A DNA stretch of 64,000 nt from Promethearchaeota archaeon (lineage in GTDB: Archaea; Asgardarchaeota; Lokiarchaeia; Sigyniarchaeales; SOKP01): assembly GCA_016840165.1 (NCBI GenBank), contig JAEOSU010000072.1, positions 64,001 through 128,000 of the forward strand, in the 5' to 3' direction. The notes beneath the pieces were generated by a model, which worked only from the letters and a program-made list of their open reading frames with translations, was not told the DNA's origin and did not search any database. This document shows, piece by piece, positions 1-64,000 of this stretch. Position 1 is the stretch's first letter, and the number at the start of each line of letters is the position of its first letter. The position numbers and the translations under genes are program-made.

Positions 1-1
1 A

Positions 2-742
2 CAGATTCATAATAAGATTTCTCAATTATCGCATGGAAATATTAAATCTGTCTATTTTAATAGTGCATCTGGGGATCTGAATCCAATAACTACCTTCAAA
101 GCAGTAGGTGTTGAGAAAGAAATTGATAAAGATGCTGTTTATGACCAATTGGGAACATATGATGATACGAAAGAAATCGGTTATAAAATCGCCCAAGCTG
201 CTTTAGAATTAGCTTACTCAATCCCAGATCATGAATACTGTGAATTCCATGGGCTTGAAATCGTCTCTAAAGAGTTTTGGATTCCTATGAGAGATGTTAA
301 GTATTTTTCAAGTAAATGGTTTCTTAATAAATTGGTTTTTGTTATTAAAAAGCTATTTTTAATTAATATCGCAAAATATCAAATGTTACGAGCGAATTTT
401 CCTATTTTCGCACTACATTATCGATTTGGTAAGTATAAATGCAAGACATTTATTCAGTACCTTGAACTTAACACTGGTCCAGAGAAGCAAGAGAAAGTTT
501 TTAGTATAATAACTGTTCCTGGAGAGCTTTTCTTCGCTCTTGGAGAGAAATTATTACAGGCATCTCCCTCTGGTCTTAATAACACATTAATCTTTCAAAA
601 TACGCAAGATTGGATAGCGTATTTATTCTCCTTAAGGGAATATATAGAAGAGGGTGGCTATGAAGTGACACCCAGTTTTAGTCCTGTGTGTGGATACTAC
701 GTACAAAAAGAGATCTTAAGATTAATGAATAAAATATCCTGA
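2..742 (+). CDS. Neutral/alkaline ceramidase-like protein, C-terminal part (5'-truncated by window edge)
   Basis: Frame is open from position 2 (QIHNKISQ...YFNSASGDLNP) into the listed ORF. The GDxxP, TVPGE and GGYE motifs are typical of the ceramidase_alk-like family. Confidence 0.65.
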   Translation, partial: QIHNKISQLSHGNIKSVYFNSASGDLNPITTFKAVGVEKEIDKDAVYDQLGTYDDTKEIGYKIAQAALELAYSIPDHEYCEFHGLEIVSKEFWIPMRDVKYFSSKWFLNKLVFVIKKLFLINIAKYQMLRANFPIFALHYRFGKYKCKTFIQYLELNTGPEKQEKVFSIITVPGELFFALGEKLLQASPSGLNNTLIFQNTQDWIAYLFSLREYIEEGGYEVTPSFSPVCGYYVQKEILRLMNKIS

Positions 743-746
743 TTAT

Positions 747-893
747 TCATTCAAATAATGCTTCTTCATTATGCTTAATTCTAGAATTATAAGTGATTAA
801 TTGTATTTCATTACTCGGTCTATCACTTTTTTTACCAAAAATTACACTTCCATCTTCCGTAGAATTGCCCAAGGCTATTAATGTATCGCACAC
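747..893 (-). pseudogene. Truncated 48-codon paralogous fragment of the C69/secernin peptidase N-terminus
   Basis: Manual translation MCDTLIALGNSTEDGSVIFGKKSDRPSNEIQLITYNSRIKHNEEALFE* (GTG start directly after the stop of 894..2096) aligns without gaps to MCDTYVSLSETSRDGSVIFGKNSDRLESETQLITYIPRK of the neighbour. Confidence 0.85.
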
Positions 894-2096
894 TCAACCT
901 ATCATCTCTTCTGCTTTTTTCCATGCATAATGATTGATTTCAGTGATTTTTTCAATGAATTCCTTTTTAGATAAATTATCCTCTTGCTTGTATACTTTAT
1001 AAACCTTTTCTATTAACTCTCGTTCAATCGTTCTTAGTTTTTGATAATAAATATTTCTCTCAGCAATTTCAATTTTTGGTCTTTTTTTAAAAGATTGAAT
1101 AAATTTAGCATGTCTATTCCAAAACCAGTCCGGATTTATATCTTCATAAGGTCCCGATTTTTTTACAATTTGATTTTCAGCAGGAAATACATAAGGTTTA
1201 AAAATACCAAGGCATGGTATAGTATTTCCTGTGAACCAATGAATTGAGTTTTTATTATCTCTCAAATGAGAGACTTGAGACCCAACTGATTGATCTGTAC
1301 GACGATGCATACATATTCCAACTTCATGCTCTCTTAAAAATTCCATAATTAAGGAAGGTGTGATCATGCCTTTATTTGTGGATAGCTGATTTAATGAACA
1401 ACCATCTCTATCCGTTATTGAAAATACTTCTGGTAATGGAGATGGGGAAAAAATTATTTTAAAATCAAAATCATCATCATCTTTGCAATATCCTTGGTCT
1501 ATTGCATGTTGGATTATTCCCTTTCTTCTTGAATCTCCTTTTCCTCTGATTGAAATACGATTTGAAATTGAACGATAGGATTTTATTCTCTCTAAAATCC
1601 ACCATTCACCAGCAGTCTCTAAAACATAAGCCTCCTTAGGATCTGCAATAATATAGGAATTATGATAATTTATACCTTTTAAATTATGGATGCCTCCTTG
1701 GCCATACTTTTCTAATAATTTAGTAATAATATCTAATGCTTCCTTAGCATTTTTTCCCCTTTCTAAGCCAAGTCTTAGAAGATCCATTCCTAAAAGACCC
1801 GTTTCATTTAAAGGTTCTTTAGTCTGTACAGATTCGTTGCCTATTACTACACCACATTCATTTGCTCCCATTTCAGCACCCCACATCCACCAGGGTTGAC
1901 TTAAAAGGACTGCATAAGTTTCTTTTATTTGAGGAATAGTAATATGGGTACACTTTAATTTCTCATCTTGAGAATAATTTTTTCTTGGAATATATGTAAT
2001 TAGTTGGGTTTCTGATTCTAATCTATCACTATTTTTACCAAAGATTACAGATCCATCTCTCGATGTTTCAGATAAACTTACATAAGTATCACACAT
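894..2096 (-). CDS. C69 family dipeptidase / secernin-like Ntn-hydrolase
   Basis: N-terminal MCDT nucleophile, FGKNSDR, WGAEMGANE, GMDLLRLGLER motifs. Confidence 0.92.
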   Translation of the reverse strand: MCDTYVSLSETSRDGSVIFGKNSDRLESETQLITYIPRKNYSQDEKLKCTHITIPQIKETYAVLLSQPWWMWGAEMGANECGVVIGNESVQTKEPLNETGLLGMDLLRLGLERGKNAKEALDIITKLLEKYGQGGIHNLKGINYHNSYIIADPKEAYVLETAGEWWILERIKSYRSISNRISIRGKGDSRRKGIIQHAIDQGYCKDDDDFDFKIIFSPSPLPEVFSITDRDGCSLNQLSTNKGMITPSLIMEFLREHEVGICMHRRTDQSVGSQVSHLRDNKNSIHWFTGNTIPCLGIFKPYVFPAENQIVKKSGPYEDINPDWFWNRHAKFIQSFKKRPKIEIAERNIYYQKLRTIERELIEKVYKVYKQEDNLSKKEFIEKITEINHYAWKKAEEMIG

Positions 2097-2307
2097 AATA
2101 TATTCATTTAGTTTTTAAAATATCTAAATTAAAAAAAGAAAGATTTTTAAAAAATTTTGATAATATAAATTCATTTCTCTTAGAATATCTTTTTTTTCTG
2201 AAACTATATCGAACAAATAGACTTTATAATTAACTTTTAATAACAATATTATTTTAAAATTTTAGTTAAATAATAATTATTGATTGATTTACTAGAACGA
2301 AAATATA

Positions 2308-4098
2308 TTGAGTAATCAGAGAAAAAAAATTTGGATTTTTACATTTGAATTTGCAGGGGTAGCGAAGGTTGGAGGCCTAGGAGAAGTACCAGCAAATCAA
2401 GCAAAATATATTAGTGATCTTTATGATATAACTATTTTTATGCCTTCTCATGGTCAAGTAGAGAAACTAAAAGGTCTATACGAATGGAAAAAGTATCCAT
2501 TTAATTGTGTTGGTCAGATCAACACTGAAAAAATCGATCTTGCGATGTCCGAAAGAAGTTATAATATTTCATTTTATGAGTTTCATATTGGAAGAGCTAA
2601 AGTTATCTTACTTTCAGGAGAAAATGATTTTACTCGACATTTTTTAGATAATAGTACAATTTATAGTCCGGATACTTTTAAAGGAAAAATTTGTTTTTTT
2701 AGCCTCGGAGTGCGTTGTTTAGTTCAATATTTGATTGATAATGATATAAGTAGGCTACCTCAAGTTGTGCATCTTCATGATTATCACGTAGTATTTTCAT
2801 TTATTAATATGAAGCAAGTATTAATTGAGAATGGTTTAGACGTAGCTTCGATTATCACTATCCATCTCCTTACATATCCACGATTTGAATTAAGCTATTT
2901 TTATGTTTGTGGTATTGATGATTCTCCGATAAGCGCTCTCCTAAAAGATGGAGTTAAATTGCTTACTCTCGAAGAGATCTTCAAAATTGGATCAGATAAT
3001 GGGGATATACCTACTGTAGAGAAAGTAGGTGCGATTATTTCTGATATAGTAACAACTGTAAGCCAATCCTACCTTATTTCAGATGTTATTCCTAATTGCG
3101 GGAAAGACCTTATTGAATTCAAGGCTGATTTTATTTGGGATGGTTGCGACTGGGATTATTATGAAATTTTTGAAAATGTTATGGATAAACATGCTGATGA
3201 GATAAGACGAATACTAAAAATACCCGAAGATATCGCGCTCACGAGAAGTGATATGAAAAAATATTTATTAGAATACAAAATAGGTCATTTAAGTCAGAGT
3301 CCATTAATTCAATCCACCAAAGTACTTAAAACGATTAATGAGATTTCAAATGGAAATCCTTTTATTAAAAATGGCACTATTTTACCCTTTAATTCTTATG
3401 GGCCGTTATTAATCACGACGGGAAGAATTTCTCCTCAAAAAGGATTTGAAGTTATCCTACAAGCAATTCCAAAAGTAATCGAGAAAATCCCCGATATGAA
3501 ATTCCTCTTCTTAATTTTACCTACGGATTATAGCCTTAATGAAATAAAAGAATATGCAAGTTATGTAAAACAATACCCAGATAATTTGAGAATTATCTTT
3601 GGAGTAGCCTCCGATATTTTCTACCTTGCCCATCTAGCTGCAGATGTATATGGGGCGCTTTCAAGGTGGGAGCCATTTGGTATCATGGCTCTAGAAGCGA
3701 TGGCATCCAAATTACCGATAATCGCAACAACAGTAGGGGGTTTACAAGAAACCATAATCGATATCCGAAGTTATCCAAAGATTGGAACTGGTATATTAAT
3801 TGATAGAGATAACCCAGAACAGTTCGCAGACGGTGTAATATCCCTAATAAAAGCTGCTGAAGTAGCATATAAAAGAAAGGATATAATAGAACCTATCCCA
3901 ATAGACGAGAGAATGATGAATATTATCAATCAAATTCCTGATGCTGTAATCAAATCAAATGTATTAATAAATCCGACATTTTATCATGACATCAAAGAAA
4001 ATTGTTATAGACGGGTCAAAGAGAATTTTTCATGGAAAATGGTCTCTAAAAAATTAGTAGAATTATATTTAAAGTTGTTTAAAAGAGAACTAATATAA
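2308..4098 (+). CDS. glgA: Glycogen/starch synthase (GT5)
   Basis: KVGGLG motif, HLHDYH, GRISPQKG, SRWEPFGIMALEAMA. Confidence 0.9.
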   Translation: MSNQRKKIWIFTFEFAGVAKVGGLGEVPANQAKYISDLYDITIFMPSHGQVEKLKGLYEWKKYPFNCVGQINTEKIDLAMSERSYNISFYEFHIGRAKVILLSGENDFTRHFLDNSTIYSPDTFKGKICFFSLGVRCLVQYLIDNDISRLPQVVHLHDYHVVFSFINMKQVLIENGLDVASIITIHLLTYPRFELSYFYVCGIDDSPISALLKDGVKLLTLEEIFKIGSDNGDIPTVEKVGAIISDIVTTVSQSYLISDVIPNCGKDLIEFKADFIWDGCDWDYYEIFENVMDKHADEIRRILKIPEDIALTRSDMKKYLLEYKIGHLSQSPLIQSTKVLKTINEISNGNPFIKNGTILPFNSYGPLLITTGRISPQKGFEVILQAIPKVIEKIPDMKFLFLILPTDYSLNEIKEYASYVKQYPDNLRIIFGVASDIFYLAHLAADVYGALSRWEPFGIMALEAMASKLPIIATTVGGLQETIIDIRSYPKIGTGILIDRDNPEQFADGVISLIKAAEVAYKRKDIIEPIPIDERMMNIINQIPDAVIKSNVLINPTFYHDIKENCYRRVKENFSWKMVSKKLVELYLKLFKRELI

Positions 4099-4099
4099 T

Positions 4100-6085
4100 T
4101 TATGAATTTTCCTGCCAAAATTCGAAAAGTAAGTGAGTAATAATCCCTTTTCTGTCAGGTATAATCTGGATTTCATTTCTAATCCATTCCGAAATCCATC
4201 GATATTTTTGTTTGAAGCGGGAATCTAAAAAAACGATACTTCCTTTATCTTTAATTTTTCTAATCGGTCTTCCAGAAGCTTGATTAGCTCTCTGTATCGC
4301 AGGATAAAGATAGGCAAAATTCCATCCTTGCTTGTCAAAAACATCGTCATAGTAAGCAATCTTAGCGTCTACTCTAGGAGATGGCAAATGATATGGAAAA
4401 CCAGCTATTATAACGGAATTCATAGTATCCCCCGGGTAATCCTCTCCTTCTGAATTTCTTCCCCCACACACTCCTAATAAAACTGCGCCGTTATAAGGTT
4501 TTTTAGCATGTGACTTAAAATTTTCAACCAAAAAAGCATTTTCAGATGCAGATAATTCCGGATCTTCAAGAAAAAGTTGCTTATCATGCTTTCTGATAAT
4601 AGGTTCAATTCCATGTTCTAATAGAGCATCCAGTATTTTATAAGATGCACAAAAAATGCCAATATTAGCAGGAGTGGATTCAATTACCTCCTCTATTTTG
4701 GAAATCATTTTAAGATACATTTCTTTATTTCGGTTAGCTCGTCGAGTATCTACTCCCTCAGCGATCAACGCTTTAATATGGTCTTTATCAAAAGGAGAGT
4801 TTGCTATTATCCCTTTGAAAGGTTTGGAAGCATTTTTAATACCAATTAAATTGGCATAAACATATGGATTAGCTGTCCCTGAAAGATTGATACAACTATA
4901 GCATGTATTTAATACAGGGATTACTATCTCACGGGGATCTAGTGCAATAATATCAAGCGAAACACTAATTTTCCCTTTTTTTTCATGCAAATTATAAGAA
5001 AAGAAGTAATTTTTTTTGGTGCAATTTTCTATCCATTTTAATATGAAGTCTGCTAATGATCCTACGTAATCTCTGGCTATTTCTCCATTATCTACTCTCT
5101 GTTGATGTAAATAAGTCCCGAATTCTTTTAAATCTATTATAAAATTTTTAAATTCCGTCAAATCGGATTTTCCTAACTTACTAAACATCTTAGTAATGAA
5201 CTTTACAGGTTCGATCCCCTTTTCGGTTTGTTTCAAAGAAGTTTTGATATTATTCAGATGGTTCATAAGCATTCTAACAAAACTTTGCATTTCCTGCGAA
5301 GAACGATACATTTCTAAATCTCTTAAACATAATCGTAATAAATATGGAGTAATTCGGTCAGAATTTAGGTCTGTTGCAACATCAATAAGATTATGGCATT
5401 CATCAATCACTACGATACAGTTATACAACTCTTTCCCGATAAAATTCATAAAATTTTCTCGAATTTCAGGATTGAAAATCCACTGATAATTGCAGATGAT
5501 AACTTTCATCTCTTCGAGAAGGTATTTACTCAAAAAATAGGGGCACAGTTTTTTTTCTGAACAAAAATTAAGAAGATCTTCTGCGTCAATAGGTTGATTA
5601 AATAGTTCTGGAGCTAAAATTGTGAGCCGTTCATTTTGATCTTTTTTCTTTAGAAGATTTATAAAATAGCTACAATTATTATTTTTCCTTAAATCACCGC
5701 ATACTGCCATCGCCTCTTTTGGATCAAGTTTTAAGGAGAGCAATGTTTTATTTAAACACATTTCATTTCGGCCTCTTATCGATAACCCATTTACTCGGAC
5801 ATTCTCATTGTGATTTTCAAGAAAATTAGAGATTTTCCGTAGTTCCTTTATAATTCTGGTATTTTGCGAATGTGTTCTACACATATAAAGTATTTTCAAA
5901 TCGTTTTGAAGTATTAAGGGTAATAATGCGGATAAGGTGATAACTGTTTTTCCCGTTCCATTTGGGGCAACTAGCAATGTGATTTTTTTCTCTTTTGAAG
6001 CTAACTCTACTTGTTTAATAATCTCTTCTTGTTCTTCCCTAAATTCCTCATACGGAAAAAAATTCAAGTAATTAATTTTGTACAC
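4100..6085 (-). CDS. xpd: XPD/Rad3-family Fe-S DNA helicase
   Basis: Q motif, APNGTGKT Walker A, Fe-S cysteines (MCL, VCG, NCS, LCPY), DECHN, SEGxD, QASGRPIR motif VI. Confidence 0.92.
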   Translation of the reverse strand: MYKINYLNFFPYEEFREEQEEIIKQVELASKEKKITLLVAPNGTGKTVITLSALLPLILQNDLKILYMCRTHSQNTRIIKELRKISNFLENHNENVRVNGLSIRGRNEMCLNKTLLSLKLDPKEAMAVCGDLRKNNNCSYFINLLKKKDQNERLTILAPELFNQPIDAEDLLNFCSEKKLCPYFLSKYLLEEMKVIICNYQWIFNPEIRENFMNFIGKELYNCIVVIDECHNLIDVATDLNSDRITPYLLRLCLRDLEMYRSSQEMQSFVRMLMNHLNNIKTSLKQTEKGIEPVKFITKMFSKLGKSDLTEFKNFIIDLKEFGTYLHQQRVDNGEIARDYVGSLADFILKWIENCTKKNYFFSYNLHEKKGKISVSLDIIALDPREIVIPVLNTCYSCINLSGTANPYVYANLIGIKNASKPFKGIIANSPFDKDHIKALIAEGVDTRRANRNKEMYLKMISKIEEVIESTPANIGIFCASYKILDALLEHGIEPIIRKHDKQLFLEDPELSASENAFLVENFKSHAKKPYNGAVLLGVCGGRNSEGEDYPGDTMNSVIIAGFPYHLPSPRVDAKIAYYDDVFDKQGWNFAYLYPAIQRANQASGRPIRKIKDKGSIVFLDSRFKQKYRWISEWIRNEIQIIPDRKGIITHLLFEFWQENS

Positions 6086-6180
6086 CAGTGATAATTATTA
6101 TGTAGTATTGAAGGATGAGTTAACATTTATATTAGCATAGAGTATAAAAGTTTAATTATTAAGGACATTTAAATAAAAAA

Positions 6181-7059
6181 ATGAGTGAAAAGAATTCTGA
6201 TCAGCCAGAATTACTCTTACGAGAAGTATTAAATGAAACAATTTTACGAGATGTATTGCTTTTTATCCTTCTATACTTATTTATGTTAGCACAAAATTGG
6301 GATAATTTATTGCTTCTTTTATTTCCAATTATCACTTTTTGTTTTGCGCTCTTTTTTCGTATTATTGGTACTAATAAACATAGATTAATTGATGAGCAAA
6401 ACCTAATTTCTTATAATCCTCTTGGAGCAGAAAAAAAAAATGCTGATCGATTAATCTTTATATCACTTCTAGAACTTATTTTGCTTTTTTGGATTGGCGC
6501 AGAATCATTATATCATCCTCAGCTAGTGGATGATTTTGGTTTTTATTTTAGTCTAATTTACTTTATGCTTTATTCATTCGGATTTTTCTGGATTTTTTTT
6601 GGTATCTGGAATAATTGTAAAATTATAACTAATTTGAATGGTTTGGAAAATAATGAATCAGGATATAAAAAATTGTTAATATCAGAGCTAGGATTTAATA
6701 AAATTAAATTAATTAGCTATCTTAATATTTTAATTTTTATTGCTTTTAATCTCATAAATACTATTTTAACCATATTGGTTTTTTTTGGAGCAGAAATAGG
6801 ATTTCCCTCCAACCTTCCTGGTTCGGGTATAGAAGATTCGCAACCATTATTCCTATCCTATAGTGTTTGGATAATGTTAATTGCTTTTCCTATTGCGAGT
6901 ATTTTCTATCTAATTTCAATTTATAGAGATGTAAATAGCTTTTCTGAAATAGAATTAAAATCAAAAATTAACTCTCTACCCAAGGAAATTCAAGAGAAAA
7001 TCATAAATAGCCTTAAAGCCATAAACCAAAAACTAAATAAGAATTCCACTGAAGAATAA
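6181..7059 (+). CDS. Multi-pass membrane protein of unknown function
   Basis: 292-aa ORF with about six hydrophobic segments. Confidence 0.8.
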   Translation: MSEKNSDQPELLLREVLNETILRDVLLFILLYLFMLAQNWDNLLLLLFPIITFCFALFFRIIGTNKHRLIDEQNLISYNPLGAEKKNADRLIFISLLELILLFWIGAESLYHPQLVDDFGFYFSLIYFMLYSFGFFWIFFGIWNNCKIITNLNGLENNESGYKKLLISELGFNKIKLISYLNILIFIAFNLINTILTILVFFGAEIGFPSNLPGSGIEDSQPLFLSYSVWIMLIAFPIASIFYLISIYRDVNSFSEIELKSKINSLPKEIQEKIINSLKAINQKLNKNSTEE

Positions 7060-7118
7060 GAAAAAACGTAAAATAACGTAAACGTTTAAATAAAAAAATA
7101 AAAATAAACGTAGGATCT

Positions 7119-7214
7119 ATGAAAAAATATGTAAAGATCATATTATTTTTCTATTTAGTAATGGGCATTTTTCTTGGAATAAACATAAAAATGTATGATA
7201 GAATTATTGAGTAA
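7119..7214 (+). CDS. Putative 31-aa single-pass membrane microprotein
   Basis: ATG..TAA ORF MKKYVKIILFFYLVMGIFLGINIKMYDRIIE preceded by AGGA. Could be chance in AT-rich DNA. Confidence 0.25.
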   Translation: MKKYVKIILFFYLVMGIFLGINIKMYDRIIE

Positions 7215-7276
7215 TAAAAATTTATTAAAACTAAACCTATATCTATATTATTTATTGGAGTAAGATTCGAAGGGAC

Positions 7277-7804
7277 ATGGAACAAAGAAAGAAATTTCTA
7301 TTCAAAATAGTAGTTGTCGGAGATGGAGGGATAGGGAAGAGCACTATGATTCAGCGGCTTTTAACGGGAAAATATATTGCTCAGAAGATCACAATTGGAA
7401 CAGATCTCGCCAGTTATAGTGTAAAATTCGAGAATATCGATGTGAGGTTACAGATATGGGATTTTGCTGGTGAGAAAAGGTTCCGCTTTTTTCTCCCGAA
7501 TTATTCACGTGGTGCTCATGGATGTCTTTTATGTTACGATCTTACACGATATTCTAGTTTTGAACATCTACCCGAATGGTATAATATCGTTCATGATAAT
7601 AGCAATCCTATTTTTGTTCTTATTGGGGAAAAATATGATCTTGCTGAGATAAAACGTACGGTTTCTCGAAAAGATGCTGAAGAGTTTCAAAAAGAATACG
7701 ATATTCCTTACTTCTATGAGACTTCAAGTAAATCAGGATTTAATAATAATATAATTTTTGAAAAACTTACTAAAACCATTTTAGAGAAAAAAGATCTGTT
7801 ATAG
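7277..7804 (+). CDS. Rab-like small GTPase (Ras superfamily)
   Basis: G1 GDGGIGKS, G2 TIG, G3 WDFAG, RFRF..NYSRGA Rab-like segment, G4 EKYD, G5 ETSSK. Confidence 0.93.
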   Translation: MEQRKKFLFKIVVVGDGGIGKSTMIQRLLTGKYIAQKITIGTDLASYSVKFENIDVRLQIWDFAGEKRFRFFLPNYSRGAHGCLLCYDLTRYSSFEHLPEWYNIVHDNSNPIFVLIGEKYDLAEIKRTVSRKDAEEFQKEYDIPYFYETSSKSGFNNNIIFEKLTKTILEKKDLL

Positions 7805-7869
7805 TCTGTATATTAAGGGTAAGAATCCTAAAACAATCAATTTGGAAAAAAAGAATAAGAAATTTAGAT

Positions 7870-8811
7870 TTATTCTAAAATATCTTTTAATTCGTCAACA
7901 TTTAGTTTTAGATACTTTGCGGTTACTAGATCTTTTCCGAGGAGATTGAGGAAATTTTTCCTTCTCTTCTTATTGAGAAATTTTTTCATCTCACTTAAAT
8001 CTGGTTCTTTATTTGTGATCTCAAGTAATTTGCCTTTTACAGCAGCATCTAATACTTTTTGACCTATATCAGTTCTAATGATTAAGAATGCTTCTCCTGA
8101 ACCTTTAGGAGCACCCCATGGGCTATAAGAGATATCTGAAAATTCACCAGAAAAATCAGTACAGTAAGAGCATCCCGTCATCCCTCCAGAAGAGCATGCA
8201 AAGCCGATCTTTAATGATGTTCTTTCCGCTCCTGTGTTAAAATCTGATACTAAGATTTTTGCTAACCCTTGAAGATGGCATGGATTTCCAATTATACCAA
8301 TGTCTCTTTTCCTGTCTAAGTATGCCTTTCCAATTCCAGTAATTAAGGGCCCCGCATTATCCATTGTTTTCTCGGGAATATAGTTCTTCGCATCTTTTGC
8401 ATTATCCACTACAACTGGAAAAGCAACTGGTGGTTTTTTGCTTTTAGGTTCGCTTAAAACAAAGTGTTTTACCACCCCAGAATTAAATGCTGCAACAACT
8501 AAATTATAGAGAATATTGTCTTTATTTTTAGATTTAACTTGTACAATATCCTTATAAACGCCTACACCTAAATCCACTCGAGTTTGCCCAAACATTTTTT
8601 GTTCAATTTCACTTACTGGTAAGAATGTTCGGGGGCATGCATTATAGCATAAACCTATTGTCTCTGCACATTCATCCACGACATAAGCCTCGCCTGTTTC
8701 TTGACTGAAGTCCATATGCGGACAAAAAGCATTGCAACTTCCACAATGTATGCATAGACCTGCATAAATTACCTCATTTTCGAGGTCTTGGCTTGATTTT
8801 TCAACTTTCAT
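7870..8811 (-). CDS. Coenzyme F420 hydrogenase/dehydrogenase beta-subunit (FrhB/FdhB)-like Fe-S protein, degenerate
   Basis: N-terminal CxxCxxCxxxCP and CYNACP, GNPCH, GCSYCTDF..E.SDIS, IIRTDIG. Confidence 0.82.
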   Translation of the reverse strand: MKVEKSSQDLENEVIYAGLCIHCGSCNAFCPHMDFSQETGEAYVVDECAETIGLCYNACPRTFLPVSEIEQKMFGQTRVDLGVGVYKDIVQVKSKNKDNILYNLVVAAFNSGVVKHFVLSEPKSKKPPVAFPVVVDNAKDAKNYIPEKTMDNAGPLITGIGKAYLDRKRDIGIIGNPCHLQGLAKILVSDFNTGAERTSLKIGFACSSGGMTGCSYCTDFSGEFSDISYSPWGAPKGSGEAFLIIRTDIGQKVLDAAVKGKLLEITNKEPDLSEMKKFLNKKRRKNFLNLLGKDLVTAKYLKLNVDELKDILE

Positions 8812-8875
8812 ATTTTTTTACTCAAAGATATTTTTTGAAATTATTAAGGAAAATCTACTATTGCAAATAAATTTA

Positions 8876-8891
8876 GTGTGAAATTTCACAC
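8876..8891. promoter_or_regulatory. Perfect 16-bp palindrome GTGTGAAATTTCACAC, candidate operator of the FrhB-like gene
   Basis: Exact inverted repeat about 65 bp upstream of the 8811 start, in an otherwise AT-rich spacer. Confidence 0.5.
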
Positions 8892-8935
8892 AGTCTTTTT
8901 TGTCAAGAAAAATATAGAAATAAATGAAAAAAAAT

Positions 8936-10912
8936 TTATTTTTTAATTCTGGTATGATTCCTTTTATAAATAACGATTACGGCGAAAAGACTCAATGTAA
9001 AAATAATGACAAGAAGATCGTAGCCAGGAATTCTGGAATCAATGATGGCAATGTTAGTTGTTTCGAAGTAATCAATATAATAATTTGGAACTTGAACAAG
9101 GACGAAATCCTTTACATCACTATAATCTAAGCTTATCCTATTGGGAAGTTGATCTACATCTATAGTGAGAGTTGTTGATCCATTAATCCAATGAAGTTCT
9201 TCGTATTCTAAATATGAGAATTGTCTATAAATCTGAACTGGAATCAATTGCGAGTAAGTATATTGATGCAAATGCTCGTTAATATCATAGATGGTAAAAG
9301 TTAGCATGTTAGTAGCCAAATCGAAAACAGCATTAGTTATATCATATTCAGGAAGATACGCGTTATCAAACCAGGGATAAAAGAACCAATCTAGTGAATC
9401 GCCGGTAATTATTTCGAACATATCTACCAGATCTGATAAATCTGCAATTTCAAAATAAAACTCTCGAAAGAATAATCTTAAAGAGTTAATGAAGGCTGTG
9501 TGTCCCAGAGTTTGGCGTAGTTTTTCAAGAACTGTATTCGCTTTTGTATAGCCAATGTACCAGTAATTTGTCCCACTAATTTCACATTCGGGAACTGATT
9601 GATTGATTTTATTTGGTAATCCCCATTCTATAGAGTATTGGCGCACTTTCTGCAGCCCCCAGTAAGGTTCAAAAATATGCCAATCAGGATGGTACACATC
9701 TTTGTACCAATCTGTTACCCAGCAGACAATTCCCTCATCTAAAAATCCCCAGTCAACCTCATCAACACCTAAAAGACTATAAAACCATTGATGTGCTGTC
9801 TCATGAGCAATAATACTCTCTAAATACCAATCTCTGCCATAACTGCCCGTATAATAATCTGCGGATTCGGTTATATAAACTTGCAGTGGATATTCCATCC
9901 CTCCATAATAAGTATATTCTTGGACTACATTAAAAGTTGAATAGCAATAGTCTCCAAAGGTGTTGTGATAAAGACTAAAAGCATCTACTGCAACATCTAG
10001 GGCAAATTCATGCCAAAGATCATTTGATTTCGAAAGAAAATAACAAGAAACATTGACATCAATTCCAGGTATTATATAGGATTCTATTTCAAAATATCGG
10101 GATGCGGAAAAGGTCGCTTCCCTCACAGGTAAGTGTGGATTATAGTGTAGGATGCTTCTTCCTGCTGTAGTTGTGTTATCCAATAATTCTCCAGTAGCTG
10201 CAACCTTCATTTCTTCGGGAACATTAATTATCAGATCATAATAAGCCATGTCAAAATAGAAAGGATCCCCTACTAGTAAATACGGATCAATATTCCATCC
10301 ATCATATTCGTCGTAGACACAAGGTTGAGGATAAGCACTGGCAAATTTGAAAATTCGTGTGTCATTATAATCCCACCCGTGTTCATTTGCTCGATCAATT
10401 CCTCCATCTGGCAATGTGGTGTTGAATGAAATGATAAACGATGTCCGATTAGTTGGTTGTAAAATTGATGTGAGGTTAACCCACATAAGTTGAATTCCTG
10501 AAAATACTTCAAAATCTAATTGTTGCCGAGGCTCTTCGACCGTAGTCACGTTTAAAATGTCCATGTTACCTGCTCTCGTATTAAATTGCATGCCACTTGG
10601 ATAAATGTGAAATGGTAGTTGAGTAAAATTTACTGGATCATTATTATAAAAATCGACTGTTAAGTTTCCCTCAACAGTAGACGAATCTTCATTCAAATAA
10701 AGAGAAAGATTATAGGAGGAGAATTCATAGCCCGTAAAATTTCCCTTCGAGAACTCATCATAGTTGGATGTAGTTAGTTTTGAATCAGGAGTATTTTCCT
10801 TTAATATATATGTTGATTGCATTCCATTTGGGACAAATATCATACCTAGAAATAAACAGTGAATGAAAACAATTAAAAGGGTTAAATTTATGCACTTAAT
10901 CTTATAATTCAT
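8936..10912 (-). CDS. Secreted M1 family aminopeptidase with Loki-CTERM/PGF-CTERM-like anchor
   Basis: N-terminal signal/TM, GGMEY exopeptidase motif, HETAHQW and LDEG zinc ligands, C-terminal IPGY + TM + basic tail. Confidence 0.92.
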   Translation of the reverse strand: MNYKIKCINLTLLIVFIHCLFLGMIFVPNGMQSTYILKENTPDSKLTTSNYDEFSKGNFTGYEFSSYNLSLYLNEDSSTVEGNLTVDFYNNDPVNFTQLPFHIYPSGMQFNTRAGNMDILNVTTVEEPRQQLDFEVFSGIQLMWVNLTSILQPTNRTSFIISFNTTLPDGGIDRANEHGWDYNDTRIFKFASAYPQPCVYDEYDGWNIDPYLLVGDPFYFDMAYYDLIINVPEEMKVAATGELLDNTTTAGRSILHYNPHLPVREATFSASRYFEIESYIIPGIDVNVSCYFLSKSNDLWHEFALDVAVDAFSLYHNTFGDYCYSTFNVVQEYTYYGGMEYPLQVYITESADYYTGSYGRDWYLESIIAHETAHQWFYSLLGVDEVDWGFLDEGIVCWVTDWYKDVYHPDWHIFEPYWGLQKVRQYSIEWGLPNKINQSVPECEISGTNYWYIGYTKANTVLEKLRQTLGHTAFINSLRLFFREFYFEIADLSDLVDMFEIITGDSLDWFFYPWFDNAYLPEYDITNAVFDLATNMLTFTIYDINEHLHQYTYSQLIPVQIYRQFSYLEYEELHWINGSTTLTIDVDQLPNRISLDYSDVKDFVLVQVPNYYIDYFETTNIAIIDSRIPGYDLLVIIFTLSLFAVIVIYKRNHTRIKK

Positions 10913-11001
10913 AGTAAAAAATTACCGATTAGGTTATTAATATTCTTATAAGTTAAGTAAACTAATAAAATAATGCATTCAATAAGAAGGGAGAGAAATA
11001 G

Positions 11002-11298
11002 TTAACATTCTTCTTTATTGCTATCGTTTGAAAGGAAACGAGAACAAGTATCATCCGTTTTCTTGATAATATGTTCTCTATCTTTCCAAGTTATCCAGGT
11101 ACCGCCAGATTTCTCGAAATGAAAGCCCTCATATTGATCCACCATACTTTTGAGTGTTTTTTTGATAAAACTCCATGAGAATCCAGTTCTATCAACTAGT
11201 TCAGAAATAGCGATGGGATGATTAATCTCCAAATCTTGATTATAAAATTCAATAATCCTTTCTAATCCTGATTTTGGTGTTTTAACTTCGTGAGTCAT
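11002..11298 (-). CDS. Small putative winged-HTH DNA-binding protein
   Basis: ISELVDRTGFSWSFIKKTL helix-turn-helix pattern followed by a beta-wing. Confidence 0.65.
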   Translation of the reverse strand: MTHEVKTPKSGLERIIEFYNQDLEINHPIAISELVDRTGFSWSFIKKTLKSMVDQYEGFHFEKSGGTWITWKDREHIIKKTDDTCSRFLSNDSNKEEC

Positions 11299-11307
11299 AG
11301 TTAATAC

Positions 11308-11327
11308 TACTCATCTTAACTTGAGTA
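11308..11327. promoter_or_regulatory. Inverted repeat TACTCA-N8-TGAGTA just upstream of the wHTH gene
   Basis: 6-bp arms 10-29 bp upstream of the start at 11298. Confidence 0.35.
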
Positions 11328-11408
11328 ATCTCATTTCCTACTTAAAATGAATATAAATTTATATATGAATGTTTACAATATAAGAAATCTCAATTGCTTT
11401 AAAACCGA

Positions 11409-12605
11409 TTATCTCATCTCAATAAATTTACCAGTTTTCATTAGCTCGCAAGGTTGTAAGTATTTAATACCTGATTGAGCACTCAGTTCTTCTAATATTT
11501 TACTCCATTTTTCATAATTTCTTCTACCCGGTCCGAATGGTCCTGGAAGATCCATTCCCGCTAGCATCGTATCGTCAATAGTTTTATAACTAGAAACTAC
11601 TCCCTCCTCTAAAAGCCTACATCCTTCGTTTAATTGAATAGCATAATAAGCCTCTTGATTTGATAATCCTGCTTTTCCTTCATGTTTAGTAACTGGTTTT
11701 CCTTCACTCCACTCGTAAATTCCTTTTCCTGTCTTCCTTCCTAAGTTACCTTCTTTAAGTAGTTTTGTAAGCGTTTTTCCTAGTTTAAATTCAGGTGATA
11801 TAGTTTCTGCAAAATAATTCATAGTATCACGTACTACATCAAGGCCAAAATAATCCCATTTAGCAAATGGCCCTAAACTTGGTGGAGAGACAAAATCATG
11901 ATCGATCTTTTCATAAGGAATGCCATTCTCTGTTGCCTGGTCCAATAACCAATTCATTAGAAGACTTGAAGTAATCGTTAACCGGTTAACTATGAATCCG
12001 GGGCTTTCCTTTTCTATTTTTGCTATATATCTTTTTCCTTTTAAAGCAGGTAATTTCAAACCAACTTCAATCCCAGTTTCAAATGTGGTATTCGATGTTT
12101 TCTCTCCTTTAATTACTTCTATTAATCTAAGTACAGGTATAGGAGTGAAGAAATGCATTCCGATTACTTGTTCGGGACGGTTAGAGGCCGCTGCTATTTT
12201 TGAAATACTCATTGTAGAGGTATTTGTTGCCAATATAGTACGCTTAGGAGCATAATTCCCCAATTGATTAAAAATTTCCTGCTTGAGATCCATGTTTTCC
12301 GGTACAGATTCAATCACTATATCGGCATTCTCAACTGCCTTTTTGATATCTCGAATAGTGAATAGATTTTGTTTGAGTAAATTTTGGGTACTACCTTTAC
12401 TCACCATACCCTTTAATTCCATTTTTTTTAAGCCATTTTCAATGAAATATAAAGCTTTATCTATTGTCTGCTGTGTTCTACTAAATAAAATGACTTTTTC
12501 AAAGCCAGCCATGAGTGCGACTTGCGCAATTTCACGTCCCATGGTTCCGGCACCTATCACTGTAAATTGTTTAATCCAATCAATATTAACCATTTTCTTT
12601 TTCAA
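11409..12605 (-). CDS. 3-hydroxyacyl-CoA dehydrogenase (duplicated C-terminal domain)
   Basis: GAGTMG Rossmann motif, ESVPE, TNTST, GMHFF, PGFIVNR, LGRKTGKG. Confidence 0.93.
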   Translation of the reverse strand: MKKKMVNIDWIKQFTVIGAGTMGREIAQVALMAGFEKVILFSRTQQTIDKALYFIENGLKKMELKGMVSKGSTQNLLKQNLFTIRDIKKAVENADIVIESVPENMDLKQEIFNQLGNYAPKRTILATNTSTMSISKIAAASNRPEQVIGMHFFTPIPVLRLIEVIKGEKTSNTTFETGIEVGLKLPALKGKRYIAKIEKESPGFIVNRLTITSSLLMNWLLDQATENGIPYEKIDHDFVSPPSLGPFAKWDYFGLDVVRDTMNYFAETISPEFKLGKTLTKLLKEGNLGRKTGKGIYEWSEGKPVTKHEGKAGLSNQEAYYAIQLNEGCRLLEEGVVSSYKTIDDTMLAGMDLPGPFGPGRRNYEKWSKILEELSAQSGIKYLQPCELMKTGKFIEMR

Positions 12606-12634
12606 CCTTAAAGACTTTCTAATAAAGAATTGCT

Positions 12635-13690
12635 TTAATTAATTAAAGTTATAGATATTATAGACCATGATATTAACATCGTTGCTATACCCAGAAAGAT
12701 TGATATTGGCAGTCCTGGTAATACTTTGTTCCTTTTTAACCCAGAAATCGTAATTCCTGTTCCAATGATTATTGCGATTGCCGTAAATATCATGACAAGA
12801 ATATCATTTGTCTGGACTAATGCACTGGATGTTAACATACTATAAAAGGCAAGATCTCCTATACCAATTTCTAATTTTGAGGTATCATATTCAGCTTCTC
12901 CTTTACTTATCTTGGTTTCTACCTCATTATCCCCAACGTCATTTCCAGATTTTTCATCCGATGCAATCTCTATCATTTCTTTAATTGGTCCCCTCTTGTA
13001 GAGAACAGCAAAGAGGTCCCAGCATGAAATTCCAATAAGAATCGCCAGAGTCGTCCATAAAGGCATAAAAACACCCATAGAAGCTCCAATTAACAAACCT
13101 ATATATAATACAATAAAATTCTTGCTAATAATTGATTTTGAGGTAAAATACAAATAAAGTATAATAACTGTGAAAATACCAGATAAAATAGGAAGAATTA
13201 TATCTGTTAGGAGATAATATAGGTCAACAATGAATGAAGTTTCGGGAAACTGTATGAAAATAACATAGATAATAATAGAACCGAAAAATAGCGTTAATGT
13301 GAATCCTATTAGCGCAATACTCAATCCAAAAACATATTTTAAGATATTGATCCCCCTCCTCTTAATGATAAAGACTAGAATGAATCCGGATATCGCTGCC
13401 AATACAGTAAAGATAATACCATTCAAAATAGCCCCTAAAACACCATATTCTCCTTCAGGAAAATAACCTCCATCTATCTGGACATCTGCTATGGTAAAAG
13501 TAAGATATGCAAGGATTCCTGAAATTACAACGACAAGAATTATTGGTATTGGATAAAGTTTAGATAAAATACGGTATGTTGGTAAAAAATGGGGAACATT
13601 ATCTTTTTTAATTACTTCTTTTGGTTTCATAGCTTGATCTTGATCCTCGTCTTGATATTGATTTTCATAGCTATTATCTTCTGAACTCAT
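12635..13690 (-). CDS. Presenilin-family intramembrane aspartyl protease (A22)
   Basis: About nine TM segments, WDLFAVL catalytic Asp, GIGD (GxGD), LPGLP (PAL-like) motif. Confidence 0.92.
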   Translation of the reverse strand: MSSEDNSYENQYQDEDQDQAMKPKEVIKKDNVPHFLPTYRILSKLYPIPIILVVVISGILAYLTFTIADVQIDGGYFPEGEYGVLGAILNGIIFTVLAAISGFILVFIIKRRGINILKYVFGLSIALIGFTLTLFFGSIIIYVIFIQFPETSFIVDLYYLLTDIILPILSGIFTVIILYLYFTSKSIISKNFIVLYIGLLIGASMGVFMPLWTTLAILIGISCWDLFAVLYKRGPIKEMIEIASDEKSGNDVGDNEVETKISKGEAEYDTSKLEIGIGDLAFYSMLTSSALVQTNDILVMIFTAIAIIIGTGITISGLKRNKVLPGLPISIFLGIATMLISWSIISITLIN

Positions 13691-13854
13691 AAAGTTGTCA
13701 ACTAAAATTAATATCTTAATTTGCTTTAATTTATGTAATTAATTGTATTAAATAGTCATAAACTTAAATATGTAATAGTAATAGGAGATAGTAGTCAAAT
13801 TAATAAATTCATTGTATTAAACAAAAAAAAAATTACCCTTAAAGATCTGATCAT

Positions 13855-14502
13855 ATGCTAAATAGTGATTATAGAAACATATTATACCCATGTAATTTAG
13901 GAATCACACTATCAGCAGATTTTTCAGAATCCTTAACCGAAAATCTTACACGGTTTATAAATGGAGCATTTGATTCATTCTTTTATAATATATATGTGAA
14001 TAAGTGGAGCCTTAACCAACATTTTATAGTAAATCTTGGAAGAGAAGAAAATATACGCAAGAATGAGCAATTTAATGAGACAGTTACATTGTATCCAACA
14101 AATATATTTTACGCATCTCTAAAACGTATACAAAATCTTCATCGTTATTCAACTTTTAGACTAGGAATAACTAATTTACCTTTATATTCAAGTACAAAAA
14201 AGAATCTGATATTTCTCTATGGAGAAGCTCATATTAATCGAAAATGTGCGGTTGTTTCAACTTATAATTTAAGAGATATTCAAATGAATTTACAGAATGA
14301 GCCTCCAATAGTTAAAGAGAGAATAATAAAGGAATCTATTCATGAACTAGGACATTTAATTTTAGGAAATAATCATTGTATTAATTCTGATTGCGTTATG
14401 AATTATTCTAATAATCTTCAAAAAGTAGATGAAAAATCTATATTCCCTTGTAATTCTTGTGATGAAAAACTTAAAGAAATTAGAGAAATCTATAATTTTT
14501 AG
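13855..14502 (+). CDS. amzA: Archaemetzincin-like zinc metalloprotease (M54)
   Basis: HELGH...G..HC zinc motif, CVM Met-turn, CxxC structural zinc, FLYGEA segment. Confidence 0.85.
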   Translation: MLNSDYRNILYPCNLGITLSADFSESLTENLTRFINGAFDSFFYNIYVNKWSLNQHFIVNLGREENIRKNEQFNETVTLYPTNIFYASLKRIQNLHRYSTFRLGITNLPLYSSTKKNLIFLYGEAHINRKCAVVSTYNLRDIQMNLQNEPPIVKERIIKESIHELGHLILGNNHCINSDCVMNYSNNLQKVDEKSIFPCNSCDEKLKEIREIYNF

Positions 14503-14514
14503 AAATATTACTAA

Positions 14515-15762
14515 TTAGAAAGTAACATTTGGTAAGGTATGGATGAACTCTTTTACTAATTCTACTCGATTCTTTCTATCTTCACGATTATATCTTAAGG
14601 GGTATAATTGATCTATGGTAAATTTGTATAGTTTAACCCATGTTTTCGCTATTTCACTCACTTTATATTGTTGAGCAATTTTCTTTGCATTATTTCCAAA
14701 CTCTTCTCTTAAATCATCATCTTTCATTAATTTAACGGTGGATTCCTTAAATTGGTCCATATTATTAGCTAAATAGCCAGTTTTTCCATGCCTTATGATA
14801 TTTCTTATTCCACAAGCATTAGCGCCAATTGAGGGTGTTCCTTGAGCCATCGCTTCAATAAGTACCAGCCCTTCCGCTTCGATCCATGACCATAAACATG
14901 AGAGATCAGCAGTATTATATAACTTTAATAGATCAGGAAATGGTACTCTACCTGCATAAGTGACAATGTCTTTGTATGCCTTTTTCTTAACTATTCTTTT
15001 CACGTTATCACTAGATGGTCCATCGCTTCCTACTAATATCAGATGGGCATCGGGAACCTCTTTTTGAATGTTTTTAAAAGTTTTTATCACAGTCATCGGA
15101 TGCTTTTCAGGAGATAAACGTGATGCATATAACATAACTTTTTTATCCTCTAAGCCATATTTTTCACGTATTCCGTTTTCTCTTACATCTTCGTAGTAGA
15201 GCTCATGGATACCGTTACTCATACATACTATAGGTTCTTTAAACCTATAATCTAACAATAAATCCTTTTTAGATTGTGTGGCAACATGAACAAAATCATA
15301 TTTATCCAGAATATGCCTTTCATAACGCCAAATGATATCAGATTTAGATAAAAGTTTTCCTACAACAGGGACATATTGAGCCGTATAATAATGCATTGGG
15401 CTATTATGAGTTCCTATCATCGGAATACCTAAATACTTAGACCAATTTATTGCCATTGACCCAAGCGTCGCATGGGTATGAATATGGGAAATATCTAAAT
15501 AATCATGTGGACAGAAAAAAATCTTTTGGATTGGAGCACTTAGTACAAATCCAGTTTTATCCCCAATAATTGCTCCTCCGATATCATGAAAATGAAGAGT
15601 AGGTGGTTTTTTATAACCATCTTGTATACGAGGAGCAAATACATGCACATGATGACCAAGCTTCGCGATTGCTTCTGATAAAAATCTTACAGCATGCGCG
15701 GTCCCATTAATTTGGCTGTACATACTACTAAAGAAGCCGATATTCAATGTTTGCTTAGCCAT
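14515..15762 (-). CDS. GT4 glycosyltransferase (diacylglycerol glucosyltransferase-like)
   Basis: QING N-terminal motif, HIHT, SRLSPEK, EAEGLVLIEAMAQG. Confidence 0.9.
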   Translation of the reverse strand: MAKQTLNIGFFSSMYSQINGTAHAVRFLSEAIAKLGHHVHVFAPRIQDGYKKPPTLHFHDIGGAIIGDKTGFVLSAPIQKIFFCPHDYLDISHIHTHATLGSMAINWSKYLGIPMIGTHNSPMHYYTAQYVPVVGKLLSKSDIIWRYERHILDKYDFVHVATQSKKDLLLDYRFKEPIVCMSNGIHELYYEDVRENGIREKYGLEDKKVMLYASRLSPEKHPMTVIKTFKNIQKEVPDAHLILVGSDGPSSDNVKRIVKKKAYKDIVTYAGRVPFPDLLKLYNTADLSCLWSWIEAEGLVLIEAMAQGTPSIGANACGIRNIIRHGKTGYLANNMDQFKESTVKLMKDDDLREEFGNNAKKIAQQYKVSEIAKTWVKLYKFTIDQLYPLRYNREDRKNRVELVKEFIHTLPNVTF

Positions 15763-16061
15763 ACTGTTTCCCGAAGAATAAGAATATGTTTCATATAAGC
15801 GATTTATGATTATATAAATGAGTATCTAGGTTAAAAAAGTACGCTTTTATTAAAATTTCGGGCGTTTTTTAATAAAAATACGAAATCATAAGACTTATAA
15901 GGTGGTATTTAAGTTTTACATAACGATACGACATTCAGAGATTTAATTGTTGAATTATTCTATAGTTACATTTATTTTTTTATTTTTAATAATCTCTAAT
16001 ATTTATTACTAAACAAACCATACTTAATTCTAACAGAAGTATATTGGAATTTTTATTTAAT

Positions 16062-17285
16062 ATGAGAAAAGTTGCGATTATTGGTGTGGGACACACTAAG
16101 TTTGGTGTCTTAAAAGAGAAAGATTTGCTTGATTTATTGTGCGATGCTTCACTAGAAGCTCTGGAAGATTCAAATACAACAGAAAAAGAATTTGATTCAG
16201 TATATGTTGGAGCTATGTGTCCAGGGGAATTTAATCATGTTTCAGGAATTTCAAGTGCTTTGGTGGACAGGATAAGTTTATTGCCTGCTGCTTCAGATCG
16301 GATTGAAAATGGACCCGCCAGCGGAGGTTCAGCTATAAAGGCAGGATTCCAAGCAATAGCTTCAGGAATGAGTGAGTTAGTATTAGTAGTGGGAGGAGAA
16401 AAGATGACTCATATTGATATTCCAGGATTTATAACTTCAATAGTCGCGACAATCACTCACTCAGAAGCTGAAAGAATCCATGGAGTTTCCTTGCCATCGT
16501 TCGGTGGATTACTGACTAGGGCTTATTTAGAAAAGTATAATGCGAAACTCGAATGGATTTCTGATATTGCCATTAAGAATCATAAAAATGGTACTTTAAA
16601 TCCAAACGCACACTTCCAGCGCAGTATCGAGGATTTTATGAAAAGTGCCATAAAAAAGGGAAAAGGAGACTGGCAGAGTGTCTATGAATTTCTTGAAGAC
16701 GATAAGGTAAATCCCATAATCGCAGATCCCTTACGATTATTTCATATTTGTCCTATTTCCGATGGAGCTGCCGCCTTGGTGCTCTGTAATGCTGAAACAG
16801 CAAAAAGATATTGCGATACTCCGGTCATTATTTCAGGCATTGGTCAAGCGACGGATACTCATATAATCTATGAACGAGAAGAGATGACTGAACTCAAAGC
16901 GCTGAAGATTGCCTCCTCTCAGGCATATAGAATGGCAAAAAAGAGTCCAGATGATATCGATGTATGTGAATTGCATGATGCTTTTGAAATTTTAGAGGCT
17001 GTACAAAGCGAAGATATGGGGTTTTTTGAAAAAGGTGAGGGGGCAAAAGCTGCCCATGAAGGTTTAACTGAAATAGGAGGTAAGATTCCGGTCAATCCTT
17101 CAGGAGGGTTGAAAGCACGAGGACATCCCTTAGGAGCCACTGGTATTGCTCAAGTGGTTGAATTATTTTGGCAATTACGAGGAGAAGCAGGAAAAAGACA
17201 AGTTGAAGGTGCTGAAACGGGGATAACATGCAATTTTGGTGGATTTGGGAATAATATATTATCAATATTGGTAGAAAGAATCTGA
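16062..17285 (+). CDS. Archaeal/SCP-x-type thiolase-fold protein lacking the nucleophilic Cys
   Basis: ENGPASGG (Cys position is Pro), GGEKM, PISDGAAA, ELHDAF, VNPSGGLKARGHPLGATG. ATG at 16062 preferred over TTG at 16044. Confidence 0.9.
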   Translation: MRKVAIIGVGHTKFGVLKEKDLLDLLCDASLEALEDSNTTEKEFDSVYVGAMCPGEFNHVSGISSALVDRISLLPAASDRIENGPASGGSAIKAGFQAIASGMSELVLVVGGEKMTHIDIPGFITSIVATITHSEAERIHGVSLPSFGGLLTRAYLEKYNAKLEWISDIAIKNHKNGTLNPNAHFQRSIEDFMKSAIKKGKGDWQSVYEFLEDDKVNPIIADPLRLFHICPISDGAAALVLCNAETAKRYCDTPVIISGIGQATDTHIIYEREEMTELKALKIASSQAYRMAKKSPDDIDVCELHDAFEILEAVQSEDMGFFEKGEGAKAAHEGLTEIGGKIPVNPSGGLKARGHPLGATGIAQVVELFWQLRGEAGKRQVEGAETGITCNFGGFGNNILSILVERI

Positions 17286-17356
17286 TTTTAGAGAAAGTAG
17301 GATATAATAGATCTTATACTATCTTTAAACCACTTTAAAGGTTAATTAAATTAGCA

Positions 17357-18022
17357 TTAATAAATCACTATAAATTGAAGTTCTGATCCATTTTTATCAT
17401 AACATTTAATATTGTTTAAAGTATATGGAAATCCTACAATAAAGTTAGCACTATTCCGTTTAAATACATGATTTAAATCTTGTAATGAAGGGTTTAAATT
17501 ACCAGACGGATGTGAGTGAATTGTTCCTTGATAATACTGATTTGTAGGGAGTCTAGTAGGAAAAAATACACTTGAACTCCTTGAAGTGATCGCACCTGGT
17601 GGTAAAATAAACTCTGTAAATATTTCGTTTACCATCTTCAGGATGCCTAAAAATTCTTTTGGATGATGCTCACGACATAAAGCTAAAAATCCATCTAATA
17701 ACTCCCTTTTTATTTTAACTTTTTTTGATTGTAGATTTTCTAAAATAGAAACAATTTCATTAATAACATCTAAAATAGACTTAGTCTTACTTCTTTTCCA
17801 GTTTTTTAAAGAAACGACATCATTATACAACTTTTTATATATTTTCCCAGTTTGATTAATAAGCTTAACTCTTGGTTTTTTGGGATATTTAGAATAATCA
17901 ATATCAACAATAATCCCCTTGTTTAGTTCAATTTTAACATGGGAAATATTATTTCCATAAGTTTCAGTATTAGGAAAATATTTTATAATATTTTGATATT
18001 GTTTCTCAATTTTTGTAAACAT
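17357..18022 (-). CDS. JAB/MPN+ (JAMM) isopeptidase fused to an N-terminal UBC/UEV/RWD-like domain
   Basis: C-terminal PKE...HSHPSGNLNPSLQD matches E-HxH-x7-S-x2-D. N-terminal DY..YP.KP.V and W...SILDVINEI resemble the E2 fold. Confidence 0.85.
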   Translation of the reverse strand: MFTKIEKQYQNIIKYFPNTETYGNNISHVKIELNKGIIVDIDYSKYPKKPRVKLINQTGKIYKKLYNDVVSLKNWKRSKTKSILDVINEIVSILENLQSKKVKIKRELLDGFLALCREHHPKEFLGILKMVNEIFTEFILPPGAITSRSSSVFFPTRLPTNQYYQGTIHSHPSGNLNPSLQDLNHVFKRNSANFIVGFPYTLNNIKCYDKNGSELQFIVIY

Positions 18023-18216
18023 TATGGTAAAATCAAATCAACCTTAAAAGAGATTGTTTAAGAGAGCTTATGCTTTATTAAAAATTTATTGATTACATAT
18101 TTAAACTTAAAAGAACAATAATAGAAATAAACAAAATTAAGATCTCAATGACTTGTTTTTTCTATAAAATTTTATAGTAATGAAAGTCTAATAATTCACT
18201 AAGAAACATAAAAAAC

Positions 18217-18573
18217 ATGAATTTAATGTCAAACAATAAAAAAATAAAGGCAGTAAAATGTCATAATTGCGGATTAATTCAACATTATTCCCATTTAAGA
18301 TGCCTTAATTGTAAGAGTGAAAGCTTTGAAGATATAGAAGCTACTGGAGGGTGTAGGTTAATTACATTTACCATTTTGACTGCAGTTCCCACAGAATTTT
18401 TAGAGAAGAGGCCATATGGATTGGGGATCGTAGAATTTGAAAATGGGGTGAGAGCTATTGGACAAATCACTACTCAAAAGGATCTTAAAACTGGTATGAA
18501 ATTAAGACCTATATTTAAAGTAATTAAAATGGGTGGAAAGCAAATTCATACTTATCTATTTGAACCTTATTAA
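18217..18573 (+). CDS. DUF35 Zn-ribbon/OB-fold protein (thiolase partner)
   Basis: CHNC...CLNC, PYGLGIVEFENGVRAIGQ. Confidence 0.9.
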   Translation: MNLMSNNKKIKAVKCHNCGLIQHYSHLRCLNCKSESFEDIEATGGCRLITFTILTAVPTEFLEKRPYGLGIVEFENGVRAIGQITTQKDLKTGMKLRPIFKVIKMGGKQIHTYLFEPY

Positions 18574-18606
18574 ATTTAAATTCATTTTAAAAACCAATTA
18601 ATTTGT

Positions 18607-20295
18607 GTGAGTAAAAAAATGTATTCAAATGATGAATTGAAAAAGATTAAATCAGAAAAAGAAGAATGGGAGAAAGATGTGTTATCTGAATATATCAAGA
18701 GGGGCGAACGTAAGGATTCGTTTGAAACACCCTCAGGTATTCCATTAAACCATATATATAGTCCTATTGATATAGAAAGAACTCATTATCTGGAAGATCT
18801 TGGATTTCCAGGGAAGGCTCCTTTTACCCGTGGTGTATATCCCAATATGTATCGGGGAAGAATATGGACCATGAGACAATATGCTGGATTTGCTGATGCT
18901 AAAAAAACCAATGAAAGATTTAAATATTTAATATCTCAAGGTCAAAAGGGTCTTTCAATTGCTTTCGATCTGCCAACACAAATGGGTTACAACTCGGATA
19001 ATCAAATTTGTTTAGGAGAAGTAGGAAGAGTTGGAGTAACTATTAATTCTTTGAGCGATTTTGAACAGATATTTGAAGGAATTCCCTTAGATAAAGTCTC
19101 TACGAGTATGACTATTAATGCACCCGCTTCAGTTTTATTAGCTATGTACATCGCAGTTGGAGAAAAACAAGGGTTAAAGCCGGAGCAACTACAAGGAACT
19201 GTTCAAAATGATATTCTAAAGGAATATGTTGCAAGAGGGACTTATATATTTCCTCCAAAACCTTCCTTGAGATTAGTCGCTGATGTCATCGAATATTGTT
19301 CTCAATATCTCCCAAGATTCAATACAATTTCAATAAGTGGCTATCATATGCGAGAGGCGGGATGTAACGCTATTCAAGAAATTGCTTTTACATTAGCGGA
19401 TGGCATATCATATGTGGGCGAAGTTGTCAAACGGGGTATCGATATTGATGAATTTGCACCGAGATTATCGTTTTTTTTTACTACACATAATTACTTTTTT
19501 GAAGAAATTGCTAAGTTAAGAGCAGCTCGAAAACTATGGGCAAAAATTATGAAAGAAAGATTCCATGCGAAAGATGAAAACTCCTTAAGATTAAGATTCC
19601 ACACTCAAACAGCAGGAGTAACTTTGACAGCTCAACAACCTAACGTAAACATTATTCGTGTTACCCTTCAAGCGTTAGCAGCTGTTCTTGGAGGCACACA
19701 ATCTCTTCATACATGTGGTGCTGATGAGGCTTTAGCGATACCAACAGAAGATTCGGTGCGAATTTCATTGAGAACTCAACAAGTATTAGCTCATGAGAGC
19801 GGAATAACTGATGTAGTAGATCCATTAGGTGGGTCATATTATGTTGAATACCTTACCTTACAATTAGAGCAAAAAGCAATGGAATATATTGAGAAGATTG
19901 ATAAGATGGGCGGTATGCCTGAGGCTATCGAAAAAGCTTTTATTCAACACGAGATTCTTAATAATGCTTACCATGATCAAAAGGAAATTGATGATGGAAA
20001 GCGAAATGTGGTTGGGGTAAATCTTTTTGTTACAGAAAAGGAGTCCAAAATTGAAACTTTTAAACATGATAAAGATGAGGAGAAGCAAATAATTCAAAAA
20101 TTATCCGAATTTAAAAAGAACCGTAATGCAGAATTAGTGAAAGAGAAGCTAGAAAAACTAAAAAATGTTGCTAGGTCTTCTGATAACATTATACCTGTCA
20201 TGATTGAGACCGTAAAATCTTATGCTACAATTGAAGAAATTTGTAATGTTCTTAGAGAAGAATTTGGCGAATATAAAGCACCAGAAATTCTTTAA
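18607..20295 (+). CDS. Methylmalonyl-CoA mutase, large (substrate-binding) subunit
   Basis: PFTRGVY, WTMRQYAGF (Tyr specificity residue), QNDILKEY, SGYHMREAG, DPLGGSY. No B12-binding domain in this polypeptide. Confidence 0.95.
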   Translation: MSKKMYSNDELKKIKSEKEEWEKDVLSEYIKRGERKDSFETPSGIPLNHIYSPIDIERTHYLEDLGFPGKAPFTRGVYPNMYRGRIWTMRQYAGFADAKKTNERFKYLISQGQKGLSIAFDLPTQMGYNSDNQICLGEVGRVGVTINSLSDFEQIFEGIPLDKVSTSMTINAPASVLLAMYIAVGEKQGLKPEQLQGTVQNDILKEYVARGTYIFPPKPSLRLVADVIEYCSQYLPRFNTISISGYHMREAGCNAIQEIAFTLADGISYVGEVVKRGIDIDEFAPRLSFFFTTHNYFFEEIAKLRAARKLWAKIMKERFHAKDENSLRLRFHTQTAGVTLTAQQPNVNIIRVTLQALAAVLGGTQSLHTCGADEALAIPTEDSVRISLRTQQVLAHESGITDVVDPLGGSYYVEYLTLQLEQKAMEYIEKIDKMGGMPEAIEKAFIQHEILNNAYHDQKEIDDGKRNVVGVNLFVTEKESKIETFKHDKDEEKQIIQKLSEFKKNRNAELVKEKLEKLKNVARSSDNIIPVMIETVKSYATIEEICNVLREEFGEYKAPEIL

Positions 20296-20331
20296 TAATT
20301 TTATTTTTCAGAGAAAATTAATAGAATATTC

Positions 20332-20823
20332 ATGATTAAAATGTCGAAATATCATATGCAAAAATATGAACGGCAAATTAAAGATATAGGGGTTATTAGT
20401 AATATTCTTAATAATGGAAAATATGCAAGCATAGCTATGTGCCGTAATAATGAACCGTATATAGTAACTCTAAGTTATGGCTATGATACTTTAAAGAATG
20501 CGCTATACTTTCATAGCGCAAAAGAAGGGTTAAAGTTTGAATTTATTCGGACTAATTCACTTGTGTGTGGTACTGTTATAGAAGATAACGGCTATAAAAC
20601 TAATCAATGTTCTCATGGATATCGATCGGTAGTGTTTTGGGGGGAGATGAATCTAATTCATGATCTTAGAGAAAAAAAGCACGGTTTTGAAATAATGATT
20701 AATCAGTTAGAAGAGAATCCAAATAAGATTAAAAAACGATTCTTAGAAAATCAAAGTAGCTATGAACATACATCCATACTTCGCTTAGATATAAAAGATA
20801 TTATGGGGAAAACTAATGAGTAA
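20332..20823 (+). CDS. Pyridoxamine 5'-phosphate oxidase-like / NimA flavin-binding protein
   Basis: PYIVTLSYG, YFHSAKEG.K, YRSVVFWG. Confidence 0.88.
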   Translation: MIKMSKYHMQKYERQIKDIGVISNILNNGKYASIAMCRNNEPYIVTLSYGYDTLKNALYFHSAKEGLKFEFIRTNSLVCGTVIEDNGYKTNQCSHGYRSVVFWGEMNLIHDLREKKHGFEIMINQLEENPNKIKKRFLENQSSYEHTSILRLDIKDIMGKTNE

Positions 20824-20888
20824 TTTAATAGATTTAAGAGGTATTGTAAAACGCAAATTTTTTTTTGAATACTATATTTGTGACTAAC

Positions 20889-21065
20889 ATGGAACCTGCT
20901 GAAGAAAAAAAAATTGTTGATGATATCATAAAAAATAGACGTTTATCTTACTCTATAGAGATTCTAGAGGTTGAGGGAGATAAATATACGGTAAGAAATA
21001 ATTTTGGCTCTACGATTGTGTACTATAAGAAAGGTAAAAATTATCTTCTTGAAGATGAATTATAA
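20889..21065 (+). CDS. Small hypothetical protein (58 aa)
   Basis: ATG preceded by GTGA; protein-like composition. Confidence 0.7.
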   Translation: MEPAEEKKIVDDIIKNRRLSYSIEILEVEGDKYTVRNNFGSTIVYYKKGKNYLLEDEL

Positions 21066-21262
21066 TATATTTTACTAATTTTTTTCGCGCTCCATCTATT
21101 TATAAATTAATAAGCCACTTTTTTAATAAAGAATAAAAATCATTATTGGGTACTTTTAAAGATATTAAGACTAATAAATTAATAACGATAAAAATATAAG
21201 AATATAATTTTATTACTTAATCATAAGAGCATAGTTTTTTTTGCTGTTCGAGGCCATATCAT

Positions 21263-22426
21263 ATGAGAAAAAGGAAATTATCATCAGTAGCATCCGAAAA
21301 TGCTCAAAAAGAAAAATTTAGAGCGATAATTGATAATGCAACTTCATTATCTATGTATAACGAGAAAAAAAGAGCAGTATGTATAATCAAAAAGAATTTG
21401 GCTAAAGATTATGAAATAGAAGTGGATGCATCTGAAGCTCCCGTTCTTAACAAACTGATGAATGAACCTGAACCTTATGAAACTTCAATGGCAGAGATAA
21501 AAATACTTGAACAAGAAATATTTCCACTTATCGATTCTTTCAAAACAGTATTCGGGGAAGAAAAAGATTTAAAATTACACTCCATCAAATTAGCTGTTGG
21601 TGGAAGCATTAATGATTATGTAACAATCCAAGAAAGAGATTTAGAAAAATATGATGTGAATCCTACTTTAACAGGTTTAAGAGATTTTGTTAAAGAAAAT
21701 AATGAGAGTATTCTAGGATTTTTGGATAGTGAATATATCAGTGAAGAGGGAAATGTAATTTATTTAAGTTGTGGAAAGAAAAATGTCACCGATAACATCT
21801 ATTCCTTTAAAATAAAAATCCTTGCTTCAATGCAACAACGTTCATACTTTTTACAGCAAGAGCATAAATATTATGGACTTCAACTTTTCATAATGATTGA
21901 GTCAAGAAAAGCTAATGACGATAAACTCCTTGAATTTTTAAAGGAGCTAGGTATAGATTGGGAACTAATATTTTTTCGAAGACGTTTGGCTATTCATGAT
22001 TGGACCGAAATAGAATGTGAAAAAGATTCTGAAAACCTTAAAAGCTTTATTCGAGCAAAATATAATAATTTAAACTATTTTGATATCAATAATATTATTC
22101 GGTTAATGGCCAAAAACGAATTGCCATTTAAAGTAGTCGATAAAATGGGATCCTTATTATTTAAGATGAAATCGGAAAGAGCTCAACAAATCCAAGAGAA
22201 AAAACTTGATACTAATCGGTATCAAGAGGATGTTTATATGAATAATTCAATCGATAATAACTCTCGTGTCATTGATGAATATTCGCTCACTCTTAAGAAG
22301 GCGGAGATCGCAGCTGCCGCTAATATCGCTTGTGCATATTTAGGGATTCATAAGGAAATTACTTTCGACAGGGATATTTCAGTTGATGACGTAATCAAAT
22401 ATCAAGAAGAACTAACGAATTTATGA
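21263..22426 (+). CDS. Hypothetical soluble protein (387 aa)
   Basis: Long ORF with GAGG upstream; no motif recognised. Confidence 0.8.
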   Translation: MRKRKLSSVASENAQKEKFRAIIDNATSLSMYNEKKRAVCIIKKNLAKDYEIEVDASEAPVLNKLMNEPEPYETSMAEIKILEQEIFPLIDSFKTVFGEEKDLKLHSIKLAVGGSINDYVTIQERDLEKYDVNPTLTGLRDFVKENNESILGFLDSEYISEEGNVIYLSCGKKNVTDNIYSFKIKILASMQQRSYFLQQEHKYYGLQLFIMIESRKANDDKLLEFLKELGIDWELIFFRRRLAIHDWTEIECEKDSENLKSFIRAKYNNLNYFDINNIIRLMAKNELPFKVVDKMGSLLFKMKSERAQQIQEKKLDTNRYQEDVYMNNSIDNNSRVIDEYSLTLKKAEIAAAANIACAYLGIHKEITFDRDISVDDVIKYQEELTNL

Positions 22427-22453
22427 AAGAAAAAAAAGAGTTACTTATCCTTT

Positions 22454-23458
22454 TTAATTGATTTTATAGGATTGTTTTAATAAGTTATGATTAAGTTCTC
22501 CAACCGTTATCGATTTTCCAGTTTTAATATTTGTAACTGTGTATTGAGCAGGAGCAAATAAACCAGGATCTATCGCATAAAAATCATAATTTGCTTTTTT
22601 AAATGTTTCTAAAAAGGGCTCCCCATAACTTGGGGAAGTGTTTGCTGGAGCTTTTTTAAGAAGATCAAACAATTCAGGTTCATTTTCTTTCTCTACTTCA
22701 ATGGTATAATATGTCATTCCAGCAGCACTAATCGAATCGTTTGTTCTGCCCATTGCTCCAAGATCATCTTTTGCAATTGGAGCGATTGTTGTAGTTCCGA
22801 ATCCATCCTTCAATACATCTAATGGAAAATGTATCTCATGAAGCTTATGAATTCCCGTCTCAACAATTCTTGCGGCTACTTGAATTGATCCTGTCAAACA
22901 GGCGGTCGGAGCATAGACTGCATAAGTACTTTTAGTATCTACTCCACATTTACTGGCAATTATTTCCATTACTTCCTCATTAGGCATTTTAGATGTTTCA
23001 AAGACTATAACCGCACAATCAGAATCATCTGTATAGTCAATTTCCTCGAATAATTTTTCTGCTTTAGCTTTTGATCTGGCAGGTCCTGATCCCAATGATT
23101 GAAAAACTACTTTTTTTTTCATCTCTCCATCTTTTTCAACTTCTTTTTTTAGTTTCACATTCCAACCAGCTAATTGGGAAGCCATACAAGCAATAATAGG
23201 TTCCGAGGTATAAACATTTACACTTGGTATGTAATGGCCATCTAAATCATACCATGAAAAATCAACAGTGCCTAGTCCACCCATACATATCTCACCGACT
23301 AATTTTCCACCTTCCCATGAAGCATTGCTCATATTCAATACGGTAGAACCATTGCCCAGTTTATGAATTTCTGCCTTATACAATTCCTTGCTATTGATAA
23401 TCTTCTCAATTAATTTCAGGGTAAGATTATTAATTTTTACATGATGCATTTTATACAC
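22454..23458 (-). CDS. mch: Methenyl-H4MPT cyclohydrolase
   Basis: EICMGGLG, CMASQLAGW, GSGPAR, APTAC..GSIQVAAR..ETG, AMGRTND, DPGLFAPA. Confidence 0.96.
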   Translation of the reverse strand: MYKMHHVKINNLTLKLIEKIINSKELYKAEIHKLGNGSTVLNMSNASWEGGKLVGEICMGGLGTVDFSWYDLDGHYIPSVNVYTSEPIIACMASQLAGWNVKLKKEVEKDGEMKKKVVFQSLGSGPARSKAKAEKLFEEIDYTDDSDCAVIVFETSKMPNEEVMEIIASKCGVDTKSTYAVYAPTACLTGSIQVAARIVETGIHKLHEIHFPLDVLKDGFGTTTIAPIAKDDLGAMGRTNDSISAAGMTYYTIEVEKENEPELFDLLKKAPANTSPSYGEPFLETFKKANYDFYAIDPGLFAPAQYTVTNIKTGKSITVGELNHNLLKQSYKIN

Positions 23459-23543
23459 GTCATTCTTAAAATTTAATTGGGTATTTATTTTTAAATTATT
23501 AATTTAATATATTAACCTTAGTTCATATTAAAGTTTTACAGCA

Positions 23544-25064
23544 ATGAATGATATCAAAGAAAAAGCTGTTCTTTTAATGGCTGATATGGAAAAAACAAAA
23601 GATTTTTTTCTTCAAAATTATAAAAAAACTGAGTCCCCCGTATCTATTTATACCCATCTGGATGCAGATGGCTTAAGTTCTGGTGCAATTTTGGGAAAGG
23701 CACTTTATAATGAACATATTCCTTTTCAGATTACAGTGCTGAAGCAACTTGAATTAAATGAAATTAAAAAGATTGCGAGAAAAGTAAAGGAGTACCATAA
23801 TTTAATTATTTTTTCAGATTTTGGCAGTGGACAGTATCTCGAATTATCAAAGAATTTGAAGGTAAATGGTTTATCAATTCCCTATATTATCCTTGATCAT
23901 CATTTACCTCAACAAATAAGGGATAAATCTGATGAGGAGATAAAAGATATTTACGAGGAAACTCGACCATGGCATATTAATCCTTATTTCTATGGTATTA
24001 ATGGTAGCATTGAAGTTTCAGGAGCAGGAATGTGCTATTATTTTGCCAAAGCATTAAATGTACAAAATAAAAAGTTGGCTTCTATAGCCCTTGTCGGAGC
24101 TATTGGTGATATTCAAAATAAGGGAGAGAATGCCTCATTTAACGGATTAAATTCGCTTATTTTGAAGCAAGCTCTAGAACTTGAACAAGTAGAAATCATA
24201 AATGACTTGAATTTTTCATCAATAAAACCACTTAATGAGGCAATTGCCTATTCCTCCAGTATTAAATTAGCTGGTCTATCAGGGAATCCAAATAAAATGC
24301 TAAAATTTCTGCTAAAATTAGGGGTTATTATGGAAAAATCTGATGGTCAAATAAAAACTTTAAATGATCTATCTAAAGGAGAAAAGAAAAAATTAACCTC
24401 TGCTTTAATAGAATATGCTACCATTAAATTGGATATTGAACCAAGCGAGATTTATAAAAATCTGATTATCAATCGTTATATTTTGAAAAATGAAATAGTA
24501 GGGTCTGAACTGCATGATCTAAATGAATTTTCAAATTTATTGAATTCTTGTGGGCGAACAAATAATGGGTCGCTTGGAATTGCTATTGCCATGGGAGATA
24601 GACGTATAGCGTATCAAAAAGCGAAAGACAATTTAATTAAATATAAAAAATCTATAATGATCGCGCTACAATGGTTAAATGAGAATAAAATTATACAACA
24701 AAAAGAGTATATCCAATTTTTTGATGGAAAGGATATGATTAAGGAAATTATTGTTGGTACAATTGCTTCTATGCTAATATTGGACGAATCAAGCATCATT
24801 GATATAAATAAACCAATATTTGGATATGCTAAACGTGAAGAAGAGGCGGTCTATAAAGTATCTGGAAGAGCTCACCAAATTATAGTTGACAAGGGGATTA
24901 ATCTTTCGGAAGTGATTAGGAAGGCTTTGGAGATGTCGAGTCTGGAAGTTTTAGGGGGAGGGCATCCTCCTGCTGCAGGAACAAAGGTTCCTATTGACAA
25001 GATAAATATTTTTTTAGAGAACTGTAATCAAATAGTAAAGAATCAATTAGAAAAAGAGAAATAA
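23544..25064 (+). CDS. recJ: RecJ/Cdc45-like DHH-DHHA1 phosphoesterase
   Basis: HLDADG, DFGSG, LDHH, GAIGD, LLNSCGR, GGGHPPAAG. Confidence 0.9.
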   Translation: MNDIKEKAVLLMADMEKTKDFFLQNYKKTESPVSIYTHLDADGLSSGAILGKALYNEHIPFQITVLKQLELNEIKKIARKVKEYHNLIIFSDFGSGQYLELSKNLKVNGLSIPYIILDHHLPQQIRDKSDEEIKDIYEETRPWHINPYFYGINGSIEVSGAGMCYYFAKALNVQNKKLASIALVGAIGDIQNKGENASFNGLNSLILKQALELEQVEIINDLNFSSIKPLNEAIAYSSSIKLAGLSGNPNKMLKFLLKLGVIMEKSDGQIKTLNDLSKGEKKKLTSALIEYATIKLDIEPSEIYKNLIINRYILKNEIVGSELHDLNEFSNLLNSCGRTNNGSLGIAIAMGDRRIAYQKAKDNLIKYKKSIMIALQWLNENKIIQQKEYIQFFDGKDMIKEIIVGTIASMLILDESSIIDINKPIFGYAKREEEAVYKVSGRAHQIIVDKGINLSEVIRKALEMSSLEVLGGGHPPAAGTKVPIDKINIFLENCNQIVKNQLEKEK

Positions 25065-25070
25065 CAATTT

Positions 25071-26375
25071 TTATAACTTATAAGTTTCTCCAGCCTCTGG
25101 AGCCACAGAATTAAATTTACGTTGTGCTAATCTTTTTGCAAAGGTTGTTGTGGCTTTTTCATCTCCGTGAATACAAAAAGCAACACGATGATCATCCTTG
25201 AATTTCAGATCTTCAACATATGCAAGCAATTGTGACGAATCAGCATGACTCGAAAAATCAAAATAATTGACATCACATTTTGCCTTTATATGCATATTCT
25301 GAGCAGCATTTAGAGGCTTTCTATTATCTTGATATTTAAATACACCCGTTTCCATGAGTATATTTCCAGGTGTATCTTCTGCTTGGTATCCTACCATATA
25401 TATCGCAGAATGAGCATCGTTTAACACATCCTTAATATAATGCAGAGCAGCACCACCTTTAAGCATTCCTGAAGGAGTGATCATTACGTAATTAGATTTA
25501 TTCCTAACTTTTTTCCTATTTTTAAATGTTACAAATTTCGAATCACTAAATGCTCTCTTATAAAACGGATAATCCTTAAATTTATTTGGATGATCAAAAT
25601 ATGTTGCAGAAATCTTCTTAGTTAATCCATCTAAGTAAACTTTTCCGTGAAAATTATATTTTTTCAACATTAAAAGAATTTCTTGCGAACGAGCAACTCC
25701 AAATGCGGGTATAAGAACTTTTCCACTATTTTCAGTTATATTTACCACACTTTCTATAAAACTCTTTTCGAGTTCTTCTCTATTGGGGTGATCCTTCAAT
25801 GCATAGGTAGATTCAATTATTAAACAATCTAACTTGGGAATTTCCTTAGCATCCGCTCCATTAATTAGATTAGTTGTTTGATTATTTATATCTCCCGTAT
25901 ACAAAATTGTTTTATTATCAACTTCTACTAATATTGATACACTCCCGGGAATATGTCCCGCATTATAAAAAGTAATAAAAAAGTTATCATCTATTTTATA
26001 TCGAATATTGTTTTCTAAAAATATAGTATTTCTTCTCATTATATCAAGTTCTTTGTGTCCAAAAGGATAAGAATGATGTGAGACTTTAATTAAATCACGT
26101 AACAATATTTCCGAAACTTGGTATGTTAGAGCATTAGTTAAGAGCGGAACTTCACATTTCGTATAAAGATAAGGTAAAGCTCCAGAATGATCAATATGAC
26201 AATGACTTAATGCAATAGCTTGTAGATCACCTAAATCCGTATCGATAGGTAATCGATCTTCTTCTGTAAATCTCACTCCATAATCTAATAAGCAAGTTTT
26301 ACCTTTATTTGATTTTATTAATACGGCAGAACGACCTACTTCCCTCGCTCCGCCTAAAAATTTTATTACTACCAT
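25071..26375 (-). CDS. Metallo-beta-lactamase beta-CASP ribonuclease (aCPSF-like)
   Basis: GGAREVGRS, SHCHIDH, AGHIPG, YTGD, ESTY, SGML.GG, FSSHAD. Confidence 0.93.
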   Translation of the reverse strand: MVVIKFLGGAREVGRSAVLIKSNKGKTCLLDYGVRFTEEDRLPIDTDLGDLQAIALSHCHIDHSGALPYLYTKCEVPLLTNALTYQVSEILLRDLIKVSHHSYPFGHKELDIMRRNTIFLENNIRYKIDDNFFITFYNAGHIPGSVSILVEVDNKTILYTGDINNQTTNLINGADAKEIPKLDCLIIESTYALKDHPNREELEKSFIESVVNITENSGKVLIPAFGVARSQEILLMLKKYNFHGKVYLDGLTKKISATYFDHPNKFKDYPFYKRAFSDSKFVTFKNRKKVRNKSNYVMITPSGMLKGGAALHYIKDVLNDAHSAIYMVGYQAEDTPGNILMETGVFKYQDNRKPLNAAQNMHIKAKCDVNYFDFSSHADSSQLLAYVEDLKFKDDHRVAFCIHGDEKATTTFAKRLAQRKFNSVAPEAGETYKL

Positions 26376-26525
26376 AAAAAATTACTGATTTTTGCTTTCT
26401 TTATAGATATATGAGTCATTGAAAGCATAATAAATTTACTAAAATGAGTTAAAATTAGCGAATTTGAGTTGATTGGAAAAAAATAAAGATAATTATTTCT
26501 AAAAAGTATTTGAATAATTTAGTTT

Positions 26526-27290
26526 CTATAATCTATTTACTTTTTTAATCACCGTTGTTAGGAGAGCTATGACGTTATTAACATTTTTACCAAATATTTC
26601 CAAAATTTCTGCCCAAGTTACAGGAGCCTCATCATCTTTCCAACAATCATAATCCGTTGACATCGCTACCGCAGCATAAGGAATTCCCGCTTCATTAGCC
26701 AAAATCGTTTCGGGGGCTATACTCATATTTATTACGTCAGCACCCCAAATTCGAAACATCTCTGACTCCGCTCTCGTTGAAAAACGAGGGCCTTCTATAG
26801 TAACTACTGTTCCTCTTTCATGAAACTTAAGATTTAACTCTTTTGCACTCTCAATTAATAGAGATCGTAAATCTTCTGAATACGGATATGCCATTGCTGT
26901 ATGCTTTGCATCATTAGGGGGAAATTCTTCAAAAAAACTTACTTTTCTCAACCGTGTAAAATCTATAAATTGGTCAAGGATTACTAAATCTCCTCGTCCG
27001 ATTTCTTCTCTAAGACTCCCACAAGCAGTGGTTGCTAATATAAGTGTACATCCTTCATTTTTTAATGCTTGTATATTAGCTCGATAATTAACTTGCGTAG
27101 GAGGTATTGTATGCTCTCTACCATGTCTCGCTAAAAGCACAACATCAATATCATGAATCTTTCCTAATTTAAGGGAAGAAGTCGGCTTACCAAATGCGGT
27201 GGTAACTTCTTTTTCACTTGGATTCTTTAATATATCTGGATTATCTAAACCTGAACCACCAATAATTCCTATTTTAACCATTTGAATCAC
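26526..27290 (-). CDS. mtnP: S-methyl-5'-thioadenosine phosphorylase
   Basis: GIIGGSG, RHG..H..PP..VNYRANI, EGPRFSTRAES, TDYD. Confidence 0.95.
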   Translation of the reverse strand: MIQMVKIGIIGGSGLDNPDILKNPSEKEVTTAFGKPTSSLKLGKIHDIDVVLLARHGREHTIPPTQVNYRANIQALKNEGCTLILATTACGSLREEIGRGDLVILDQFIDFTRLRKVSFFEEFPPNDAKHTAMAYPYSEDLRSLLIESAKELNLKFHERGTVVTIEGPRFSTRAESEMFRIWGADVINMSIAPETILANEAGIPYAAVAMSTDYDCWKDDEAPVTWAEILEIFGKNVNNVIALLTTVIKKVNRL

Positions 27291-27394
27291 ATATCAAAAT
27301 TTTAAAACTAAAAATTTTATAATATTTAAAATTACTCACGTTTTATTTTATTTTGTTTTAATGAATATAGAAAAAAAAAGGATTAGGAAAAATA

Positions 27395-28252
27395 ATGCAT
27401 CAGAAAACTGAAATTGCAATTATTGGGGGCACAGGTTCTCAGATTTCCCTTGAAAACCCAAAAGTAGAGAAAATATTTACACCTTTTGGAAATACTTCAT
27501 CAAGGATAATCATTGGTAATCTTAAAGGAAAAAGTGTCGCTTACATATCTCGTCATGGAATAGGACATGTTATTCCTCCACATAGGATTAATTACCGAGC
27601 AAATATATGGGCTCTAAAAGAATTAGGGGCAAAATTTATCATTTCAGCATCAGCGGTAGGCTCACTAAAAAAGGAACATCATAAAAAGAAGTTCATTATG
27701 GTTGATCAATATGTCGATCGTACTAAAAAGCGTAAAGACACATTTTATGAAGGAGGAGAATTGTGTCACATTGGTCAAGCTGAACCATACTGTTCATATC
27801 TGAATGATTTGTTTTACAATACAGGGAAAGAAATTGATAATATGATTATTCAAAATGGTGGTACCTATGTATGCATCGAAGGTCCTCGTTTTTCAACACG
27901 AGCAGAATCCAAAATTTATCGCCAATGGGGTGGTGATGTTATTGGGATGACAGCATATCCAGAAGTAGCATTATGTGCAGAAAAAGAATTATGTCATTGC
28001 TGTATTGCTATGGTGACTGATTTAGATGTTTGGGCAGGAAAATGTCCGAATTGTGGAATAGTAGAAATTGCTGAATCGTGTTCTAAATGTGGAGCAAGAG
28101 TCGAAAAATTAGATGTTAATGTAGACGAGGTATTGGAAACACAACAAGAAAATATTGCACATTTAAAAGCCATCTTAGAAAAAGCCATTCCAAAGATTAA
28201 TACTGAAAGAGATTGCTATTGTAGACATCGACTGGAAGGATCGATATTATGA
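27395..28252 (+). CDS. mtnP: MTAP paralogue with inserted zinc ribbon
   Basis: IIGGTG, RHG..H..PPH.INYRANI, EGPRFSTRAES, TDLD then CPNC-x9-CSKC, C-terminal CxC. Confidence 0.9.
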   Translation: MHQKTEIAIIGGTGSQISLENPKVEKIFTPFGNTSSRIIIGNLKGKSVAYISRHGIGHVIPPHRINYRANIWALKELGAKFIISASAVGSLKKEHHKKKFIMVDQYVDRTKKRKDTFYEGGELCHIGQAEPYCSYLNDLFYNTGKEIDNMIIQNGGTYVCIEGPRFSTRAESKIYRQWGGDVIGMTAYPEVALCAEKELCHCCIAMVTDLDVWAGKCPNCGIVEIAESCSKCGARVEKLDVNVDEVLETQQENIAHLKAILEKAIPKINTERDCYCRHRLEGSIL

Positions 28253-28293
28253 TCCCATTATTCTTCTGGAAAAATATACAAGCAATTAATTGT

Positions 28294-29733
28294 CTAATCA
28301 TGTAAAATGGGATTCCTTGCAGCGGTAACAGCATCTAAACGTCTTACTGGAGTATCGTGTGGTGCATTTTTTAATAATTCTGGTTTGGAAACAGCTTCCT
28401 CATAGATATTAAATAGTATGTCAATATAGGCATCTAAAGACTGTTTTGACTCGGTTTCTGTTGGTTCAAACATCATTGCTCCATTCACTATAAGTGGAAA
28501 GTAAATGGTAGGTGAATAGGCCCCATAATCAAGAATTCTTTTAGCTACATCTTCTGTAGTGATTTCATTAGGAAGATTTTTGTCAGAGAGGACAAATTCA
28601 TGCTGACATATCCTATTGTAGGGGAGATGATATTTCTCTTGTAGTCTCGTTCGTAAATAATTTGCATTTAATACAGCAAATTGACCTACCCGTTTCAGCC
28701 CCTCAGCTCCTAAGGATAAAACATATGCATAGGCTTTTACTATTACTCCAAAGCTCCCCCAAAAAGCCCGTATTTTACCAATGGAGGCCCCAGTATTCTC
28801 ACGACAGACTATTCCCTTATCTTTAGTGATTATGCATGGTTCTGGAAGATGAGGAATCAATCTCTTCACTACACCAACAGGTCCCGAACCAGGACCCCCT
28901 CCACCGTGAGGCGTGGAAAATGTTTTGTGAAGATTCAGGTGAACAATATCAAAACCCATATCTTTGGGCCTACATATCCCAAGCATAGGATTTAAATTTG
29001 CTCCATCATAATAGCATAGTCCTCCTTTATCATGGACGATTCTTGTGATTTCTTTGATATTTCTGTCAAATACTCCCAAAGTATTTGGATTTGTGAGCAT
29101 TATACCAGCTACAAATTCATCTTGCATAGCATATTCCAATTGATCAAGTGGTACCTCACCAAATTCATTTGAAGTTAATTCAATGATCGAGAAACCCGCC
29201 ATTTTCGCAGATGCAGGGTTAGTACCATGAGCAGAATCAGGGACTATGATTTTATTCTTCACAATATTATTTTCTTCGAAATATTTTTTCATTATAAGTA
29301 ATCCAGTTAATTCTCCATGCGCACCTGCAGCAGGTTGAAGGGTAAAACCTTCCATACCAGTAATCTCTGACAAGCAATTTGACATTTCAGAGATGATTTC
29401 TAATGCCCCTTGATTTCTTTCTTGTAGAGGATGCAGTTGGGAAAAATGGGGTAGTCGTGATATTACTTCATTGATTTTAGGGTTATATTTCATAGTACAA
29501 GAACCTAAAGGATAAATGCCGGTATCCACACTGTAATTTTTTTTACTCAATCCAATATAGTGACGTACAATTTCTATTTCGGGAATATTTGGAAGATTTA
29601 AACTCTCTCTTTGGTATTTTTTAGGCAGTATCACATCAAGATCTTCAAGCTCTTCAATATCTAATAGGGGAACAAAATTATTGTGTTCACGATTATTTTG
29701 TTTAGTAAATATTAGGGTAGAATCGCGATTCAT
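28294..29733 (-). CDS. gcvPB: Glycine dehydrogenase (decarboxylating) subunit 2
   Basis: YPLGSCTMKYNP, QPAAGAHGE, SAHGTNPASA, HLNLHKTFSTPHGGGGPG (PLP lysine). Confidence 0.97.
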   Translation of the reverse strand: MNRDSTLIFTKQNNREHNNFVPLLDIEELEDLDVILPKKYQRESLNLPNIPEIEIVRHYIGLSKKNYSVDTGIYPLGSCTMKYNPKINEVISRLPHFSQLHPLQERNQGALEIISEMSNCLSEITGMEGFTLQPAAGAHGELTGLLIMKKYFEENNIVKNKIIVPDSAHGTNPASAKMAGFSIIELTSNEFGEVPLDQLEYAMQDEFVAGIMLTNPNTLGVFDRNIKEITRIVHDKGGLCYYDGANLNPMLGICRPKDMGFDIVHLNLHKTFSTPHGGGGPGSGPVGVVKRLIPHLPEPCIITKDKGIVCRENTGASIGKIRAFWGSFGVIVKAYAYVLSLGAEGLKRVGQFAVLNANYLRTRLQEKYHLPYNRICQHEFVLSDKNLPNEITTEDVAKRILDYGAYSPTIYFPLIVNGAMMFEPTETESKQSLDAYIDILFNIYEEAVSKPELLKNAPHDTPVRRLDAVTAARNPILHD

Positions 29734-29735
29734 CC

Positions 29736-31082
29736 TTAATCTTCCTCCATATTTGAAGATGCCAATTGTGCGGCTTGAATAAATAGATCAATGGATTCAC
29801 GAGAGTTCATCTCTGTTATACATACTAAAGCAACATCTTTCATATGAGCAAAATATTTCGAAAGTTTCAAAGGAGCCAACAGATTCATTTCTTCACATTT
29901 ATTAATGAATCTATCAATATCTGGGCATTCTACTAAGAACTCATTATAGGTAGGTTTTGTATTTAATATTTTATAGCCTGAGATATTTGATATTTTGTTT
30001 TTTACATAATGAGTTTTTTGAATATTTTGGAGAGCAATATCTTTTAATCCAGTTCGCCCCATACATAATAGATATATCAAGGCTGAGAGAGAACATAAAG
30101 CTTGATTAGTACATATATTTGAACTCGCTTTTTCCCGACGTATATGTTGTTCTCTGGCTTGTAATGTGAGAATAAAACCTTCTTTATCACCATTAATTTC
30201 TTTAGTCTTTCCTACTAGTCTACCTGGTATCTTTCGTAAGAATTCCTTTTTAGTGGTAAAAATTCCTAATCCTGGACCACCAAAGGAGGGGGAAATCCCG
30301 AAAGATTGCCCTTCAGCGACAAATATATCTATGCCGAGTTCACCTGGTGGACGTAAAACACCCAAACATGTTGGATCCGTCATTACATGAATAATTAAAC
30401 ATTTAGGAAATTTACTTTTTACATTTTTAACGATGGTCTCTAAATCTTCAATTTCACCAAAAAAATTTGGACTTTGAATTAATATCGCAGCAAATTCATC
30501 ATTTAATTTTGCTTCCAATGACTTCAACGGAATGATCTCGGAAATAATTTCTTGACCCCAACAGTAAGTTTTTACCACCTCTATATATTCAGGATGAATT
30601 CCTTCGATCATTAAGATCTTATTTTTTCGTGTGATAAGGGTAGCCATAAGCGCTGCTTCAGCAAGAGCAGTAGATCCATCATACATACTTGCATTTGCCA
30701 CATCCATCATTGTTAGGTGCGTGATAATTGTTTGATATTCATAAATTGCTTGTAAAAATCCTTGACTTGCTTCAGCTTGGTAAGGAGTATATGATGTATA
30801 GAATTCAGATCGATTTATGATGAAGTCTACCAACGAGGGAATATAATGATAATAACAACCCGCGCCTAAAAAGAAACCGTTGTAAATCTTACTTTTTATC
30901 GAAATCTCCCGTAACTTGTTAATAAGATCAGCTTCCGAGAGACCAGGACTTAATTTTAGTTTTTGTAAGATAAGATCTTTAGGAATATCTTGAAAAAGAT
31001 CTTCAATTGTTTTAAATCCAATTATTTCTAACATTTGGTATATAGTTTTTTGATCATGTGGAACAAAATCCAATTTACCCAC
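29736..31082 (-). CDS. gcvPA: Glycine dehydrogenase subunit 1
   Basis: YTPYQAEASQG, NASMYDG, REQHIRREKASSNICTNQAL. Confidence 0.97.
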   Translation of the reverse strand: MGKLDFVPHDQKTIYQMLEIIGFKTIEDLFQDIPKDLILQKLKLSPGLSEADLINKLREISIKSKIYNGFFLGAGCYYHYIPSLVDFIINRSEFYTSYTPYQAEASQGFLQAIYEYQTIITHLTMMDVANASMYDGSTALAEAALMATLITRKNKILMIEGIHPEYIEVVKTYCWGQEIISEIIPLKSLEAKLNDEFAAILIQSPNFFGEIEDLETIVKNVKSKFPKCLIIHVMTDPTCLGVLRPPGELGIDIFVAEGQSFGISPSFGGPGLGIFTTKKEFLRKIPGRLVGKTKEINGDKEGFILTLQAREQHIRREKASSNICTNQALCSLSALIYLLCMGRTGLKDIALQNIQKTHYVKNKISNISGYKILNTKPTYNEFLVECPDIDRFINKCEEMNLLAPLKLSKYFAHMKDVALVCITEMNSRESIDLFIQAAQLASSNMEED

Positions 31083-31123
31083 CTTTGATAATTAAAGAAA
31101 AATAATTAATTGGTTTTATTAAA

Positions 31124-31540
31124 CTATGTATCTTCGCTCTCGACTATCTTTTTGTACTCCTCAACGGAAAGAAGTTCGTTTATCTCATCTGGATGGGAAA
31201 TTTTTATCTTCATGAGCCAACCATCTTTAAATGGAGAAGAATTAACGAGTTCGGGATTTTCTACAATGTTTTCATTAAGTTCTATTATTTCCCCTGACAA
31301 TGGCATGATAATCTCTCCTACTGCCTTTACTGACTCGATTTCCCCTGCGTTACTTTCCCGTTCAAAAACCATTCCTTTATCCGGCATTTCAACATATACA
31401 ATATCGCCCAGCTGGTGTTGCGCATAATCTGTAATACCAACTTTCGCGATTTGTTCTTCTAATAAAACCCATTCATGAGTTGCTGTATACTTTAACCCTT
31501 CTGGAAATTTGTACTCCATATCTTGCACTTCTCTTATCAT
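31124..31540 (-). CDS. gcvH: Glycine cleavage H protein
   Basis: HEW, GITDYAQ..LGD, ESVKA lipoyl-lysine. True start may be ATG at 31519. Confidence 0.97.
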   Translation of the reverse strand: MIREVQDMEYKFPEGLKYTATHEWVLLEEQIAKVGITDYAQHQLGDIVYVEMPDKGMVFERESNAGEIESVKAVGEIIMPLSGEIIELNENIVENPELVNSSPFKDGWLMKIKISHPDEINELLSVEEYKKIVESEDT

Positions 31541-31546
31541 TTTTTG

Positions 31547-32653
31547 TTATAAATTTCTATAAAAAGGAATTTCAACAATTAATCCTTTAACTAATTTCTT
31601 CCTTATTTCAATCTCGATTTCAGTTTCAATCTCACTATACTGTTTTTTAACTAATCCTAACCCAATCGTTTTCTTCAGAGTGGGAGAGTATCCCCCAGAG
31701 GTGACGTATCCAATTTGTTTGCCTTCATAAAAAATGTTGTAATTTTCTCTAATTATACCCCTTTCTAATAAATTCAATCCAACTAATATCCTATCAGTCC
31801 CTTCAGATTTTTGTTTCATCAATACTTGTTTTCCAATATAATCAATTCCCTCTTTTGGTTTAACTAACCAAAAAAGACCAGCTTCAACAGGAGTAATTTG
31901 ATCGTTAATTTCATGACCGTAAAGTGAATAGCACGCCTCTAATCTTAATGAATCTCTTGCTCCTAACCCTGCGGGTGAGGCTCCTGTATCATATAAGTGA
32001 GTCCATACTTTTTCTGCATCTTCATTTTCTAAAGAAAGCTCAAAACCTCTTTCTCCTGTATATCCCGTACGAGCTATAAATATCGGGAATCCTTTGAGAG
32101 AGCAATGGTAGAAGTAAAAACGATTTAGTTGAGATAAATCTACATCAACTAATTTCTGTAATAATTCATCCGAATTTGGACCTTGAAAAGCTAATCTACA
32201 TCGTTTTGTAGAAAGATTGGTAATTTTCACATCATAGTTCCCGATATGGTCATTTAACCACTGAAAATCTTTATCAATATTGCTTGCGTTCACAATCATT
32301 CTAAATCGTGTAGGAGTCTCCTCATAATAGACTAAATCGTCTACTACAGTTCCATTTTCGTAGCACATACAAGAATATTGACCTTTATTTATCTCTAATA
32401 AATTAAGATCATTTATCATTACATACTGTAGAAAATCGAATACATCATCGCCTTCTAATAAAAATTCTCCCATATGAGAAATATCAAAAATACCTGCGTT
32501 TGTACGTACAGCTTCATGCTCTTCAATAATACTTTGATATTGTACGGGCATAGAAAAACCAGAAAAAGGAACCATACGTGCACCGAGTTTCATATGAATT
32601 TCATAAAAAGGAGTTTTTTTTAGTGCCATAGTAAGATACACTTCATTTGACAT
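31547..32653 (-). CDS. gcvT: Glycine cleavage aminomethyltransferase T
   Basis: FDISHMG, RTGYTGE.GFE, GLGARDSLRLEA. Confidence 0.97.
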   Translation of the reverse strand: MSNEVYLTMALKKTPFYEIHMKLGARMVPFSGFSMPVQYQSIIEEHEAVRTNAGIFDISHMGEFLLEGDDVFDFLQYVMINDLNLLEINKGQYSCMCYENGTVVDDLVYYEETPTRFRMIVNASNIDKDFQWLNDHIGNYDVKITNLSTKRCRLAFQGPNSDELLQKLVDVDLSQLNRFYFYHCSLKGFPIFIARTGYTGERGFELSLENEDAEKVWTHLYDTGASPAGLGARDSLRLEACYSLYGHEINDQITPVEAGLFWLVKPKEGIDYIGKQVLMKQKSEGTDRILVGLNLLERGIIRENYNIFYEGKQIGYVTSGGYSPTLKKTIGLGLVKKQYSEIETEIEIEIRKKLVKGLIVEIPFYRNL

Positions 32654-32787
32654 CTATAACTTGATATTGTGAGTATAAAGTGCTCAGAATTATTTAAATT
32701 TTCAGACTTGTTTTATTTGAAAAAGTACTTAAAAGGAGATCAAACCGATATAGCATAAAAAAATAAAATATAATGATAAAATTGTGT

Positions 32788-33324
32788 TTACTCCTCTACG
32801 GGAATCTGAACTAAGCTTAAAATATCGTAGCCTTCTAATTTATCTCTTCCGTGTAAACTACCTGTCAATTCAATAATAAAGGCTACTCCCGCTACTTCCC
32901 CTCCCGCTTTTTCTATTAAATTGCACGCAGCTTTAGCGGTACCCCCTGTAGCTAAAAGATCGTCGAATATCAAGACTTTCTCGCCACGCTCGATTGCATC
33001 TTCATGCATTTCTATGGTATCAGTCCCATATTCAAGATCATAAGTCTCACTAATGATTTTTGCAGGCAGTTTTCCCGGCTTTCTAATTAAAATGAAACCT
33101 GCATCGAGATAATAGGCAATAACACCACCCCATACATACCCTCGGGCTTCAATCGCTGCAACTTTGTTAATGCCCATTACCTTATAATGATTGATAATTC
33201 GATCACAAGATTCTTTAAAGGCAATAGGATTTTGACATAACGTAGTAACATCTTTGAATTGAATGCCTTTAACTGGAAAATCGGGGACATTTCGTATATA
33301 ATCTTCTAAGTTCATACATACCAT
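32788..33324 (-). CDS. apt: Adenine phosphoribosyltransferase
   Basis: PDFP..GI.FKD, EARG, RKPGKLP, LEYG, DDLLATGGT. Confidence 0.97.
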   Translation of the reverse strand: MVCMNLEDYIRNVPDFPVKGIQFKDVTTLCQNPIAFKESCDRIINHYKVMGINKVAAIEARGYVWGGVIAYYLDAGFILIRKPGKLPAKIISETYDLEYGTDTIEMHEDAIERGEKVLIFDDLLATGGTAKAACNLIEKAGGEVAGVAFIIELTGSLHGRDKLEGYDILSLVQIPVEE

Positions 33325-33528
33325 CTTTATTAAAGATAATTAGTTTATGAAAATATTATTTCCAATTAAAAATTATTTCTAATTAAATCCTAAAATTAAA
33401 TAAATCAAAAAAAATTGAGAAATTCCGTATTATTTAGAAAAAAATTAAATAAACATTAATTTATATATTTAAATATATTAGAACCATAAAAAAATAATTT
33501 TAATTCATATTCAAGAGTTGATTAGATC

Positions 33529-34482
33529 ATAAAGATCCTCCTTTTTGGTCCCCAAAACGCAGGTAAGACCTCTCTCATGCGTACCACGTGTTTAGGCTAC
33601 AACTTTATGAAGGTTCTCAATTTAAAGCCAACTAAAGGAATATCTCGAGAAAATTTCATCTTTCGTGGAATTATGGAATTAAATGTCTGGGATGCTGGCG
33701 GTCAAGAACGATATATGGAACGCTACTTTTCCGAATCACAACGACAATTGGTTTTTTCAGAAGTGACTACTGCGGTTTTCATGGTAGATTCTAGTGTTAA
33801 AGATCACAGTGAAAAAGAAATTTTTGATAAATTTTTGACAAATATTTTTGAATTTAGCCCTCAAATCGATATAGTGTATGTTTTATTAAATAAGATTGAC
33901 CTTCAAGATTCAAAAGAGGATGAGGTGTATTATCTTTTGATAAACGGCATTTCTAAGGAGTTAAAAGAGAAAATAGCCTTTACTCCTGTATCGGTAAAAG
34001 AAGGCAGCGCTCAACATCGATTAATTGAAATTTTGGACTACGAAATACAAACAAATACATTAGCACTGCAGAAGTTGGGTAAACTTCGACATATGCTGGA
34101 TCAAATGAAAGTAAATACATTAGCAGAATTTCTTTTGTTTAATCAACCAGATGGATTATTAATTGCCTCAACTCTTGGTAAGTTTGAGAGTAAACCACTC
34201 CAGTTTTTAAAATTTGAAATTTCAACCTTGGATTCTAATATCTATCAAATTTTTACGAAGATCAACGAAATTACGAATAATACAGTCACACCTCTTAATT
34301 TGACAACTATTATCTATGAAAGTGAAAATAATTATATCTTAGTAAAAGATGTAACAAATGGAGCTGTATTAATGGCGGTAACTAAAAATAAGGATAATGA
34401 GTCATTTAATAGCTTAATGAATTGCTTAGGTGGAGAAGATTTCTCAGAACTAAAAAATATTCTAGGCGAATCAGAGTTATAA
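33529..34482 (+). CDS. RagA/Gtr1-like GTPase with C-terminal roadblock-like domain (non-canonical start)
   Basis: In-frame IKILLFGPQNAGKTS (P-loop) lies upstream of the first ATG (33577). LNVWDAGGQERYMERYF, NKID, and C-terminal PDGLLIAS..IIYESENNYILV. Confidence 0.88.
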   Translation: MKILLFGPQNAGKTSLMRTTCLGYNFMKVLNLKPTKGISRENFIFRGIMELNVWDAGGQERYMERYFSESQRQLVFSEVTTAVFMVDSSVKDHSEKEIFDKFLTNIFEFSPQIDIVYVLLNKIDLQDSKEDEVYYLLINGISKELKEKIAFTPVSVKEGSAQHRLIEILDYEIQTNTLALQKLGKLRHMLDQMKVNTLAEFLLFNQPDGLLIASTLGKFESKPLQFLKFEISTLDSNIYQIFTKINEITNNTVTPLNLTTIIYESENNYILVKDVTNGAVLMAVTKNKDNESFNSLMNCLGGEDFSELKNILGESEL

Positions 34483-34535
34483 ATCATTTAAAAAGAAAAA
34501 GTATGAAAGAAAATTTATTTTTTAATAATTTTACT

Positions 34536-35384
34536 CTACTGCTCCTTTTCATGAAGAGCTCGCTTTGATAAGAGATGCTGTTTGGAATGATGGGGCATTC
34601 TTAATACCGTATCATTTGATTTTTCAATTTCTCTTGCTTGGACACATAAATCTGCTGCAGTTTTCATCATTTCGTGTGCTGCAGCTAATAAAGGCATATA
34701 ATCAGCTCTCTCTTTAAGCACAAAACAAGCTTTACCTGTAATCTTAGAAACTGAGGCTGCTAATTCGAATGCAGCAATTGCTTTAGCACGAGCATAAGGA
34801 TTGGAAAATCCAGCTTCTTGGGTCGCATAACTCGCATCAATTTCAATCTGTGGTAACGTAGGTGTTTTTCCCTCTAACATGTCCATAATAACTTTGTTTA
34901 ACTCTTTTACAATAACATTTAAAGCACCAGTGATTGATAATACCTTTAATAAGTCTGAATTAAAACAACTCATTTCTATCGGGTCTAAAAAGGGGCGCCT
35001 TGCACCAATCATCGAGTCACATCCTACAATAATATATCCCATATTTTTTTCTTTATACTCCTCAATTGCTTTTTTAGCAGGAGCATCTGATATGACGATG
35101 GTTGGGATATTGCCTGCTAATTCTCTTGCTGCTTGTGGGCCTTTTAACGCAGCATTAGGACTCGACATGATGATTAATTCCGGTTCAAATTCCAAAAGTT
35201 TTTTCATTGTTTCCACACATTCCTCTGGAGGATGCATTTTAGCACCTGAAGTCACCTCCCGGACGTTTAATCGTGTTGCTTCTGCTCTTTCATCCATAAG
35301 GAAAGCGAGTAATAAAGATGAACCAATTGTACCATTTTTCAATATACCTATTTTTAATATTTTATCTTCGCTCATTTTTGACAA
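34536..35384 (-). CDS. mtd: F420-dependent methylene-H4MPT dehydrogenase
   Basis: DERA, SGAKM, SPN...GP, DSMIGARR.FLDP.EM..FN.D, AAAHEM, REIEK..D.V.R.PH. Confidence 0.95.
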   Translation of the reverse strand: MSKMSEDKILKIGILKNGTIGSSLLLAFLMDERAEATRLNVREVTSGAKMHPPEECVETMKKLLEFEPELIIMSSPNAALKGPQAARELAGNIPTIVISDAPAKKAIEEYKEKNMGYIIVGCDSMIGARRPFLDPIEMSCFNSDLLKVLSITGALNVIVKELNKVIMDMLEGKTPTLPQIEIDASYATQEAGFSNPYARAKAIAAFELAASVSKITGKACFVLKERADYMPLLAAAHEMMKTAADLCVQAREIEKSNDTVLRMPHHSKQHLLSKRALHEKEQ

Positions 35385-35560
35385 CTTATACTTTTATCAC
35401 TATCATTTAGAAATTCATTATGAATTTTTTAAAATGCTAGATAATTAAAATCTTTAGGTTTTTTTTCTTTAAAATTTTATATAGTATCACGTTCTATCAA
35501 AATTTGCTATAATAATCAGATTTTTTAAGAATAAATTAATAGAAAAAAGGTTAACTAGAA

Positions 35561-36472
35561 ATGGAATTAAATGGAGTTGAAATTGAAGATACTTTTTGTG
35601 AGGCGTTTGGGGCAGTTTTTACGCGGATTCTTGTTACTGCGATAAATGAAAAATGGGTAAAAATTGCTGCTCAAATCACGACGGGCTACGGCACTTCGAC
35701 AATTCATTGTGATTCTGAAGCGGGAATTGACATTTTAGTACCACCAGAAAAGACACCTGATAATCGCCCTGGAGCAGTCTTAATGTTTTTTAAGACCAAA
35801 AAAGATCAAATGGATAATGTACTCTTAAATAGGATCGGTCAATGTGTTCTCACTTGTCCAACTACTGCATGTTTTGATGCCATTAATGGCTCTCTTGATG
35901 TTGAAAAAGAATTTGAAATAAAAACAGGATTTAAGTTAAAGTTTTTCGGAGATAAATTTGAGGAGAAACTCGAGGGGAAATATCCATTCGAAGCATGGAA
36001 AATTCCAGTTATGGATGGCGAATTTATTATTCAGAGTATGTTTAAAGTGGGAAAGGGAATTGCTGGTGGTAACTTCTTAATTATGGGAAAGGATCAAAAA
36101 AGCGCATTAGAAGCAGCAGAAAGAGCCGTTGAAGCAATAAGTAAGGTTGAAAATGTGATCGCCCCATTTCCAGGAGGAATAGCTCGTTCTGGTTCGAAAG
36201 TAGGTTCACAATATAGCTTTTTGAATGCATCAACAAACGATCCCCTATGTCCAACTTTAAAGGATAAGATAAGTGAAAGCTTACTCCGAGATGGTGATAG
36301 TTGTGTATATGAAGTCATTATAGATGGAGCAACTGAAGATTCAATAGTGAAAGCGATGAAAATAGGGATTGAAGCAGCAGTAAAAGTTCCTGGTGTTAAT
36401 AGAATTTCTGCTGGAAATTATGGTGGAAAACTTGGAAAATTCCAATATAGATTACATGATATTCTGAGTTAA
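35561..36472 (+). CDS. ftr: Formylmethanofuran:H4MPT formyltransferase
   Basis: IEDTFCEAF, TPD.RPG, RIGQCVLTCPTT, GGNF, PFPGG..RSGSK, SAGNYGGKLG. Confidence 0.97.
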   Translation: MELNGVEIEDTFCEAFGAVFTRILVTAINEKWVKIAAQITTGYGTSTIHCDSEAGIDILVPPEKTPDNRPGAVLMFFKTKKDQMDNVLLNRIGQCVLTCPTTACFDAINGSLDVEKEFEIKTGFKLKFFGDKFEEKLEGKYPFEAWKIPVMDGEFIIQSMFKVGKGIAGGNFLIMGKDQKSALEAAERAVEAISKVENVIAPFPGGIARSGSKVGSQYSFLNASTNDPLCPTLKDKISESLLRDGDSCVYEVIIDGATEDSIVKAMKIGIEAAVKVPGVNRISAGNYGGKLGKFQYRLHDILS

Positions 36473-36525
36473 TAAGTACAAGCAGTAATAATTAGATTAG
36501 TATTAAATTTAATAATTAAAAATTT

Positions 36526-38244
36526 TTATTTTAATCTTCTTTTAATTTTTCTTTGAATTGGTTTTTGTTCGCTAGGTTCTTTTTGAGGTTCTTCCTCACC
36601 AATTTCCTCTAACTCTTCCTCCTCTCTTAGCCGCTCCTTAACCTTTTTTCTTTTTAGCTTTTTCTTTTTCGATATTGCTTTTTGTGGTTCTGAATATTTT
36701 GATTTAAAATATCGATATACTAAAGCTATGCCTCCTAGAAAACCGAAAATCACGCCCAATATTAATGCAATCCAAGGAAGAACAGGACTTAATAAATCAG
36801 GGATTATCCTAATTTCCTTTGGAGCAAAACCGTAATCAGACGTAAGGCTTGTCACGCCTCCATCGCTATCATAAACAGTTAGATATACATACCATGACCC
36901 AGGCATTAAATCAACTGTTCGGATAATCACCTCCACATTATCTTTATATTTTATCGAAATATTGTACCATTCATTCCTCTCATTTAATAGATGCACTGTT
37001 ATTAAAGAAATTGTATCTTCTACATCAGAAACATTAAACATAAAGATTATATCTTCACCATAATTAATTGAGATACTGTTCTCAACATTTATCCCATTAA
37101 TGGTGAAACCATGGATCTCTGGAAGGTTATTCTCAACGGTTATTATTTCGATATATGGTTCACCTAAAGTTATGAATTGATCAAAAACATCAAATATTAC
37201 TTGATATTTTCCAATAGGTTTTCCAATAGCCACAGAAAAGGTGTAAACAAATGTCCAATCACCATTATTCGCCATTGAGGTAGGTGTGGTCTCTTCGCCT
37301 TCAGAGTCTTGGATTGTGATAAGTACAGAGATATTTTCGGCAAAAGTGTCTATATCCATATCTCCATCTGTCACATTTAACGAAACTGTGCATTCTTCAT
37401 CTATTTTTATTGTCGTTGCAGAAAAGTTTACAGATCCCGAGACAATCTCCGGAATTGAATTTAGAAGATTGAAAGGTAAATAGATCCTATTTATTTCGCT
37501 ATAATATGTATCATTAACTTTGATTTTAACATAATAGATATGATTTGACATAGAAAAGCTTTCATTTAATTCGAAGTAGAAAGATTCGATATCGGTTCCT
37601 AAGGTGAATAATGAAGTTTCAAGGGATTCATTGAGATTGTCCACAACCGAGAGAACCCAAGTAAAGGTATGAAGACCATAATCTACAATCTTAAATTCTC
37701 CCCACGCTAATTCTCCTCTCTCATAATCTGGTTTGTTTAAACTGCCCAAATAATTGCTAATTATTGTAAAATTAACGTATGTTGTATGAGCGTTTAATAA
37801 ATAATCACTTTGATTGAAAATGTAAAAATTTACTTTATGAAATCCTAATGGAGCGTTATACGCTGGCGTATAATTATAATCAAATTCATCATCATTTAAC
37901 TTGCTCATACTAAAATTTTTGAATACGTTATTTTGATAGGAAATTTGCATGAGCGTATAATTAGCATTCGAAAATCCAGAAACATTTACGCGAAAATAAA
38001 TTGATTCGAATAGTCTATTTATAGGTGAAAAGGTACTCTGATAAATAGAGGAATAATTCAATGATTTTAACCCATTGTCCGCGGATTTTGGGTTTAATTC
38101 CTTTTTATCCAATTGGAGGTAATTTGAATTCAATTCGTTTCCGTTAATATTGATTAAGCTTGCTGAAATGAAGACAGCAATCAATGAAATAATAATTAAA
38201 CTTATAGTAATTTTAGATCTTATTGAATGTTTAGGTTTTTTCAT
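36526..38244 (-). CDS. Membrane-anchored cell-surface protein with Ig/cadherin-like beta repeats and charged cytoplasmic tail
   Basis: N-terminal signal/TM, repeated N..PEI and DxD motifs, many N-x-S/T sequons, C-terminal TM followed by K/R- and E-rich tail. Confidence 0.8.
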   Translation of the reverse strand: MKKPKHSIRSKITISLIIISLIAVFISASLININGNELNSNYLQLDKKELNPKSADNGLKSLNYSSIYQSTFSPINRLFESIYFRVNVSGFSNANYTLMQISYQNNVFKNFSMSKLNDDEFDYNYTPAYNAPLGFHKVNFYIFNQSDYLLNAHTTYVNFTIISNYLGSLNKPDYERGELAWGEFKIVDYGLHTFTWVLSVVDNLNESLETSLFTLGTDIESFYFELNESFSMSNHIYYVKIKVNDTYYSEINRIYLPFNLLNSIPEIVSGSVNFSATTIKIDEECTVSLNVTDGDMDIDTFAENISVLITIQDSEGEETTPTSMANNGDWTFVYTFSVAIGKPIGKYQVIFDVFDQFITLGEPYIEIITVENNLPEIHGFTINGINVENSISINYGEDIIFMFNVSDVEDTISLITVHLLNERNEWYNISIKYKDNVEVIIRTVDLMPGSWYVYLTVYDSDGGVTSLTSDYGFAPKEIRIIPDLLSPVLPWIALILGVIFGFLGGIALVYRYFKSKYSEPQKAISKKKKLKRKKVKERLREEEELEEIGEEEPQKEPSEQKPIQRKIKRRLK

Positions 38245-38251
38245 AATTTCC

Positions 38252-41059
38252 TCATCTTCTTAATAGTTTACGTTGTAATTCTTTATTTTTATAGTATAAT
38301 AAAATAGCGATTGGTATTAGGATCGGTAAAACATAAAAAACCATCAAATTGAACGCAGTTAACTCAAGTGCTATTTCATAATAATATTCAGCAAGGATTT
38401 CCCCTTGATTATCTTTTAGAGTAAAGGTGAATGTCTTAGATTGAAAATCATAAGGAAATATTGATGGGAGCACTTGAACGATGATTTTATTATCCCCTGG
38501 TCCTATGCCTGCAAGATTAGTTTCTACAGGGACTCCATTCACCAACATAGTAAAAGACTCTGAGATCTCTTGATTATTCCTAATTACTAAAATAAAATCA
38601 GCATATTCCCCTTGTGGAACGCTACTCGGAAATGAAACACTGATAATTTCAAATTTTGGATCGATATAAACAATGAATGATTTGTTATAAAAGACCGTTT
38701 CTCCCTTTTTTATCTTCATTATTATTTCAGTTGAATCCGCAACAATTTGATCTGAGATCTCTAAATCATAGTAAAGAGTTCTTATTTCATTCTTAGCTAA
38801 TGTGATCTCATCCAAAATATCATAAACTAAATGCTCTCCTGTGAAACTTATATTTAGTAATTGAGAACTATTTGGCAAAAAGTTTATTACTTTTAGAGAT
38901 AGTTGAATAGTGCCTCCTTTAATTGTTCTGCTATCATAAATGAAATCTCTATAATCAAATGAATGACCAATTTCAATTAATTTTATAATTTCTAAATAGA
39001 GAATAGTACCTCCAGAAAAGCTAAACCGAAGCTCATGAGGGCCTAGTTTTGCATCTAATTTCGCGGTCAAATTAAAAGTAATATTAGTCAAGACTAGAGT
39101 TTCAAGAAAGACTATCTGAGTTTCATTATAAATATCTTCTGATTCCATCGATACATTAAGTAAAACATTCTCATTACGAGTGTTATTAATTTGAAGGGTA
39201 ATATTAAGAGTTGGTCCTTGATATAATATGCTTGGTAGACCAAGTATATCCACCTCAATCAAACCTGAAACTACATTGAAGTGTTTTAGTGTAATTGCAG
39301 TTCCCATTTTTGAAGAATTTGCATAAACCCAAAGGGAATAATTATTGCCTATACTAACCAAATCAGTGATATTATACAAGAGAGTTGTAGGTGAAGAGGT
39401 TATTGGATCAGAGACAGTATCAAAAAGCGCCCCATTCTCGGGTGTTTTAAATAAATAAGTAATATCACCATCCTCGATCTCATAGATAATAGTTTTTGTT
39501 TCATAGACCTCCGTGGTGGTATTATAATATTGAATTTGGTTTTGATATGCATAAATCGAGGTTAAATTCATTATATCTTGATTGAAGATATAATCAGGAA
39601 CATTTTGAGAAACATTAAATTCAGCATCTAATAAAGTGCTATTATAAAGTTCGTATGCTTCGATATAAGCTTCACAGAGCACTAAATTTGCGTTAAAATC
39701 TTTGTCAGCATTGTAAGGATCACTAATTGAACTTCTATAGGCATTTACTGATTGATCATAAAATTCAGATTCAAATGTTTCATATAACTCCCAAGCTCGT
39801 TCATAATATGTAAAATTTCCGGTAACCTCAAAAAACCGAACACAAGCTAGCATCATTAAAGCATTTGCTTCAAGATCAATCATTCTATTTGCTCCAGCAC
39901 CACCCCAGAAGGGGTCTCTACTAAATTCATAAGCATTGTAACTGCCTCCAATATTAGGAGACCACATCTCAGTTTCCATCTTATTATATAATGCCTTCGT
40001 ATAATTAAAAAAGTCAGAATCTGGATTCATTCCCGATTCTAGCCAATATTCGATAAGTGTAATGATCCCCAACGCGTTTGTTTTAAGATACTTAAAGTTA
40101 TAACCTGGCGCTCCTGCTGTCCAATCGCGCTCGGTATATTCTTTAAAACCAATATTGGTCTGATCCCATATATCATTATCTAATAATTCAGTCATAGTTA
40201 AATTTGCCAACAATTCCGCTCTGTCTCTTATTTCAGAGTTTAAATTTAGATTATCGTATAAATTTTTAATCTTAAGACATGTTAATATCCCGTATAAATT
40301 GCTTTCAGTATATTTGTCGGTAGTTGAGTTATGATCATAAAAGCCTTTATAGGTATTATCCCAGAATATTGATGAATTTATTAACTCAAATAGTTCTTCT
40401 ATAGAGTCAACTGGAGTATTCCCATCAATATCAATCGTTGCAATTTGATCTCCAATATTATCTATGAGAAGATTGATCGCAACTAAATTATCAATTAAAT
40501 ATCTTCTATCATCAAAAATTTCATTATCTGAGTCATCCACAGACCTAATAAAACCATAATCATAAGATTGGCTATCTCCTTCATACCAAAAGGGTGAATC
40601 TCTTAAATCTAAATAGTTACTATATGTAGCAGTGGCATTCGTCTCTATTTTAAGAAGTGATTTATAAAGATATAAGTTATCCACTGGATATACCTTATCA
40701 TCTGTAATAGATCCAGTCTCATCGCCATTTCTGAAATAGGTGGATATTGGCAAATTTAAATTGGATTCATAATTTGACTGGAAAAAATACCAAATATCAC
40801 TAAAATTATCAAGAAAAGGAAACTCTAAGAGATCATCTAATCCTCCAGATAATAAAGGTGAGGATATTTCCTCTTCAAGAATTCCATTATTTTGGTCAAA
40901 TGGATTACTTTTATTTAAAATTTGATTATTAATATTATTAGAGATATATAAAATATTTAATAGCACTATAAATATGATAAAAAGCGAGAGAATGTTCCAA
41001 TTTTTTCCCATCTTCTTATTCTTCTTTATCTTAAAAAGAGAAGACCTACGTGAGTACAT
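38252..41059 (-). CDS. Large cell-surface protein: (alpha/alpha)6-barrel glycosidase-like region plus Ig-like domains, C-terminal TM
   Basis: N-terminal TM, helical repeats (e.g. DLEANALMMLAC..FFEVTGN..YYERA..LY..FE..FYD), beta-rich C-terminal half, terminal TM. Confidence 0.75.
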   Translation of the reverse strand: MYSRRSSLFKIKKNKKMGKNWNILSLFIIFIVLLNILYISNNINNQILNKSNPFDQNNGILEEEISSPLLSGGLDDLLEFPFLDNFSDIWYFFQSNYESNLNLPISTYFRNGDETGSITDDKVYPVDNLYLYKSLLKIETNATATYSNYLDLRDSPFWYEGDSQSYDYGFIRSVDDSDNEIFDDRRYLIDNLVAINLLIDNIGDQIATIDIDGNTPVDSIEELFELINSSIFWDNTYKGFYDHNSTTDKYTESNLYGILTCLKIKNLYDNLNLNSEIRDRAELLANLTMTELLDNDIWDQTNIGFKEYTERDWTAGAPGYNFKYLKTNALGIITLIEYWLESGMNPDSDFFNYTKALYNKMETEMWSPNIGGSYNAYEFSRDPFWGGAGANRMIDLEANALMMLACVRFFEVTGNFTYYERAWELYETFESEFYDQSVNAYRSSISDPYNADKDFNANLVLCEAYIEAYELYNSTLLDAEFNVSQNVPDYIFNQDIMNLTSIYAYQNQIQYYNTTTEVYETKTIIYEIEDGDITYLFKTPENGALFDTVSDPITSSPTTLLYNITDLVSIGNNYSLWVYANSSKMGTAITLKHFNVVSGLIEVDILGLPSILYQGPTLNITLQINNTRNENVLLNVSMESEDIYNETQIVFLETLVLTNITFNLTAKLDAKLGPHELRFSFSGGTILYLEIIKLIEIGHSFDYRDFIYDSRTIKGGTIQLSLKVINFLPNSSQLLNISFTGEHLVYDILDEITLAKNEIRTLYYDLEISDQIVADSTEIIMKIKKGETVFYNKSFIVYIDPKFEIISVSFPSSVPQGEYADFILVIRNNQEISESFTMLVNGVPVETNLAGIGPGDNKIIVQVLPSIFPYDFQSKTFTFTLKDNQGEILAEYYYEIALELTAFNLMVFYVLPILIPIAILLYYKNKELQRKLLRR

Positions 41060-41169
41060 AGTAAATTCTACTTTGCGTTAAAATTATTTTTAAATAATAG
41101 TTATATCTTTTAAAAAAATTTCCTTCTCTTTAAAACTTTTTTCTGAATATCTCTGTGATTTAGGAATAT

Positions 41170-42678
41170 TTAAACTGATTTCATCATCAGTTCTTGTTGG
41201 ATAATCTTTGCTAACTCTGAAATTTTAACTCTTTTCTGTTCCATAGTATCCCTTTCTCGAAGTGTTACACTATTATCATTTAAAGAATCATAATCAATTG
41301 TAACACAATAAGGTGTCCCTAATTCGTCTTGCCGGCGATAACGCTTTCCAATTGACCCCGAGGAGTCAAAAAAGGAGATTATTCGATTGTCGATCAAGGT
41401 TTTATGGACTTCTTTTGATAATTTCAATATATCTTCTTTATTTCTTACCAATGGAAAGACAGCAACAGTATTTGGAGCAAGCTCTGGAAGAAGTTTTAAA
41501 ATAATTCTCTCATCCTCTACTTCAAAGCAAGTTTCAAGCAATGTATAAATAATTCTGTCTGGTCCAAATGCAATCTCTAGTATTTGTGGTATTTCTTTTA
41601 TTTTAGGATCTGATCCCATTGGAATTGCGAAATTTTGATTTGAAAATTCACCGTGTCTTTTTAGGTCATAATCTGTACGATCATGTATACCACAGATTTC
41701 AACCCATCCAAATTGTTGGGTTTGTACTTCAAGATCCCACGCATCGTCTGCATAATGGGCCATTTCATTAGGTGAGTGTTGTCTCAAGCGTAGAGTGCCA
41801 TCCGGATAGCCTAATTTCTGAGTTAGATAATAGCCTAAATATATACAATAGGCAAAAGCAGGTTTCTTTAAAATTTGTTTTTTGATTGCCTCTTTTAAAG
41901 ACATTAGAAGTGGTATATTTTGGTTTTTTTCTTGGGATTTCCAATCTAATAGAGGTACTTTATATCCTTGAATCTCCTTAAACTCTTCAAAATTCATCTC
42001 TTGCTCCTTTCCAATAAATAATTGAAGCTCAAATTGGTCAAAAGCTCTCATACGTAGAACTTGCTGTCTTGGAGAGATTTCATTTCTATATGCTTTTCCA
42101 TATTGAAATATCTTTATTGGGTATTGTCTGCGAGCATCTTGATCTAATCTATTAAAAAGCAGATATGTGGTGGTGGCAGTTTCAGGTCTTAAATAAACAG
42201 TAACATCGCTCCCAACCTCTGTTTTTAGCATTAGATTATAGGTCTCTATTTTTCCAAGTAGAACATCGCATTTTGGACATTTAAGATTGTTTTTTTGGAT
42301 TAATTCCTCCATTTCTCCAAATGATAATCCCTCAATCATTTCATCAGGAAGTGCTTCTTGTAAAAAATTATCTGCTCTATAAAGAGTATTACAATTTTTA
42401 CATTTTAATACAGGATCTATGAAACGTTCCAGATGTCCCGAAGCGTCCCAGACAATTTCTGGCATAATAGTCGGACATTCAACTTCTCCAAAGCCATAAG
42501 CGCGTAATTCTTTTCTGAAAAGACTGAGAATATTATTTTTAAGTGCCATACCTGCCGGTCCATACGAATAGAATCCCGCTAATCCACCATATATTTCTGG
42601 AGAGGGGCCCCAAATAAACCCTCTTCTTTTAACTAAGGAATTAAAAGTGTCTATACTATCTTCAATTTTCATATCCAA
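41170..42678 (-). CDS. glyS: Glycine--tRNA ligase (alpha2, archaeal/eukaryotic type)
   Basis: EIYGG, ASGH, YLRPETA, RNEISPR, AHYA, IGKRYRRQDELGTP anticodon-binding domain. Confidence 0.97.
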   Translation of the reverse strand: MDMKIEDSIDTFNSLVKRRGFIWGPSPEIYGGLAGFYSYGPAGMALKNNILSLFRKELRAYGFGEVECPTIMPEIVWDASGHLERFIDPVLKCKNCNTLYRADNFLQEALPDEMIEGLSFGEMEELIQKNNLKCPKCDVLLGKIETYNLMLKTEVGSDVTVYLRPETATTTYLLFNRLDQDARRQYPIKIFQYGKAYRNEISPRQQVLRMRAFDQFELQLFIGKEQEMNFEEFKEIQGYKVPLLDWKSQEKNQNIPLLMSLKEAIKKQILKKPAFAYCIYLGYYLTQKLGYPDGTLRLRQHSPNEMAHYADDAWDLEVQTQQFGWVEICGIHDRTDYDLKRHGEFSNQNFAIPMGSDPKIKEIPQILEIAFGPDRIIYTLLETCFEVEDERIILKLLPELAPNTVAVFPLVRNKEDILKLSKEVHKTLIDNRIISFFDSSGSIGKRYRRQDELGTPYCVTIDYDSLNDNSVTLRERDTMEQKRVKISELAKIIQQELMMKSV

Positions 42679-42849
42679 TCACAGTATTCGCTATTAGATT
42701 TAGAAAATATTCGGTGATATTAGTAATTTTTTACGCATTTTAAATTCGAATTTAATAATATAAATTTTTATATAAGAAAAAGATAGTATTATTATAATTT
42801 TAAGATAAAATAACACATAATAAAGTTTTATTCGTCAAAGGTTGATTAT

Positions 42850-43701
42850 ATGCTATTTCAAGATTATTTTCAATTTTTCACTTTTTGGGATGCCGTTGAA
42901 TCGGGATTATATTTTATAATTGTAGGATATTATTTTCTGATCTTTGCCTATTTCCTACTTATGAGGTTTAGGACTTCTAAGAAATACTATTGGTTATTTT
43001 TCTCTCTATTATTTCTGTTTCTTGCCGCTGGGAGGGTGTTTTTTATTATTTATTATTTTTTTGCTCCAGAATTGGAAGGAACGATTAGCAACGTCGCTTT
43101 AGTAGAATTGTTGATGATCCAATATAGATTTGCTACATTCTGCACCTGGATGGGTATTGCCTCTTTAATGGGCGTTTTTGGAATATTAATATTCCCCCCT
43201 CTTACTGAAAATACTTTTGATGACTCTACTGCTGACTTCAAAATGAAGGTAAAAAAAATTTTAAAAAATCAGAAAGTGCGAATTATGTTGAGAATAACAC
43301 TTATTGCAATCCCGATTATCGTAGCAGTTCTTGCTTTGAGTCTACCCGATAGTTTACTCATGGATCCCGATTTTATTGGTAAATATGGAGTAGATCCTGG
43401 CTTAGTTTTAATATTTGAATATCCGGTGGGAAGAGCTGTTTTTAATTTTATATTATTACCATTATTTGTAGCTATTATTCCATTTCTATTTATCTATTTA
43501 GCCGTGAAAACTTTTGGAGTGTTAAGAAGATCCTATGCATTAAACGCAATCGGATTTTTTATATACTTTTTAGGTAGAATTCTTCAAGGTCTTTTTGATA
43601 GTATGAATTTACCCCATATAGAGGCAATTATGCCTCCACTTCTTATTTTATTATCTCTCCTCATCATAGTAATCGCAAACAATTATGAACAGTTGAGATA
43701 A
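42850..43701 (+). CDS. Seven-TM membrane protein of unknown function
   Basis: Seven hydrophobic segments counted by eye. Confidence 0.8.
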   Translation: MLFQDYFQFFTFWDAVESGLYFIIVGYYFLIFAYFLLMRFRTSKKYYWLFFSLLFLFLAAGRVFFIIYYFFAPELEGTISNVALVELLMIQYRFATFCTWMGIASLMGVFGILIFPPLTENTFDDSTADFKMKVKKILKNQKVRIMLRITLIAIPIIVAVLALSLPDSLLMDPDFIGKYGVDPGLVLIFEYPVGRAVFNFILLPLFVAIIPFLFIYLAVKTFGVLRRSYALNAIGFFIYFLGRILQGLFDSMNLPHIEAIMPPLLILLSLLIIVIANNYEQLR

Positions 43702-43843
43702 TTTATTTTATTCATTTTTCTTATTCAAACTTTAAATTAGCTATTCAAAATGGGAATGTACTCAAAAAACAAAAATTTATAGTAATGAAATATTTTTAAT
43801 TTTACGTCGATAGAAAGTAATTATTATTAAAGAGTTATCTTGT

Positions 43844-45469
43844 ATGTCAATTCATGGAAACCAATACGTCTTGCCTTTTTTTATCACTGAAAAAATATCG
43901 CCTATTGAAGAGAATGATGAGTTAGCATTAGCCTTCTATCTTTTAACAAAGGATGCAAATCAGTCTGATAAGATTGTTTCTTTTTCAAGATTATTATGGC
44001 CTTTTTTATGTGTTCAAGGAGTTATTAGTACACATATTATATTAGATGGACTTTTTGTCTTTTCCAAGAAGGGAAAGCTCTCCAATCCCCCCCGACAACC
44101 ATTAATCGGTCACTTACTAAGAAATATTGAGAATCGAGGTAAAATTGAGGAATTGGAGAAAATTATTGAAGTATTGACCTATGAGGATTTTGGAGCAGAA
44201 GAAATTGGAGAGGGAGAGGAATCTGAATTTCAAAATGTTTACATCGAATCCTTAGTTCCTCCTAATTACCTCCAAGCGCTAGTAAAACTAATCAGGTTAG
44301 TAGAATTCAAATCAATTTCAAATTCAATGCCTTTAGATTCAGGACTTACAACTGAAAAAGCATTAAATATTGCTGATCAATATAGAAATACTATTTCTTA
44401 TATGAAGGGAAATGCTTTACGTTGGAAATCCCAGATTGAACTTATCGAAAAAGAAACTGACAAATGGTTGATTGACTTAAATGTACAATTGAAAGATATT
44501 GAAACGCGGTATAGCTCTCAAATTAATAAAACTTCTCAGAGTATTGATGCTGCGCAAATTGAAGAACAAAAAGCTCTTGAAGGCGATAAAATTGATCAAT
44601 GGAAAGTGAATGAGAAAAAGAACCTAATTGAAAATATATCAGTTTTATTCAAAACAGCTGAAAGACACTTAGAAGAGATAATAAAAAAGAATAAGATGTT
44701 TACTCAGACAGAAATTTTAAAAAGTAAGGTCTTAGAGGATCTTTTTGAACCATTTGAGAATAATTTTAAATATTTGATTGAACAGGGCCAAAATTTTGTC
44801 CAGTCGGTAGAAAACCTTACGAAGAACTATATGGAGTTCAAAGTAAGAGTAAATCAAATAGATGCTGAAGCTAAAAAAAAATTAGATGACCTGATGAGTG
44901 ATTTAAAGACTAAATTAAAAGATCGAGACATACATCTTTCTGCTTTTATACAAGAAAAGGAAGAGAATATAAATGAAGTTGAAAAAATCAAGGCTCAAAT
45001 AGAAAAATTATCCTTTCAAATTAACAGCATCATTGAAATTAAGCAAGGAAATTGTCTTCAAGAAGCTAAAGAATTAATTTCTTGGTCTTTGGAAGATAAT
45101 CAAGCAGAATTGTTTTCACGTCCTATTCAGTGGATTTATATGCCTTTATATGTTATATTTCTTGAAGATACAAACACAAAACAAGAAAAATTCAAAGTTC
45201 TTCTTCCAGGATTTATTAAAAAGGATTTTCCACTATATTCTCATTTATCTGATGAAATGAAACAAATTCAGAATTTACTGAAGAACAAAATTGAAGACGA
45301 TATCGCATTACGGTCAAATTTCGAGTTTTCTTGTGAGAATAAAAACATAATTCATGAGAAAAATTTCCAGAAAATGATTCAAACTGGTATTTCATTGCTA
45401 CGAAGTAAAGGTGTGATTAATACCGATGTTGAAAGTATTATTAGAAAAAATATAAGTATGACACCATAA
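43844..45469 (+). CDS. Coiled-coil protein with globular ends (hypothetical)
   Basis: Central E/K/Q-rich heptad region flanked by LLWPF and IYMPLY beta-strand motifs. Confidence 0.8.
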   Translation: MSIHGNQYVLPFFITEKISPIEENDELALAFYLLTKDANQSDKIVSFSRLLWPFLCVQGVISTHIILDGLFVFSKKGKLSNPPRQPLIGHLLRNIENRGKIEELEKIIEVLTYEDFGAEEIGEGEESEFQNVYIESLVPPNYLQALVKLIRLVEFKSISNSMPLDSGLTTEKALNIADQYRNTISYMKGNALRWKSQIELIEKETDKWLIDLNVQLKDIETRYSSQINKTSQSIDAAQIEEQKALEGDKIDQWKVNEKKNLIENISVLFKTAERHLEEIIKKNKMFTQTEILKSKVLEDLFEPFENNFKYLIEQGQNFVQSVENLTKNYMEFKVRVNQIDAEAKKKLDDLMSDLKTKLKDRDIHLSAFIQEKEENINEVEKIKAQIEKLSFQINSIIEIKQGNCLQEAKELISWSLEDNQAELFSRPIQWIYMPLYVIFLEDTNTKQEKFKVLLPGFIKKDFPLYSHLSDEMKQIQNLLKNKIEDDIALRSNFEFSCENKNIIHEKNFQKMIQTGISLLRSKGVINTDVESIIRKNISMTP

Positions 45470-45491
45470 AGATTAGTAATTTTATCTTAAT

Positions 45492-46166
45492 ATGTCTAAA
45501 ACAAGAAAAACTTTCAGTAAGAAAATCCAATTGAAACGGAAATTGCTTCATAATGTTTTTTTGCAGATTCAAAAAGAGAAAGAACAGGGAACCATTAGTG
45601 AAAGTGAAGAGAAGCTCCTTCAAGAGGGCATGGTATATAAACAGATGAGATTGCCAGTAGAAAAAATAACCCCCGAATTTGAATTACAGATGAAGGAAAA
45701 AATCGAGCATAATATTTACCAAGCCTCAATAAGGGAATCCACCGAAAAAGATCTACATATTGTGGTTGATATTTATAACAAATCTTGGTTAACTTCTAAT
45801 ACCCCATTCCGTCCTATGGAAAAAGAGACATTAAAAAAAATTTTTATGGATCCAGATACAGTTTTTCTTATTGCAAGGGTTTTTGGAATAGATAGTGCAT
45901 TTGTAATCCTAGATTTTGAAGGAAAAAATAATGAATATGGGATAATTGCAGGTCTGGGAGTAATTCCTAAATTTCAAAGAAAAGGATTAGGTAGTGTTCT
46001 AGGCCTTGCTACTTGGGATTATTTTAAGAAAAAAGGAGTAAAAGAATTGCGTTGTGAAGTCTACAAGAATAATGAGATCTCAACTAACTTTATTAAAGCG
46101 CTAAATTTTGAAGAATTTGGTCAAAAAATTTATCGTAAAGAAGATTTTGAGCTTGATGATAACTAA
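45492..46166 (+). CDS. GNAT acetyltransferase (paralogue 1)
   Basis: V.PKFQRKGLG acetyl-CoA motif A, N..S..F...L.F. Confidence 0.9.
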   Translation: MSKTRKTFSKKIQLKRKLLHNVFLQIQKEKEQGTISESEEKLLQEGMVYKQMRLPVEKITPEFELQMKEKIEHNIYQASIRESTEKDLHIVVDIYNKSWLTSNTPFRPMEKETLKKIFMDPDTVFLIARVFGIDSAFVILDFEGKNNEYGIIAGLGVIPKFQRKGLGSVLGLATWDYFKKKGVKELRCEVYKNNEISTNFIKALNFEEFGQKIYRKEDFELDDN

Positions 46167-46231
46167 AGTATAATCCTTTTTATGTTTGAATCCTTTATTT
46201 ATTCAAAGTATTAACACCTATATGGAATTTA

Positions 46232-46885
46232 TTGATGTCAGATTCACGATTACAGCTTAAAAAGAGACGTTTAAGAAACTATTTTGTAAGTATTGAAACG
46301 GGCAATAAATCGAAAGAGGAAATTGAAGAAAAGATCGCTTCTGAGGGTTTAGAGTATATTCAAATGCGATTACCCGTAGAAAAAATTACGCCTGAATTTG
46401 AAGCAGAGATCAAAGAAAAGGTGGATCGGAATATTTTACATGCAAAAATACGAGAAGCTACTGAAGAGGATTTAGAAAGTGTTGCATATTTGCATAATCG
46501 AAGCTGGATGACTTCTTCAACACCCTTCCATCCTATTACAGTCGATACAATCCGAAAAATATTTGAATATCCTGAAACCACTATCCTTATCGCTAGGGTC
46601 TATGGGAGCGATTCTGGTTTTGCGATTTTAGATCTTGAAGGAGATAATCGAGAATTTGGAGTTATTGCTGGTCTTGGTGTGTTACCACGGTTTCAGCGTA
46701 AAGGATTAGGGACTGTGATTGGAATGGCAACGTGGAATCATTTCAAAGAAGTTGGTGTCAAAGAACTTAGATGTGAGGTATACAAGTCGAATTTAGTTTC
46801 CTATAATTTCATAAAATCATTAGGTTTTGAAGAATTTGGCGTTAAAACCTATAGGCCTGAGGATTTTATAATTGATGACACTTAA
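46232..46885 (+). CDS. GNAT acetyltransferase (paralogue 2)
   Basis: VLPRFQRKGLG; highly similar to the upstream gene. Confidence 0.9.
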   Translation: MMSDSRLQLKKRRLRNYFVSIETGNKSKEEIEEKIASEGLEYIQMRLPVEKITPEFEAEIKEKVDRNILHAKIREATEEDLESVAYLHNRSWMTSSTPFHPITVDTIRKIFEYPETTILIARVYGSDSGFAILDLEGDNREFGVIAGLGVLPRFQRKGLGTVIGMATWNHFKEVGVKELRCEVYKSNLVSYNFIKSLGFEEFGVKTYRPEDFIIDDT

Positions 46886-46907
46886 TTTTTATTGAGTATT
46901 CAAAATC

Positions 46908-48059
46908 ATGAATAAAATAAAGAGTATTGATATTACTAAAGGTATTTCCGTATTATTCATTATTTTCTTAAATTCAGTTAATTATTGGCTAATTCTAAAT
47001 GAAGAGTTAAAATATATTATTGCATATATCGCGATTTTAAGCGAAATTTTTGGCTCTATGCTTTTCATTTTCACTTACTCATTTGAAACCATTTTCATTC
47101 TTCAAAAAATGATTGGTAGCCCCCCAGAGAGAACATATCGAAATCAAATATTTAAAAGAGGTTTTCTTTTTATATTACTCGGTCTATTATATAATTTAAT
47201 CGTAAGTTTATTCAATGAATTCACTCTTCGAATATGGGGTTGGAATATAATCCTTTTTATAGGATTTGCTCAAATTATAGTATATTTTTCATTTAAGTTA
47301 ATTAGGTGGGCTCGATTAGTAATTGGTTTATCCATTTTAATTTTTACTCCTATATTGAGGGAATTTCTTTATTTTAACAAAAGTAATAATATTCTTTTTG
47401 AAGCATTATATTTAGTCATTATATCCCCAGATCCAAGTTTCTGCTTATTGCCGTATGCTTCGTTTTGTTTTATTGCATCCATTTTTAGTGAGTTGATTTA
47501 CCAAGCACATGCATTAGAAAACAAAAGAGCTCTCAATCTTAGTTTTATATCTACTATACGCTATGGAATTACGTTTCTAATAGCAGGTTTCGCTTTAAGT
47601 TTAACTGATTTTAATCCCCTCATCACTCCTACATTCTATGATGCCCTTAAATATCCTTTCATTGATGGTAACCCTATATTGCGTTATTATAATTTTCAAT
47701 ATATCCCCTACATGCCTGAATTCCTTTTAGAGGGGACTTCTGCATATATTTTGTTCATTATCGGAATTTTTATAATTACATTAGGGGTTGCGTTTTATTT
47801 CTCCGAGATTTCGAAAAAAAATTCTAGAGTATGTTATGGAATTAAATTTTATGGAGAAAATTCGTTAACACTAATCTTTATGCAATATATTTTCTTGCCT
47901 CTTTTTATAATTAGGATCCATATCTTCGTATTTTTTCCTCTATATTTATTATTTATCACCTTACTAAGTTATCTAATATATATTTGGAAAAAATATATCA
48001 ATAGTAAATATACCATTGAATGGATTATTGAAAAAGCTACAGTAAAAAAAAGAAGTTAG
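46908..48059 (+). CDS. HGSNAT/DUF1624-like multi-pass membrane acyltransferase-domain protein
   Basis: N-terminal IKSIDITKG (R..SID..RG-like), KRG..F, G.NSL motif, about ten TM segments. Confidence 0.65.
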   Translation: MNKIKSIDITKGISVLFIIFLNSVNYWLILNEELKYIIAYIAILSEIFGSMLFIFTYSFETIFILQKMIGSPPERTYRNQIFKRGFLFILLGLLYNLIVSLFNEFTLRIWGWNIILFIGFAQIIVYFSFKLIRWARLVIGLSILIFTPILREFLYFNKSNNILFEALYLVIISPDPSFCLLPYASFCFIASIFSELIYQAHALENKRALNLSFISTIRYGITFLIAGFALSLTDFNPLITPTFYDALKYPFIDGNPILRYYNFQYIPYMPEFLLEGTSAYILFIIGIFIITLGVAFYFSEISKKNSRVCYGIKFYGENSLTLIFMQYIFLPLFIIRIHIFVFFPLYLLFITLLSYLIYIWKKYINSKYTIEWIIEKATVKKRS

Positions 48060-48070
48060 ATATCGATCAA

Positions 48071-49507
48071 TTAAATGGAATTATCATTCTGAGCAAGTTT
48101 CTCTAATTTCTTTTCGAGATCCGAAGCATTATCTTCATCTTGTAGTTCATTATAATAATTCTTAGCCCTCGTATAGAAAGAAGCAGCAAGCTCAAATTTT
48201 TCATTTTTATGATAAATATCTCCTAGAAGGCTGGTTATTTCTGCTGATTGTTTCGTAAAATTCAAATCTTCATATATTTCTAACGCTTCTTCTAAATATT
48301 GAATAGAACTACTTCGATCTTGGAGAAAGTCATAATAAATCTTTCCAATATTAAACTTTATCTTAGCGATTTTAGATTTATCTCCAAATTTTTCATAAAT
48401 CTCTAAACTGATATTAAAATACTCAATTGCTTTTTGATCTTCCCCTTTAATGGTATACAACTTCGCAAGATTTTCTAATACTAATCCTTCCTTGATGTTT
48501 TCGTGGATTTCAAAAGTTCTTACAGCTTCCAAACTTTTTAAAAGCAAACTTTCTGCTTCGATATCATTGTCCCATGTTATTGCGAGTAACCCTAAGTATA
48601 AATAGCATTCCCATTCTAAATGTGATCTAATATATAAGGAAGCGCTTTCCTTAATTTTATCTAATAACGTTAATACTTCTTGGAATTTTTGATATGAGGC
48701 TTCATAATTATCCTCACCTAATAAATAATAAAATTTTCCATATTTAATTAAGGTCTGAATCATTCCATAAATATCATTTTTTTGTTCGAAATACTTGGTA
48801 TTATTGAGTAAAATCTTTTTAATGCGATCATAATCTCGCAAAACAAATAAAGTTTCGACTAAATTACTTGCAGATTTCACAGCTTCAAATTCCAAGTCTT
48901 CCCGTTCTGCAATATTTAATGCATCCTGGTAGGATTCATAGGAATGCTCTATATCGTTAATTTGAAGATAAACATTCCCGATATTATTCAATACTTGAAC
49001 TACTTTATGATAGTCCTTGAGGTTGTTCAATTTATCAAGAGCTCTTTCAAAGTGATATATTGCTTGCTCAAAAAAACCAGTTTCTTCTTCAATTAGCCCT
49101 ATTTCATTATGGCATATTGCAATTTTAAGATCATCTCCCTCTGACTCAAAATTACTTAAAGCCATTTCTAAATTCTTTAAACTTTTCTCTAAATCTCTCT
49201 GTTTATAATATGCACTTGCTTTATTAAGTAATAAATCTCCTACTGGTTCACCTAATAATTCTTTTTCTTTTAATCGATCTTCAATTTCAATTAATTGCTC
49301 TTTTAGTCCTTCATCATCATTCAAATTTAAATCAAAATCTTTTTCATCATCATCATAATTAAAATATTCTATTGAGTGATCATCTGCTTTTTGTTGAATA
49401 CTTCTGCTTAATCCAATATCTACTGTCGATATTAATGGCTTATTACAATATCGACAATATAACCAATCATCCTTAATTTCCCGTTCACAATAGGGGCAAA
49501 GCCTCAT
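48071..49507 (-). CDS. Zinc-ribbon + tetratricopeptide repeat protein
   Basis: CPYC-x10-CRYC, acidic linker, multiple TPR units (NEIG..E.A..HFE.AL). Confidence 0.9.
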   Translation of the reverse strand: MRLCPYCEREIKDDWLYCRYCNKPLISTVDIGLSRSIQQKADDHSIEYFNYDDDEKDFDLNLNDDEGLKEQLIEIEDRLKEKELLGEPVGDLLLNKASAYYKQRDLEKSLKNLEMALSNFESEGDDLKIAICHNEIGLIEEETGFFEQAIYHFERALDKLNNLKDYHKVVQVLNNIGNVYLQINDIEHSYESYQDALNIAEREDLEFEAVKSASNLVETLFVLRDYDRIKKILLNNTKYFEQKNDIYGMIQTLIKYGKFYYLLGEDNYEASYQKFQEVLTLLDKIKESASLYIRSHLEWECYLYLGLLAITWDNDIEAESLLLKSLEAVRTFEIHENIKEGLVLENLAKLYTIKGEDQKAIEYFNISLEIYEKFGDKSKIAKIKFNIGKIYYDFLQDRSSSIQYLEEALEIYEDLNFTKQSAEITSLLGDIYHKNEKFELAASFYTRAKNYYNELQDEDNASDLEKKLEKLAQNDNSI

Positions 49508-49612
49508 AAATAACAGAATTTAATATTTTTAATTAAAATATATCTTAAATATTATGAAAATTAATTCATAAATAGTTTTCTGATCTAAACACAAGGTTGT
49601 TCTCTTAAAACA

Positions 49613-50539
49613 TTAGGGGGAATCTCTACTACTTTCGAGTTCTTTGAGTTCATTATCTATTTGGTGCTCATTTAATCCGAAAGAATTTAAAATAACCTTA
49701 ATTTGAATAATAGCATTCTTAGCGTTAACTTTTTTAGCAATATACAGGGCTTCAAGGTAATTCTGTTTAGCAGATTTAATATTTCCAAGATAAAATAAGG
49801 CTTCTCCGATATAGCTAAATCCTTTGATTATTAATTCGCTATAATTTGATTCTTTTGCTCGTTGAGTTCCCTTTTCAAAATAAGTAAATGCTTTCTGGTA
49901 ATTATTCTCTTTTTTCTCTAATATCCCTAAATTAAAATTTGAAATGATAATTCCTTTGAAATCTTTCATTTTCTCAAACGCTTCAAGAGTTTTTTTATAC
50001 AACTCTTTTACTACATCCCAGTTTTGCTGAGTTTCATGAATATGTATTAAATTTCCAAGACAATCTAAAAGATGATATATATCATTTTCATCAGAACATT
50101 TTGCACTACATTCAAGGAAAATATCACATGCCTCATCCAATTTTTCCAATTTTATTAATGCATTACCCATCCCTATTAGACAAATAATTTCTTCGTTATA
50201 TTGATTGAGATCTTTATATATCTCATATGCCTTGCTGTAGTGCTCATATGATGCATGATAATCCCCAGATTTGAATTTGAGCACCCCAAGAATACCATAT
50301 GTTGCTGCCTTTCCTAAATTGTCCTTTTGTAGTTCAAAATGCTTCAAACATAGCTGTAAATTTTTTTCCGCGTTTATGAATTCATTTATTTCAATCTGTA
50401 GGAGTGCTAAAGTGCTTAGTTCCTGAAAATAATTAGAATCTTTACCTAGTTCTTCTAAGATTTTAATATTTTTTTTAGTTTCATCAATTTTATTCTTTAT
50501 TTGTTCCTCGGTTAATTCAACATCATCTTGTATATGTAT
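49613..50539 (-). CDS. Tetratricopeptide repeat protein (probable ATA start)
   Basis: TPR repeats. The frame stays open 67 codons upstream of TTG 50347, and GTGGTGA lies 9 nt before ATA at 50539. Confidence 0.8.
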   Translation of the reverse strand: MHIQDDVELTEEQIKNKIDETKKNIKILEELGKDSNYFQELSTLALLQIEINEFINAEKNLQLCLKHFELQKDNLGKAATYGILGVLKFKSGDYHASYEHYSKAYEIYKDLNQYNEEIICLIGMGNALIKLEKLDEACDIFLECSAKCSDENDIYHLLDCLGNLIHIHETQQNWDVVKELYKKTLEAFEKMKDFKGIIISNFNLGILEKKENNYQKAFTYFEKGTQRAKESNYSELIIKGFSYIGEALFYLGNIKSAKQNYLEALYIAKKVNAKNAIIQIKVILNSFGLNEHQIDNELKELESSRDSP

Positions 50540-50652
50540 AAGTAAAGTTCACCACAAGATACCTTTTAAAAAATATATGTAAACATTATAACAATGCTTA
50601 CTTATTATTTATTTGTGATTAATGAAATAAGTAATTGAGGGTGATAATAGAA

Positions 50653-51768
50653 ATGAAAAAAGAGGCGCGATTATGGGAAAGACTCGAAGATAATAAAATA
50701 AAATGTTCTGTATGTGCAAATGAATGTATCGTTACCCCAGGAAATCTTGGTATATGCAGAACCCGAAAAAATTTTGAAGGGACATTCTACACTCTGATTT
50801 ATGGATCTTTAATCTCTAACGGAAGTTTAGATCCTATTGAAAAAAAACCGCTTTATAATTTCTGGCCAGGAGCTGTTGCCTATTCAATTGCGTCAATTGG
50901 GTGTTCTTTTCGATGTCAAAATTGTCAAAATTGGTCTATAAGTCAAGCAAGTCCATCTGATAATGGAAAGAATGGATTCTATACGCTTGAAGGTATGGAA
51001 AATCGTAGGATGTCCTTAATAGAAATGAGCCCAGAGGAGTTAGTTGAAAAAGTAATCAAGAGTGGAGCTAAAACCATAGCTTATACTTATAATGAACCAC
51101 TTATATGGCATGAATATATCTTAGATACAGTTCCCCTCCTAAAGAAGGAAGACATAAAGAGCATTTTGGTCACGAATGGGTATTCTACGGCTTCCGCGAG
51201 TAAAGAATTAATTGATGTAGGAATAGATGCAGCTAATATAGACATCAAATCTATGTCCGATGATTTTTACAAAGATATTTGTGGCGTAAAGTCAGTAAAG
51301 CCTGTATTGGATACAGCAAAACGATTTAAAGAAGGAGGAGTTCATGTGGAAATAACAAATTTAATTATTCCTGATTTAAATGATAGTTCGGATGAATTAA
51401 AGCTATTGGCAACCTGGGTTTACGATAATTTAGGAAAAAACACCCCTCTTCATTTCTCTGCCTACCATCCCGACTTTCAAATGCCCTCAGACAAGAGGAC
51501 TCCATATGAAACTTTAGATAAAGCATATAACCTCGCGAAAGAAGTGGGATTAAATTATGTATATGTTGGAAACTTACAGCATCAGAAAGGAAGTAATACT
51601 TATTGTCCAGCCTGTGGTAAAGTAGTTATAGGGAGAAGTGGATATAGATTTTCTGAGATTAATATTACTGAGGATAATCATTGTAAAAAATGTGGGTATG
51701 ATCTAAAAAACGATATCATTGGGAAGATCTCAAAAAATGCTAACCATCGATTTGCCTATTTTTCTTAG
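50653..51768 (+). CDS. amrS: AmmeMemoRadiSam system radical SAM enzyme
   Basis: C..C...C......G.C N-terminus, DPIEKKPL, CSFRCQNCQNW, YTYNEP, PLHFS, YVYVGN, C-terminal CPAC/CKKC. Confidence 0.93.
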   Translation: MKKEARLWERLEDNKIKCSVCANECIVTPGNLGICRTRKNFEGTFYTLIYGSLISNGSLDPIEKKPLYNFWPGAVAYSIASIGCSFRCQNCQNWSISQASPSDNGKNGFYTLEGMENRRMSLIEMSPEELVEKVIKSGAKTIAYTYNEPLIWHEYILDTVPLLKKEDIKSILVTNGYSTASASKELIDVGIDAANIDIKSMSDDFYKDICGVKSVKPVLDTAKRFKEGGVHVEITNLIIPDLNDSSDELKLLATWVYDNLGKNTPLHFSAYHPDFQMPSDKRTPYETLDKAYNLAKEVGLNYVYVGNLQHQKGSNTYCPACGKVVIGRSGYRFSEINITEDNHCKKCGYDLKNDIIGKISKNANHRFAYFS

Positions 51769-51806
51769 GATCATTGAAAAAATAGAATAAAAATAAGAAA
51801 TATTAA

Positions 51807-52475
51807 TTAAAAAAGCCCAGTTATGGATACCCCTATTACTAATAGTAAGAAACCTTGTAATAAACAAAAAGCACCTAAAATAAAAGCTAAGGGAGGCCAT
51901 GATATTGCTTTCGATATTGCCATCAATGCGCCTATATAGAACTTGACCGTAAGTGCAACTATTGCGAAAACAACAATAAAGACAATTATGAGGAGCAATT
52001 TTGGATTTATAAAGACTGCAATTACTTCGACAACTTCATCAGGAATAGAGAGTGCTAAGATAATAACAACTACAGAAGCTAATAAAATGCCCAATACACT
52101 AGATATCGGTAGATCATTGAGTGGTTTTAATAGAGTTAATATACCAACGATGATTAAAAAGACTGAGGTAAACAGACTTTTATGTGGAGAATTACTAGCA
52201 AAGGCTGTGCTGGGGGGTTGATCTAGTATAAGACCGCCAATACCGCTTATTAAGCTAAATATTCCGACAACTATCCCTAAATAGGTAAGAAATTTTAAAA
52301 ATTTGGTAATATCAAAATTCCAATCCTCTACCTTACGCTCCTTAAATGAACCACGTCGTTTGGTTTCATAAAATGCATATACCAACCACATTATCCCCAA
52401 AATCAAGGTGAAAAATCCCGCAAATTGTGCAAGAGGTTCCATAAAATTATCAGTAAAATTAAATTGATATATCAA
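51807..52475 (-). CDS. Multi-pass membrane protein of unknown function
   Basis: About six hydrophobic segments. Confidence 0.8.
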   Translation of the reverse strand: MIYQFNFTDNFMEPLAQFAGFFTLILGIMWLVYAFYETKRRGSFKERKVEDWNFDITKFLKFLTYLGIVVGIFSLISGIGGLILDQPPSTAFASNSPHKSLFTSVFLIIVGILTLLKPLNDLPISSVLGILLASVVVIILALSIPDEVVEVIAVFINPKLLLIIVFIVVFAIVALTVKFYIGALMAISKAISWPPLAFILGAFCLLQGFLLLVIGVSITGLF

Positions 52476-52613
52476 TTATTTTCACGTCCAAATTATAATA
52501 TTAGTTTATTATTAAGATGAATATCGTTAATAAAATATTAATATATATTATAGTCCAATTTTTGAATTCAAGAAAATTTTTAATATAAAATAGAAGAATT
52601 GAAATTTCAACGA

Positions 52614-54308
52614 TTAGTTTATGAATGATACTGTCTTATCAACATAATCTAAATAATTTTGGATCTCCATATTTTTCTTAGCCTTATCCCATGAATATTC
52701 ATTTTTCATTATCTCAGCTACAATTTCTGCCGCTTCAGATGCTTTTCGATGGTCAATCCATAGTGACATTTCAGTTCGACGACAGAATAAATCGATTAGA
52801 TGGGTGGTTAATTCGTATCGTAGCGTATAAACAATTTCTGCCTTTATAAAATAGTTCTCATCAATGATTTTCTCCTTAAGTGTAGGATCTTGTCTGATTA
52901 ATTCAAGGATTTTGAGCGCTCCTTTGCCATATTGTTGATAAAGATGGTCTGAACCGTCATTATCCAATTCAATATCGAACTTTTGACGAGCTTTTTCCCA
53001 ATCCTCCTTTTGAAATGCTATAATATATTCTTGTCTTGAAAAATGTTTCTCTCTCTTAATATTGGAAAATATATTTAGCTCTTCTATTTTTTCAAATAAA
53101 TCTTCTGCCATAGCTCTCCAAGTTGTCAACTTTCCACCAGTAATAGTCATTAATCCATCTTTAGAATGAAAGATAAGATGTTTTCGAGAGATCTCACTTT
53201 CAGATTTACCTTTTTGCATGACTAATGGCCGTATTCCCGCATATGTAGACAATATATTCTTATAATCTAATTCCGCATTCGGAAAATAATATTTAGCAGC
53301 TTCAATGAGATAATCCGCATCCTCCTTATCACAAAAGGGATTTGCTAAATCTCCCTTATAATCAGTATCAGTGGTTCCGACTATTGTATAATGTTCATTT
53401 CGGGGCAATACAAATAAAAATCTACCATCAGATTTAGAACGGAGTATAGTTGCCATATTATTTTTAACATGCTCTCTTCTAAACTGTAGATGTACTCCCT
53501 TTGTCGGTCGTATTACTGGATTCGGAATATCATCTGGATAGTTCTCCACTAACTCGTCCGTCCATATTCCAGTCGCATTTACTACTAATTTGGCTTTTAC
53601 TTCAAATTCAATATTGTGTTCCAAATCCATGCATTTTATTCCATATATTTTCCCCTCATGTTTAAGGTATCCTATTACTTTGCAATAACTCAGAGCGTCA
53701 GCTCCCCGAATCACGGCTTCTTTGATAGTCTCTAGTGTTAGACGAGCATCATCGACGTTATTATCGTAATAAACAGCACCTCCTAGATTTCCCTCTCTAA
53801 TATACTCTGGTTCCATTTCGAATACCTCTTCAGGAGAATACCACTTGTATTGTTTATAGTTTTTAAACTCTGAATCCTTGTCGCTTAGAAAATCGTAAAC
53901 TTTACAAGCACCCTCAATTACCCGTTTTTTATATGTGCTACCTTCTAGATGTACAAACAAAAATGGTAGAGGGCGTATCAAATGTGGTATATGAACCCTC
54001 ATCCAATTCCTTTCTCTCGTAGCCTCCTTAACTAGGTCCATATCGCCATGACTAAGATATCGGATACCTCCATGTGCTAATTTTGTACTTCGCGACGAAG
54101 TCCCAGCTGAAAAGTCTTGCATGTCAATGATTGCAACCTTAAGACCTCTCATCGTAGCTTCTCTCGCGACTCCAGAACCTGTGATACCCGCTCCAATAAT
54201 AAATATATCATAAATTATAGATTCTAAATTCTGTCTAATTTTACTTCTTGCTTTTTCATTCCACAATCCGTCAAATAATCTCTCTTCTAAATTTGCCATT
54301 GATATCAC
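52614..54308 (-). CDS. glpA: FAD-dependent glycerol-3-phosphate dehydrogenase/oxidase (GlpA/GlpD)
   Basis: GAGITG, GTSSRSTKLAHGGIRYL, DDARL, GTTD, AGIRPL, GGKLTT.R.MAE. Confidence 0.93.
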   Translation of the reverse strand: MISMANLEERLFDGLWNEKARSKIRQNLESIIYDIFIIGAGITGSGVAREATMRGLKVAIIDMQDFSAGTSSRSTKLAHGGIRYLSHGDMDLVKEATRERNWMRVHIPHLIRPLPFLFVHLEGSTYKKRVIEGACKVYDFLSDKDSEFKNYKQYKWYSPEEVFEMEPEYIREGNLGGAVYYDNNVDDARLTLETIKEAVIRGADALSYCKVIGYLKHEGKIYGIKCMDLEHNIEFEVKAKLVVNATGIWTDELVENYPDDIPNPVIRPTKGVHLQFRREHVKNNMATILRSKSDGRFLFVLPRNEHYTIVGTTDTDYKGDLANPFCDKEDADYLIEAAKYYFPNAELDYKNILSTYAGIRPLVMQKGKSESEISRKHLIFHSKDGLMTITGGKLTTWRAMAEDLFEKIEELNIFSNIKREKHFSRQEYIIAFQKEDWEKARQKFDIELDNDGSDHLYQQYGKGALKILELIRQDPTLKEKIIDENYFIKAEIVYTLRYELTTHLIDLFCRRTEMSLWIDHRKASEAAEIVAEIMKNEYSWDKAKKNMEIQNYLDYVDKTVSFIN

Positions 54309-54368
54309 AAAGTAGAATCTTAGATGTTAATTAAAATTTATTTGATTGTTTAACATATTTTAAATTAA

Positions 54369-55553
54369 TCAGGGAAAGTAAGGTTTGTCTTCTAGAACGA
54401 ATTCCATGTATCTTTCAATGTACTGAATTAGCTGATTAAAACTTGGAGAAAATCCTGTTCGTACAAAAATCGCTGTTAAAGCATTTCCAATTAATATTGA
54501 TTCGGGAGGAGTCATCTTGGTTGTGAGTGATAGTGCAACTCCCGAGTTAAAATGATCTCCTGCAGCAACTGTAAACTTTGGGGTTGATGTATAACCCTCT
54601 GTAATCCAATAATGATCGGAATAAGTTGAAATGGTAGCAAAATGAGGTGAATGAATAACAAAATATGATAAATTAATTTCATCATTAATTAATCGCCCTC
54701 CTTTGACAAAATCTTTATTGTTTTCTTTTTTGGGTGTAATAGGTTTAACATTACTTAAAATGTGAGAAAGCCTAATGGCTTCTCGATCGTTAACGGTTAG
54801 CATTACTGGGATTTCTTGATCTACTTTTTGGAGTATCGCAATCATCTTATTAATATCCTCTTTCGATCGCTTTGTAATATCTGCAATGTCCACAAAAAAA
54901 AGTTTACTTTTTTTGTCTGTAACAGAAGGGAATAGGTTATCCAAGAAATAATCCCAAATATCATTTAGATGTGGGATTAAAGCCCAGTGTCCAAATCCAA
55001 GTATATTGGATTTATTAATATACTCTATTAATTTTGATTTTGAGACAGATTTCATAAGTGTTTCCGGATTTATATTAAGAATCGGTTCAAAATCTGTAAT
55101 CATTATTTTTCCATCATCAAACTCCAATCCAAGAGTCTCTCCTGGATTTGCGATTGATATTGATTCTACTAAGGATGATGATTTATAATATTGAGAAAGA
55201 TCAGGGCGTCCTAACGCCGCCACTAAAATGGTTTTAACACCTAAAGCATTTAACGCTCGACTGGTATTAGGAGCAAAACCTCCAAATATTCTCTTTTTTA
55301 AAACTCTCTCAATATTAGCAGAACTTCCTGCGATATCAATAATTAAAGTACCAAATTCCTTCATTGATTCCATTCTATCCCAATTTATCGCATCACTTCT
55401 ACTCTTGACTATTGAATAAAGTAAATCCAGATATCCATCAAAACCTAAAAAGCATGTCTTTATTATGGCTTGACGTTTAAAAGTATCGAGTTTAGGACTA
55501 ATATTATCGAGAGTTTCTAAAGTTACATCATATGCATTCAGCCTTTCGTACAT
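54369..55553 (-). CDS. PfkB/ribokinase-like carbohydrate kinase
   Basis: GFDG..D, GG..PN, N.RE, AAGDHFNSG anion-hole motif. Confidence 0.8.
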   Translation of the reverse strand: MYERLNAYDVTLETLDNISPKLDTFKRQAIIKTCFLGFDGYLDLLYSIVKSRSDAINWDRMESMKEFGTLIIDIAGSSANIERVLKKRIFGGFAPNTSRALNALGVKTILVAALGRPDLSQYYKSSSLVESISIANPGETLGLEFDDGKIMITDFEPILNINPETLMKSVSKSKLIEYINKSNILGFGHWALIPHLNDIWDYFLDNLFPSVTDKKSKLFFVDIADITKRSKEDINKMIAILQKVDQEIPVMLTVNDREAIRLSHILSNVKPITPKKENNKDFVKGGRLINDEINLSYFVIHSPHFATISTYSDHYWITEGYTSTPKFTVAAGDHFNSGVALSLTTKMTPPESILIGNALTAIFVRTGFSPSFNQLIQYIERYMEFVLEDKPYFP

Positions 55554-55582
55554 AGATAATGATATTAAAGCTTTTATTTAAA

Positions 55583-56554
55583 TTAATCAGATAATAAACG
55601 ACTCAAAATGAGTGGAAGGGAATATATATCCCAATAATTATGATGTATTATTTCTCGTATTACTCCCACGTATCTGTAAGGGTCTTCGAGATATAATTTA
55701 TAACAGAATCCCACCAAACTACTTGGGAGTTCATTGTCTCTTTTGATTTCTAAGAGTTTTCTTTCCATATTAGTGAGGGTATAGCTGTTGAACATTCCTT
55801 TATATTTTCTACGACAGTTATGATACAAATCAATATGGTGATACCTTGTATTCGAGTTTTCATAAGGAATTTCATCACTGGAAATCATAGGATTTTCTTC
55901 GAAAAAATACAAAAGTCGATTTGCTATATAAGGAATATCAAAACTTTTACCATTAAAAGAGATAAAGCATTTAAAATAAGGGAGAATTTGTTTACGGAAA
56001 TGGTCGCATATTGCAATTTCCTCTTCTAAATCTCGAGCAAATAGAATTCTTATCTGAAATTGATTATCTTGAAAAAAGCCAAGGCCAATTATGATTATTG
56101 GACTATCATATATACCTAGCGTTTCAATGTCAATAAATAGAAGATCTTGGAGATTGAAGCAAAATGATACATCTAAATCATAGATATAACTATTCTGTAA
56201 GAGACGCTCGTATTCTTTTCTTTTTATTAATTCTATTAACTCTAAGGCAGATTTATTATATCGCTTATGGATTCTTAAATCTAAAATGGATTTAACTCCT
56301 TTCTTCACCAAGTTTTGCTCTATTTTTTCTCCGATATAATACACGGTCTTGAGATTTCTAAGAAGTTTTTTCCGAGTGGCAAGTAAATTTAAATTCCAAC
56401 TAGGATTTTCAACTGACCAGCTAAGTTCCATAAAAGAGCCAAAATCATTGGTGATAATTGAATGTTGATCAAAAATATGCTCTAATTTCTCTCCGCTATA
56501 TTGATCTAGCAATGCACTGATATCAAAACTATCAAAATTATAGTAATAATCCAT
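55583..56554 (-). CDS. YprB/RNase_H_2 family DEDD exonuclease
   Basis: FIDIETLG, FNGKSFDIPY, HIDL, HN..D; HhH-like VYYIG segment. Confidence 0.88.
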   Translation of the reverse strand: MDYYYNFDSFDISALLDQYSGEKLEHIFDQHSIITNDFGSFMELSWSVENPSWNLNLLATRKKLLRNLKTVYYIGEKIEQNLVKKGVKSILDLRIHKRYNKSALELIELIKRKEYERLLQNSYIYDLDVSFCFNLQDLLFIDIETLGIYDSPIIIIGLGFFQDNQFQIRILFARDLEEEIAICDHFRKQILPYFKCFISFNGKSFDIPYIANRLLYFFEENPMISSDEIPYENSNTRYHHIDLYHNCRRKYKGMFNSYTLTNMERKLLEIKRDNELPSSLVGFCYKLYLEDPYRYVGVIREIIHHNYWDIYSLPLILSRLLSD

Positions 56555-56659
56555 TATCTTAAGTAAAAGTATTGAAATATTTATTAATTCATGCTCTTAA
56601 GATTTTTAATAAAAGTAATACCATAGAAAGGATTGAATGATTTTGAGTTATACAACGTA

Positions 56660-57994
56660 TTAGTAGTTAATTTTAGGAATAGTATCATCTCTTTCACTGC
56701 GAGAGGGTTTATATTTAAAGAATCTTCGTGATTCACTATCCTCTAAGACATAATTGCTTCCTCCGCCATGTACCATACAATAAGGATCCAGCAGACCAAT
56801 TTCATTCGCATATTGCCGAGTAAATCCTCGACCCCCCATAGTCCTGAAACAATGTATGGCACTTTCAAACCCTAATTCCGTTGTACTAATCTTTAGTCCC
56901 ATAGCATTAGCTGCCATCAGTTTTGAGCTTCCCAGTTCAGGATCTTCATCCAATTGTCTTGTGTAGTTAATTAACGCAGATATATGCAAATTTAATTCTC
57001 TTATTTTCCGAGATATTGGAAATCTGATAACTTGATATTGATGTAATCTTTTTTCAAATTGTCTTCGTTGCAAGGCATATGCATGAGAATAAAGTAGTTT
57101 TTTCATTGCATCACCTAATGCTTCAGCGCTAATTACCAATCTTTCTTCAGTTAATTGATGAAATGCGATATCTAAACCATGACCTTGCAGAAGGTTCTCT
57201 TTTGGGATTTCAACTCTGTCAAAGATAAGCCTACTTACAAATGCATCAGTCATACCATAAGTTCTTACACGCATACTACGAAAATCCTTTACTTGTTGAT
57301 TTTCAGTTTCAAAAATTATTGCACCTAATTGCCCATTGTCTAATCGGCCATATATTATGATATAATCAGCGATCATTCCATTAGTAATAAATAATTTCTT
57401 ACCTTTTGCAATGATTTTATCATCTTTTTCATATAATCTTAACTCCATTCTAAAGATATCTGATCCCGCATTGAATTCTGTCATTGCAGAAGCACCTACT
57501 TGACCATCTTTTGCGACGGGAATTAGGTAACGCTCTTTTTGCCATTCATTTGCCGCATAATTAACAGGATTGCAATATAAGGTACCACCCGCCAGTCTTC
57601 CCATTTCAATACTGTAATTTCCGGCGATATATCTCTCACTATATTCACTCCAGCGCCCTCCACATAATGCATAAGCTATTAATGCATTACGTGTAATTCT
57701 ACCTACTTCATAATCATCAGTATTTAGAACCGTTGAATAGTAGCCTCTTTTAGCTAATTTTTTCATGATCCCTATGACTATCTCTTTCTTCTTTTCTTGA
57801 GTAGGTTCTTCAACAAAATAGTTTAATTCTTCTAATTTTCTTAATTCGACATCAATTTCGTTTTCAATAAATTCGTATAATTCTGCTAAAAATTCCTTCT
57901 CATTTGATTTAAGAACGGGATTATTTAATAAATCTAATTCAGGGACATAGCGCTGGATTTTAATCTTTTCAAATTCGCTGATTCTTGTATCCAT
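56660..57994 (-). CDS. Acyl-CoA dehydrogenase
   Basis: AMTE..AGSD, G.K.FITNG, EERL, R.QF....YQ, MGGRG. Confidence 0.92.
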   Translation of the reverse strand: MDTRISEFEKIKIQRYVPELDLLNNPVLKSNEKEFLAELYEFIENEIDVELRKLEELNYFVEEPTQEKKKEIVIGIMKKLAKRGYYSTVLNTDDYEVGRITRNALIAYALCGGRWSEYSERYIAGNYSIEMGRLAGGTLYCNPVNYAANEWQKERYLIPVAKDGQVGASAMTEFNAGSDIFRMELRLYEKDDKIIAKGKKLFITNGMIADYIIIYGRLDNGQLGAIIFETENQQVKDFRSMRVRTYGMTDAFVSRLIFDRVEIPKENLLQGHGLDIAFHQLTEERLVISAEALGDAMKKLLYSHAYALQRRQFEKRLHQYQVIRFPISRKIRELNLHISALINYTRQLDEDPELGSSKLMAANAMGLKISTTELGFESAIHCFRTMGGRGFTRQYANEIGLLDPYCMVHGGGSNYVLEDSESRRFFKYKPSRSERDDTIPKINY

Positions 57995-58130
57995 TTTAAA
58001 TCAATAAATTAAAGTAGTATATCTTGAATATTATAACTCTAGTAATTTTAAAAGTTTAAAGGTAAAAAAACTTTATAACTAACAAATTTAATTGATTTTA
58101 AAAAAAATTTAAAAATTTAACAATAAGAGT

Positions 58131-59561
58131 TTGAAAAAAATGATTAAATTTAGTGATAAGCAATTAAAGATACCAGAAATGAGTAAGCCAGTCTACTTAG
58201 CCACTGTTGGCATGTCAAAATTTGATCGTGCATTTCCAGAAACAAGAACTGAGGAGCTATGTATTCAAGCGTTAACAGCTGCAGCAGATTTTGTGAACAT
58301 GACTCCAGCTGAATTGAAAAGCTTTATTCATACTGCATATTATGGGCATTTTGCGGATCATTTTGGTGATCAATTACTCGGAGAAGCAGTAATACATGAT
58401 AGACTTGGATTGGATCCTTTAGGAACTATTGGTGTTAAAACAGGTGGTGCTACAGGTGGATCAACCATGTGGGAAGCAATTAAAGCAGTAGCTTCTGGGT
58501 ATAGTGACTGTGCTTTGGCTCTAGGCTGGGAACGTATGGATGAGGTTCCTACAGATGAGGGAAATCATCTAATTTCATGCGCTGCTGATAAAGATTGGGA
58601 AACTCCACTTGGTCACATTTATACAGGTTATTATGCAGTTATGGCTCAAAGGTATTGGCAGATATTTGGGAAAGCTGAAGATTCTTTTAGGAAAACTATG
58701 GCTGAAATTGCGGTTAAGAATCGAGGATATGCAAGAATGAATCCACACGCACACGGTCCTATGAAAATAACTGTGGAAGATGTTATTAACTCCCCCGTTG
58801 TAGCATATCCCCTCCGAGCCCTAGATTGTTGTTTAATGAGTGTCGGCTCTGCCTGTGGAATTGTATGTGATGAGAAAACGGCGTATGAAATAACCGATAA
58901 GCCTCTTCGGATTTGGATTGGTGCAGGAAGCCATACTTTAAGAGTTGCTGATCGACGTGATATGAAAATCCCACTTCTACCCAATGAAGAACCGGGTCAA
59001 TATGACGATCTAGGTAAAAAATTTCCAGGCGGAGATAGATATCCTGGATTTAGTAGCTTCTTAGCCGCTCGTATTGCTGCCTACTATGCTTATAATATGA
59101 CAGGGGTAGTGGATCCAAGCGAAGATTTAGATGTAGTTGAACTTCATGATGCATTTACAATAAGTGATATTCAATCATATGAAGATATTGGAATTAGACC
59201 ATATGGACAGGGTAGGGACTATATTGAATCTGGTGATGCCTATGTTATAAATCCAAAGACGAATAAACCTGGAAAATTACCAAGCAATCCATGTGGAGGG
59301 CTTATAGGCTGTATGCATGCTGTGGGTGCTACAGGACTAATGCAAATCGCAGAAATCGGTTATCACATTTGGAATCGATGGGATGAAATTCATGAGCCAG
59401 AAGAAAAATGGAAAGCTTTTGGTCGGGAAAAACCAAAAGATTGGACGAGTTTACAAGTAAAAGGAGCCAAACGTGGATTAGCTATTAGTCATGCGGGAGT
59501 AGGTTCGCATGTTACCTGTACCATTTTAATGGATCCTAATCATTTAATCAAGGAGGATTAA
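58131..59561 (+). CDS. Thiolase-domain protein lacking the nucleophilic Cys
   Basis: KTGGATGG, GWERM, PLRALDCC, ELHDAF, NPCGG...HAVGATG. Likely ATG start at 58140. Confidence 0.9.
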   Translation: MKKMIKFSDKQLKIPEMSKPVYLATVGMSKFDRAFPETRTEELCIQALTAAADFVNMTPAELKSFIHTAYYGHFADHFGDQLLGEAVIHDRLGLDPLGTIGVKTGGATGGSTMWEAIKAVASGYSDCALALGWERMDEVPTDEGNHLISCAADKDWETPLGHIYTGYYAVMAQRYWQIFGKAEDSFRKTMAEIAVKNRGYARMNPHAHGPMKITVEDVINSPVVAYPLRALDCCLMSVGSACGIVCDEKTAYEITDKPLRIWIGAGSHTLRVADRRDMKIPLLPNEEPGQYDDLGKKFPGGDRYPGFSSFLAARIAAYYAYNMTGVVDPSEDLDVVELHDAFTISDIQSYEDIGIRPYGQGRDYIESGDAYVINPKTNKPGKLPSNPCGGLIGCMHAVGATGLMQIAEIGYHIWNRWDEIHEPEEKWKAFGREKPKDWTSLQVKGAKRGLAISHAGVGSHVTCTILMDPNHLIKED

Positions 59562-59566
59562 AAAAA

Positions 59567-60169
59567 ATGCCGAAAACAGAAGAGGAAAAGGGTTTTGTTG
59601 ATATAGTTAATGGAAGGTATAAACCGAGGGGAAAATTTCACATAATAGAGAAAAATCAACCCATAATTAACAAGGACACGGGAAAATTAGCAGGAGTAAC
59701 AAATCCAAGAGATATGACCTATATCCATTCTTACGGTGGTGAAGCTCCATTTTTCGAAGGAATAGGTAAAGGAAAACTTTTAGCAACCCGATGTGATAAT
59801 CCAAAATGTGATAGCAAGGGTTCGATTTTTGAGCCTTTCAGAATTTATTGTCCTGATTGTTTAAGAAAAGCCACTATAGTTGATATCACAGAAAAAGCAC
59901 GTAACACTGCGAAAATTCATTCCTTTATTATTACTCATCGTTCAGGAGCGTTTAATACTCTACCTAAACCTATAAAATTCATTAATGTTGAGTTTGATGA
60001 AGAAGTAGTCACTATTCTGATGAGCGTATTAGTCGTAGGAGAACCAGAGATTGGAAAGAGAGTAGTACCAATTTTTCGAACAAAAGACCCCACCTATACT
60101 ATTATGGACTTAATGTTTGTTCTTGAAGGTACTCCCGAATCAGAACTACCTGAAGGATTCACATTTTAA
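59567..60169 (+). CDS. DUF35 Zn-ribbon/OB-fold protein
   Basis: FFEG...GKLLATRC...C....P.R..CPDC; follows the thiolase after 5 nt with a GGAGG RBS. Confidence 0.88.
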   Translation: MPKTEEEKGFVDIVNGRYKPRGKFHIIEKNQPIINKDTGKLAGVTNPRDMTYIHSYGGEAPFFEGIGKGKLLATRCDNPKCDSKGSIFEPFRIYCPDCLRKATIVDITEKARNTAKIHSFIITHRSGAFNTLPKPIKFINVEFDEEVVTILMSVLVVGEPEIGKRVVPIFRTKDPTYTIMDLMFVLEGTPESELPEGFTF

Positions 60170-60257
60170 ACTAAATAATCTTTTATATTTTTTTTATATA
60201 TATACCTAAGAGAAAAAAAGAGAAATAAAAAAATTTTGTAAAAAAGGAATTTGTTGC

Positions 60258-61196
60258 TTAAAGTTCTACATGCTCCTTTTTAAGATGGAAGATTTTTCTT
60301 GCTTCGTCGCCTTGAGCAATTTCCCTTCCTGCAACTTCCGCTACCTTTTTAGCCCATGCTACTTGTTCATAACTTCCTTTTGCTAATTCACCAGATATAA
60401 CACGGGTATTATCTTCTAAACCAACTCGAATATGCCCTCCTAATGCGGCAGCACATAAACCAGCTGAGAATTGTTGTTTGGAAACCCCACAAACGCTCCA
60501 TGTAGCATCTTCAGGTATAAGTTCTAATAATAAGGATAAATTCTTAGGTGAGAACGGAATACCTCCAAGAACACCCCATACAAACTGGAAGTGTAGTGGT
60601 TGAGCAAATGTGCTTTCATCCCGATTGAGGAAAAGCATATTATACAGCCCTCCTAAGTCATATATCTCCATTTCTGGTTTTGTTCTTGCTTTTTTCATTT
60701 CTTTAGCAAACTTCGAAATAGTTTTAAAAGTATTAGCAAAAATATTTCCCGCTCCCATTCCTACTTTTCCAGTTCTATAATCTCCTACAGCAAAATTCAT
60801 AGATGCTGTATTCAAGGAAGCTAATGGGGGTTTAAATGTTTGAACGGGCGCAATTCTTTGCTTATCTGTAGCCACTGAACTAATAGCGCTACTTAAATTA
60901 ATAATCACATCCGGAGCTTTTGATTTAATATTATCTAATACATCTTTAATAAGATCTAATTCATGAGTAGGATTCCCTTTTTCTGGATCTCTTGCATGAA
61001 TATGGACAATCGCAGCACCCGCATCGTAACATTTTTTAGCTTCATCTCCAAATTCTTCTGCTGTATAAGGAACGGAAGGATTATTGGCCTTTGTGGTAAT
61101 TGCACCAGCTAAAGCTGCTGAAATAACCAACTTATTTTCTGGATTTGATTCAGACATGTTTAATTTACACTTTTTAGTATTTAGATTGTTATTCAT
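60258..61196 (-). CDS. Beta-keto acid cleavage enzyme (BKACE/Kce, DUF849)
   Basis: AGAAIVHIHAR, PEMEIYD, FQFV.G, GGHIRVGLEDN. Likely ATG start at 61157. Confidence 0.93.
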   Translation of the reverse strand: MNNNLNTKKCKLNMSESNPENKLVISAALAGAITTKANNPSVPYTAEEFGDEAKKCYDAGAAIVHIHARDPEKGNPTHELDLIKDVLDNIKSKAPDVIINLSSAISSVATDKQRIAPVQTFKPPLASLNTASMNFAVGDYRTGKVGMGAGNIFANTFKTISKFAKEMKKARTKPEMEIYDLGGLYNMLFLNRDESTFAQPLHFQFVWGVLGGIPFSPKNLSLLLELIPEDATWSVCGVSKQQFSAGLCAAALGGHIRVGLEDNTRVISGELAKGSYEQVAWAKKVAEVAGREIAQGDEARKIFHLKKEHVEL

Positions 61197-61368
61197 ATAT
61201 GATTATATTAAATTAAAATTGATCATCTTTCTATTTAAATTTTAAAAATTGGGTCTTGTAGAACTTACTTTTTTATACAAACCAAATAAAAACTATTTAT
61301 AGATCAATTATTCAATATAATAATAATTTAAATGAATTTTTAAAAATTAAAAGACATGGAATTCAAAA

Positions 61369-62511
61369 ATGGACAAAGTAGCAATTGTAGGATGTACTCA
61401 GTCGAAATATGAAGCTCAAAAAATCGATTTACCTTATTCAGAACTTGATTTTGAAGTTGTTAAAAAGCTTCATAACGAACTGGGAATAAGTAATGATGAT
61501 GTGGGGTGTGTAATCACAAGTTCCAATGATTTTAACGATGGGAGAACAATAGCTAATATGGCTATTCAAGACGCTGTTGGGGCTGTCAGGAAAGCCGAAT
61601 CTAGAGTTTCTGGCGATGGAGCATTTGCATACATGTATGGAGCCATGAGAATACTCTCTGGAGAATATGATACTGTTCTTGTGGTTTCACATGGTAAATG
61701 TTCTGAGGGGGATCAATGTCTAATAAATAATTCGATATTTGATCCTTTTTACCAACGACATTTAGGATTAGATCAAATTTCTTCTGCGGGATTAATGGCG
61801 AATATGTATATGACTAAATATAATATTACTGAGGAACAGGCTGCTAAGATAGTAGTGAAAAATCGAAAAAATGCTCTCAATAATCCTTATGCCCATCTTC
61901 AGAAAGCAGTGAATTTAAATGAAGTCTTAAAGTCAGAAATGCTCGCTTATCCATTAAAACAGCTAGATTTTCCCCCTTATAGTGATGGAGCAGTTGCGAT
62001 GTTACTTACTAGCGAAAAGATGGCGAAGAAGTTAACTGACACTCCAATATGGTTAAAAGGGTATGCCAGCTGTACTGACAGTTATTATCTTGGACATAGA
62101 ACCATGACAGATCTAATAGGATTAGAGTATGCCGCGAAAGAAGCATATAAAATAGCCGGTATTAAGAATCCAGTTAAAGATTTAGACGTGGCTGAAGTTT
62201 TTGAAGCTTTTTCTGCCCATGAACTCATGATTTATGAAGCATTAGGTTTTTGTGGGAAAGGAGAAGGAGGGAAATATATGGACAGTGGAGAGACAGAGAT
62301 GGATGGGGAAATTCCTGTTAATCCATCGGGAGGAGTGCTATCTAGTAATATAGCAATGGGAAATGGTTTAGTTCGCGTTGCTGAGATCGCTCTACAGCTT
62401 ATGGGGAAGGCTGAAAAACGACAAGTTTCCGACGCAAAAATTGGATTAGCATATGGAATGAATGGGATATGTTCCCAGGGAAATTGTGTATTAATATTTG
62501 GAGGTGCATAA
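61369..62511 (+). CDS. Ltp4-like thiolase-fold protein (no catalytic Cys)
   Basis: S.D..DGR, ES.V..DGA.A, GK.SEG, DGAVA, VNPSGG; lacks the nucleophilic Cys and the GHP His. Confidence 0.85.
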   Translation: MDKVAIVGCTQSKYEAQKIDLPYSELDFEVVKKLHNELGISNDDVGCVITSSNDFNDGRTIANMAIQDAVGAVRKAESRVSGDGAFAYMYGAMRILSGEYDTVLVVSHGKCSEGDQCLINNSIFDPFYQRHLGLDQISSAGLMANMYMTKYNITEEQAAKIVVKNRKNALNNPYAHLQKAVNLNEVLKSEMLAYPLKQLDFPPYSDGAVAMLLTSEKMAKKLTDTPIWLKGYASCTDSYYLGHRTMTDLIGLEYAAKEAYKIAGIKNPVKDLDVAEVFEAFSAHELMIYEALGFCGKGEGGKYMDSGETEMDGEIPVNPSGGVLSSNIAMGNGLVRVAEIALQLMGKAEKRQVSDAKIGLAYGMNGICSQGNCVLIFGGA

Positions 62512-62514
62512 AAG

Positions 62515-63687
62515 ATGCCGAAACATGATGTAGCAGTCGTAGGAATTGGTCAAACAAAATTTAGAAGTAAAAGACGCGATGTTAACATACCTGAAATGAT
62601 CTACGAAGCAGTTAAGATGGCTTTGGATGACGCACAAATGGAACCAAAGGATATAGATGCAATTTTAATTGGGAATATGGATCATTTTGAAGGAATAAAT
62701 TTCTCTGAGATGTGGTGTGGAATTGATGCAGCACCGGGATATTTAAAACCAGTATTAAAAATTGCGACGGGAGGAACTACAGGATCTTCCCTAGGTATTT
62801 GCGGGTATTATAATATTGCCTCTGGTATCTATAAAAATATTTTAGTTGTAGGATGGGAAAAATTAAACGAAGGAGGAGCTACTACGGGAATAATCACTGC
62901 ATTTGATGCTGTATGGGAGCGTCCTTCATTAGCAGGAGCTTTAGGACCATTAGCGTTAATGGCAAATATGTATGCGGCAAAGTATGGAATTACTTCAGAA
63001 CAAGCAGCAAAAGTGACCGTGAAAAATCGATCAAACGCCGCAAATAATCCTTTTGCACATTTACAAATGCCCGGTATTACCCTTGATTACGTAATGGGAT
63101 CTCAAATGATCTCTTATCCTCTAAGGTTGCACGATTGTTGTCCTCAAAGTGAAGGTGCATGTGCGGTAATTTATGCCAATGAAAAAGAGGCTAAAAAGAT
63201 AACGGATAATCCTGCATGGTTTAAAACAGTTTCAACAGCTCATTATTATACCTTTGGAACTGATGATCTAATGTATGATTTACCTACCGCAACTATTGCT
63301 TCAAAAAAGGCTTACAAGAAGGCAGGCATCAAGGACCCCATTAAGGATCTTGATGTAGCAGAAATTTATGAACCGACTTCATGGTCAGAACTGAGTTGGA
63401 CTGAAGCCTTAGGTTTTGCAGAAGCGGGTGGAGGAGGTAAATTGCTAGATGAGGGGATAACAGCAATGAGCGGTGAGCTACCAGTGAATCCTTCTGGTGG
63501 AGTATTAAGTACTAATCCAATAGGAGCAACTGCTTTAGTACGATTTGCTGAAGCAGCAATACAAGTTATGGGTAAAGGTGGTAAGCGTCAAGTACCAGAT
63601 GTAGAAACATCCCTAGGAATGGGCTTTGGTGGAAGTCTTTGGACGGAGCTTGCAATATTTGGAAAGGATCCTAATCCGGTGAGGTGA
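62515..63687 (+). CDS. Ltp3-like thiolase-fold protein (no catalytic Cys)
   Basis: GQTK..SKR.DV, D.FEG, ATGGTTG, WEK, AEIYEP.SW.E, VNPSGGVLS.NPIGA. Confidence 0.87.
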   Translation: MPKHDVAVVGIGQTKFRSKRRDVNIPEMIYEAVKMALDDAQMEPKDIDAILIGNMDHFEGINFSEMWCGIDAAPGYLKPVLKIATGGTTGSSLGICGYYNIASGIYKNILVVGWEKLNEGGATTGIITAFDAVWERPSLAGALGPLALMANMYAAKYGITSEQAAKVTVKNRSNAANNPFAHLQMPGITLDYVMGSQMISYPLRLHDCCPQSEGACAVIYANEKEAKKITDNPAWFKTVSTAHYYTFGTDDLMYDLPTATIASKKAYKKAGIKDPIKDLDVAEIYEPTSWSELSWTEALGFAEAGGGGKLLDEGITAMSGELPVNPSGGVLSTNPIGATALVRFAEAAIQVMGKGGKRQVPDVETSLGMGFGGSLWTELAIFGKDPNPVR

Positions 63688-63692
63688 AAAAA

Positions 63693-64000
63693 ATGGGAAA
63701 AAAAGATAAAGAATTTTTGATTAAATGGAAAACAAACTTACCCTATAAATACTCTATGGGGGAGTTAGCGGTTAAATTTTTCGAGGAACTCAAAGAAAAC
63801 AAGAAAATTATGGGAAGTAAATGCCCCAAATGTGGTAGGGTGCATTTGCCTCCTCGAGCGGTATGTGCAGACTGTCTGGTCAAAATGACGCTCGATGATA
63901 TGGTTGAATTACCTCCAAGGGGCACTTTAGAGGGTTTTACAGTAGTAAATTATCCTTTTATTGATCCAAATACAGGAGGGATGCGCCCATTTCCCTATGG
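63693..64000 (+). CDS. DUF35 Zn-ribbon/OB-fold protein (3'-truncated by window edge)
   Basis: Manual translation MGKKDKEF...FFEELKENKKIMGSKCPKCGRVHLPPRAVCADC...; GAGGTGA RBS overlapping the upstream stop. Confidence 0.92.
   Translation, partial: MGKKDKEFLIKWKTNLPYKYSMGELAVKFFEELKENKKIMGSKCPKCGRVHLPPRAVCADCLVKMTLDDMVELPPRGTLEGFTVVNYPFIDPNTGGMRPFPY

Follow-up and report, generated by a model that had tools for sequence, protein, structure and literature searches.

A 221-residue protein encoded on the reverse strand of the window (the whole stretch of 64,000 nucleotides from a Promethearchaeota archaeon that was analysed here) joins two domains in one chain. By its sequence, the gene product is an AfJAMM-type JAMM protein with intact predicted catalytic residues, and in front of the protease domain it carries a domain that is modelled as a UBC fold and predicted to be non-catalytic. 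This is a new domain architecture made from two known folds in one lineage, and it is not an ancestor of the eukaryotic JAMM-UEV complexes. The reading that we prefer, and to which we give a probability of about 0.6, is that the protein would be an active isopeptidase for a ubiquitin-like modifier (Ubl), in which the fused pseudo-E2 domain docks, in cis, either the modifier or part of the apparatus for conjugation or proteasomal breakdown. The coordinates of the gene and its parts are collected in Table 1.

Table 1. Positions of the gene, its domains and its motifs in the window, and of the dead paralogues in related genomes (locus:positions).
Feature	Position	Strand	Basis or remark
Whole gene, 221 aa + stop	17357..18022	-	ORF
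Cys-less UBC-fold (pseudo-E2/UEV/RWD-like) domain, residues 1-100 (predicted)	17723..18022	-	AlphaFold2 model, fold searches
YPKKP flap, residues 46-50; UBC-superfamily YPxxP turn	17873..17887	-	P47, P50 invariant
LKNW, residues 72-75	17798..17809	-	Alignment; L72, W75 invariant
JAMM/MPN+ domain, residues 101-221, minimal AfJAMM type	17360..17722	-	Pfam, phmmer, Foldseek
E123, predicted JAMM general-base Glu (HPxE), within HPKEFLG	17654..17656	-	Aligns with AfJAMM E22; roles per PMC300881
H169-S-H171-x7-S179-x2-D182 = HSHPSGNLNPSLQD; predicted zinc ligands and oxyanion Ser	17477..17518	-	AfJAMM alignment
ILPPGAITS, residues 139-147	17582..17608	-	68-sequence alignment; I139, P141, P142 invariant
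Dead (MPN-) paralogue	L028:5664-6332	-	Sequence
Dead (MPN-) paralogue	L029:6068-6736	+	Sequence
Dead (MPN-) paralogue	L025:6005-6685	+	Sequence
Dead (MPN-) paralogue	L026:5630-6304	-	Sequence
Dead (MPN-) paralogue	L027:5671-6342	-	Sequence

The two domains of the protein

The sequence-only reading of this DNA had placed a complete JAMM motif in the C-terminal ~120 residues, and all five of its residues (E123, H169, H171, S179 and D182) were found there, in a region that matches both Prok-JAB and AfJAMM. The Pfam match to Prok-JAB (PF14464) covers residues 107-194 and is marginal (E 1.1e-5, with 25.8 bits against a curated cut-off of 25 bits). The match to AfJAMM (AF2198; 1oi0, 1r5x), which in 2003 was the first JAMM structure, runs end to end over residues 101-220 in phmmer (E 1e-16) and brings the five residues into register with E22, H67, H69, S77 and D80 of AfJAMM. 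In an alignment of 68 sequences, conservation of the JAMM residues is 90% or higher, and the motif is retained in 115 of 116 full-length homologues. The full-length AlphaFold2 model has a pLDDT of 87 and a pTM of only 0.63, because of which the orientation of the two domains is uncertain; used as a Foldseek query, it returned the MPN fold, with AfJAMM (1r5x_A) as the first match (E 6.4e-9, TM(target) 0.86) and the Caldiarchaeum Rpn11 homologue (CsRpn11), a bacterial Ubl-deubiquitinase, Rpn11, CSN5 and PfJAMM1 as later ones. PfJAMM1 (5ld9, 5lda) was matched by fold alone (E 2e-3), the sequence search up to E 10 being negative, and the JAMM domain is closer to AfJAMM than to JAMM1-type enzymes.

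The likeness to AfJAMM extends over the whole of the C-terminal 120 residues (30% identity in the Foldseek alignment), which are of the same minimal size, and it includes the sole poorly modelled stretch of the protein: the low-confidence loop 141-160, into which the strongly conserved ILPPGAxTS segment runs, aligns with the P41-M60 loop that precedes the zinc site of AfJAMM and is disordered in its crystal. This region may be a segment that binds the tail of the substrate. The C74-C95 disulfide of AfJAMM is not conserved in the fusion. HvJAMM2 has been grouped with AfJAMM as an archaeal type-2 JAMM (PMC4895103), and the likeness of the fusion to type 2 was measured against AfJAMM. AfJAMM and its single-domain Asgard relatives are proteins of ~125-165 aa with no extra domain, whereas the fusion has the 100-residue UBC-fold domain in front; at 221 aa with this additional N-terminal domain it departs from the typical type-2 JAMM and is a derivative produced by fusion.

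Hallmarks of the E2 fold had been noticed in the N-terminal ~100 residues, and the YPKKP segment (46-50), LKNW (72-75) and the SILDVINEI helix are indeed present. The proposed check, AlphaFold and Foldseek on residues 1-100, gave a fold of the UBC/UEV/RWD kind. Modelled alone with 68 homologues, these residues reached a pLDDT of 92.4 and a pTM of 0.84, in the order helix, four strands, two short helices and long helix (elements H4-15, E20-22, E25-32, E38-42, E51-55, H65-73 and H83-99), and the top 50 Foldseek matches in the PDB were all E2 or UEV chains (best E 7e-3, probability 1.00, TM 0.58). With VIA-align against representative structures, the top 50 were again all members of the UBC superfamily (E2, UEV, RWD): 2h2y_B led (Z 9.7, 90 residues, rmsd 2.5), followed by the UEV-like domain of VPS37A (Z 9.5, 90 residues, rmsd 2.7), a Plasmodium E2 (Z 8.9), the GCN2 RWD domain and the Tsg101 UEV (both Z 8.7), the Vps23 UEV (Z 8.5) and the central domain of FANCL (Z 8.1-8.5). 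The RWD domains of GCN2, RWDD1 and RWDD2 lie at Z 7.7-8.7, the Knl1 RWD and chains of BRISC subunits are also neighbours, and in a second alignment, with a top Z of 9.7, rank 50 still had a Z of 7.6, well above the background of 4-5 stated by the tool for that rank. Because the Z-scores are tied within 1, UEV, RWD and pseudo-E2 are not separable by fold. The Cys-less UEVs of Tsg101/Vps23 and Mms2/Uev1 resemble the domain in size and in their UBC fold (95-98 residues aligned at Z 8.0-8.7); full UBC domains have C-terminal helices, whereas the N-terminal domain ends at the crossover helix.

The same relationship is not visible to sequence searches with the domain on its own. Pfam and NCBIfam returned nothing relevant up to E 10, with no match to UQ_con (PF00179), UEV (PF05743) or RWD (PF05773); a profile of 17 N-terminal domains matched no E2, UEV or RWD among PDB sequences, the ESM Atlas gave no usable match, and hhalign against the genome's own E2 aligned the YPKxP segment alone. 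In the 68-sequence alignment P17, I26, P47, P50, L72 and W75 are invariant. The flap has the spacing YPxxP, as opposed to the YPxxxP triple-turn motif of RWD domains, and L72 and W75 are predicted from the sequence to occupy the place of the conserved Trp that follows the active-site loop in E2s. It had also been claimed that the domain lacks Cys and so cannot form a thioester, and the alignment agrees: residues 1-100 are free of Cys, the first of the protein being C116; across the 68 sequences no Cys is conserved between P50 and W75, and Cys occurs only sporadically in the domain (positions 19, 25, 52 and 71, in 1-5 of the 68). An HPN motif is absent from residues 1-100 too, and therefore, lacking both, the domain cannot be a thioester-forming E2.

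Relatives and distribution of the fusion

By word-based search 132 homologues were retrieved, almost all of them 219-226 aa long and annotated from Asgard MAGs; full-length homologues number at least 130 and are essentially all from Promethearchaeota (Loki-type Asgard) MAGs. Since the fusion has been kept across more than 130 homologues, chance is ruled out. A scan of species-representative genomes yielded 72 loci, in which the two-domain matches were all in Promethearchaeota/Promethearchaeia MAGs together with one contig of a bacterial bin, which is taken to be mis-binned; JAMM-only matches came from Thermoplasmatales, Iainarchaeum and others. Within a sample of 301 genomes of the phylum, the N-terminal domain as query gave matches in 55 of the 68 genomes sampled from the window's family and in a few from its sister family. 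The gene was thus not found in 13 of the 68 own-family genomes with this query, nor in 28 with the JAMM domain as query; some of these genomes are at least 98% complete, and the gene may therefore be dispensable. Two-domain forms of 217-242 aa occur in the window's family and the sister family (f1 and f2), one of them a 234-aa protein with YPKKP, the Trp and an intact motif, encoded in a sister-family genome that is complete in a single contig. The JAMM-domain query also detected ORFs of single-domain size, 103-203 aa long and for the most part 124-167 aa, such as one for a protein of 142 aa, at 34-44% identity in matching genomes of four other Asgard families (f10, f15, f21 and f22). The simplest reading of this distribution is that in a single order of Loki-type Asgard archaea a type-2 JAMM orthologue gained a UBC-like domain, and a range this narrow favours parallel invention over ancestry.

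The architecture had not been recognised from characterised proteins in the sequence-only reading, and a description of a pseudo-E2-JAMM fusion was likewise not found in the literature searched. Tromer et al. mention one Uev-like and one RWD-like Asgard protein, and Hatano et al., where the binding of ubiquitin by Asgard UEVs is characterised, do not mention JAB/MPN proteins.

Searching the 301 phylum genomes with the N-terminal domain by tblastn also produced tandem matches inside ORFs of 550-620 aa. These Asgard proteins consist of four UBC-like repeats, each with a [FY]P..P and a W motif, and then a Cys-rich RING-like finger. Pfam assigned repeat 1 to UQ_con (E 6e-11) and repeat 4 to RWD (E 1.4e-7, above cut-off). 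In sequence, the N-terminal domain is nearest to repeats 2 and 3 (hhalign probability 91-97%, E 3e-10 and 3e-9); the match of its profile to the UQ_con-type repeat 1 was weak (E 0.056) and collinear over 85 columns, and there was no match to the RWD-type repeat 4 (E 0.44). Examples of these proteins, in which the tandem UBC-like repeats are Cys-less and the layout is FANCL/RNF25-like, lie at L030:1773-3431(+), L031:2103-3959(-), L032:2147-3829(-) and L034:475-2226(-). With four UBC-like domains and a RING-like finger they resemble the RWD-plus-RING ligases of the FANCL/RNF25 type, whereas the window's protein has a single UBC-like domain and a protease domain instead of the RING finger. More distant whole-protein relatives, P0182 (469 aa) and P0195 (481 aa), combine a zf-AN1 finger, TPRs, a UBC-like domain and a JAMM domain. 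In eukaryotes, AN1 fingers are modules associated with the proteasome and Cdc48. By association, which is not proof, the architectures with RING-linked repeats and with zf-AN1 would place the N-terminal domain in a ubiquitin- or proteasome-type setting. A further TPR-JAMM protein, P0260 (585 aa), was set aside as a relative since it is without the N-terminal domain.

Some related genomes have a second copy of the gene, in which the UBC-like domain is kept and all of the JAMM catalytic residues are lost (E to K, HSH to ISR, and loss of S..D), making these products MPN- pseudo-enzymes. Most genomes with such a dead paralogue also carry an active copy; in G264 and in the sister-family genomes G165 and G237, the searches run found the dead form alone. 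The dead paralogue lies between hypE and hypD in two genomes. A link of the window's gene to hydrogenase maturation was considered and rejected: the hypE-hypD site belongs to the dead paralogue of a few genomes. Neither a dead paralogue nor a multi-repeat RING protein was found in the window's own genome, and therefore neither is an obligatory partner there.

Gene neighbourhood and ubiquitin-type systems of the genome

The host genome (3.6 Mb in 105 contigs, rated 99.7% complete) carries the JAMM gene on contig 54, and the G+C content of the window is ~32%. The gene is monocistronic: downstream, 71 bp separate it from a convergent thiolase gene, and 194 bp upstream of its 5' end begins a divergent gene for a DUF35 OB-fold protein, beyond which lies methylmalonyl-CoA mutase. 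The thiolase-fold gene and its usual DUF35 partner (16044-17285 and 18217-18573 in the window) thus flank a JAMM gene on the opposite strand. In one close relative (L018) DUF35 and the mutase are retained, in unchanged order, on the corresponding side of the JAMM gene, and three further close relatives (L014-L016) have a thiolase gene no more than ~4 kb away from it; one of these also shows a stop-interrupted fragment copy of the gene, of 70 aa (L015:4402-4614(+)), 2 kb upstream of the intact copy. The thiolase/DUF35/mutase neighbourhood is common only to close relatives, the neighbours in other relatives being a methyltransferase, TatD, an M32 peptidase and PfkB. Genomic context was accordingly rejected as a functional clue, the metabolic neighbours being confined to close relatives and differing otherwise. 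No conserved Ubl, E1 or E2 gene was found next to the gene at the homologous loci compared.

Genes for ubiquitin-type systems are located elsewhere. A eukaryote-like ubiquitin operon on contig 58 (L109, G000 contig 58, 93000-109000, with ORFs at 4787-11267), a contig other than that of the JAMM gene, encodes two Ubls (ending in STAG and STAGRLI), a membrane-anchored Ubl, an E1, an E2 that has its Cys, a 277-aa Rpn11-like JAMM protein and a membrane RING-finger protein. The tails of the operon Ubls end in Ala-Gly and not in Gly-Gly, and the three-residue extension of the STAGRLI form would need trimming. In total the genome holds three E1s, two E2s (a second E1-E2 pair is included), several Ubls and several ThiS/MoaD-type genes. 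A ubiquitin match in a frame of 86 aa lies on contig 4, and ThiS/MoaD-type proteins are encoded on contig 54 (at ~169.7 kb and ~303.2 kb) and on contig 58 (at ~44 kb). A role for the fusion as the deubiquitinase of the ubiquitin operon was rejected, because the operon, which lies on a different contig, already includes the 277-aa Rpn11-like JAMM. Ubiquitin is present in every family that bears the fusion, and also in most families without it; because ubiquitin is so much more widespread, this co-occurrence, though consistent, is uninformative.

Candidate roles of the fused domain

In the reading that we prefer, the protein would be a minimal AfJAMM-type ('type-2') active zinc isopeptidase that has acquired a non-catalytic UBC-fold domain at its N-terminus. 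The JAMM domain would cut the (iso)peptide bond at the C-terminus of a ubiquitin-like modifier, which may be a eukaryote-type Ub/Ubl or one of SAMP/ThiS type, as both kinds are encoded in the genome. The pseudo-E2 domain, which appears to be joined to the JAMM domain by one continuous helix with no predicted flexible linker, would serve as a built-in docking module, either for the modifier itself or for a partner from conjugation or the proteasome, and such a partner could be an E2, a RING E3 or an AAA ATPase. The haloarchaeal HvJAMM2 is reported to be required for the proteasome-dependent turnover of a sampylated protein, whilst the purified enzyme was inactive and partners are suspected (PMC4895103); AfJAMM was inactive towards ubiquitin derivatives and the other substrates tried, and has no known substrate (PMC300881). 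Docking in cis would supply what type-2 JAMMs seem to need in trans, and it is because AfJAMM and HvJAMM2 are reported to be inactive alone that a built-in docking module is the best reading. Counting against it are the inactivity of AfJAMM on ubiquitin derivatives, the metabolic and variable gene context, and the operon's possession of its own JAMM. The failure to find the gene in part of its own family, the absence of sequence-level matches between the N-terminal domain and UQ_con, UEV, RWD or PDB E2s, and the uncertain orientation of the two domains count against it as well.

The sequence-only reading had proposed a self-targeting deubiquitinase or desampylase with a built-in ubiquitin-binding module, and such binding is plausible. 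In its specific form, the N-terminal domain would be a true UEV that binds eukaryote-type ubiquitin directly, like those of Vps23/Tsg101 and Mms2, which would make the protein a single-chain, self-targeting deubiquitinase of the Asgard ubiquitin/ESCRT pathway. We regard this form as rather unlikely. It is true that Tsg101, Vps23, the UEV-like domain of VPS37A, Mms2 and Ube2V1 rank high as structural matches (Z 8.0-9.5), that Asgard UEV domains bind ubiquitin in experiments (PMC9192718) and that ubiquitin genes occur in every fusion-bearing family; however, active E2s, RWD domains and FANCL score equally high, less than 1 Z apart, the domain has no Pfam UEV match, and the fusion has a much narrower distribution in the phylum than ubiquitin. 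The gene also shows no synteny with ubiquitin or ESCRT genes, the ubiquitin operon already encodes a JAMM, and the JAMM domain is of the type that failed on ubiquitin derivatives (PMC300881). The presence of RWD, FANCL and Knl1 domains among the structural neighbours speaks for a different role, that of a pure protein-protein scaffold, RWD-like as in the kinetochore, FANCL and GCN2, which would dimerise the JAMM domain or anchor it in a larger complex without contacting the modifier and, where a dead paralogue is present, allow MPN+/MPN- pairing. Such a scaffold would fit the internal repeats of the multi-UBC-like RING proteins as closest sequence relatives, the dead paralogues that retain the N-terminal domain in related genomes, and the view that type-2 JAMMs need partners (PMC4895103), but no partner gene is linked to the JAMM gene, and this role too seems doubtful.

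That the JAMM domain does not act on Ubls at all, being another peptidase or amidase or a biosynthetic trimmer of C-termini with a UBC-like domain unrelated to ubiquitin signalling, is improbable. Prok-JAB does include enzymes outside protein tagging (RadC-like proteins and JAB proteins of cysteine and siderophore pathways), which counts for such a role, as do the thiolase, DUF35 and methylmalonyl-CoA mutase neighbours. AfJAMM, moreover, is without a known substrate (PMC300881). Against this stand the restriction of the metabolic neighbours to close relatives, the fold of the N-terminal domain together with its relatives in RING proteins and zf-AN1 fusions, all of which point to ubiquitin-type systems, and the fact that biosynthetic JAB enzymes too act on Ubl carriers of the ThiS/MoaD type. 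A more specific and speculative proposal, which we hold to be unlikely as it stands, is that the pseudo-E2 might be an intramolecular activator or positioner that makes an otherwise inactive AfJAMM-type protease autonomous and specific for one Ubl or one linkage. The protein would then be an archaeal equivalent, in a single chain, of BRCC36-BRCC45 or of acceptor positioning as by Mms2, and would pair with the dead paralogue where one is present, like eukaryotic MPN+/MPN- heterodimers; if true, the fusion would disclose both the substrate of type-2 archaeal JAMMs and the partner logic that has long been missing for them.

Compared with BRCC36 and BRCC45/BRE, in BRISC and BRCA1-A, the fusion shows both likenesses and differences. 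In those complexes, a JAMM isopeptidase works with UEV-type pseudo-E2 domains, a pairing that the fusion resembles; chains of BRISC subunits (6h3c_C, 6r8f_G) are structural neighbours of the N-terminal domain at Z 6.8-7.4, and the BRCC36 complexes have an MPN- partner, as some relatives of the fusion have dead paralogues. On the other hand, BRCC36 and BRCC45 are separate chains of a multi-subunit complex, whereas the fusion is one chain of 221 aa with a JAMM domain that is not BRCC36-like, and because the fusion is confined to one Asgard order the likeness is one of analogy and not of ancestry. The natural fusion of a recognition fold of the ubiquitin system to an AfJAMM-type protease offers a concrete handle on the puzzle of AfJAMM and HvJAMM2, in that anything bound by the pseudo-E2 domain becomes a candidate for the partner or the substrate still missing for AfJAMM-type proteases. 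The Asgard ubiquitin toolkit gains pseudo-E2 domains combined with JAMM, RING and zf-AN1 modules, along with an MPN+/MPN- duplication, and these pseudo-E2/JAMM/RING combinations parallel the deubiquitinase complexes of eukaryotes.

The fusion is the single AfJAMM-type gene of the window's genome, the other six JAB matches being different proteins. Contig 42 encodes a stand-alone Prok-JAB protein of 183 aa (L007:738-1986, G000 contig 42) that overlaps the end of a DUF4443/PH0730-like gene and has only the motif in common with the 221-aa fusion.

Follow-up and report, generated by a model that had tools for sequence, protein, structure and literature searches.

The actinobacterial Ltp3-Ltp4 system (PRK08313/PRK07937), which acts on C24-branched sterol side chains, is described in a review (PMC6678751) as a heteromeric aldol-lyase that releases a free carboxylate, which has to be re-activated. 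It combines two paralogous Cys-less thiolase-fold subunits with two DUF35 domains. In the Ltp2-ChsH2 and Sal-Shy complexes, too, the SCP-x thiolase fold has no nucleophilic Cys; it is docked to the DUF35 domain of ChsH2 and Shy, respectively, and these complexes act after an acyl-CoA dehydrogenase (ACAD) and a hydratase. In the aldolases Ltp2 (YDHF) and Sal (YDCY), the Tyr that serves as catalytic base occupies the position of the His in the HDCF motif (PMC12329534). In the DUF35-docked thiolase complexes described otherwise, DUF35 links the thiolase-fold dimer with another enzyme that works on the same CoA ester, and the thiolases contain Cys, are catalytically competent and serve anabolism. 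The BKACE family (PF05853), including Kce and Paracoccus BKACE15, comprises TIM-barrel Zn enzymes that convert a β-keto acid and acetyl-CoA into an acyl-CoA and acetoacetate.

At positions 56660-64000 of the window (the whole 64,000-nucleotide stretch of Asgard archaeal DNA that was analysed), Pfam domain and motif checks and alignments confirm the gene inventory first noticed from the sequence. The region contains one ACAD, three Cys-less thiolase-fold proteins, a divergent DUF35, the 5' end of another DUF35 and an intact BKACE, arranged in two divergent gene units as had been described. As also noticed then, no canonical Cys-thiolase is present in the cluster; the genome has one intact copy (on C30) and one split copy (on C103) elsewhere. 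The complete DUF35a comprises 166 aa and ends at window-equivalent position 64184, and the cluster extends ~15 kb beyond the window end. After DUF35b, the gene order is ECH1, Fe-ADH, SCP2, FNR-[2Fe-2S], CrtI-like, ECH2 and CoA ligase, followed by SCP2, DUF35, Thl417, another CoA ligase and a FabK-like reductase. Among these genes is a fourth thiolase lacking the Cys, accompanied by DUF35 and SCP2.

Table. Features of the cluster in window coordinates (subtracting 56000 gives the position in locus L001, subtracting 75000 that in locus L064).
Feature	Position	Strand	Basis or remark
Divergent ACAD, 444 aa	56660..57994	-	Pfam Acyl-CoA_dh_M + Acyl-CoA_dh_1
Thl476	58131..59561	+	Pfam Thiolase_N + Thiolase_C_1
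p200, 200 aa, divergent DUF35	59567..60169	+	BLASTP + HMM
BKACE (clade A)	60258..61196	-	Pfam 297 bits
Thl380	61369..62511	+	Pfam Thiolase_N + Thiolase_C_1
Thl390	62515..63687	+	Pfam Thiolase_N + Thiolase_C_1
DUF35a, 5' part	63684..64000	+	Pfam zf-ChsH2
DUF35b, 150 aa	64181-64633 (window-equivalent, beyond window)		next after DUF35a

Alignment of the ACAD to IVD (4kto) agrees with the IVD/LCAD-type label given to it earlier. The catalytic base is the IVD/LCAD-type Glu in LTEERLV, which is invariant across 17 orthologous sequences, and the MCAD-type Glu is absent, with HGGGSN where MCAD-type enzymes have YEGT. The ACAD and Thl476 have a divergent promoter region in common.

When aligned to solved thiolases and to the canonical thiolase of the genome, Thl476, Thl380 and Thl390 show Gly, Thr or a deletion at the nucleophilic-Cys site. 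At the HDCF position they contain HDAF, FEAF and YEPT, respectively, and in Thl476 and Thl390 these motifs are invariant among orthologues. Judged by these residues, the thiolase-fold proteins of the cluster cannot be thiolases, and the loss of thiolase residues together with the conservation of a new signature supports a non-thiolytic cleavage. Thl476 has an SCP-x-type thiolase fold with two insertions, in which both catalytic Cys residues are gone (KTGGATGGS, ELHDAF) and both oxyanion-hole His residues are retained (HDAF, MHAVGATG), a solution that differs from Ltp2 and Sal. It scores 676 bits against PRK06365, under the NCBIfam cut-off of 695, and is 83-98% identical between two Asgard families and 78% identical to homologues from Spirochaetota. 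ACAD genes adjoin Thl476 wherever it is found: in another Asgard family (f3) the run is Thl476-p200-ACAD-MaoC, and in Spirochaetota ACADs lie beside Thl476-p200. The pattern of ACAD, hydratase and putative aldolase is the same as in the steroid igr operon, which supports a function as lyase. The partner p200 gives no Pfam or NCBIfam match; it matches the Pfam-positive DUF35 paralogue p164 in BLASTP (E 3e-8) and an HMM built from the DUF35 proteins of the genome (E 2.6e-10), the latter across zinc ribbon and OB fold. Extended by ~48 aa at its N-terminus and always encoded directly after Thl476 in the genomes compared, p200 is assigned as a divergent DUF35 protein partnering Thl476.

Thl380 and Thl390, with DUF35a and DUF35b, are by their sequences distantly related to the aldol-lyase that Ltp4, Ltp3 and a tandem-DUF35 protein form in actinobacteria, and a crotonase (ECH) and a CoA ligase adjoin in both cases. 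The best NCBIfam match of Thl390 is PRK08313 (375 bits; next best 253; cut-off 514), and it is 41% identical to a PRK08313 member from Tsukamurella, whose gene is preceded by genes for a PRK07937 and a tandem-DUF35 protein. Thl390 and the Ltp3 B subunit share T-G-G-x-x-G, Y-x-P-[FT]-S and [ST]-N-P-I-G-A; the signature T-G-G-T-T-G / Y-x-P / N-P-I-G-A of Thl390 is conserved and common to Asgard, bacterial and actinobacterial B subunits. Thl390 is the Ltp3-like 'B' subunit and the candidate for the catalytic (aldolase) role. Thl380, the Ltp4-like and probably non-catalytic 'A' subunit of the pair, scores 192 bits against PRK07937 (cut-off 419) and is nearer to Thl390 (41%) than to Ltp4. Its orthologues differ from one another at the HDCF position (F/S/Y, E/D, A/N/S), and bacterial A subunits are variable there too. 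Unlike Ltp3-Ltp4, with its tandem DUF35, the module has two separate DUF35 genes, its host is an anaerobic archaeon without a carboxylase, and it is associated with BKACE, SCP2 and a CrtI-like/FNR pair, which is never the case in the actinobacterial Ltp3-Ltp4 clade. The Tyr of Y-E-P-T in Thl390 aligns with the His of HDCF and thereby occupies the catalytic-base position of Ltp2 and Sal, which further supports a lyase function. The second catalytic residue is different, Pro replacing the His/Cys of those enzymes, so that the Ltp2/Sal mechanism is not simply transferable. In addition, Ltp2 and Sal are homodimers whereas the Thl380/Thl390 pair would be heteromeric, and the cluster proteins are less similar to Ltp2 (6ok1) than to genuine thiolases.

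The active site of BKACE is intact, with conserved Zn ligands H65/H67/E261 (the His-x-His/Glu set of the family) and E177, equivalent to the catalytic Glu143. The possibility, raised with the original prediction, that BKACE is an independent Kce of lysine fermentation is rejected: its score of 259 bits lies under the NCBIfam Kce cut-off of 382, the amino-group-binding Glu14 of Kce is replaced by Ile/Val/Ala, and Kdd, Kal and KamA are absent from its surroundings. The true Kce of the genome, to which BKACE is 40% identical, is encoded with Kdd and KamA on a different contig. BKACE belongs to a clade of its own, with closest outside representatives that are at most 51% identical, that one being partial. 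Since its orthologues are ~299 aa long, translation probably begins at the Met at 61157. BKACE is divergent from the Thl380 operon and, lying on the strand opposite to its neighbours, is not co-transcribed with them.

The link between BKACE and the thiolase-fold modules is strong. Thl476, p200 and BKACE are direct neighbours in ~47 Asgard genomes, and BKACE lies <5 kb from Thl390 in ~31. Within Asgard archaea, BKACE-A adjoins three distinct paralogous Thl-Thl-DUF35-DUF35 modules. In other genomes, and in another family, the gene immediately upstream of Thl380 belongs instead to a second BKACE clade (39% identical). In total, three BKACE clades repeatedly adjoin such modules in Asgard archaea and anaerobic bacteria. 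A BKACE gene is present in 18 of the 34 bacterial loci (each at least 15 kb) with a 45-57% identical module. In Spirochaetota, Leptospirales and Deltaproteobacteria the sister clade of this BKACE is fused to the second DUF35 of the module, while the first DUF35 carries an SCP2 fusion. DUF35-BKACE fusions placed after Thl-Thl-(SCP2-DUF35) are encoded in six loci, and protein clusters with the fusion number at least 85; no paper on a DUF35-BKACE link was found in the literature searched. These fusions give good grounds for the predicted coupling of aldolase-type with BKACE chemistry. Co-conservation of the genes likewise holds across many genera, with the components recurring jointly in several bacterial phyla, but each partner also occurs alone: some complete genomes have BKACE-A but lack Thl476, and others have Thl476 and Thl390 but lack BKACE-A. 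As the Asgard synteny comes mostly from one family, it partly reflects inheritance rather than selection; unrelated RNase H-like and GlpA genes are syntenic as well.

We propose, with a probability of roughly 0.55 for the scheme as a whole, that a ~22-kb catabolic island, of which the region forms the left half, acts on a hydrophobic, CoA-activated substrate, and that the C-C cleavage step of β-oxidation is non-thiolytic there, with Cys-less thiolase/DUF35 lyases and BKACE working together. The surroundings speak for catabolism, with CoA ligases, ACADs and hydratases, joined by TetR in the bacterial loci. Lipids would be delivered by SCP2 proteins, and the IVD-type ACAD and crotonase-type hydratases would produce a β-hydroxyacyl-CoA. 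This would be split in a retro-aldol reaction by two complexes, a Thl380/Thl390 heteromer with DUF35a and DUF35b in which Thl390 is catalytic, and Thl476, of the His/His type, together with p200. The Zn-dependent BKACE, which would replace the second enzyme of known DUF35-docked complexes, may act within the same complex, docked via a DUF35 protein. Its probable role is to turn a free β-keto acid into a shorter acyl-CoA and acetoacetate, with acetyl-CoA supplied by the lyase. The cluster thus points to an unstudied, thiolase-free cutting of lipid-like acyl chains in a Loki-type Asgard archaeon; no published assay of enzymes of this clade or of Ltp3/Ltp4 was found in the literature searched.

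The original prediction is partly supported: it stands as regards co-conservation, a BKACE distinct from Kce and the coupling of the two chemistries. In the 99.7%-complete genome no homologues of acyl-CoA carboxyltransferase and acetone (ketone) carboxylase are present and no source of the free β-keto acid is evident, so that the known routes from branched chain to β-keto acid are missing, and isoprenoid or sterol schemes that depend on carboxylation are without support. For an isoprenoid or branched-lipid substrate, SCP2, the CrtI-like gene and the IVD-type ACAD give no more than a hint. The methylmalonyl-CoA mutase and HAD, which had been suggested to handle the products, lie 37-45 kb from the cluster among unrelated genes and show no linkage to it.

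An unlikely alternative is that the Cys-less thiolase folds are non-catalytic scaffolds or acyl-CoA-binding platforms, C-C chemistry being performed only by the DUF35-docked BKACE and other enzymes. The variable 'active site' of Thl380-type subunits would fit such a role, as would the fusions of DUF35 to BKACE and SCP2 and the known scaffolding of HMG-CoA synthase, PhlA and archaeal fatty-acid synthase enzymes by DUF35/thiolase assemblies. The invariance of Y-x-P and N-P-I-G-A in B subunits from Asgard archaea to actinobacteria, and the 78-98% identity of Thl476 across domains with both oxyanion-hole His residues intact, exceed what a scaffold usually needs.

Less probable still is a biosynthetic cluster, in which aldol or Claisen-type condensation would lead to a lipid or polyketide-like compound as in thiolase/HMGCS, PhlABC and archaeal fatty-acid synthase. 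Every well-studied archaeal thiolase/DUF35 complex is anabolic, the BKACE reaction is reversible (PMC11961710), and the far end of the island carries the FabK-like enoyl reductase. However, the Cys that condensing thiolases require is absent, as is the archaeal fatty-acid synthase set (ketoacyl-CoA reductase, MaoC dehydratase, MDR reductase) from the island, which instead contains ACADs, AMP-forming CoA ligases and crotonases; bacterial versions have TetR together with ACAD pairs, typical of catabolic operons.

It is slightly more doubtful that the island is an archaeal copy of the C24-branched sterol side-chain system, acting on sterols or hopanoids. The subunit architecture is equal, including ECH, CoA ligase and SCP2, and ECH1 weakly matches EchA19. 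Against this, besides the sub-cut-off scores and 41% identity, BKACE occurs in 0 of 24 loci of the true Ltp3/Ltp4 clade (the 40-43% actinobacterial/myxobacterial clade), no candidate enzyme exists for the required C28 carboxylation, and steroid-ring genes are not seen in the island. Finally, that BKACE and the thiolase-fold modules belong to unrelated pathways and are neighbours by inherited synteny alone, as the opposite strand of BKACE, the genomes with a single partner and the equally syntenic unrelated genes could suggest, is highly improbable and already largely refuted by the abundant DUF35-BKACE fusion proteins, in addition to the association of three BKACE clades with three module types in varied arrangements, in several bacterial phyla as well as in different Asgard families.

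The three thiolase-fold proteins encoded in the window part of the gene island (Thl476, Thl380 and Thl390) were aligned with solved SCP-x and archaeal thiolases and with the canonical thiolase of the same genome, encoded on contig C30, which has the motifs EGACASSG, EVHDCF and GHPVGASG and is followed by a DUF35 gene. In this alignment the nucleophilic cysteine of the xxACxSG loop and the acid/base cysteine of the HDCF motif are absent from all three proteins. The nucleophile loop, HDCF and GHP positions are occupied by KTGGATGG, HDAF and MHAVGATG in Thl476, by SGDGAFA (with a deletion), FEAF and SNIAMGNG in Thl380, and by ATGGTTGS, YEPT and TNPIGAT in Thl390. Thl476 and Thl417, a fourth island protein encoded beyond the window end, carry Gly/Thr in the nucleophile loop (K/ATGGATGG) and Ala in place of the acid/base cysteine (ELHDAF), and retain both oxyanion-hole histidines, which like the cysteines are missing from Thl380 and Thl390. 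Among the three window proteins the GHP histidine is found in Thl476 only, with Asn at this position in the other two. Thl476, Thl380 and Thl390 are unable to form the acyl-enzyme required for thiolysis. The motifs of Thl476 and Thl390 (the B subunit) are invariant in their orthologues, whereas that of Thl380 (the A subunit) drifts (F/S/Y-E/D-A/N/S-F), so that Thl380 is likely a non-catalytic partner.

The genome encodes nine or ten proteins of the thiolase family, and the cysteines are kept only in the C30 protein and in a protein on contig C103 whose gene is divided between two ORFs (111 and 304 residues); the split could be due to a frameshift, an assembly error or a pseudogene. A fifth Cys-less gene (ENGPASGG, ELHDAF, GHPLGATG) stands alone in the window, with no DUF35 neighbour, and its product just reaches the PRK06064 cut-off (420.6 versus 420 bits). 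In the ESM Atlas, Thl476 matches generic 'thiolase' clusters only, from anaerobic bacteria.

The predicted gene order in the window part of the island is confirmed as ACAD(-), Thl476(+), p200(+), BKACE(-), Thl380(+), Thl390(+) and the first 105 codons of DUF35a(+), with two divergent promoter regions, ACAD|Thl476 and BKACE|Thl380. Past the window end, the Thl380/Thl390 operon runs on through DUF35a (166 aa), DUF35b (150 aa) and the crotonase ECH1. On the other strand follow genes for an Fe-ADH, SCP2, an FNR-type [2Fe-2S] reductase, a CrtI/carotenoid-isomerase-like flavoprotein, a second crotonase and a long-chain-type CoA ligase, and an SCP2-DUF35-Thl417 operon, after which a second CoA ligase and a FabK-like reductase are encoded on the + strand. 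Read in this way, the island spans ~22 kb, of which the window holds the left third. The genome comprises 3.6 Mb with 31.6% G+C and is 99.7% complete, the window corresponding to C54:64001-128000.

Locations of the features discussed (window positions unless a contig, C, or locus, L, is named; L001 positions are window coordinates minus 56000)
Feature	Location	Strand	Remark
3-Hydroxyacyl-CoA dehydrogenase	11409-12605
Presenilin homologue	12635-13690	-
Fifth Cys-less thiolase-fold gene	16044-17285	+
Methylmalonyl-CoA mutase, large subunit	18607-20295	+	730 bits
GlpA	52614-54308
Window part of the island	56660-64000
ACAD|Thl476 region with 11-mer	57995-58130
BKACE, longest ORF	60258-61196	-	probable start 61157
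CrtI-like/FNR-type pair, island copy	L001:11400-14144		window-equivalent 67400-70144
CrtI-like/FNR-type pair	C30:103250-106050
CrtI-like/FNR-type pair	C30:112084-114890
Thl417|ACS2 region with 11-mer	75240-75481		window-equivalent
Split canonical Cys-thiolase	C103:31550-32811
Lysine-fermentation set	C9:78675-84758		L065:8675-14758
BKACE behind acetone-carboxylase-type genes	L063:109-5921		metagenome contig
Thl476 homologue, Spirochaetota	L117:17222-19300
Thl476 homologue, Spirochaetota	L118:17387-19500
Thl476 homologue, Spirochaetota	L127:16743-18900

The 200-residue protein p200, encoded directly after Thl476, has no match in Pfam or NCBIfam. A home-made HMM matches it with an E-value of 2.6e-10 over both the zinc ribbon and the OB fold (zf-ChsH2 + OB_ChsH2_C), and it has CxxxxC...CxxC cysteines; p200 is thereby predicted to be a divergent DUF35 protein. 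The assignment of the acyl-CoA dehydrogenase (ACAD) to the IVD/LCAD subtype is upheld by alignment to 4kto and 4l1f, which places its catalytic Glu on helix G and not at the C-terminal YEG position of MCAD-type enzymes; no N-terminal ACAD domain was detected in this protein by Pfam. The genes for the CrtI-like flavoprotein and the FNR-type reductase are translationally coupled, and the pair is present in three copies in the genome. Such pairs adjoin Cys-less thiolase modules in six bacterial loci (L100, L108, L112, L121, L123 and L124). A shared operator motif in the AT-rich intergenic regions of the island is limited to one unconvincing 11-mer, ATAACTAACAA, which lies upstream of both Thl476 and Thl417 and may be a chance match, given the AT-rich DNA.

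The window BKACE (beta-keto-acid cleavage enzyme) matches the family HMM PF05853 with 297 bits (cut-off 24.8). Its zinc ligands H65, H67 and E261, as well as E177, the equivalent of Glu143 in the lysine-fermentation member Kce, are conserved in all relatives aligned (numbering taken from the 2y7d alignment), and the enzyme is catalytically equipped. The Kce residues concerned are Glu14, His46, His48, Glu143 and Glu230, mapped with the 2y7d alignment. By its own terms, the original prediction would have been refuted if the BKACE were a Kce acting independently in lysine fermentation. This is ruled out by its score (about 259 bits, where the Kce equivalog model demands 382), by the loss of the amino-group-binding Glu14, which is Ile in the window protein and Ile, Val, Ala, Phe or Met but never Glu in its orthologues, and by the presence of a true Kce (273 aa, 420.7 bits) at a separate locus on contig C9, where it adjoins Kdd (267 versus a cut-off of 200) and lysine 2,3-aminomutase (608 versus 525). 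A class-III aminotransferase gene lies near this lysine-fermentation set. The longest BKACE ORF encodes 312 residues, as against 297–303 in nearly all orthologues, so that the true start is probably the second Met. All Asgard members of the window clade (BKACE-A) fall under one 50%-identity representative, the next relatives being 41–51% identical and located in unrelated contexts; the clade is an isolated one. The contexts of the nearest non-Asgard representatives (P0123-P0125) are diverse and uninformative, and the NetSyn BKACE preprint mentions neither thiolase nor DUF35. On a metagenome contig, a 44% identical BKACE gene lies directly behind acetone-carboxylase-type genes (Hydantoinase A/B, gamma subunit), an arrangement that suggests a route from ketone carboxylation to BKACE in another organism.

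Gene-neighbourhood evidence supports the expected conservation of the cluster, its genes being kept near each other across Asgard families and anaerobic bacteria. For the Asgard survey 400 genomes of the phylum were searched and 26 loci fetched, with gene distances derived from the output coordinates. Most members of the window's own family encode a BKACE orthologue (at least 59% identical). Thl476 orthologues (83–98% identical) are present in 76 genomes, a second family included, and Thl390 orthologues in 60 genomes, including a third family at 73–75% identity. The p200 gene alone separates Thl476 and BKACE (0.7–1.1 kb) in ~47 genomes, and BKACE lies <5 kb from Thl390 in ~31 of the ~40 genomes with both genes on one contig. 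Through the many rearrangements seen in the 26 fetched loci the association is still kept: BKACE-A adjoins the Thl380/Thl390 module (Thl-Thl-DUF35-DUF35), orthologues of a second module of this genome (contig C4, 61–84% identical) or a third module type. Some genomes without BKACE-A have a clade B BKACE (39% identical, CALTGSAT) 180 bp upstream of Thl380 on the same strand, and in family f21 two clade B copies and a 3-oxoacid-type CoA transferase are encoded at a distance of 4 kb from the module. The partners can also occur apart: two genomes (G222 and G223) have Thl476 and Thl390 without BKACE-A and two others (G149 and G260) have BKACE-A without Thl476. In family f3 the run Thl476-p200-ACAD-MaoC hydratase displays the same ACAD/hydratase/aldolase logic as the steroid igr operon.

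A B-subunit profile search of species-representative genomes retrieved 80 loci. Next to the Asgard loci, which rank first, modules that are 45–57% identical are present in Syntrophaceae/Syntrophales, Desulfobacteraceae and other Deltaproteobacteria, Spirochaetota, Leptospirales, Chloroflexia, Blastocatellia, Bacillota and uncultured Actinomycetota; a second group, with 40–43% identity, comprises Mycobacteriales, Streptomyces, Nocardia and Myxococcota. A BKACE gene is found in 18 of the 34 first-group loci of at least 15 kb and in none of the 24 second-group loci, the chance expectation being about 1–2% by a rough estimate. The module-linked BKACEs belong to three clades (A, B and 'GGVQGK'), all with intact catalytic residues. 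In six loci, a sister clade of the window BKACE (44–48% identical) forms the C-terminal half of a protein of 470–524 residues, the N-terminal half of which is a complete DUF35 (HMM E-values of ~1e-43 for DUF35 and ~1e-109 for BKACE). At least 85 clusters of ~475 residues with precomputed PF01796 and PF05853 are present in a large protein database, and unfused forms, 76–91% identical to the BKACE part of the fusion, also exist. Two annotated contigs have the order Thl (381 aa) - Thl (399 aa) - [SCP2-SCP2-zf-ChsH2] - [OB_ChsH2-BKACE]. On the deltaproteobacterial contig the fusion is followed by a CoA ligase, DUF35-Thl-Thl-DUF35, TetR, two ACADs and two MaoC genes, and in a shorter Spirochaetes locus by ACAD genes directly. 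The SCP2-fused DUF35 matches DUF35a best and the BKACE-fused DUF35 matches DUF35b best; each part of the fusions therefore exists as a separate gene within 7 kb in the island. Relatives of the island proteins have BKACE and SCP2 in covalent linkage with DUF35, which serves for docking in the Ltp2, Sal, HMGCS and PhlA complexes.

In the Spirochaetota loci, a Thl476 homologue with 78% identity lies between ACADs. The p200 homologues are 59–63% identical and the other cluster proteins only 45–50%. The high identity of Thl476 between Asgard archaea and Spirochaetota points to very strong constraint or recent inter-domain transfer. The components of the island are members of known families, and among the papers searched none names DUF35 together with BKACE/DUF849; the combination of these components, especially that of an aldolase-type thiolase fold physically tied to BKACE, appears to be undescribed.

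In the steroid aldolases Ltp2 (YDHF) and Sal (YDCY) and in the trypanosomal SLP (YDCF) a catalytic-base Tyr occupies the His position of the thiolase HDCF motif, and these proteins are docked to DUF35 domains (PMC12329534, from which the mapping of Y-D-[HC]-[FY] onto HDCF was also taken). Because 'IYEPT' of Thl390 aligns with 'LHDCF' of the SCP2-thiolase 6hsj, its Tyr sits at this catalytic-base position, as in all B-type subunits, whereas Thl476 has His there and Thl380 is variable. Unlike the base, the second catalytic residue (His296/Tyr344 in Ltp2; Cys304 in Sal) has no match at the third motif position, which is His in Ltp2 and Cys in Sal but an invariant Pro in the B subunits, including Thl390. 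The best curated family for Thl390 is PRK08313 (375 bits, next best 253), below its cut-off of 514; Thl380 scores 270 bits on PRK08313 and 192 on PRK07937, below the latter's cut-off of 419. The control genomes gave no PRK08313 or PRK06365 member above cut-off and so supplied no named reference. On a Tsukamurella plasmid, a tandem-DUF35 gene is accompanied by genes for a PRK07937 member (593 bits) and a PRK08313 member (734 bits), with a crotonase and a CoA ligase adjoining, as in the M. tuberculosis arrangement Rv3521-ltp4-ltp3. Thl390 and the Tsukamurella PRK08313 protein are 41% identical, and the signatures Y-x-P-F-S and S-N-P-I-G-A are common to both and to the bacterial B subunits. As in Ltp3/Ltp4, two thiolase-fold paralogues are combined with two DUF35 domains, and genes for a crotonase and a CoA ligase lie close by. 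Ltp3-Ltp4 is presented in a review as a heteromeric aldol-lyase acting on the C24-C25 bond once C28 carboxylation and hydration have taken place; the carboxylate left behind has to be re-thioesterified (PMC6678751). The evidence cited for its retro-aldol activity in the literature found is genetic only. On this evidence, the Asgard module proteins would work like Ltp3/Ltp4, yet fall outside that family.

A joint reading of these data, tentative and with a probability of roughly 0.3, is a DUF35-scaffolded metabolon of anaerobes in which the Cys-less lyase and BKACE would share a CoA site for a thiolase-independent, ATP-free chain-shortening of beta-branched lipids. It would range over Asgard archaea, Syntrophales, Spirochaetota, Leptospirales, Desulfobacteria and uncultured Actinomycetota. 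Substrates, for example isoprenoid-derived lipids, would be brought by SCP2. From a 3-hydroxy-3-substituted acyl-CoA the lyase would release acetyl-CoA and possibly a free beta-keto acid, and BKACE would use the same acetyl-CoA at once, converting the beta-keto acid into a shorter acyl-CoA and acetoacetate. More broadly, and with a higher probability, the predicted pathway would lead from ACAD through a hydratase to retro-aldol cleavage by the B subunit (with the Tyr of Y-x-P as base) and/or Thl476 (with its His/His oxyanion hole), followed by use of the released acetyl-CoA by BKACE. As acetyl-CoA is the sole metabolite made by an Ltp-type lyase and used by BKACE, channelling is the most economical reading of the fusions. 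Were the substrate a 3-hydroxy-3-substituted glutaryl-type CoA ester, the lyase products acetyl-CoA and free beta-keto acid would be both substrates of BKACE, with acyl-CoA and acetoacetate as net products. The scheme is attractive but requires a carboxymethyl branch, and neither PF01039 nor PF02538 has a homologue in this genome.

Alternatively, free 3-oxo acids could enter the pathway through BKACE without expenditure of ATP. Schemes that depend on carboxylation (Atu/Liu-like, sterol C28 carboxylation, or ketone carboxylation feeding BKACE) are rejected, as no homologue of a carboxyltransferase (PF01039) or an acetone carboxylase (PF02538) is encoded in the 99.7%-complete genome, the control genomes having given matches. 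An archaeal fatty-acid synthase is rejected because the cysteines are missing and a reductase/dehydratase set is absent. As to the substrate, the SCP2 proteins, long-chain-type CoA ligases, IVD-type ACAD and CrtI-like gene do no more than hint at a lipid that is hydrophobic and possibly branched.

In Asgard metabolic reconstructions such genes go under the names of thiolases (acetyl-CoA acetyltransferase, "BbsAB-like") and of a "3-keto-5-aminohexanoate cleavage enzyme". Both labels fail here, and conclusions on beta-oxidation, lysine fermentation and fatty-acid synthesis in the archaea most closely related to eukaryotes change accordingly. From the DUF35-BKACE and SCP2-DUF35 fusions emerges a concrete, testable hypothesis of a multi-enzyme C-C cleavage complex, which is apparently unstudied though common in anoxic sediments and digesters. 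If its substrate is a branched lipid, such as isoprenoid, hopanoid or sterol side chains or naphthenic-type acids, the complex bears on the oxygen-free breakdown of recalcitrant carbon.

It had also been proposed that GlpA, methylmalonyl-CoA mutase and 3-hydroxyacyl-CoA dehydrogenase, encoded elsewhere in the window, handle products of the island. No evidence for this was found: GlpA is merely syntenic, with a sugar-kinase gene and an RNase H-like gene in between, and the other two genes, although present, are surrounded by genes for a presenilin homologue, a glycosyltransferase and peptidases. As PF01039 is absent, the genome has no propionyl-CoA carboxylase, transcarboxylase or methylmalonyl-CoA decarboxylase, and the mutase may therefore act on another substrate. 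The presenilin homologue, a member of the intramembrane protease family (Pfam Presenilin, 87 bits), is encoded among genes unrelated to the island.
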